Assembly: GCA_012031535.1 (NCBI GenBank) | Contig: JAAUTI010000053.1 | Span: 1-15,115, forward strand | Direction of reading: 5' to 3' | DNA length: 15,115 nucleotides | From: Microcoleus sp. SM1_3_4 | GTDB lineage: Bacteria; Cyanobacteriota; Cyanobacteriia; Cyanobacteriales; Microcoleaceae | In this document: positions 1 to 15,115 of the stretch, piece after piece | Position numbering within the stretch: the stretch's first letter is position 1 | Layout: each line of letters begins with the position of its first letter | Translations under genes and position numbers: made by a program | The notes under the pieces: generated by a model | What the model saw: the letters and a program-made list of their open reading frames with translations, nothing else | The model's database searches: none | Told to the model about the DNA's origin: nothing

Positions 1-92
1 CAAGAGATTTCATTTCACCCTTAACGCTTCTTTCCACCAAACGCAAAATAGTTTTTAGTACCGCCAATATCGCCCGCCAGTAATAAAGCCAT
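1..92 (-). CDS. glk: glucokinase (Glk/ROK family), N-terminal ~30 codons only; gene continues beyond window start
   Basis: Minus-strand translation from the ATG at 92-90 gives MALLLAGDIGGTKTILRLVERSVKGEMKSL. This carries the conserved glucokinase N-terminal ATP-binding motif LLAGDIGGTKT. An AAGGAGG Shine-Dalgarno-like hexamer sits just upstream. An alternative in-frame ATG lies at 110-108. Too short to appear in the ORF track. Confidence 0.55.
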
Positions 93-108
93 AAACCTCC
101 TTAAAGTC

Positions 109-194
109 ATCTGCGTTAATCCGCGTTAATCTGCTCCCATCTGCGGTTGCAATTATCTGCGTTAATCTGCGTTAATCAGCATCAATCTGCGGTT
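109..194. repeat. degenerate tandem decamer/dodecamer repeats ATCTGCGTTAAT / ATCTGCGGTT in the glk upstream / GDE downstream intergenic region
   Basis: Seen directly: ATCTGCGTTAAT at 109-120 and 155-166, CTGCGTTAAT at 121-130 (with C for T) and 167-176, ATCTGCGGTT at 139-148 and 185-194. The same decamer family occurs in inverse orientation (AAACGCAGAT x4) at 4811-4850. Confidence 0.7.
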
Positions 195-242
195 TCCCTC
201 TCGACGAATACTCACACAAGAGGTTTATAAGATTCTGCAAAT

Positions 243-2300
243 CTAACCCTCATTACTGTTAATTGCCAACCAAGCCCGCAACACTTCAGCCACCGTCCAA
301 GCTTGCGCCGTACAGCCCCGAGGTTCAAAGGGGTCATCGCCTTCAAAAATTTCGCCCAAACTGCCCACACCGCCCGCAAGTATATGATGTGCCATCGGTG
401 CCAGCAGTTCGGCAGCTTGTACCGGGTTTTTGTATACATCCAAGTGAGCCAAAACAAAAGAACCGATAAGCCAGCCCCAAACCGTACCCTGATGGTAGGC
501 GCTGTCGCGCTGCAATTGGTCGCCGCCATATTTGCCCCGATACAGGGGATGGTGCGGGGAGAGGCTGCGCAGGCCGAAGGAAGTGAGAAGGTCCTGCGCG
601 CAGGCATCTACTACTGACTTGCGCCGATCGGGCGTGAGTAACGGTGTATACTTGTGAGTTTCTTTCCCCGCACTTTCTTTTGCTGTAAAGGTTTTAGCGG
701 ATAAGTTCAGGGGCAGGGATACGGCAAATATCTGATTGGGGCGTAGGGAAATGTCGTGTCCCCCCGGACCGTCGAGAACGTCGAAACAGTAGCCTGCTTT
801 AGCGTTCCAGAAACGAGTGAATCCGGCTGCCGTGCGATCGGCTAACTTTTGGTATTCATAGTGAGGTTTGCCCAGTTTTTGCGCGAAATCTACCATCGAT
901 TGTATAGCATTGTACCAAAGAGCGCTGAGTTCGATCGGCTTGCCAGTGCGGGGCGTTACCACCCACTTGCCAATTTTGGCGTCCATCCAAGTCAGTTGCG
1001 AGTCTTCCTCACCAGCGTAAACTAAACCGTCGTCGGGATCGACGCGAATTTTATACCGCGTTCCTCGCAAGTGCCAGTCAACTATCTCACATAAAATCGG
1101 CCACAGTTCGCCCAACAGCCGATCGTCCCCAGTGGCATCAACATAGGCGCGAATTGCCTCAAAGTACCACAGCGTCGCGTCTGCGGTGTTGTATTCCGGC
1201 GCGCCGCCGGCATCGGGAAAGCGATTCGGCAGCATTCCCCGATCGACATATCGGGCAAAAGTCCGCAGGATCGATCGGGCAATTTCCCCGCGCCCGGTAC
1301 AGATTGTGAGACCGGGCAGGCTAATCATCGTATCGCGCCCCCAGTCGCTAAACCAGGGATATCCGGCGATGATGGTTTTGCCCTCGGGTTCCCCCGGTAG
1401 CGGGCGCTTGACGATAAATTGGTCTGCAGCTAGGACTAATTGTTCGATCCAATCGGGAGAGTCGCCGGCTTTGGGCCATTTTTGCAGCACTTCCAAATCG
1501 CCCGCACGGCGCATTTCCAAGGCTGCAGTGCCGTCTAAATCGGGATTTTTCGCGGTACTGGCTGCCAAAGTGAGAGACTCCCCCGGCGCGATGGTGAAGT
1601 GGAAAGTTGCGGCGTGCAGGTGATCCTCGCAACATTCGAGCCCGCGCCGCCTTTCTGCTGCGAGGTCAAATCCGTAGTGCCAGTTGTATAAAGGTGTAGA
1701 AACTCGGAATTTCGCCTCGGCTGCAGCATCTGCCAGCAGGTAAAGGGGCGCTGCTGCTGTGAACGCAGTCACGCAAACTCCTGCAGCAGGGGTTTCTACG
1801 GCAATCGGCCAATCGTCCGCGCTTGTCATGTGGTGGTAGTCGCGGTAATTTACTAAAGCTTTGACGGCTAGGGCGATCGGTTTTGAGGCGCGGTGCAAGC
1901 GGTATTGAATATATGTTGTGTTAGCACTTTGTTGCATCCAAATCCGTTTTTCGAGGATGGCGTCAGCGAGGGCAAACCGCCAAACAGGCGTCGTGCCTTC
2001 GAGGTGAAAGCTTTCGATGTATTTGTAGCCTTGGGGTTCGATCGTCCCGTCGGCCCAGCGGTTTGTATAAAGCGGGTAGGCGCGATCGTTATACACCGCC
2101 GTTTCGTCCAGCTTGGCCAGCATCAAAGTCCGTCCCAGCGGGGGTTTGAGTGCCGCCACCAACAAGCCGTGATACCGCCTGGTGAGAAGACCCGCGATCG
2201 TCCCGCTAGCGTAACCGCCGATGCCGTTAGTAACTAACCATTCACGAGACTCGGCAGAGTCCAGATTGCCGCAGATTTCCCGTCCAAAAGCAATAACCAT
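243..2300 (-). CDS. glycogen debranching protein, GDE_N + amylo-alpha-1,6-glucosidase (GDE_C) family, 685 aa, apparently intact
   Basis: ATG at 2300-2298. N-terminus EWLVTNGIGGYASGTIAGLLTRRYHGLLVAAL is the characteristic GDE_N domain signature. The long C-terminal region has the (alpha/alpha)6 amylo-1,6-glucosidase-type motif GYPWFSDWGRDTMISLPGL. Single uninterrupted ORF. Confidence 0.85.
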   Translation of the reverse strand: MVIAFGREICGNLDSAESREWLVTNGIGGYASGTIAGLLTRRYHGLLVAALKPPLGRTLMLAKLDETAVYNDRAYPLYTNRWADGTIEPQGYKYIESFHLEGTTPVWRFALADAILEKRIWMQQSANTTYIQYRLHRASKPIALAVKALVNYRDYHHMTSADDWPIAVETPAAGVCVTAFTAAAPLYLLADAAAEAKFRVSTPLYNWHYGFDLAAERRRGLECCEDHLHAATFHFTIAPGESLTLAASTAKNPDLDGTAALEMRRAGDLEVLQKWPKAGDSPDWIEQLVLAADQFIVKRPLPGEPEGKTIIAGYPWFSDWGRDTMISLPGLTICTGRGEIARSILRTFARYVDRGMLPNRFPDAGGAPEYNTADATLWYFEAIRAYVDATGDDRLLGELWPILCEIVDWHLRGTRYKIRVDPDDGLVYAGEEDSQLTWMDAKIGKWVVTPRTGKPIELSALWYNAIQSMVDFAQKLGKPHYEYQKLADRTAAGFTRFWNAKAGYCFDVLDGPGGHDISLRPNQIFAVSLPLNLSAKTFTAKESAGKETHKYTPLLTPDRRKSVVDACAQDLLTSFGLRSLSPHHPLYRGKYGGDQLQRDSAYHQGTVWGWLIGSFVLAHLDVYKNPVQAAELLAPMAHHILAGGVGSLGEIFEGDDPFEPRGCTAQAWTVAEVLRAWLAINSNEG

Positions 2301-2390
2301 AAGTACACGCTCGCACTGATTTGTTGTCTACCTTTAGGTAGATTTTACACATGATAAAATATGGCATTTTCAACAGTTGAGAAGTGGGAA

Positions 2391-2440
2391 TTGGTAATTC
2401 TCCCACTCTCTCCCTGTTCCCCCTCTCCCCCTCTGCCTTC
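2391..2440. repeat. short dispersed repeat: GGAATTGGTAATTCTCC plus polypyrimidine CCCCTCTCCCCC motif
   Basis: The reverse complement of 2393-2407 (GGAGAATTACCAATT) is identical to 14441-14455. CCCCTCTCCCCC at 2418-2429 equals the reverse complement of GGGGGAGAGGGG at 14399-14410. Located in the divergent GDE/treZ intergenic region. Confidence 0.6.
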
Positions 2441-2863
2441 TTGCTTCATGTAAACTTTTGACCTCGGAAGGTTGACAAATGCAGCATCAGGTTTTACAAC
2501 TCTGGAACCAAGTGTCTGCTGTCCGCTGCCAACAATTAAGCCTTAACTGTTAAAGCAGGGATTTAAACCGGAACTGTCAAATAATCCACCGACACGAGAA
2601 GGGGGATGCGAAACTCTTAATATTTGGTAACTTGGCGATCGGGCTCATACATATTCGTGCTTTAATTTAAACAGCCAACTGCTAATTTTACCTCAGGGAC
2701 AATTCTAGCTGTTGTTCTGTCTGAAGTAAGTTGTCTTTAACTTCTTTTTTAATTCATATTACTTTTCAAATCGATTTTAGGCGATCGGCCTTCAACATAC
2801 CTACTACCACAATACCATTTTCAGCGATCTAGCAAACCTATTTTATCGGGAGACCAGCTAAAA

Positions 2864-4685
2864 GTGAAGATCGGAGCAAATTACTCGGGCAACAACCAAT
2901 GTGAATTTACCGTGTGGGCTCCCACCCTCGATCGAGTAGAACTTCACATTGTTTCGCCGCAAAAACTCCTTATCCCCATGCAAAAAACGGCAGCGGGTTA
3001 TTGGACGGCTACAGTGGCAGACATCCCTCCTGGCACTCTTTATACCTACAAACTTGACGGCACGATCGATCGCCCCGATCCGGCTTCCAAATATCAGCCC
3101 CAAGGCGTACACTCTCCATCCCAAGTAATCGACGATCGCGCTTTTACTTGGACTGAGCCAGGTTGGCAAGGTGTTCCTTTACCGGAATGATAATTTACGA
3201 ACTGCACGTCGGTACATTTACGCCAGCCGGAACTTTTGAGGCAATTATTCCGCAACTCGATCGACTCAAACAACTGGGAATTAATGCCATCGAAATTATG
3301 CCCGTGGCTCAATTCCCGGGCGATCGCAACTGGGGCTACGACGGCGTATATCCCTACGCGGTTCAAAATTCCTACGGCGGCCCGGAAGGCTTCAAAAAAC
3401 TTGTTGACTCCTGCCACCAACAAGGCATTTCCGTAATCCTCGATGTCGTTTACAACCACCTCGGACCTGAAGGCAATTATCTGCGCGACTTCGGCCCCTA
3501 CTTTACATCAAAATACGGTTCTATTTGGGGCGACCCCCTCAACTTCGACGACAAATACAGCGATGAAGTGCGCAACTACTTTATTAAAAACGCCGTATAC
3601 TGGTTTCGAGACTATCATATCGATGCTTTGAGACTCGATGCAATTCAAGCAATATTTGAAGTAGGTGCGAGGCCGTTTTTGCAAGAACTCGCCGACACCA
3701 CAGCCGAACTTTCCCAACAACTAGGACGGAAACTTTATCTAATTGCAGAAAGCGACTTGAATGATGTCCGAGTCCTGCGATCGAAAGAATTCGGCGGCTT
3801 CGGACTCGACGCCCATGGTGCGACGATTTTCACCACGCACTGCACGCGCTACTTACAGGAGAAAATGACCGCTATTACCAAGATTTCGGCAAGTGCGAAC
3901 ACCTAGAAAAAGCCTTCAAAGAAAGCTTTGTTTATTCGGGACAATACGCCCCTCACCGATTGCGCAAACACGGCAATTCTGCCGCAGCCCAACCCGCCCA
4001 CCAATTCCTCGTATTTTCCCAAACCCACGACCAAATCGGCAACCGCATTTTGGGAGACCGGCTATCAAAAATAGTTAATTTTGAAGGATTGAAACTTGCT
4101 GCCGGCACTGTTTTAATTTCTCCTTACATTCCATTTTTATTTATGGGTGAAGAGTATGGAGAAGAAACACCGTTTTTGTACTTTGTTTCCCACTCGGATG
4201 AGAACTTAATTGAAGCCATCCGCAAAGACAAACAGCAAGAATTTAAAATTTTTGAAGATAGGGGAGAATTTCAAGACCCCCAGAGTCCTGAAACTTTCCA
4301 AAACTGCAAATTAGATTGGGAAAAACACACCCAAGGGAAACACAAAATCCTCTGGGAATGGCACCAGCAGCTAATTCAATTGCGGCGGACAATTCCCGCC
4401 CTGAAAAAACTCGACAAAAACAGTTTGGAAGTATTTAGTAGCGAAGCCGAAAAAATCTTATTTCTCCGTCGCTGGGCTGATGACAGCCAGATATTTTGCA
4501 TTCTAAACTTCAACAAGCAAGAAGTTGCTATTACGGCTAAAATTCCTCAAGGTAACTGGGAAAAGATTTTAGATTCGATCGACACTAAATGGCTGGGTAC
4601 AGGTTCAACATTACCTCAAAAGATAACTTCCGAGCAAAAATTGACAGTCCAACCGCAAAGTTTTGCGCTTTATCAATTACAGTAA
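2864..4685 (+). CDS. treZ: malto-oligosyltrehalose trehalohydrolase TreZ (GH13 with N-terminal CBM48/E-set domain). Reading frame broken by two single-base frameshifts (near 3185-3190 and 3811-3816). ORF fragments are 2864-3190, 3163-3906 and 3960-4685.
   Basis: GTG start at 2864. Fragment 1 [20 protein letters not shown]...WQGVPLPE is the E-set/CBM48 N-domain. Fragment 2 contains [11 protein letters not shown]...[10 protein letters not shown]...GYDGV and [19 protein letters not shown] (GH13 catalytic regions). Re-translating across 3811-3830 in the third frame gives [54 protein letters not shown], which joins directly onto fragment 3. The three pieces sum to about 607 aa, the normal TreZ length. 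Both shifts are -1 relative to an intact gene. Confidence 0.88.
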
Positions 4686-4789
4686 ACGGTTCGTAGTGAG
4701 GACTTCATTCCTCAGATTCAGCAGGCTGAAGTTCTCGCTATAAACTAATGCACTTCGCAATTTAAGTAGAAGGAAGAAGGAGTATTCAC

Positions 4790-4893
4790 AATTATTAACT
4801 GTTAACTTTTAACCGCAGATAGATGCAGATAAACGCAGATAAACGCAGATAATTCCTCTTTTTAACTGTCAACTGTCAATTACCAATTACCAC
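4790..4893. repeat. mosaic of short tandem repeats in the treZ-treY intergenic spacer: TTAACTGTTAAC, 4x decamer A(A/G)A(C/T)GCAGAT, 2x CAACTGT heptamer, 2x TTACCAA heptamer
   Basis: Seen directly: AACCGCAGAT AGATGCAGAT AAACGCAGAT AAACGCAGAT at 4811-4850, then TTAACTGTCAACTGTCAATTACCAATTACCAC at 4862-4893. The same modules recur at 109-194 (decamers, inverse orientation) and 14441-14488 (heptamers). STRR-like heptanucleotide repeats are typical of filamentous cyanobacteria. Confidence 0.7.
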
Positions 4894-4899
4894 AATAAA

Positions 4900-7699
4900 A
4901 TGAGAATCCCCACTACAACCTATCGCATTCAATTTCATGCAGGCTTTAACTTTGAAGCAGCCCAACAAATCCTCAGCTATTTAGAAGAATTAGGAATCAC
5001 CGACCTTTACGCTTCACCAATATTTAAAGCCAGAAAAGGCAGCACTCACGGCTACGATGTAGTTGACTCGAATCAGCTAAACCCCGAATTAGGAACCTCC
5101 GAAGACTTTGAAAAACTCATCGGCGAAATCCAGAAACGCAAAATGGGATGGTTGCAAGATATCGTCCCGAATCACATGGCTTACGATACTCAAAATTTGT
5201 TGCTTTTAGACGTACTGGAACACGGGCCGGATTCTGACTATTTCGACTACTTTGATATTGAATGGAATCACAGTTACGAAAATATCAGAGGGCGAGTGTT
5301 AGCGCCGCTGCTAGGCAACTTTTACGGTGAATGTTTGGAAAATGGCGAAATTCAACTCAAGTACGGCGAAAACGGGTTGAGCGTCAATTACTACAGCTTA
5401 GAATTGCCAGTTAGAATCGAATCCTATGCCAAGTTTATCAGTCAAAATTTGGGACACTTAGCCAGGGAATTGGGGAGAAAACATCCCGATTTTATCAAGT
5501 TACTGGGGATACTTTACATGATTAAAAATGTCCCTGCTGAAACTCAAGGTAAGGAAAGGTACGACCAAATAGCGTTCGCCAAAGGCTTGCTGTGGGAACT
5601 CTACAATCAAAATCCCATAGTGCAGAAATTTTTTGAGGATAATATCGAATTTTTCAACGGTGAAAAGGGCAATCCCGAAAGCTTTAATCCGCTGGATAAT
5701 TTACTATCCGATCAGTTTTACCGCCTTTCTTTCTGGAAAGTGGGTGCTGAAGAAATTAACTACCGGAGATTTTTTACTGTCAACGAACTGATTTCAGTAA
5801 AAGTTGAAGAGCTCAAAGTTTTTCTCAAGAACCAAGATTTGATTTTCGATCTGGTTGAAGAGGGGAATTTCACGGGATTGAGAATTGACCATATTGACGG
5901 ACTTTACGATCCTACGGAATATTTAGAAAGACTGAGAAAGAAAATCGGAGATACTTACATTGCTGTTGAAAAAATTCTCGAACACAAAGAAGATTTGCCC
6001 TCTTATTGGCCGATTCAAGGAACCAGCGGCTACGATTTTTTAAACTATGTAAACGGTGTTTTTTGTCGGTGCGATCGCGAGCAACAATTTAGCGATATCT
6101 ATCACAGATTTACTCGTTTAAATACGCCCTACGAACAGTTATTTCTCGCTAAAAAGACCTTGATTATCGAAAAGAATTTAGCGGGAGATGTAGACAATCT
6201 TGCTCAACTTTTAAAAACAATATCCGGCCATTCCCGACAAGGAAATGATTTTACCCGCCGCGGCTTAGAACAAGCACTTTCTGCTGTTTTGGCAATTTTT
6301 CCTGTTTACCGAACTTACATTAATCAAGATGGTTTGCGAGAGTCCGATCGCACTTATGTAAAAGAGGCAATTGCCCAAGCAAAAGAACAAGTACCGCTGC
6401 TGCTGAAAGAAATCGATTTCATCGAAAAACTGCTGTTATTAGAAGAAGAAGAAACCGTAACTTCAGAACAAAAAGCCTACCGCCGCCACTTCGTCATGAA
6501 GCTGCAGCAACTAACAGGCCCGCTGATGGCAAAAGGCGTTGAAGACACACTTCTATACGTCTACTACCGTCTTTTATCCCTCAACGAAGTCGGAGGAAAT
6601 CCCAGTCAATTCGGTGTTTCCCTAGCAGATTTTCACGAGTTCAACCAACAGCAGCAACAGGTTTGGCCGCACAAAATGAATGCTACAGCTACCCACGACA
6701 CCAAACGCGGGGAAGACGTGCGAGCTCGAATTAACATCCTCTCAGAAATTCCCGAAGAATGGGAACAGCAAGTCAAATCTTGGCGAGAAGTAAACTCTGC
6801 CAAAAAGTTAACTTAGTGAATCGCATAGTTCCCGATACTAACGATGAATACTTCTTTTACCAAACTTTAGTCGGCACTTTTCCATTTGAGGGAATTGAAA
6901 ATACAGATTATATCGATCGCATCAAAAATTATGTCATCAAAGCCGTCCGCGAAGCGAAAGTTCACACTGCTTGGCTGCGGCCGGATAACAAATATGAAGA
7001 AGGTTTTATTACCTTTGTCGATCGGGTTTTGGAACCTGGGGAATCAAATCAATTTCTCAAAAAATTTCAGCCTTTCTGCAAAAAGTAGCCCTCTACGGAA
7101 TTGGCAATTCTTTATCTCAAACCCTGCTCAAAATTGCATCACCGGGCATTCCCGACATTTATCAAGGAACGGAATTTTGGGATTTGAGTCATGTCGATCC
7201 TGACAACCGCCGCCCGGTAGATTTTGAACGCCGGATCGAGGTTTTGCAGGAAATAAAACAGAGATCGGAGGCGGATATTTTGCAACTGATTGAGGAGTTG
7301 ATAGCAACGCGAGAAGATGCTAGAATTAAACTATTCCTAACCGCCAGACTTCTCGCATCCCGCAAACAGTACCGCGAAGTTTTTGCCCGAGGCAATTACC
7401 AGCCACTAACAGTAACTGGCCCTTTTAAAGATAGTATTATTGCTTTTGCCAGAAGCTGGGGAAACACGACAATTATGGCTGTTGCCCCTCGATTTGTGAC
7501 CAGCGTTGTTGCGCCGGAAGCAATGGCGATCGGCAAAGAAATCTGGGAAGATACGGAGTTAGAATTGCCGCCAGGAATGCCTGTTGTTTGGCAGGATGCG
7601 GTGACAAATCAGACGCTAGAAAGTGACGGTACGCTGGAAATTTCTGAAGTCTTGAAATACTTTCCTGCTGCGATGGCGATCGGGCAAAATAGCAATTAA
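4900..7699 (+). CDS. treY: malto-oligosyltrehalose synthase TreY (GH13). Frame broken by two single-base frameshifts (near the A5 run at 6801-6805 and near 7072-7085). ORF fragments are 4900-6816, 6759-7088 and 7184-7699.
   Basis: ATG at 4900. N-terminus TYRIQFHAGFNFEAAQQILSYLEELGITDLYASPIFKARKGSTHGYDVVDSNQLNPELG...DIVPNHMAY is the TreY signature. Fragment 2 (NDEYFFYQTLVGTFPFEG) and the third frame read from 7077 (FLQKVALYGIGNSLSQTLLKIASPGIPDIYQGTEFWDLSHVDPDNRRPVDFERR) continue the family alignment without a gap. Total length about 933 aa, as expected for TreY. Confidence 0.88.
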
Positions 7700-7724
7700 A
7701 GAGTCGATCGTATCCCAGGCTAAA

Positions 7725-7797
7725 GACACAACAATGTTGTGTCCCTACAAGTAATATTTATTTTATCATTTGTAGGGACACGGCACTGCCGTTTCCT
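7725..7797. terminator. cluster of nested/adjacent palindromes between convergent treY and MVP genes; candidate bidirectional intrinsic terminator
   Basis: GACACAAC-AAT-GTTGTGTC (8-bp stem, 7727-7745). A 12-bp perfect inverted repeat GTGTCCCTACAA ... TTGTAGGGACAC (7739-7750 / 7770-7781) with a 19-nt AT-rich loop. ACGGCA-C-TGCCGT (7779-7791) followed by TTTCC. An AT/T-rich run ATATTTATTTTATC follows the first hairpin on the plus strand. Confidence 0.35.
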
Positions 7798-7807
7798 TCA
7801 TCTATTT

Positions 7808-10459
7808 CTAGCTTTCATTCGCCCCAGAACCGATCAAACCTTGAGCCGCGTTAAATAAATTGATCGGATTTTTCCCATCAGTAATTAACACGCTTTGAAT
7901 GCCGAGAGATTGCAAAAGTTTAGCCTGCATTTCCGGTCCGGCTTGTGCCATTGCTTTCAAAGTTTCAGGCCCGATAGCCTCTACTTTTTCCCGGAATTCC
8001 GCACTGGTAATTTCCGCCATTCGCTGGGCTTTCTCAATTTCTAGAGTGCTTAGGGCTTGTTGGTGGGCTAATTCTGCTTCCTGTCTGGCCCTCATTTGCG
8101 CCAATTCTCCCTCGGCGCGAATTCTGGCTGCTTCCGCTTCCTGCTGTGCCAAATTCACTGCTAATTCGCCTTGAATTTCGCGCTGCTTCTGCTTTTCGCC
8201 CTCGCTTCGGCTGTCGCGTGCCCGGTAGATTCGATCGCAATATTTTCTGCCTGCAATTCTAACAGATTTTTGCGTTCGGATTCCGCCGCACCCTTATCTA
8301 CAATTGCCTGTCTTTCCAATCTAGCTTTTGCCTCTTGTTCGATGCGGGCTGCATCGTGCTTCGCAGCAGCTTCTTGAGCGTCAGTGGTAATTTGAATTGC
8401 AATTTGTACCGATTTTTGCAAACTTTTTAACGTTGCTTCATCGATCGGTTCGACTGATTGAATGTCAATATTAGTAATGACCAAACTGTTAGTTTTAAAC
8501 CGAAATTCATCTCCGATCCGACCGTCTTCGCTGACGCCAAATACAGCATGGCGGATAATTCGTGCCGAATTGCGGTGGAATTCATCAAACTTTTCTCCCG
8601 CAACTGCACCGCGAACCGAGAGGCAATTGCCTTGCAAGCATCTCCTACAAAATCGGGAACTTGAAACAGTTTTGCCGCCGCTTGTTCGTCGTGCCGCACG
8701 AGATCGAAATACCAGTTATAAGATAGCTGAATTTGCAAGCGAGCGTGATCCGATGTTTCTACAGTAAAAACATCAGTCATAAAATCTGGACCCAGCAACA
8801 AAGCTAAAGATTTAATCGCATTCGGCTTTTTCGGTTTGCCGCCAGACAAACTGAGAACTGTAAACGCTTCATCCGGCCCCAACATCACCAAATCCGGCCC
8901 GAATACAGTGCGGGCAGTGCGATTTTTGTAATCGTGAATTTGCACTGCGGAATTTTGGGGAACGTGGAACACAACTGCCCTGGTTTTATCCCGCAAAACC
9001 TGCATTTCCGAGTGGGCAACACCGCGCAATTGCTGCATTCCGCGATCGGAAATCGGATCGCTTTTTTGTGCTAGCAATTCTTCAACAACTGGCGGCAATT
9101 CTTTTTCCCAAAGTTCCTCGTAAGGACTCAGCATATATGCTTGCGGCCCGCCCACTAATCGGAGTTCTCCTGTTTGGATATCGCGCACGTAAATGCCTTC
9201 ATTCTTATCCAGAGGAATCGCTTTTCGCTTTTCCACAACTTCTACTTCGACGCGGGGAATGTAATCGCGCGGTCCGGAAATCATCCATAAATCCCCCGGT
9301 TGGTGGGAAACTAGATTGTCGCTTTCTCCCTCATTAAAAGCTTCTTTCGCTCTCAATAACAGTGCTTCTTGTTCGCTGAGAACGTAAACTGTTGAATCCC
9401 GCCTTCCAAGATTCTCCCGGATGCAGGAAAAGAAGCTCGACCTGGCGGACTTCTTCAGTCCAATTGAGGCTTACCATCCGCATCAATTGGATCGAGAACA
9501 ATGCACCATTGACGATCGCCCAAAGTAGCAATTTCTACTTCTCCTACTACTTCTTCGTACACGTCGGGAATGTGAATTTCTGCATCTTCAAACGTCACCA
9601 ACCATTCATCGCCCGCTTTTCTCTGCCGCCCGAAAACATCAGTAAAAGTGCGTTTAGCCTTCAAATGCAGGGCTTTTCGTTCCGTCAAAACACAAGCATT
9701 AATAATGTTGACAACAGCTTCATCAACTCCCGGCAAATAAGCACCTTCATCCCTCACCAACCATTCTTCACCAGCGCGGCGGCGGTTTCCTTGCCTGTCA
9801 GTACAAGATTGTCGGGCGATTAAGCGCAAAGCTTGATTCGGTTTAATTACTACAGATTTCACCGTTTCTACAACTTCAACTTCCACGCGCGGCAAATAAG
9901 TTCCCGGCCCTTCAAACAGCCATTCATCCCCAGCCAAACGATTAATTGTTTGACCTTCAGATTCACTTTCTCCTGCCGTTGCTGTAGGGGCAATCCCCCC
10001 GTGGCTGCCCCGCATGGGAGGAGTATCTGCAAAATCTCGCAGTGCTCGGAGGCGCAATGCTTGATTGGTTTCGACAACCTGCAAGCGAGTCACATCCTGC
10101 TCTAATTCTTCTCCCGGATACAGGGCAAAAGGTTCTTGAGCAAAGCGAACTTCTGCATCGCCGTAGCGCAATTTAATTTGTCCGTGAGGGTCAGCAATCG
10201 GTTGATTTTCTGCATCACGGAGGACGGGATTAGCAACAATACAATAGTAGCGCGGCGGCACGATTAGCATCGGTTCCGGTCTTAAAATCAGCCGTTCGTG
10301 GTCGCGCAAAGTGATTGTTTGCGGGCCGACTTCTAGCCTGGTAATGCCCGTATTGTTATCGATGACATGAATGTATTGCTGCGGCTTCAGGCGAATAATG
10401 CCGCTAGAAATCCCCAAAGTTTCACCTTTGTTATCGCGTTTTAGTTCGCTGGTATTCAT
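7808..10459 (-). CDS. Major Vault Protein (MVP) homologue, about 884 codons, full eukaryote-like architecture. Frame broken by four single-base frameshifts (near 9455, 9405, 8613 and 8195). ORF fragments are 9455-10459, 8427-9356, 8161-8637 and 7808-8158.
   Basis: ATG at 10459-10457. The translation matches MVP along its whole length, as I recall the eukaryotic protein. N-terminal repeat region: [20 protein letters not shown]...[12 protein letters not shown]...[20 protein letters not shown]...[22 protein letters not shown]...GEEWLV...[22 protein letters not shown]. Middle: [44 protein letters not shown]...[15 protein letters not shown]...[26 protein letters not shown]...[11 protein letters not shown]...[15 protein letters not shown]...[19 protein letters not shown]. 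Shoulder/cap-helix: [27 protein letters not shown]...[11 protein letters not shown]...[25 protein letters not shown]-terminus: [49 protein letters not shown]. Re-translation across the junctions restores continuity (e.g. [21 protein letters not shown] joins fragment 1 to 2; [15 protein letters not shown] joins 2 to 3). Confidence 0.9.
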
Positions 10460-10552
10460 GATGTTAATAGTTGGTTGTAGGCTGTTTTTCTGGTAGTTGA
10501 GATGCGACTTGGATGGCGATTGTAATGGAGGTTTTTAAACAGTTGACTTGTA

Positions 10553-10628
10553 ATTTGTAGGGTGCGCACTGCGCACCTTACCTGCAAATAATTTGTAGGG
10601 TGCGCACTGCGCACCTTACCTGCAAATA
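10553..10628. repeat. perfect tandem duplication of a 38-bp unit ATTTGTAGGGTGCGCACTGCGCACCTTACCTGCAAATA; each unit contains the palindrome GGTGCGCA-C-TGCGCACC; lies in the MVP upstream region
   Basis: Seen directly: 10553-10590 and 10591-10628 are identical. Inner palindrome arms are GGTGCGCA/TGCGCACC. Outer near-inverted arms are ATTTGTAGG/CCTGCAAAT (8 of 9). The 10-mer ATTTGTAGGG followed by a palindrome centred on GCACTGC also occurs at 7768-7791, downstream of the MVP stop. Confidence 0.8.
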
Positions 10629-10804
10629 GCTGTTCAAATTACTGCGTGGATGAATCCTGTATCAGTTATGTTGTGTCGATCGTACTCTCTCTCTTGTGGG
10701 AGTTACAAACTTGTAACAAAACTACAAAATGTTACATCCAAAAAGTGAAGCTGCTGCCTATTGAGAAAGGTGAAAGATCTCAGATATAACTCAGATCTTG
10801 CAGC

Positions 10805-10885
10805 AATGTCAAAAACCGGGTTTCTGGAAAAAACTCTGCATAAAAACAGATATTTTTCATCAGAAACCCGGTTTCTCGCTTGGTT
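10805..10885. repeat. copy 1 of a dispersed ~75-bp element carrying two AAACC-N-GGTTT palindromes with 51-bp centre-to-centre spacing
   Basis: AAACC-G-GGTTT at 10813-10823 and AGAAACC-C-GGTTTCT at 10862-10876; centres at 10818 and 10869. Arms CCGGGTTTCTG and CAGAAACCCGG can also pair as an 11-bp stem. Second copy at 13228-13305 with identical 51-bp spacing and similar internal sequence ((A)GTATTTTC..C(A/C)(C/G)AAACCCGGTTTC). Located between the protease stop and the MVP upstream repeats. Confidence 0.7.
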
Positions 10886-10919
10886 ATTGAGAATGCTGCA
10901 AGATGTCAAATATAACAGA

Positions 10920-11750
10920 CTATTCTTCTTCGGGTTGGCCTTCAAAAGTTTCCTCAAATCCGGCTAAAAAGTCATCCAAAGCTTCAGCAGAAATTGCCAA
11001 ATTGATGCTGTCGGCTTCTTCCCAACCCCACGTATTCACCCCGACAACTTGACCGGCTGCATTAATTAACGGGCCGCCCGAATTTCCCGGATTGATCGCC
11101 GCATCAGTTTGCAATATTTTCACTTCCGCAATATCGCTGTCTTCGTCCTCTCCTTCTTCATACTCGTCGGGTTCGCGAATTGCACTAATAATGCCCTGGG
11201 TTACAGTTGCAGCAAACTCCCCTAGAGGATTTCCTACCGCAATTACTGGATCTCCCACTTTGACATCAAAAGACAGTTCTAGGGGTGCATATTCTTGAGG
11301 AGATTCTACTTGTTCTCCGGTTTCCGGGTTGATGATAAAATCCGTAACTAATAGCAAAGCTAAATCTTCTTCCGCATTGCCGGTAAAAACTACTTCGGCC
11401 AGCCGCATTTGTCCGCCGTAAGTTTCCACTAAAACCAGTTCTACTTCATCTTCTTCGTAAAAATAATCTTCCTCGGCAATATCTTCGATTACGTGATAGT
11501 TAGTTACAATGATGTCAGGGGAGACAAAGAAGCCGCTGCCGGAGGAAATTTCTTCTTCTAAATCCCAATCCATGACATACACTGAAACTACGGAGGGCAA
11601 GACTCGATCGACTGCACCAGCAAAGTTGCCCGAATGAGTTTTGAGTTCCTTCACTTGCTGCTGCAAAGCTTCACGATCGGCCTCCATTTTGCGGTAAAGT
11701 TGCTGAACTTTTTCCACTTCTAACTTTAGTGTACTTTCCAGATCGCTCAT
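10920..11750 (-). CDS. trypsin-like serine protease (S1/HtrA-type catalytic domain, no PDZ domain, no signal peptide) with N-terminal coiled-coil and highly acidic insertions and C-terminal tail
   Basis: ATG at 11750-11748 with a GAAAGG Shine-Dalgarno-like motif upstream. Catalytic-triad motifs in canonical order: TNYHVIED (His), DLALLLV (Asp), INPGNSGGPLIN (Ser, GNSGGP). N-terminal heptad-like segment LKLEVEKVQQLYRKMEADREALQQQVKELK. Acidic runs EEDYFYEEDEVEL and EPDEYEEGEDEDSD, the latter where HtrA proteases have a short loop. Acidic C-terminal tail FEETFEGQPEEE. Confidence 0.8.
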   Translation of the reverse strand: MSDLESTLKLEVEKVQQLYRKMEADREALQQQVKELKTHSGNFAGAVDRVLPSVVSVYVMDWDLEEEISSGSGFFVSPDIIVTNYHVIEDIAEEDYFYEEDEVELVLVETYGGQMRLAEVVFTGNAEEDLALLLVTDFIINPETGEQVESPQEYAPLELSFDVKVGDPVIAVGNPLGEFAATVTQGIISAIREPDEYEEGEDEDSDIAEVKILQTDAAINPGNSGGPLINAAGQVVGVNTWGWEEADSINLAISAEALDDFLAGFEETFEGQPEEE

Positions 11751-12006
11751 ATTTTGCCTTTCCCCAATTTAGATAAATTGCTGGTTGCTTTTGCGAGATG
11801 CTTAATTGTAGCTGGAGGGAGAGGGCAACCGCGGGGGGTTGCTCCTACTTTCGCGCCATATATAGAGGTCATTAGTAAGTTCCGCACCATCTAGACTTTT
11901 CCACCTGAAACCTACAATTGTCTGCGACTTTACCTGCTGGTTAGCAGCGGCTGGCAAGTCATTTTTACTGCTGGTAAGCTGAGTGAAGGCTAGAGATTTT
12001 CACGCT

Positions 12007-12980
12007 CTAAGAACCGCGCTGAACTTCGACAAAAATCTCCTCTAAAATTTCCTGCGCTCCTTGTTTGCGCAAGCGGTGAGCGAGGTCAATTCCCAACATT
12101 TCGGCTGTTTCGGCAGCACCTGTTACAGTGTCTTTGACTAACCGCTTGCCGTCGAGACTGGCTACCATGCCGGTTAAAGTTAATTGACCGTTTTCTATGT
12201 TAGTATTAACGCCGATCGGCACTTGACAGCCGCCTTCCAATTCCCGCAAAAATGCGCGTTCGGCATAACACCGTTGGGCGGTTTCCGAATGTTCTAAAGC
12301 TTTAATTACTTGTAGAATTTCTGGATCTCCGGCGCGGCATTCAATCCCCAAAGCACCCTGTCCGACAGCGTGCAAAGAGATTTCGGGAGCGATAATTTGA
12401 TGGATGCGATCGCTCATTCCCAATCTTTCCAATCCCGCCACTGCTAAAATAATTGCATCGTAACCGCCCTCATCCAATTTGGCGAGTCTAGTGTTAAGAT
12501 TGCCGCGAATATCTTTAAAATTCAAAATGAGGGAAATGGTGGCGCAATTGGGCGAGCCGGCGCAGGGAAGAAGTGCCGATAACAGCACCTTCTGGCAGGG
12601 TATCGAGTTGCTTGTCTTTGTGTTTTTTCGTGAACTACGAGGGCGTCAGCAGGATTTTCCCGTTCGGTGACGCATCCTAAAATTAAACCTTCGGGTAAAT
12701 TGGTAGGCAAATCCTTGAGGGAATGAACGGCAAAGTCCGTTTCATTGTTCAGCATTCCCGTTTCTAATTCTTTTGTAAAAAGTCCTTTATCGCCGATTTT
12801 GGCTAGGGCGACATCAAGAATTTTATCGCCTTGCGTGGCCATCGTGTGGACTTCAAAAGTACGTTCGGGAAAGTGTTTCTGAAGCTGTGCTTGCACCCAA
12901 TGAGTTTGAACGAGGGCGAGTTGGCTTTTGCGAGAACCGATGCGGACGGTTCTGGAGGGGGCAGATGCGATCGGAGACAT
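12007..12980 (-). CDS. hemC: porphobilinogen deaminase (hydroxymethylbilane synthase) HemC. Frame broken by two homopolymer indels (A6 on the coding strand at plus-strand 12623-12628 and T4 at plus-strand 12517-12520). ORF fragments are 12522-12980 and 12007-12588.
   Basis: ATG at 12980-12978. N-terminus [21 protein letters not shown]...[20 protein letters not shown]...[12 protein letters not shown] is the HemC signature. After VVHEK the frame is lost. Reading one base over gives [37 protein letters not shown] second shift then gives [33 protein letters not shown]...[10 protein letters not shown]...GGCQVPIG (fragment 2). Total about 324 aa. Removing one A from the A6 run and one T from the T4 run restores a single ORF. 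Confidence 0.9.
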
Positions 12981-13227
12981 AGGAACGATGCTTATTTAGG
13001 AGCAGATATATTTACCCCATCTAGCCTACCGCAGGTGGGGACTTTAATTGCTGGTTGGCGCAATTCGGGCGATAAAATAGAAATATCAGATTTCGATCGC
13101 AAGTAGCAGCAATGCTTTCTTGTGTTTCCAGTCAAGCATTTGGTCTAGCAAACTGAGCCGCCATCGAGATTGTTGGCGAAATGCTGCGGGCGATGCGGGA
13201 TTGGCTAACACGGGGGACTGACGCACT

Positions 13228-13305
13228 CCCACGCCTAGAAACCAGGTTTTTTATCTTTGCTGTTGGCCGCCACGAAGTATTTTCTCCACAAACCCGGTTT
13301 CACCG
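13228..13305. repeat. copy 2 of the paired AAACC-N-GGTTT palindrome element (51-bp spacing), in the divergent hemC / Panacea-gene intergenic region
   Basis: AAACC-A-GGTTT at 13239-13249 and AAACC-C-GGTTT at 13290-13300; centres at 13244 and 13295. Sequence preceding the second palindrome (AGTATTTTCTCCACAAACCCGGTTTC) parallels copy 1 (AGATATTTTTCATCAGAAACCCGGTTTC). Confidence 0.7.
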
Positions 13306-13364
13306 TCCCCATATATAAGTTCTAACTCAAAAAAAATCTCACATCTTAAATCCACAATCCAAAA

Positions 13365-13393
13365 TCTTTTTAAACCAGCAAATATCTTATAAT
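13365..13393 (+). promoter_or_regulatory. candidate sigma70-type promoter for the Panacea-domain gene (perfect -10 TATAAT at 13388-13393, weak -35)
   Basis: Consensus TATAAT hexamer 39 nt upstream of the ATG at 13432. Only a weak T-rich -35 (TTTAAA 13369-13374). The paired palindrome element lies 90-190 bp further upstream. Confidence 0.25.
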
Positions 13394-13431
13394 TACAAGT
13401 AAATTTGTCAAATTACTCAAATTCTCAAATT

Positions 13432-13887
13432 ATGAAAAGTGCTCTGGATGTAGCTCGTTACTTTTTATGTCGGGTCGATCGAGAATCAGGCGATACTATT
13501 TCTCTGCTCAAATTGCAAAAGCTCGTGTATTACGCTCAAGCTTGGAGTTTAGTTTTTAGAAGCCAGCCGCTATTTTTTCAAGATGTTGAAGCTTGGGTTT
13601 CCGGCCCTGTTGTCCGCGATGTTTGGAATGAATACAAAGCTTACAAATATAGCGATATTCCCGTTCCCGATAACTTTGATGGAGAATTTGAGGAAGATGA
13701 ACTCGAAGTTCTCGAAGAAGTTTGGAATGCTTATGGAGAATTAAGTGCTAAACATTTGGCAGAACTAACGCACTCAGAGATGCCTTGGTTAAACGCTCGC
13801 AAGGGATTAGAACCTGCGGAAACATCAACTAACATCATCTCTCACGATGATATGAAAGACTGCTATTCATCTTTGGTAGAGGCATAA
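13432..13887 (+). CDS. Panacea-domain (DUF4065, SocA/PanA-like) protein; putative type II antitoxin
   Basis: The ORF track begins at a TTG (13405). The first ATG is at 13432 (MKSALDVARYF...). The core DTISLLKLQKLVYYAQAWSLVFRSQPLFFQDVEAWVSGPVVRDVWNEYKAY matches the DUF4065/Panacea signature (hydrophobic LKLQKL(L/V)YYAQ..., then AW..GPVV..V(Y/W)..YK). Acidic C-terminal half. Confidence 0.65.
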   Translation: MKSALDVARYFLCRVDRESGDTISLLKLQKLVYYAQAWSLVFRSQPLFFQDVEAWVSGPVVRDVWNEYKAYKYSDIPVPDNFDGEFEEDELEVLEEVWNAYGELSAKHLAELTHSEMPWLNARKGLEPAETSTNIISHDDMKDCYSSLVEA

Positions 13888-14325
13888 GTGGGAAAAAAGA
13901 ATCAAATACCAAAACCACCTCAAAAACAACAAAGAAAAATTCCAGAAGCAGCAACCCTGTTAAGCCAACCAAGCAGTACAGATAACGAGCATCCTAGCTT
14001 CCGATTTACCTATGCAGATAAAAATCGTTGGCTGCTGTCCGATTGGACAGCATCAGAAATCAATGACCTAATTGCAGGACTGAAGAAAATTGAAAAATAT
14101 ACTTGGGCTCAAATCAAAGGTCATGGCTCAAAAAAACGAGGTGAATCAGTAGGAACGGGTTATAAGTTAATTGACACCCATCCGACTTTGCCTGACAATA
14201 TTCCTGAAGATGAAAGATTATCAGAGATGCGAATTGATGAGAAAAAACGGATATTTGGGTTTCGCGTTCAATCTGTTTACTACATCGTTTGGTTCGATCG
14301 CGACCATTCTGTTTGTCCAGAATAA
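13888..14325 (+). CDS. hypothetical protein, possible RelE/HigB-superfamily-like toxin partner of the upstream Panacea protein; GTG start immediately after the upstream TAA stop, in the same reading frame
   Basis: Uninterrupted 145-codon ORF with no internal ATG before codon ~110. The C-terminal region GYKLIDTHPTLPDN...RIFGFRVQSVYYIVWFDRDHS resembles, as I recall it, the HigB/RelE C-terminus (YKLHPLKGD...WRITFQF.NGDAYILNYEDYH). The N-terminal ~40 residues are low-complexity (K/Q/P-rich). Assignment by eye only. Confidence 0.4.
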   Translation: MGKKNQIPKPPQKQQRKIPEAATLLSQPSSTDNEHPSFRFTYADKNRWLLSDWTASEINDLIAGLKKIEKYTWAQIKGHGSKKRGESVGTGYKLIDTHPTLPDNIPEDERLSEMRIDEKKRIFGFRVQSVYYIVWFDRDHSVCPE

Positions 14326-14390
14326 AACTTAGAGTTTTTAGATACAGTTTAATTGTACAGCAATTTACTCAAATCCTCACAGAAGGAAAA

Positions 14391-14488
14391 AGGAAAAGGG
14401 GGAGAGGGGAATATTTTAGATTTTAGATTGGGAGATTTGGAGAATTACCAATTACCAATTACCAATTACCAACTATCAACTGTCAACT
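14391..14488. repeat. short tandem repeat mosaic: GGGGGAGAGGGG, GGAGAATTACCAATT, 4x TTACCAA heptamer, CAACT(A/G)T heptamers
   Basis: Seen directly: AAAAGGGGGAGAGGGG (14395-14410), GGAGAATT(ACCAATT)x3 ACCAACTATCAACTGTCAACTG (14441-14488). Related in inverse orientation to 2391-2440 and in direct orientation to 4862-4893. Confidence 0.7.
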
Positions 14489-14492
14489 GAAT

Positions 14493-15115
14493 TTATCGTT
14501 GTCCCGATCGAATTGCGGAATTTGCTATTTGTACGACTTCTTGCTGCGTGCCATTTTTCCTGCTTACTCGATACAGTACGCCCAACCTTTGCCACTCAAC
14601 AAACGCATTGCAGTAAGCACCGCATTTATTAAAATACATCGCTTTCATTCCCCCTGCTAATTCTATACTCCTGTAAGTATCGCGCGGCAAATTAGAAGGC
14701 GGTGAAAAGGGTTCGCTTCTGATAGCTTCGATCGTCCCGAAATAGCAAGTTCTCGTGCGGCATCCTTTACCTAAATACATTCTCACGATGTAACCGTGGG
14801 AGCCTGCTTGCACGTCAAATTCGAGTTGCTGAGTGGCAGGTAAAAACAGCCTGCTGGGCAGAAATACAGGCACTCGCGTTTTGCCTTTAATTTGCTTAAA
14901 TATGTTATTTGCCGGAAAAGAACTGTTAGCTTTTTGCGTGCCTGAATTTTCGATCGGCCGTAATTGTTTGGCAAACTTCCGCCACTCTGAAAATCTGTTT
15001 TTAACGATATTGAAAGTAGGAATTAAATATTTTTCCACAGCCACAGATTGGCGGTTATTTGGGAGTTGGAAATTGCGACGGATGGTCGTTGTTTCTGGTT
15101 TCCCCAATCCGTAAG
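14493..15115 (-). CDS. hypothetical protein, C-terminal 204+ codons; ORF runs off the right window edge (N-terminus not in window)
   Basis: Long minus-strand ORF open to the window end, stop at 14493. Contains a Cys-containing C-terminal region (GKGCRTRTCYFG...YFNKCGAYCNAFVEWQRLGVLYRV). I could not place it in a family by eye. Coding-like composition. Confidence 0.45.
   Translation of the reverse strand, partial: YGLGKPETTTIRRNFQLPNNRQSVAVEKYLIPTFNIVKNRFSEWRKFAKQLRPIENSGTQKANSSFPANNIFKQIKGKTRVPVFLPSRLFLPATQQLEFDVQAGSHGYIVRMYLGKGCRTRTCYFGTIEAIRSEPFSPPSNLPRDTYRSIELAGGMKAMYFNKCGAYCNAFVEWQRLGVLYRVSRKNGTQQEVVQIANSAIRSGQR

Follow-up and report, generated by a model that had tools for sequence, protein, structure and literature searches.

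Disagreement between assemblies points to homopolymer-length errors, not gene decay, in the split treZ, treY, MVP and hemC genes of a Microcoleus MAG contig

Four genes, treZ, treY, MVP and hemC, are split by frameshifts in a 15,115-bp MAG contig of Microcoleus sp. SM1_3_4 (the window, by which we mean the whole stretch of DNA analysed), and the disagreement between assemblies leads us to consider these frameshifts sequencing or consensus errors, and the genes themselves intact, with a probability of about 0.95. The lesions are changes in homopolymer length that are private to this assembly and are gone in near-identical independent assemblies, the limits to this observation being the run at 6802–6806, where the sister MAG RU_3_3 agrees with the window, and treZ. 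The first-pass annotation, made from the sequence alone, had likewise favored homopolymer sequencing error over gene decay, a reading now supported by sister MAGs, Logan assemblies and matches of the repaired proteins. Pfam upheld its four gene identities, as did NCBIfam and Pfam searches with the proteins after repair, and the list of ORFs agrees that each gene is split into several. It had, however, counted ten single-base frameshifts, where the alignments give 15 events amounting to 16 bases: its two each for treZ, treY and hemC stand, but the four it gave MVP become nine events totalling 10 bases when that gene is aligned to three near-identical assemblies. Reversion of the 15 events yields one ORF for each gene (Table 1).

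The assemblies compared were four sister MAGs, namely Microcoleus sp. SU_5_6 (contig L081, GCA_012030855.1), CSU_2_1 (L086), RU_3_3 (L087) and CSU_2_2 (L074), which come from one common study and whose methods are not fully independent, and Logan assemblies of two raw runs, SRR14117739 (L082) and SRR11470445 (L088), which are independent assemblies with coverage limited to 10591–13662. Near-identical (>99%) reference sequence starts at 4650, and positions 1–4650 of the window, with treZ, were judged by relatives of at most 94% DNA identity. The SU_5_6 contig aligns to 4650–15115 at 99.81%, with five mismatches, all at 14802–14862; over 4650–14801 (~10.1 kb) there are 0 substitutions and 14 indel events, and at 13 of these 14 sites the window is out of frame and SU_5_6 is in frame. 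Among the 13 lesions from 6802 to 12628, 12 are contradicted by all covering assemblies (SU_5_6, CSU_2_1 and RU_3_3 from 7080 to 12628, joined by both Logan assemblies for hemC), the exception being 6802–6806, where RU_3_3 also has A5. The comparison with independent data and orthologous loci that the first-pass annotation advised has in effect been made, with sister MAGs, Logan contigs and relatives against the window at the lesions they cover, apart from RU_3_3 at that site and one of 66 related loci at 3186–3187.

All 15 events are changes in homopolymer length, at runs that truly measure 2–6 bases; 11 are under-calls and 4 are over-calls, and short runs of 2–3 bases and A5/A6 runs are hit equally often. 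A random deletion would be expected to change a homopolymer with a chance of 0.51 and a random insertion with a chance of 0.42, so the joint chance for all 15 is roughly 0.51^11 x 0.42^4, or about 2e-5. Clumped events have the same sign within every clump, which, together with the presence of six events in 70 nt (9392–9461), is what one would expect of single bad reads rather than of independent mutations.

Table 1. Split genes and the homopolymer events within them (window coordinates; run lengths refer to the forward strand unless stated).
Feature	Position	Strand	Description
treZ (malto-oligosyltrehalose trehalohydrolase)	2864..4685	+	3 ORFs, two 1-base under-calls; one 607-aa ORF after repair
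Lesion 1, treZ	3186..3187	+	A2 vs A3 in relatives (GGAATG vs GGAAATG); 1 base short
Lesion 2, treZ	3815..3815	+	Single A vs two bases in relatives (CCCATGG vs CCCAATGG or CCCAGTGG); 1 base short
treY (malto-oligosyltrehalose synthase)	4900..7699	+	3 ORFs, two A6-to-A5 under-calls; one 933-aa ORF after repair
Lesion 3, treY	6802..6806	+	A5, correct A6; A5 also in RU_3_3
Lesion 4, treY	7080..7084	+	A5, correct A6
Bacterial major vault protein (MVP) homologue	7808..10459	-	5 ORFs, 9 window-private indel events; one 885-aa ORF after repair
Lesion 5, MVP	8176..8178	+	T3, correct T2; one base fewer in SU_5_6, CSU_2_1, RU_3_3
Lesion 6, MVP	8193..8196	+	T4, correct T3; SU_5_6, CSU_2_1, RU_3_3 all against window
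Lesion 7, MVP	8616..8617	+	C2, correct C3 (coding strand CGG vs CGGG); CCC in SU_5_6, CSU_2_1, RU_3_3
Error cluster, lesions 8–13, MVP	9392..9461	+	Six under-calls, 7 bases, 70 nt
Lesion 8, MVP cluster	9392..9393		T2, correct T3
Lesion 9, MVP cluster	9408..9409		A2, correct A3
Lesion 10, MVP cluster	9428..9431		A4, correct A6 (two bases)
Lesion 11, MVP cluster	9441..9442		C2, correct C3
Lesion 12, MVP cluster	9454..9455		T2, correct T3
Lesion 13, MVP cluster	9460..9461		C2, correct C3
hemC (hydroxymethylbilane synthase)	12007..12980	-	3 frames, two 1-base over-calls; one 323-aa ORF after repair
Lesion 14, hemC	12517..12520	+	A4 (coding-strand T4), correct three; three in SU_5_6, CSU_2_1, RU_3_3, SRR14117739, SRR11470445
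Lesion 15, hemC	12623..12628	+	T6 (coding-strand A6), correct five; five in SU_5_6, CSU_2_1, RU_3_3, SRR14117739, SRR11470445

Both hemC lesions had been located and read exactly in the first-pass annotation, as the three sister MAGs and two Logan assemblies that cover them attest. An alignment to P0004 put the extra T in the first T4 run (12524–12527), a placement that these same five assemblies exclude in favor of 12517–12520. The repaired HemC is exactly NJK73423.1, NJM61726.1 and NJR25029.1, proteins deposited from the sister MAGs, is present in Logan assemblies too, and matches positions 1–292 of 293 of TIGR00212 at 365.6 bits (cut-off 164).

In treY, two A5 runs are each one A short, as had been proposed, the coordinates given for them (6801–6805 and 7081–7085) being off by one. 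The run at 7080–7084 is one base longer in SU_5_6, RU_3_3, L001 and 71 of 71 related loci. The repaired TreY is letter-for-letter NJK73425.1 of Microcoleus sp. SU_5_6 and matches positions 1–835 of 838 of TIGR02401 at 941.3 bits (cut-off 498.65); compared with L003, the TreY of the window is identical at 851 of 931 residues with 0 in-frame stops, the figure for the intact L001 TreY being 865 of 948. The A5 that the window and RU_3_3 have in common at 6802–6806 may reflect either an error that recurs at this A6 run or a genuine polymorphism. Under the latter, tract length at some sites, this one among them, would truly vary within the population and the consensus would have taken the minor allele, and it speaks for this that the two MAGs with A5 were assembled from different samples. 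We nevertheless regard such polymorphism as extremely unlikely: A6 is the longest tract class affected and hence the one most prone to error, which by itself would lead one to expect recurrence; RU_3_3 is error-prone itself, with four other private indels (at 6429, 7107, 8417 and 10857); the site lies ~1.9 kb into treY, away from the 5' end; SU_5_6, L001 and all 69 related loci examined there are one base longer; and A6 is short by comparison with known phase-variable tracts.

For treZ, the base missing at 3186–3187 is present in 65 of 66 related loci and that missing at 3815 in 70 of 70. A frameshift-aware alignment to the TreZ of L003 shows two frameshifts, 0 in-frame stops and 578 of 643 residues identical, similar to the 584 of 647 obtained with the intact TreZ of L001; TreZ and TreY thus show no other signs of decay in either respect, having no in-frame stops and an identity to L003 like that of intact L001. 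The repaired TreZ matches positions 1–544 of 545 of TIGR02402 at 734.6 bits (cut-off 538.8). The protein collection holds no exact copy of it, a near-identical assembly seemingly being absent, and neither allele of the treZ sites was found in JGI metagenome contigs.

Lesions in MVP were placed with near-identical DNA, which superseded distant protein references that located them approximately and introduced spurious shifts (at 9071 and 8977 with P0251). The earlier suggestion that a CGG near 8613 should read CGGG, restoring ASRVRGAV, is confirmed by the sister MAGs at 8616–8617. A single shift had been assigned to 8185–8200; there are instead two insertions, at 8176–8178 and 8193–8196, and removal of the extra base at the former restores ...AKAEAARIQGE... 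The same two insertions rule out one deletion at 8193–8196 as the cause of the C-terminal shift. The stretch from 9395 to 9460, for which the first-pass annotation had a lower count, proved to hold six events, at 9392–9461; at all six SU_5_6, CSU_2_1 and RU_3_3 are mutually concordant against the window, and the corrected translation matches cyanobacterial MVPs. The repaired protein contains Vault, Vault_2, Vault_3, Vault_4 and MVP_shoulder domains (215 bits for Vault and 174.5 bits for MVP_shoulder) and is identical at 884 of 885 residues to the frameshift-corrected translations of SU_5_6 and RU_3_3. A search of the protein collection for this exact sequence gave no hit, which is unsurprising given that all the sister copies carry frameshifts of their own.

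Alternatively, one could suppose that slipped-strand indels have recently turned the four genes of SM1_3_4 into genuine pseudogenes, possibly in a lineage deficient in mismatch repair, and that a second hemC copy or neighbouring cells make up for the lost hemC function. Homopolymers are also sites of replication slippage, the A5 at 6802–6806 recurs in a second MAG, and MVP is completely clean in none of the four sister MAGs; as in true pseudogenes of reductive evolution, there are several frameshifts per gene, adjacent genes are affected and protein accessions are lost. However, each of the four sister assemblies is broken at positions of its own, and of the 15 lesions in the window just one, at 6802–6806, recurs in a sister MAG, so that the lesions do not look inherited. 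Slippage would also have had to produce 14 indels against 0 substitutions over the ~10.1 kb aligned to SU_5_6, to pack six deletions into 70 nt and to act on tracts of just 2–3 bases, all without in-frame stops or added amino-acid divergence. True pseudogenes of reductive evolution differ from the window in these respects, as the latter has no substitution load, in-frame stops, large deletions or lesions shared with relatives, and counts among its affected genes hemC, which is indispensable for all tetrapyrrole synthesis in phototrophs. Truncated products of the window are on record in none of the other assemblies, in an index that seemingly lacks the window's own contig. We thus consider pseudogenisation very unlikely. 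The chance is similarly slight that a minority of the tract differences (e.g., treY 6802–6806) are real, or that MVP is in parallel, independent inactivation across co-existing Microcoleus lineages.

The location of several lesions in coding-strand A5/A6 or T-rich runs would also be compatible with programmed recoding, in which ribosomal frameshifting or transcriptional slippage at A/T runs would give full-length proteins from the split frames. A true recoding site would be expected to show conservation of the frameshift, but the orthologues show none, those in 65–71 relatives and in the near-identical assemblies being in frame at the lesion positions. In addition, a single gene with as many as nine shifts, plus and minus and many at runs of 2–3 bases, matches no known recoding signal, and neither an Rfam frameshift element nor any other Rfam family was found in the window, where tRNA and tandem-repeat scans likewise gave nothing bearing on the frameshifts. 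The probability of recoding is therefore next to negligible.

Sequencing or consensus error, by contrast with these alternatives, has counterparts in the sister MAGs. The MVP of SU_5_6 carries a deletion private to that assembly at window position 9382, a site at which the window is correct, CSU_2_1 has a private indel at window position 7989, and the treY of CSU_2_2 is one base short relative to 75 relatives. These observations indicate that homopolymer indel errors run through the whole MAG series (SM1_3_4, SU_5_6, CSU_2_1, CSU_2_2 and RU_3_3).

Such errors have been described before. In the first closed genome of Clostridium autoethanogenum, homopolymer artefacts were accompanied by false frameshift annotation of genes, with about 240 discrepancies per 4.35 Mb, more than 90% of them in runs longer than 4 (PMC4687164). 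The window resembles homopolymer-error assemblies (454, Ion Torrent, PacBio CLR, Nanopore) in that its indels are confined to homopolymers and split even indispensable genes, its lesions vanish in independent sequence and the orthologues are intact. Unlike in C. autoethanogenum, 2–3-base runs are hit as often as those of 5–6, runs are miscounted in both directions, and the events are much denser (13 over the ~10.5 kb with near-identical reference) and clumped, six falling within 70 nt. This density and clumping point to very low local coverage in the MAG rather than to systematic platform bias alone. In all probability, short homopolymers were miscounted during base-calling or consensus building of a low-quality MAG contig, most likely in patches where the consensus came from one or few poor reads, and the annotation pipeline would then have taken the broken frames for pseudogenes. 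The source of error may have been a flow-based platform (Ion Torrent, 454) or unpolished long reads, with low local coverage; the sequencing platform or assembly method of the MAG series was not found in the literature searched.

The value of this finding is practical only, as it concerns an ordinary data-quality artefact, yet one that could mislead users who infer the presence or absence of pathways (TreY/TreZ trehalose, tetrapyrrole), count pseudogenes or survey bacterial vault proteins. Handling treZ, treY, MVP and hemC as intact is justified; the first-pass annotation had advised this for the TreY/TreZ pathway and MVP, and repair gives full-length, family-typical ORFs.

Two further observations concern the GDE gene. 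Its accession, NJL66333.1, and that of the serine protease, NJL66334.1, are consecutive, and this numbering implies that treZ, treY and MVP have no protein records, which suggests that the annotation did take these genes for pseudogenes. Separate from the 15 events, GDE has two compensated −1/+1 pairs relative to L001–L003, at 665/674 and 1779/1789, which were considered as possible hidden errors too; the second pair is probably natural, judging from its position in a variable stretch, where it is in phase with CSU_2_2 and L050.

We found that the frameshifts in treZ, treY, MVP (the bacterial major vault protein homologue) and hemC comprise 15 events affecting 16 bases (11 under-calls and 4 over-calls; see the table). 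The first-pass annotation had counted ten, which is too low because MVP has nine events and not four. Its description of the hemC lesions matched the comparison with sister assemblies exactly, its reading of CGG for CGGG near 8613 in MVP was correct, and the A5 runs it blamed in treY are indeed lesions, with coordinates off by one. All 15 events change the length of a homopolymer, an outcome expected by chance for 51% of random deletions and 42% of random insertions. Six are packed into 70 nt (9392-9461), and within each local clump the errors share a sign: minus at 3187/3815, at 6806/7084 and throughout 9392-9461, plus at 8178/8196 and 12517/12623. Such same-sign clumps may reflect single poor reads dominating thinly covered patches.

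Indel events in the window, with the run length seen in relatives or sister assemblies
Gene	Position	Strand of run	Run in window	True run
treZ	3186-3187	+	A2	A3
treZ	3815	+	A1	A2
treY	6802-6806	+	A5	A6
treY	7080-7084	+	A5	A6
MVP	8176-8178	+	T3	T2
MVP	8193-8196	+	T4	T3
MVP	8616-8617	+	C2	C3
MVP	9392-9393	+	T2	T3
MVP	9408-9409	+	A2	A3
MVP	9428-9431	+	A4	A6
MVP	9441-9442	+	C2	C3
MVP	9454-9455	+	T2	T3
MVP	9460-9461	+	C2	C3
hemC	12517-12520	+	A4	A3
hemC	12623-12628	+	T6	T5

The identities of the four genes were upheld by Pfam matches on the fragments (CBM_48, alpha-amylase and DUF3459 for treZ; alpha-amylase for treY; Porphobil_deam and its C-terminal domain for hemC) and, for MVP, by repeat domains detected in homologues of the window gene. 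The ORF table agrees that each is split, into three pieces for treZ and treY, five for MVP and, for hemC, two pieces that overlap and a short frame that bridges them. The glycogen-debranching enzyme (GDE) gene (243-2300, minus strand, 685 aa) encodes a protein 100% identical to NJL66333.1, "MAG: glycogen debranching protein", and the order GDE-treZ-treY is common to related loci of Microcoleus, Tychonema or Oscillatoriales (80 species-representative genomes). When 81-nt segments around each treZ and treY break were aligned to all fetched loci (for treZ, references all at ≤99% identity to the window), the window was one base short at 3187 against 65 of 66 loci, at 3815 against 70 of 70, at 6806 against 69 of 69 and at 7084 against 71 of 71; the comparison with orthologous loci that had been suggested earlier thus contradicts the window at these breaks. 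Frameshift-aware protein-to-DNA alignment gave exactly two shifts and no in-frame stops in each of treZ and treY, whose amino-acid identity to the orthologues in the related locus L003 roughly equals that of the intact L001 copies, and two extra bases in hemC. Programmed recoding to restore the proteins is excluded, since the orthologues are in frame.

Closer references were reached through the intact serine protease gene (10920-11750), for which exact look-up returned a 23.4-kb contig of GCA_012030855.1 (L081, the sister MAG SU_5_6) and three Logan read-assembly contigs, and cluster-mate look-up added contigs of two more sister MAGs (L086 from CSU_2_1 and L087 from RU_3_3) and two more Logan contigs; the sister MAGs used as references come from one study. 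Over 4650-15115, L081 is 99.81% identical to the window, with five mismatches (all at 14802-14862) and 14 indel events, and across the ~10.1 kb holding treY, MVP and hemC there are no substitutions, homopolymer lengths alone differing. L081 is in frame at 13 of the 14 sites; at the other (window 9382) the window is correct, and a one-base deletion in MVP is private to L081. At each lesion in MVP and hemC, L086 and L087 carry the run length of L081 and not that of the window, and the Logan contigs L082 (SRR14117739) and L088 (SRR11470445) also contradict the window at the hemC lesions.

Undoing the 15 events yields single uninterrupted ORFs for TreZ (607 aa), TreY (933 aa), MVP (885 aa) and HemC (323 aa). 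The repaired TreZ, TreY and HemC match TIGR02402 (1-544 of 545), TIGR02401 (1-835 of 838) and TIGR00212 (1-292 of 293), each well above the curated cut-off, and the Vault repeat and shoulder domains of MVP are all present. At every residue repaired TreY equals NJK73425.1 and repaired HemC equals NJK73423.1, NJM61726.1 and NJR25029.1, the latter protein also being present in Logan assemblies; the truncated products of HemC (152 aa), TreY (638 aa) and MVP (334 aa) are absent from the other assemblies of the collection. The earlier attribution to sequencing error is thus borne out by the sister and Logan comparison and by the repair, and from sequence comparison the frameshifts very probably (about 0.95) arose when homopolymer lengths were miscounted in the consensus of a MAG with low coverage. 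Genuine pseudogenisation of the four genes is most improbable: it would need 15 indels to be fixed without any substitution, with six inside 70 nt and many in runs of two or three bases, in a lineage with intact closest relatives, and it would have to take in hemC, which a phototroph requires for haem and chlorophyll. The frameshift pattern is not a biological feature.

The sister MAGs are affected likewise, each with private homopolymer indels that the other sisters contradict. L081 (position 12375) reads GTTCTC as GTCTC in MVP; L086 has T4 for T5 at window position 7989; L087 has A4 for A5 at 6429, A3 for A2 at 7107, T4 for T5 at 8417 and T6 for T5 at 10857; and in L074 (CSU_2_2), at position 8765, treY is one base short against 75 relatives. 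No private indels were found in the Logan contigs over the stretches covered, and if the assemblies are put to a majority vote, every gene comes out intact. L087 also carries the A5 of the window at 6802-6806, which could be taken for a real polymorphism; this has a very low probability, a recurrent error in the longest tract class being simpler. Judged from these alignments, no window lesion is inherited, the error process would span the whole dataset, and the SU_5_6, CSU_2_1, RU_3_3 and CSU_2_2 series should be treated as indel-prone. Contigs in the sister MAGs bear NODE labels of the SPAdes type, which give coverages of 6x and 18x. GCA_012034575.1 ('Richelia sp. CSU_2_1') holds both L001 (93.8-96.8% to the window) and L086 (99.5%), so that this bin seems to mix two strains; the two contigs overlap at the MVP 3' end, and the 'Richelia' label is at odds with their Microcoleus-like sequences.

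In the window assembly, the accessions of GDE (NJL66333.1) and the protease (NJL66334.1) are consecutive, and we therefore infer that treZ, treY and MVP were annotated as pseudogenes in SM1_3_4. In SU_5_6, NJK73423-25 are hemC, protease and TreY, MVP being skipped, and by this numbering MVP would lack a protein record there too. The first closed Clostridium autoethanogenum genome had 243 discrepancies, of which >90% lay in homopolymers of more than four bases, and its annotation placed frameshifts in genes where they would otherwise be lethal (PMC4687164). There as here, homopolymer miscalls led to false frameshift or pseudogene annotations, and the window differs in degree alone, its lesions being denser, strongly clumped, of both signs and in short runs too; they are the familiar homopolymer-miscall artefact.

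Once repaired, the MVP gene (7808-10459, minus strand) encodes a bacterial, full-length homologue of the major vault protein of eukaryotes, with Vault repeats, a shoulder domain and a helical region at the C-terminus. Its identity is 45-57% to MVPs from eukaryotes and metagenomes and 62-77% to a few other copies from cyanobacteria. Synteny with the window stops just past treY (about 7700) in most Microcoleus relatives, and MVP beside treY thus appears lineage-specific. Upstream of the MVP start lies a perfect 38-nt tandem duplication (10551-10628) with the palindrome GGTGCGCACTGCGCACC.

All five substitutions that separate the window from L081 in 10.4 kb cluster within 61 nt inside a hypothetical ORF (14493-15107, minus strand) in which no Pfam domain was found; L086 equals the window there, and in L081 the cluster could mark a strain variant or a short recombined stretch. 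At 13405-13887 (plus strand) lies a gene with a SocA/Panacea antitoxin domain (PF13274), and the ORF directly after it (13888-14325, plus strand, 145 aa) matches no family; the pair looks like a two-gene toxin-antitoxin-type arrangement. Within GDE, two compensated -1/+1 homopolymer differences from the related loci L001-L003 (665-674 and 1779-1789) keep the frame and each alter three residues (ESAG versus EVRG; PAAG versus LLQG or LPQG); the pair at 1779-1789, in phase with L074 and L050, is probably natural. Further repeats are the 10-nt tandem unit ATCTGCGTTA (155-191), which recurs as the reverse complement at 4810-4852, and 4.3 copies of the heptamer AATTACC at 14443-14472, and in the GDE-treZ spacer (2388-2560) the window is missing the 21-, 21- and 24-nt repeat units of L001.

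Follow-up and report, generated by a model that had tools for sequence, protein, structure and literature searches.

A complete vault ribonucleoprotein comprises the major vault protein (MVP), vault RNA, vPARP (PARP4) and TEP1. The eukaryotic shell contains about 78 subunits arranged in two 39-mer halves; MVP alone suffices for its assembly and tolerates N-terminal tags, and in rat MVP the N-terminus provides the half-to-half contact at the waist. The hallmarks of MVP are about nine antiparallel β-sheet repeat domains (R1–R9), an SPFH-like shoulder, a cap-helix and a cap-ring. What the vault does is a long-standing question, and a bacterial MVP, 58% identical to the mammalian protein, could serve as a simple test system for the role and the origin of the shell. 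Cyanobacterial MVPs were described in 2013 (PMC3762200), 2019 (10.1101/872010) and 2023 (10.1101/2023.11.10.566534), and Myxococcales and Bacteroidota are reported to have distant MVP-like proteins with a recognizable band-7 domain, which share only about 16% identity with the cyanobacterial ones (PMC3762200, 10.1101/872010). In the literature searched we found neither an experimental study of a bacterial MVP nor a demonstration of particle assembly by any of them, and the PDB holds no bacterial MVP structure. A preliminary description of the present locus had called bacterial MVPs rare and of unstudied function. The latter agrees with the lack of experimental reports but passes over the published descriptions of the family, whereas the former does not hold: members occur in at least 62 species-level genomes or loci, with carriers in Oscillatoriales, Nostocales, Thiomargarita/Parabeggiatoa and Anaerolineae, and at E ≤ 1e-10 the proteins number at least 2,577.

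Here we analysed a 15,115-nt stretch of DNA from Microcoleus sp. SM1_3_4 (contig JAAUTI010000053.1 of assembly GCA_012031535.1), hereafter the window. A near-identical public MAG carries the label 'Richelia sp. CSU_2_1'. The MVP gene occupies positions 7808–10459 of the minus strand (2652 nt in the window), from an ATG at 10459 to a stop codon at 7808–7810. After mending of nine homopolymer-length events, the coding sequence comprises 2658 nt and encodes 885 residues, with no internal stop. The corrected protein aligns end to end with residues 5–854 of rat MVP (about 1010–1014 bits, 58% identity, 833 columns), and its best matches in the PDB are rat, human and rabbit MVP. All five Pfam models of MVP (Vault, Vault_2, Vault_3, Vault_4 and MVP_shoulder) score well above their cut-offs. 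Four Vault, two Vault_2, one Vault_3 and one Vault_4 matches have E-values between 1e-17 and 1e-65, and the MVP_shoulder model (PF11978) is matched over its entire length (1–118 of 118, E = 9e-52) by residues 559–676. An array of R1–R9-type β-repeats is present, in an unbroken alignment to rat residues 5 to about 520. The cap-helix and cap-ring are present as well: the rat C-terminal region is aligned gap-free up to residue 854, and the PDB cap fragment 9z5n_B matches residues 782–883. No transmembrane-like segment was found in the corrected protein (maximum Kyte–Doolittle value 1.26 in a 19-residue window).

The region is an authentic, full-length chromosomal MVP orthologue of a Microcoleus-like bacterium of the Oscillatoriales, and belongs to the 'eukaryote-like' MVP clade, whose carriers are filamentous cyanobacteria, giant sulfur bacteria and Anaerolineae. 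The full-length homology put forward in the preliminary description, with repeats, shoulder, cap-helix and cap-ring, is borne out by the rat alignment, the predicted model of the homologue P0001, the Foldseek matches and the Pfam vault and shoulder profiles, which, as had been suggested as a check, match the corrected protein over its length; every peptide stretch quoted there is found in the window translations. The C-terminus had been called shorter than that of vertebrate MVP, which is true against the human protein (893 aa), whereas the difference from rat MVP (861 aa) is only about five residues. In the phylogeny that had likewise been suggested, against eukaryotic and cyanobacterial MVPs, the bacterial sequences form one tight clade of their own (100/100 bootstrap) whose filamentous carriers belong to at least three phyla; this neighbour-joining tree has no outgroup, includes many metagenome proteins as representatives, and leaves the direction of transfer between eukaryotes and bacteria unrooted.

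As sequenced, the MVP region consists of four ORFs in different frames, separated by the nine events (all on the minus strand). Piece 1 (9455–10459, 334 residues) contains the N-terminal extension, R1–R2 (10405–10022), the variable R2–R3 loop insertion (10021–9938) and the repeats from R3 on. The first frame breaks are caused by a cluster of six contractions, 7 nt in total, at 9393–9459, where the window has GG, AA, GG, TTTT, TT and AA against GGG, AAA, GGG, TTTTTT, TTT and AAA in the related loci L001, L002 and L031. Piece 2, listed as an ORF at 9356–8427 with its MVP-coding part at 8618–9356, contains the middle repeats, including Vault_4 (9221–9042) and Vault_3 (8975–8793), and, starting at 8792, the shoulder domain's first half. 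Within the shoulder, a single-G contraction at 8617 (GG for GGG) breaks the frame, and the MVP_shoulder match of the raw window falls in two frames divided at this position. In piece 3 (8161–8637), the shoulder's second half runs to 8440 and the cap-helix begins at 8439. A-runs are expanded by one letter each at two places, 8196 (AAAA for AAA) and 8178 (AAA for AA); the frame is thereby shifted twice inside 18 nt, and the original frame is regained. In piece 4 (7808–8158) the cap-helix continues to about 7976, after which come the cap-ring (7975–7811) and the stop codon. The preliminary description depicted the gene as intact, despite mentioning a frame-corrected protein; its protein of about 884 residues from one gene stands in that the MVP homology starts with the ATG at 10459 and ends with the stop codon, but the reading frame is distributed over four ORFs, with no single ORF.

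The immediate upstream neighbour of MVP is a trypsin/HtrA-like serine protease gene (10920–11750, minus strand), followed by hemC (12007–12980, minus strand); treY, encoding malto-oligosyltrehalose synthase (4900–7699, plus strand), lies downstream. The preliminary description, which placed MVP between treY and hemC, named treY, treZ and hemC correctly, but the protease comes before hemC. Directly 3' of the MVP stop codon is a long hairpin (7722–7798, minus strand; −38 kcal/mol, z = −5.5), probably a terminator or an mRNA-stabilizing stem, which belongs to the GTAGGGACAC...CCCTAC palindrome type also found upstream of MVP in L010. In the upstream or leader region of MVP, a perfect 2 × 38-bp tandem duplication is located at 10551–10626, with the palindrome GGTGCGCACTGCGCACC in each unit. 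Both the duplication and the palindromic elements on the two flanks had been reported before and are indeed there; the palindromes are hairpins of a kind usual between genes. Further upstream, a conserved block at 10702–10726 (minus strand), common to 7–8 MVP loci, combines the motif TGTAGTTTTGTTACA (TGTA-N7-TACA) with an overlapping near-palindrome, GTTACAAGTTTGTAAC. We propose this block as a candidate operator or promoter element; it may be a regulatory site of MVP. We rejected an NtcA site for this palindrome, given that all loci have the N7 spacing and a search with N8 yielded 0 matches. Downstream of the protease gene, an inverted repeat (10813–10874, minus strand) with 21-nt arms, 86% complementary, ends in a T-run and looks like a terminator, which suggests that MVP would have its own promoter. 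A scan for consensus promoters and terminators over 7600–10950 was uninformative, its matches being below the shuffle expectation.

Errors of sequencing or assembly, rather than gene decay, most likely account for the nine frame breaks, because all of them are changes of homopolymer length, the relatives are in frame, hemC, treZ and treY are also broken, and dN/dS is low. L001 (JAAUPF010000142.1, 99.5% identical) is in frame at all nine sites; for the cluster at 9458–9393, L002 and L031 show the L001 state. Against five intact orthologues (879–892 aa) dN/dS is 0.07–0.11, and MVP is under strong purifying selection. Given that the breaks are likely errors, the living organism probably makes an intact protein of 885 residues (98 kDa), soluble and acidic. 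A genuine pseudogene, recently inactivated in this strain and decaying via slippage at short homopolymers, would fit the density of events: nine in the 2.65 kb of MVP, six of them within 67 nt, compared with two in the upstream 4.65 kb and none in the protease and GDE genes. It would also be in line with L001, which has a single-A loss of its own at 12477 and has lost the 3' end of MVP, and with the patchy distribution, which shows MVP to be dispensable in many cyanobacteria. We nevertheless consider decay unlikely. The essential hemC is split into two ORFs by like changes (one additional A at 12628, one additional T at 12520) yet is intact in L001, treY is broken into at least four ORFs in different frames, and treZ is frame-split too. 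MVP contains no nonsense substitution; the substitutions against L001 outside the indel cluster are synonymous in six of six cases; and the nine events total a net length change of −6 nt. Moreover, the breaks of the window and those of L001 lie at different sites, and each sequence is correct where the other is wrong, which fits independent errors and not shared decay.

The preliminary description had also taken the repeats as compatible with an acquired segment. However, MVP is a long-resident gene inherited with its hemC–protease neighbourhood, and not an island. The order hemC–protease–MVP recurs in L001, L010 and L031 and has been kept at dS of about 0.73–0.78, so MVP has been in place for a long time. 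Its GC and GC3 (0.479 and 0.431) match those of hemC, the protease gene and treY, and its codon use is likewise neighbour-like, in a comparison with the flanking genes that the same description had suggested. A scan for tRNA and tmRNA over the whole window gave none, thus there is no tRNA integration site in the window; integrase, transposase and any other mobility gene are absent nearby, and the promoter-proximal block upstream is conserved along with MVP. A recent island between core genes, bounded by the palindromic repeats and the tandem duplication, would agree with the palindromes on both sides, with the motif TTTGTAGGG common to both flanks, and with the unlike downstream neighbourhoods of close relatives (treY in the window, glgA in L031 and a PTPS-like gene in L010). 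Horizontal transfer probably does explain, at a deep level, how the tight bacterial clan spread over three phyla. For this locus an island is very improbable, since the flanking repeats do not act as common boundaries of MVP: the 38-bp element, duplicated only in the window strain and L001, present in part in L010 and missing from L031, is variable intergenic sequence and therefore no boundary marker, and the 3' palindrome is the terminator-like hairpin right after the stop codon. Eukaryotic contamination of the assembly was considered too, as a bacterium–eukaryote pair seldom shows an identity as high as the 58% to rat MVP. It is refuted, with a residual probability close to nil, by an intron-free coding region flanked, at distances of up to a few hundred bases, by bacterial hemC, the HtrA-like protease and treY/treZ, by the presence of orthologues on cyanobacterial chromosomes that are complete (6–10 Mb), and by the separate, fully supported bacterial clade; the contig is truly bacterial, as had been held before.

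We also searched the locus for other components of the vault. No Rfam match was obtained for the whole window at E ≤ 1, hence vault RNA was not detected in the window, nor was any vPARP- or TEP1-like neighbour. In the neighbourhood covered, which comprises the window and the locus flanks, no specific partner gene of MVP is conserved across the 62 loci. The only neighbour cluster that recurs, in 13 of the 62 loci, was rejected as a specific partner because it consists of histidine kinases and response regulators of a generic kind. PADLOC and PHROGs returned no match for the MVP pieces, and a search of the IMG/VR viral contigs with the MVP family alignment retrieved no relative; these searches point to neither an anti-phage defence gene nor a phage-encoded MVP. 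The protease and ORF 13888 showed weak matches to defence domains (PADLOC/PHROGs).

As to the function of the window MVP, self-assembly into a vault-like shell is the most likely one by analogy with its homologues. The AlphaFold2 model of P0001, a 91%-identical homologue, has a mean pLDDT of 80 and shows a β-only structure over residues 20–560, an α/β shoulder and a single helix at 676–830. Foldseek with this model places rabbit, human and rat vault chains on top (E about 1e-87, 820–857 columns), with a global TM-score of the monomer of only 0.42–0.48, as expected for a long hinged protein, which is not proof of assembled geometry. At ranks 18–50 follow SPFH cages (flotillin, HflK/C, prohibitin and stomatin), matched in the shoulder and helix region. 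Judging from eukaryotic MVP, the chains would self-assemble side by side, the β-repeat domains forming the wall of the barrel, the SPFH-like shoulder the turn of the shell, and the cap-helix of about 155 residues a coiled-coil bundle that closes the cap, so as to yield a hollow, vault-like shell. Alternatively, an intact and expressed MVP could form a half-cage or dome docked in SPFH-like manner on a membrane or another surface, or serve as a non-assembled scaffold. The resemblance of shoulder and helix to the flotillin, HflK/C, prohibitin and stomatin cages would fit this, as would the low-confidence extension of about 14–18 residues at the N-terminus, which is the waist-contact end in rat, and the lack of vault partners nearby. 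We regard it as possible but rather unlikely, considering that all repeat domains including R1–R2 are kept at high identity, that a membrane anchor is absent, and that eukaryotic MVP is known to assemble alone and with N-terminal tags.

A membrane-anchored, TolA-like protein is suggested by the product name 'colicin uptake protein', which NCBI and UniRef give to many orthologues, and by the Ala/Glu/Gln-rich cap-helix, which is like TolA domain II (PMC3762200, 10.1101/872010). We give this reading hardly any credence. The whole length is made up of MVP domains that match rat MVP end to end, the hydrophobic segment is absent, no NCBIfam model matches, the TolA family is absent among the Pfam and NCBIfam matches, and the structural matches are vault chains followed by SPFH cages. 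TolA is effectively refuted by the rat alignment, the Pfam domains and the lack of a hydrophobic window; the NCBI name is misleading, whereas JGI names these proteins 'major vault protein'. Altogether, we assign a probability of roughly 0.78 to the joint reading that an authentic, resident MVP orthologue, observed in its identity and domain architecture, in the selection on it, in its synteny and in the kind of its frame breaks, is interrupted for technical reasons, is made as an intact protein and would form a vault-like shell.

The window copy is a member of an already known family. The opportunity it offers was visible in the literature of 2013, 2019 and 2023 and in public annotations, so no new type of object comes with the window. 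What is added here is a gene that is probably intact despite its broken look and is long-resident, a single clade covering at least three phyla, a possible regulatory palindrome, and the recognition of a misleading NCBI name. The system is simple, with no vPARP, TEP1 or vault RNA detected nearby; strains related to this one can be cultured, some of them perhaps being genetically tractable. More speculatively, the MVP clade of filamentous bacteria could be the source or a sibling lineage of the eukaryotic vault instead of a late import from eukaryotes, building true cages from MVP alone, with neither vault RNA nor vPARP nor TEP1, under control of the TGTA-N7-TACA operator. We hold this combination to be doubtful; if true, cyanobacteria would provide tractable organisms in which to pursue the 40-year-old question of vault purpose.

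Compared with the known systems, the MVP-like proteins of Saprospira, Microscilla, Corallococcus and Plesiocystis, which we compared by their descriptions (PMC3762200, 10.1101/872010), also combine repeats, a shoulder/band-7 domain and a coiled coil, and their hosts too are gliding filamentous or social bacteria. Cages of the SPFH family (HflK/C, flotillin, prohibitin, stomatin and erlin) have a similar shoulder and long helix and form closed domes from laterally packed helices; they are only 10–19% identical, membrane-anchored and devoid of vault repeats, whereas the window MVP has no membrane segment. The known cyanobacterial MVPs (Moorena/Lyngbya F4Y3B4, Oscillatoria, Allocoleopsis PCC 7113 and Oxynema) belong to the same family and the same 100%-supported clade, with 73–91% identity to the window protein over the full length (79% at the amino-acid level for the Moorena locus L021). 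The window copy differs from them only in its low-coverage MAG lineage and in being frame-broken as sequenced. In contrast to eukaryotic MVP (PDB 4V60, 7PKZ, 9BW5 and 9Z4W), the window protein has a bacterial host and is only predicted to form particles; it bears the N-terminal extension of 14–18 residues and a 28-residue insertion in the R2–R3 loop that varies among bacteria, its shoulder loop is shorter, and the C-terminal tail of human MVP is missing. The two nevertheless share the same domain order, nearly the same length and 58% identity, and the predicted fold of P0001 is like that of eukaryotic MVP, with β repeats, shoulder, a cap-helix of about 155 residues and a cap-ring.

On the minus strand, from an ATG at 10459 to a TAG at 7810-7808, the window carries a 2652-nt region homologous to major vault protein (MVP). 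As sequenced, this region lacks a single open reading frame and is divided into four minus-strand ORFs (10459-9455, 334 aa; 9356-8427; 8637-8161; 8158-7808), which lie by their start coordinates in frames 1, 2, 0 and 1 (mod 3). Three-frame translation of 7808-10459 revealed that the MVP-homologous reading switches frame repeatedly. The preliminary description was silent on these breaks, though all the peptides it quoted are found in the window translations. A genome scan identified a public contig, L001 (JAAUPF010000142.1, 'MAG: Richelia sp. CSU_2_1', ~7x coverage), with 99.5% identity to the window. Against L001, the MVP breaks amount to nine events summing to -6 nt, and 9/9 are homopolymer-length changes. 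Six shortened runs cluster at 9459-9393 (GGG to GG, AAA to AA, GGG to GG, TTTTTT to TTTT, TTT to TT, and AAA to AA) and a seventh lies at 8617 (GGG to GG), whereas runs are lengthened at 8196 (AAA to AAAA) and 8178 (AA to AAA). Correcting all nine events yields a 2658-nt coding sequence of 885 aa with zero internal stop codons.

L001 is in frame across all nine events, and its alignment to the intact homologue P0001 is unbroken through residues 1-826. In the 9458-9393 cluster, the independent genomes L002 and L031 side with the L001 lengths. Neighboring genes of the window are likewise broken: two homopolymer expansions, adding an A at 12628 and a T at 12520, interrupt hemC (12007-12980), which is one open frame of 328 aa in L001; treZ (2864-4685) and treY (4900-7699) are spread over three and four frames, respectively. 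The two contigs differ by ~0.3% substitutions, evenly spread, and 12 indels; the window is thus a different record from L001 and looks like an error-prone rendering of a genome region, 99.5% identical to its public counterpart. Outside the indel cluster, 6/6 MVP substitutions are synonymous. Furthermore, dN/dS against intact MVP orthologues of 879-892 aa is 0.088 (L002), 0.105 (L010), 0.109 (L031), and 0.070 (L003 and L015). Given the broken hemC, treZ and treY, the in-frame L001, the synonymous substitutions, the clean coding sequence and the low dN/dS, we consider the breaks technical and the gene intact in vivo, with a probability of about 80%–85%; against this reading, MVP has a higher density of breaks than the 4.65 kb upstream of it (n = 2). 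L001 has faults of its own, at 12477-14087. It lacks a single A within MVP at 12477 (window 7989), where the window is right and L001 wrong. Past 12523 (window 7942) it diverges completely from the window and the other MVP loci and enters an AAA_14 ATPase ORF, so that it lacks the conserved 3' end of MVP present in the window and in every other locus. A misjoin or rearrangement probably accounts for this break and leaves the public MAG with a truncated MVP. The hemC, protease and MVP of L001 are closest to Microcoleus/Oscillatoriaceae (L002, L010, L031), with 92%–97% amino-acid identity for hemC, and by sequence the 'Richelia sp.' label looks wrong.

The window MVP is real but already known, given the literature since 2013 and public database annotations of MVP in cyanobacteria. 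A word-indexed search retrieved 2,577 MVP-family proteins at E<=1e-10, named 'colicin uptake protein' by NCBI and 'major vault protein' by JGI; the best 120 are nearly full-length at 73%–91% identity, and the named ones among them are mostly cyanobacterial. An exhaustive HMMER census counted 3,755, 1,924 and 471 clusters (50% identity) at E<=1e-3, 1e-10 and 1e-30, respectively, and its named top representatives are eukaryotes (Anaeramoeba, sponge, ciliate, trypanosomes, and Intoshia). The genome scan gave at least 62 species-level MVP loci: many in Oscillatoriales (Microcoleus, Moorena, Symploca, Laspinema, Allocoleopsis, Planktothricoides, and Oxynema), others in Nostocales (Nostoc sp. T09, Calothrix NIES-2100, and Aulosira) and Prochloron, and, outside cyanobacteria, in Gammaproteobacteria (Thiomargarita, Parabeggiatoa; L049, L051, L052) and Chloroflexota (Anaerolineae/Anaerolineales; L050, L054, L055). 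The giant-sulfur-bacterial and Chloroflexota proteins share 64%–69% identity with the N-terminal third of the window protein. In a neighbor-joining tree (48 sequences, 826 columns), all bacterial 'eukaryote-like' MVPs, whether cyanobacterial, from Thiomargarita/Parabeggiatoa or from Anaerolineae, group into one clan (bootstrap 100/100), and the branches within it are short beside eukaryotic diversity. This pattern fits one origin with later dissemination among filamentous mat bacteria; the 100/100 clustering of the sulfur-bacterial and Chloroflexota proteins with the cyanobacterial ones suggests such sharing, for which other genes provide documented cases (PMC6390638). The tree, built without an outgroup, does not settle the direction of transfer between bacteria and eukaryotes, and published views on it differ. 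Daly et al. 2013 favor eukaryote-to-cyanobacterium transfer (PMC3762200), whereas Sokolskyi 2019 favors the opposite, cyanobacterium-to-eukaryote (10.1101/872010), and in a 2023 preprint (10.1101/2023.11.10.566534) the eukaryotic cluster has cyanobacterial MVPs at its base.

Downstream of MVP lie treY and treZ and then a GDE-type glycogen debranching enzyme; upstream lie a trypsin/HtrA-like protease, hemC, and a SocA/Panacea-domain ORF that adjoins another small ORF. The hemC-protease-MVP order is common to L001, L010 (Oscillatoriaceae Prado104) and L031 (Microcoleus sp. Aus8_D2), relatives whose MVPs share 86% amino-acid identity at dS ~0.73-0.78, and its recurrence at such divergence indicates that the arrangement is old. 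The downstream side differs in each relative. In GC/GC3, MVP (0.479/0.431) resembles hemC (0.485/0.451), the protease (0.454/0.401) and treY (0.428/0.441), and no tRNA, integrase or transposase was found near MVP in the window. The proposal that MVP sits in an acquired segment is thus not borne out: the synteny is old, the composition is neighbor-like, and the repeats play no boundary role. Considered as island boundaries, the flanking repeats turned out to be ordinary cyanobacterial intergenic palindromes. Protease-MVP synteny is limited to close relatives, and no conserved partner gene emerged across the 62 loci, generic sensor kinases and response regulators being the sole recurrent cluster; MVP is a stand-alone gene. 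No defence or phage link of MVP was found in the window. The protease (10920-11750) matches PADLOC 'RT-Protease_XI' in its C-terminal protease part (E = 2e-16) and HtrA/DegP models as well; the former match probably reflects generic trypsin-fold similarity. The SocA/Panacea antitoxin-domain ORF (13405-13887, plus) abuts a 145-aa ORF (13888-14325, plus) with a match to the MAG6450 family and a weak one to PADLOC NsnC; the two ORFs are low in GC (~0.40) and probably work as a pair, in toxin-antitoxin or defence function. L017, L031 and L047 likewise have SocA homologues near MVP. The GDE-type gene (243-2300, minus), the only long window gene without a frame break, is the most foreign-looking by composition (GC 0.554, GC3 0.586 versus 0.43-0.48 for other genes), and its best NCBIfam model is 'archaeal type'.

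The 38-bp perfect tandem duplication reported earlier was located at 10551-10626. It is duplicated only in the window and L001 (there with one mismatch); L010 and L002 each have a single partial copy, and L031 has none. Just past the MVP stop codon, a palindrome of the GTAGGGACAC...GTGTCCCTAC type forms a strong hairpin (-38 kcal/mol, z = -5.5), plausibly a terminator; the same type occurs upstream of MVP in L010. The upstream intergenic DNA of relatives (L010 8958-10000; L031 9562-10000) is dense in short tandem and palindromic repeats, such as a CCTCCGTGG run, TGTCAAC and CTCAAAA repeats, and GGGGGAT-type palindromes. This upstream region is a hotspot of small-repeat turnover. The small new lead of the analysis, shared by 7-8 loci, is a conserved 15-bp palindromic motif at 10702-10726 (minus), TGTAG-N5-TTACA (TGTA-N7-TACA). 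In 7/57 loci it precedes the MVP start by 100-270 nt, and in L010 it is farther upstream; it is present in the window and L001, L002, L003, L010, L015, L017, L028 and L058. Its density is 0.274 per kb upstream versus 0.020 per kb in whole loci, and spacings of N6, N8 and N9 gave zero matches upstream of MVP loci. A TAnnAT-like box follows ~27 nt downstream. The motif is thereby proposed as a candidate operator or promoter of bacterial MVP. An NtcA site was considered and rejected, as NtcA's spacing differs.

The uncorrected pieces match Pfam Vault (E = 5e-50), Vault_2, Vault_3 and Vault_4, with MVP_shoulder divided across two frames (model positions 1-61 and 60-118); the N-terminal piece alone retrieves mouse, rat and human MVP from the PDB at ~1e-110. 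The corrected protein matches Vault (four stretches), Vault_2 (two), Vault_4, Vault_3 and the complete shoulder model, and aligns with residues 5-854 of the 861 of rat MVP (~1014 bits, 58% identity over 833 columns), which upholds the original identification. It has a mass of 98 kDa, a pI of 5.1 and no membrane-like segment in its sequence. The architecture is complete and constrained, and the protein is soluble. An AlphaFold2 model of P0001, the homologue 91% identical to the window MVP (mean pLDDT 80), shows beta repeats over residues 20-560, an alpha/beta shoulder, a single unbroken helix at 676-830 and short helices in the cap-ring. Foldseek placed rabbit, human and rat vault chains at the top (E ~1e-87, 54%–55% identity, 820-857 columns) and found no bacterial MVP structure in the PDB. 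The global TM-scores of 0.42-0.48 against the vault chains are as would be expected of a long hinged monomer.

Work with rat MVP and insect cells shows that vault assembly needs no component besides MVP, is driven by the cap-helix coiled coil and tolerates N-terminal additions. By analogy, the window MVP would self-assemble laterally into a vault-like shell, and closed vault-like particles seem somewhat favored for bacterial MVP. SPFH cages (flotillin, HflK/C, prohibitin, and stomatin) rank below the vault chains in Foldseek and match the shoulder-helix part; an SPFH-style half-cage or some other oligomer is unlikely. Our literature search found no report of experimental characterization of a bacterial MVP. 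The window contains no vault RNA, and the MVP locus no vPARP- or TEP1-like neighbor. Compared with rat MVP, the window protein has ~14-18 extra N-terminal residues, a shorter shoulder loop, and a 28-residue insertion in the R2-R3 loop (10021-9938, residues 147-174). This insertion, a lineage-specific loop on the surface or lumen, has low model confidence, varies among the bacterial MVPs compared (~5-30 residues beyond rat), and is Thr/Glu/Gly-rich in several. The C-terminus ends ~5 residues short of that of rat MVP and far short of that of human MVP (893 aa).

Follow-up and report, generated by a model that had tools for sequence, protein, structure and literature searches.

Paired AAACC palindromes in Microcoleus sp. 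SM1_3_4 are probably copies of a small mobile repeat family of filamentous cyanobacteria

The DNA analysed here, referred to as the window, is the whole 15,115-nt stretch of contig JAAUTI010000053.1 from Microcoleus sp. SM1_3_4. It contains hemC and a Panacea toxin-antitoxin module in divergent arrangement, a protease gene and the vault-protein gene (MVP). The palindromic 11-mer AAACCNGGTTT was found exactly four times in the window, starting at positions 10813, 10864, 13239 and 13290, against a chance expectation of 0.04, and a count of four was reached in none of 200 shuffles. As a preliminary description of this DNA had stated, the sites form two pairs, both spaced 51 nt start to start. Similarity reaches past the 11-mer, and a 15-nt arm encloses every site (Table 1). 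The two arms of a pair are inverted repeats of each other, AGAAACCSGGTTTYT ... ARAAACCSGGTTTCT, with a variable interior of ~36 nt between them, and the core common to both window copies measures ~66 nt. The element length of ~75 bp given earlier was an underestimate, as the core lies within a unit of 120 nt in copy 1 and of ~112 nt in copy 2. Both units are non-coding, and the open reading frames overlapping them are short and spurious. Such elements were seen to yield spurious reading frames with KPGF, ETRF and RNRVS repeats.

Table 1. Positions of the two repeat copies and their parts in the window
Feature	Position	Strand	Sequence	Remark
Copy 1	10790-10909	-		Intact 120-nt B-type MITE with the AAACC-pair hairpin core inside
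Copy 1 terminal inverted repeats, 13 bp	10790-10802; 10897-10909		CTCAGATCTTGCA; TGCAAGATGTCAA	From inverted-repeat search
Copy 1 left target-site duplication	10784-10789	.	ATATAA	Same hexamer at 10910-10915
Copy 1 right target-site duplication	10910-10915	.	ATATAA	
Copy 1 core arm 1	10811-10825	.	AAAAACCGGGTTTCT	
Copy 1 core arm 2	10862-10876	.	AGAAACCCGGTTTCT	Perfect 15-bp consensus
Relic, end of another B-type element	10759-10783	.	TATTGAGAAAGGTGAAAGATCTCAG	Just outside copy 1
Copy 2	about 13212-13325	-		Decayed A-type element, ~112 nt; from alignment with canonical copies
Copy 2 outer inverted repeats, degenerate	13214-13226; 13311-13323		GGGACTGACGCAC; ATATATAAGTTCT	
Copy 2 core arm 1	13237-13251	.	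AGAAACCAGGTTTTT	2 mismatches against the consensus
Copy 2 core arm 2	13288-13302	.	ACAAACCCGGTTTCA	2 mismatches against the consensus

Both copies are members of one repeat family: a covariance model trained without the window scored copy 1 at 62.1 bits (E = 1e-16) and copy 2 at 45.3 bits (E = 2e-11). The two are independent insertions of different element types, one intact and one decayed. Copy 1 begins 11 nt downstream of the protease stop codon. Its earlier placement upstream of MVP is true, yet it lies directly behind the protease gene, and the conserved block upstream of MVP (~10690-10765) is separate from it. The arm centres of copy 1 are G and C and complement each other. A relative on plasmid NC_019764 of Oscillatoria nigro-viridis PCC 7112 (82.8% identity over 122 nt) exactly fills the gap between two convergent genes, and copy 1 matches 13 places in a Kovacikia replicon. 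Just outside copy 1, the relic directly adjoins the conserved MVP-upstream block and resembles the B-type shell ends at three other loci (L130, L111 and L113); the segments 10759-10790 and 10885-10916 form a direct repeat with 84% match, and the ATATAA repeat flanking copy 1 is partly confounded by this neighbouring end of another element. In copy 2 the central A of arm 1 has no pairing partner in the other arm, the canonical A-type ends (CAGGACTTACGCAC and TGCGTAAGTCCTG) are degenerate, and no target-site duplication was recognisable; a profile restricted to the interior matched positions 13259-13284 with E = 0.19. Copy 2 is located at a synteny break relative to the nearest relatives. A comparison of folds, suggested in the preliminary description, gave a strong structure for copy 1 (z = -8.1 to -9.7 against shuffles; hairpin of -37 to -58 kcal/mol) and one hardly above shuffles for copy 2 (z = +0.4 to -1.9).

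Across the family, complementarity between the arms ends exactly 2 nt beyond the 11-mer on either side, and the position outside the arms, which read AGAAACC...GGTTTCT, is variable. Among the elements listed, the two arm centres read G/C in 100, C/G in 23 and were non-complementary in 17; the base just inside each arm was C:G in 34 of 70 copies and T:A in 30 of 70. Compensatory, two-sided changes occurred at three arm positions of the 15-bp stem, and the arm covariation score was reached in none of 500 shuffles. The palindrome within a site is broken in ~40% of members, with arm-to-arm complementarity retained. When single-stranded, as DNA or RNA, the arms pair with each other, and a large loop is closed by the resulting 15-bp stem. 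Support was confined to this stem: the interior is unpaired in the consensus of the family, no consensus-fold pairs were found in it for the 47-copy T-variant subfamily, and the loop sequence is not conserved between subfamilies.

A variable-gap scan for arm pairs, in which each species was represented by a single genome, recovered at least 120 genome stretches, a number that together with the window count rules out chance. About 100 of the matches listed were from filamentous or named cyanobacteria and nine from Chloroflexota; the ecologically important Microcoleus, Trichodesmium, Okeania, Arthrospira and Planktothrix all have the family, and the arms are alike nearly letter for letter across Oscillatoriales, Nostocales and several orders of Chloroflexota. 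Spacings of 49, 50, 51, 52 and 53 nt were found 34, 24, 26, 24 and 15 times, that is, in 123 of ~150 cases among the matches listed; in Chloroflexota the spacing went down to 44-47 nt, and none of 19 viral-contig matches used as a control fell at 49-53 nt. Because family spacings are near-even over 49-53 nt, and two random members have equal spacing ~21% of the time, the identical 51-nt spacing of the window pairs is not special. Elements are restricted largely to intergenic DNA (132 of 138 among those listed, though ~72% of the DNA is coding) and are biased toward the 3' ends of genes, with flanking genes in convergent orientation in 33 cases, tandem in 69 and divergent in nine. At gathering scores the window had no match in Rfam 15, an Rfam search of nine canonical-copy loci at E <= 1 yielded nothing beyond chance miRNA matches, and a tRNA/tmRNA scan of the window returned nothing. 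The suggestion of a structured small RNA is accordingly unsupported as far as an independent gene is concerned, there being no Rfam match, no promoter and no loop conservation between subfamilies.

The core is housed inside MITE shells with terminal inverted repeats and target-site duplications of their own. Two shell types were distinguished, the B-type with CTSAGATCTTGCA at both ends and the A-type with the ends CAGGACTTACGCA / TGCGTAAGTCCTG. Duplications of 6 bp were clean in two B-type copies (TTACAC in L130, GTCAGA in L028), and three of six B-type copies had flanking repeats of merely 4 bp; several A-type copies, including those at L030, L052, L010 and L097, had 5-bp duplications (TTCGT, TAAAA, ATTAT, GGTCT). 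Other hairpin cores occupied the same shells at L010, L097, L028 and L048. Neither an A nor a B shell was present in 84 of 140 copies among the elements listed, and no target duplication was found beside bare cores or arms. Arms were further seen in back-to-back arrangement at 18 nt, and 83-nt tandem arrays occurred as well. The ~0.85 Mb of sequence flanking the sampled loci yielded no parent insertion sequence and no transposase whose ends match, no recurrent transposase emerged from all-against-all clustering of the 1119 open reading frames in these loci, and distant pairs of shell ends enclosed none. Uma2 and TnpB genes occurred at the loci at background frequency only, and where arms bracket a gene it has a housekeeping role. 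An HUH/Y1 motif screen of all locus reading frames identified a single gene, at L052, which encodes an IS200-like TnpA, has no arms beside it, is separated from the element by 7.5 kb and resembles an ordinary IS200 TnpA; a tblastn search with it against plasmids gave generic IS200/IS605 matches and was uninformative.

Comparison with orthologous loci revealed differences in presence and in decay between related genomes. The two closest relatives (L125 and L126), in which the protease is 95-96% identical, keep the hemC-protease-MVP order and have neither copy, and the covariance model trained without the window gave no hit at all in them. In three further relatives (L127, L128 and L129) the model found weaker copies at other positions or in other gaps, and these orthologous copies are decaying without replacement. 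The Panacea-hemC arrangement is kept in L129, where the homologous promoter stretch contains no element. The position after the protease gene holds some palindromic repeat in all four near relatives, of differing families. The bracketing of the hemC-protease block by the two copies, remarked on previously, is a coincidence, as relatives have the block without the elements. A composite transposon around hemC and the protease gene was rejected on the same ground and because the copies are of different types.

The preliminary description proposed that a dimeric transcription factor binds each pair cooperatively at two operators five helical turns apart, and such a factor would control MVP and the divergent hemC and Panacea promoters. 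Paired operators of dimeric repressors are indeed palindromic sites ~50 bp apart; each site here is palindromic, both window pairs share one spacing, and one pair lies within a divergent intergenic region. This proposal is already largely refuted, and we regard it as very improbable. The sites are missing from the closest orthologous loci, including the homologous promoter stretch of L129, and where orthologous copies exist they decay. The window copies are different element types, one of them decaying, and the sequence conserved upstream of MVP is a different one from copy 1, which sits behind a stop codon. Family spacing is flat and unphased and is shorter still in Chloroflexota, unlike that of paired operators, and arm-to-arm complementarity overrides the within-site symmetry, which ~40% of members have lost. 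Divergent, promoter-bearing gaps are avoided relative to convergent ones, and most elements lie at gene 3' ends. A cis-acting RNA hairpin selected by the host, recruited repeatedly to gene ends as a 3'-end mRNA stabiliser, attenuator or bidirectional terminator, would agree with this location, with the stability of copy 1 (z about -9) so close behind the protease stop codon, with the palindromic repeats of different families after the protease gene in near relatives and with the plasmid copy filling a convergent gap. We nevertheless consider it improbable, since purifying selection against promoter insertions would produce the same 3'-end bias, decay has affected copy 2 as well as the orthologous copies of L127-L129 with nothing taking their place, and no Rfam family matches. 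Nor does the hairpin resemble an intrinsic terminator, which has a GC-rich stem directly adjoined by a free U-tract: no free U-tract follows the stem, the U-run of copy 1 lies inside it, and a terminator scan of 10400-13500 called neither copy.

An alternative of another kind is that the pair is a REP-like doublet copied as a single-stranded hairpin by a domesticated single-copy HUH/Y1 (RAYT-like) or other dedicated enzyme, with the shells incidental. REPs, REPINs and BIMEs of Pseudomonas and Enterobacteria (Bertels & Rainey 2011, PMC3116915; Di Nocera 2013, PMC3733652) share with the family the inverted doublet with its spacer and hairpin, compensatory arm changes, extragenic location and the occurrence of mosaics and arrays, here in the form of back-to-back arms and 83-nt tandem arrays. 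Bare cores without target duplication would be expected from single-strand transposition, and the many copies without either shell and the conservation of the arms in two phyla also agree with it. Against this stand the lack of an arm-flanked Y1/HUH or associated RAYT gene in the sampled loci, where the sole Y1 gene is distant, the lack of the GTAG/CGTC tag typical of RAYT-associated REPs, arms of merely 15 nt, an arm sequence spread more widely than known REPs, across orders and into a second phylum, and the fact that both window copies lie in shells and canonical A and B members have classical target duplications. We consider this explanation unlikely, though less so than a host-selected RNA hairpin. 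Slightly easier to entertain, and still doubtful, is that the AGAAACCSGGTTTCT arm pair is an independently propagating hairpin module that rides in at least two unrelated MITE shells and also occurs without a recognised shell.

On balance, with a probability of roughly 0.85, both sites are copies of a small, non-coding, non-autonomous mobile repeat family of filamentous cyanobacteria, as the description of a dispersed REP/MITE-like palindromic element had it; that suggestion is supported in full. Transposases encoded elsewhere would move the elements in trans, and at least two different ones are probably involved, because the two shells differ in their ends and in duplication length. The uniformity of the arms may reflect that only copies with intact ends and hairpin were propagated, rather than a local function. 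Several observations weigh against this explanation: the ~0.85 Mb of flanks yielded neither an autonomous element nor a transposase whose ends match; the bare core has no target duplication, so that it may move either by itself or as cargo only; flanking repeats are as short as 4 bp in three of six B-type copies; the ATATAA repeat of copy 1 is partly confounded by the relic beside it; and identical 15-nt arms recur across Oscillatoriales, Nostocales and Chloroflexota, a conservation far wider than is usual for MITE ends, which leaves room for a host-level function.

Bacterial MITEs such as Nezha of Anabaena and Nostoc and Correia/NEMIS of Neisseria are small, non-coding, hairpin-forming and without a transposase of their own. 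The elements described here, compared with Nezha by description only, agree with them in size (105-125 nt), in the absence of coding capacity and of an own transposase, in terminal inverted repeats, target-site duplications and hairpin, and in being intergenic, multicopy and present or absent in related genomes. They differ in that no parent insertion sequence with matching ends was found in the ~0.85 Mb sampled, that two shell types with 5- and 6-bp duplications share one core and carry other cores as well, and that conservation of the core arms extends to two phyla. Small dispersed repeats (SDRs) of Nostoc punctiforme are reportedly single units of 21-27 nt, reported alongside minitransposons, and are said to be nested in other repeats and minitransposons and seemingly mobile without coding capacity; compared by description only, they are likewise very small, nested and mobile-looking, and differ in being such single units. 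The earlier proviso that the elements might simply be fragments of a known IS or MITE family holds in spirit. No published description of this family was found in a full-text search on the motif and shell ends, which gave unrelated papers only, or in the cyanobacterial MITE, SDR and RAYT literature, and none of the papers searched shows the motif in connection with cyanobacteria. Integron attC sites were rejected, as the arms do not fit RYYYAAC/GTTRRRY cores and cassette arrays are absent, and so were CRISPRs, for which the period is wrong and variable spacers are absent.

At this locus the elements do not regulate hemC, the protease gene, MVP or the Panacea module, and for annotation the sites should be masked as repeats instead of being read as regulatory motifs of these genes. 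The only plausible local effect comes from copy 1: the hemC-protease transcript would carry its very stable hairpin at the 3' end, where it could stabilise the RNA or weakly insulate the transcript from the MVP promoter. The elements also mark rearrangement borders. Should the arm pair prove to be an independently propagating module, this would imply a putative, widely conserved trans-acting protein, perhaps a RAYT-like enzyme, perhaps a host factor, that recognises the 15-mer or the hairpin. The family would then be a REPIN-type system that lies outside Proteobacteria and reaches across phyla. Interchangeable hairpin cores, and arms identical in two phyla, are relevant to the spread and maintenance of very small repeats.

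The palindrome AAACCNGGTTT occurs four times in the window (starts at 10813, 10864, 13239 and 13290) against a chance expectation of 0.04, and none of 200 shuffled sequences attained four occurrences. As the preliminary description had stated, the sites form two pairs of equal spacing, with 51 nt from start to start in each, and the public record of the window (L001) holds all four sites and both spacings unchanged. Each site is contained in a longer 15-nt unit; a mismatch-tolerant search of the window with AGAAACCSGGTTTCT returned the same four places, with 0, 1, 2 and 2 mismatches, and an additional match at 4163-4177, at the limit of three mismatches, looks like a chance occurrence. The first pair is surrounded by a larger inverted repeat (10780-10817 versus 10882-10919).

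The pattern AAACCNGGTTT-N(25-55)-AAACCNGGTTT, permitting spacings of 36-66 nt, was scanned against one genome per bacterial or archaeal species, for which about 16 or more chance matches are expected when summed over gap lengths. At least 120 stretches carried the pair. Among the stretches listed, about 100 were cyanobacterial (Microcoleus, Lyngbya, Oscillatoria, Tychonema, Okeania, Trichodesmium, Arthrospira, Phormidium, Calothrix, Brasilonema and others), six were further MAGs whose GC content is cyanobacterial and whose elements are of the same types, nine belonged to Chloroflexota (GC 0.50-0.66) and a few were evident chance matches or unrelated tandem repeats. Spacings of 49-53 nt made up 123 of about 150 pairs among the matches listed (34, 24, 26, 24 and 15 pairs at 49, 50, 51, 52 and 53 nt, respectively), and the same scan of viral contigs as a control gave 19 matches with spacings of 36-63 nt, none of them at 49-53 nt. 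An O. nigro-viridis plasmid, sampled without bias over 50 kb, had exact sites only as a single pair with a 50-nt spacing. The sites are therefore truly and specifically paired, but without phasing of the spacing, and two members of the family have an identical spacing about one time in five. Seven Chloroflexota MAG contigs (L036, L040, L075, L060, L025, L051 and L106; GC 0.50-0.61) carry AGAAACCSGGTTTCT arms, mostly at a shorter spacing of 44-47 nt, some copies having 17-bp arms (TCTCC...GGAGA).

Beyond the 11-nt sites, the two members of a pair stay complementary for exactly two further positions on the outer side (AG/CT) and two on the inner side, and then drop to background. Covariation was read at positions unconstrained by the search pattern: the central arm bases were G/C in 100 elements, C/G in 23 and non-complementary in 17, and among 70 sequences the first inner arm position was C:G in 34 and T:A in 30, while the outer G:C had become A:T in 7. 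The covariation score was attained by none of 500 shuffles and collapsed in slid controls. In the T:A variant a single site is not a perfect palindrome, yet the arms are exact reverse complements. Such covariation is expected of inverted-repeat arms or a hairpin but not of two independent sites bound by a symmetric dimer. Folding 47 members of a single subfamily gave a consensus of a 15-bp stem only, enclosing a loop of about 39 nt with conserved ACGAAAATACTTCGTTACAGCCCGCAGATTCGGTAAA and no supported pairs; loops of other subfamilies are unrelated. Other arrangements of the arms were back-to-back placement at 18 nt and tandem arrays repeating about every 83 nt. When translated, AGAAACCCGGTTTCT gives KPGF, ETRF or RNRVS (L070:2983-6603, L009:1250-1344, window 10761-10967), and repeat arrays therefore make long spurious ORFs, for example with 'EEEKPGFLG' repeats, which group together in protein comparisons.

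The core, that is, the two arms and their interior, is housed in at least two kinds of MITE-like shell with terminal inverted repeats. A-type shells (about 105-108 nt) have the ends CAGGACTTACGCA ... TGCGTAAGTCCTG, with 5-bp flanking duplications in several copies (TTCGT, TAAAA, ATTAT, GGTCT). B-type shells (about 118-130 nt) have the ends CTSAGATCTTGCA ... TGCAAGATSTSAG, flanked by duplications of TTACAC (L130), GTCAGA (L028) and ATATAA (window), or of 4 bp only in three other copies. Quite different palindromic cores were found in both A-type (L010:2454-2558, L097:7362-7449) and B-type shells (L028:1903-2032, L048:7340-7460), and cyanobacterial MITE shells therefore seem to swap central hairpin modules. 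Neither shell was present at 84 of 140 cores, and a search for target duplications beside bare cores found none. Coding sequence makes up about 72% of the sampled DNA, yet 132 of 138 elements lay outside long ORFs, with 33 in convergent gaps, 69 between tandem genes and 9 between divergent genes. This orientation pattern is the usual one for REP and MITE elements, and may reflect counter-selection of promoter insertions or hairpins being tolerated or useful at 3' ends.

Positions of the two element copies and neighbouring genes in the window
Feature	Coordinates	Strand	Remarks
Major vault protein (MVP) repeats	9455-10459	minus	Pfam
Relic of another B-type end	10759-10783		just outside copy 1
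Copy 1	10790-10909		intact B-type element; ATATAA at 10784-10789 and 10910-10915
Trypsin_2 protease	10920-11750	minus	Pfam
hemC	12007-12980		two overlapping ORFs; Pfam
Copy 2	~13212-13325		degenerate A-type outer repeats
SocA/Panacea antitoxin	13432-13887		151 aa; Pfam
145-aa ORF	pair within 13432-14325		directly after SocA/Panacea gene; no Pfam match

A covariance model trained on 70 other members recognised copy 1 with 62.1 bits (E = 1e-16) and copy 2 with 45.3 bits (E = 2e-11), with no further match over the rest of the window. Over 122 nt, copy 1 shares 82.8% identity with a copy that precisely occupies the gap between convergent genes on plasmid NC_019764 (O. nigro-viridis PCC 7112); copy 1 also matched 13 places on a Kovacikia replicon and folds far better than its shuffles (z = -8.1 to -9.7). 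In copy 2 the arms have two mismatches each and a non-pairing central base, the interior was matched weakly by an interiors-only profile (E = 0.19), and folding as DNA did not surpass that of shuffles, while as RNA it was only slightly better.

Five related loci (L125-L129) were obtained via homologues of the protease, the closest of which are from Oscillatoriaceae and Microcoleus; an identical protease is encoded on contig JAAUVE010000027.1 of MAG GCA_012030855.1. L125 and L126 (95-96% protein identity) retain hemC-protease-MVP, with no sites even at one mismatch and no covariance-model matches; at the position of copy 1 (L125:3150-3240 and the L126 equivalent) the repeat is another palindromic one (CTGTAGGGGCGAAGCATTTGG...CCAAATGCTTCGCCCTGTCACAG). 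In L127 (90% identity) the protease gene is followed by a decayed AAACC core of the other subtype, so the spot just behind the protease stop codon has repeatedly hosted different families of hairpin repeats. L128 and L129 (about 80% identity) instead have A-type copies, likewise decayed, in the gap from hemC to the protease gene; what is apparently the same insertion has lost different arm positions in the two species. L129 also shares the window's divergent Panacea-hemC layout, and its promoter-proximal stretch is homologous but lacks the element. Upstream of hemC, homology of the window to L125 and L126 breaks off no more than about 10 nt from copy 2, so this element lies at the edge of a variable segment; among relatives this segment is an island of PhdYeFM/PIN, Panacea or other genes. 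The SocA/Panacea gene and the adjoining 145-aa ORF are a candidate PanA-type toxin-antitoxin pair.

Upstream of MVP, a non-coding block at about 10690-10765 (CAGCAGCTTCACTTTTTGGATGTAACATTTTGTAGTTTTGTTACAAGTTTGTAAC on the gene strand) shows almost no variation across all the relatives with MVP (L125, L126 and L127). It holds GTAAC-N13-GTTAC and the near-palindrome TTACAAGTTTGTAA and is a better candidate than the repeat for an MVP promoter or operator. Nearby, 10551-10626 is a perfect 38-bp tandem duplication of TAATTTGTAGGGTGCGCACTGCGCACCTTACCTGCAAA, a GTAG-type REP-like palindrome present as one or two diverged copies in relatives. Arrays of the 10-nt unit ATCTGCGTTA at 109-204 and 4811-4854, inverted and 4.6 kb apart, are 91% complementary over 44 nt and flank the segment 243-4685. 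Aligned over 10.5 kb, the window and its public record show 5 mismatches and 14 gap openings. In the three MVP-bearing relatives hemC (323 aa) and MVP (891-908 aa) are intact; the public record has hemC called intact (323 aa) and MVP not called, and in the window MVP is broken into at least three ORFs (8161-10459). Assembly indels are a likely cause of the hemC frame break; that they also split MVP is a guess only, because MVP is uncalled in the public record as well.

The reading of each pair as operators bound cooperatively by a dimeric regulator is rejected: the arms covary as an inverted repeat, the 49-53 nt spacing is unphased and the sites are absent from L125 and L126. The alternative of a REP/MITE-like dispersed repeat is borne out by the recurrent pairs and by shells with terminal repeats and duplications, and we regard copies 1 and 2 as non-autonomous mobile repeats. 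It is rather improbable that the hairpin core is a REPIN-like unit (an inverted REP doublet) with its own enzyme, rather than mere cargo of MITE shells. Only one feature is unusual for ordinary MITEs, namely that the 15-nt arms are identical across two phyla; no transposase, RAYT (REP-associated Y1-type enzyme) or any other gene recurrently associated with the elements was found in the sampled loci.

No Rfam family matched, and a full-text literature search did not find the motif printed in a cyanobacterial context; the family appears to be formally undescribed so far. The elements are probably mobilised in trans, and the uniformity of their arms is probably maintained by selection for propagation and not for function at each site. 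The element is of an ordinary kind.
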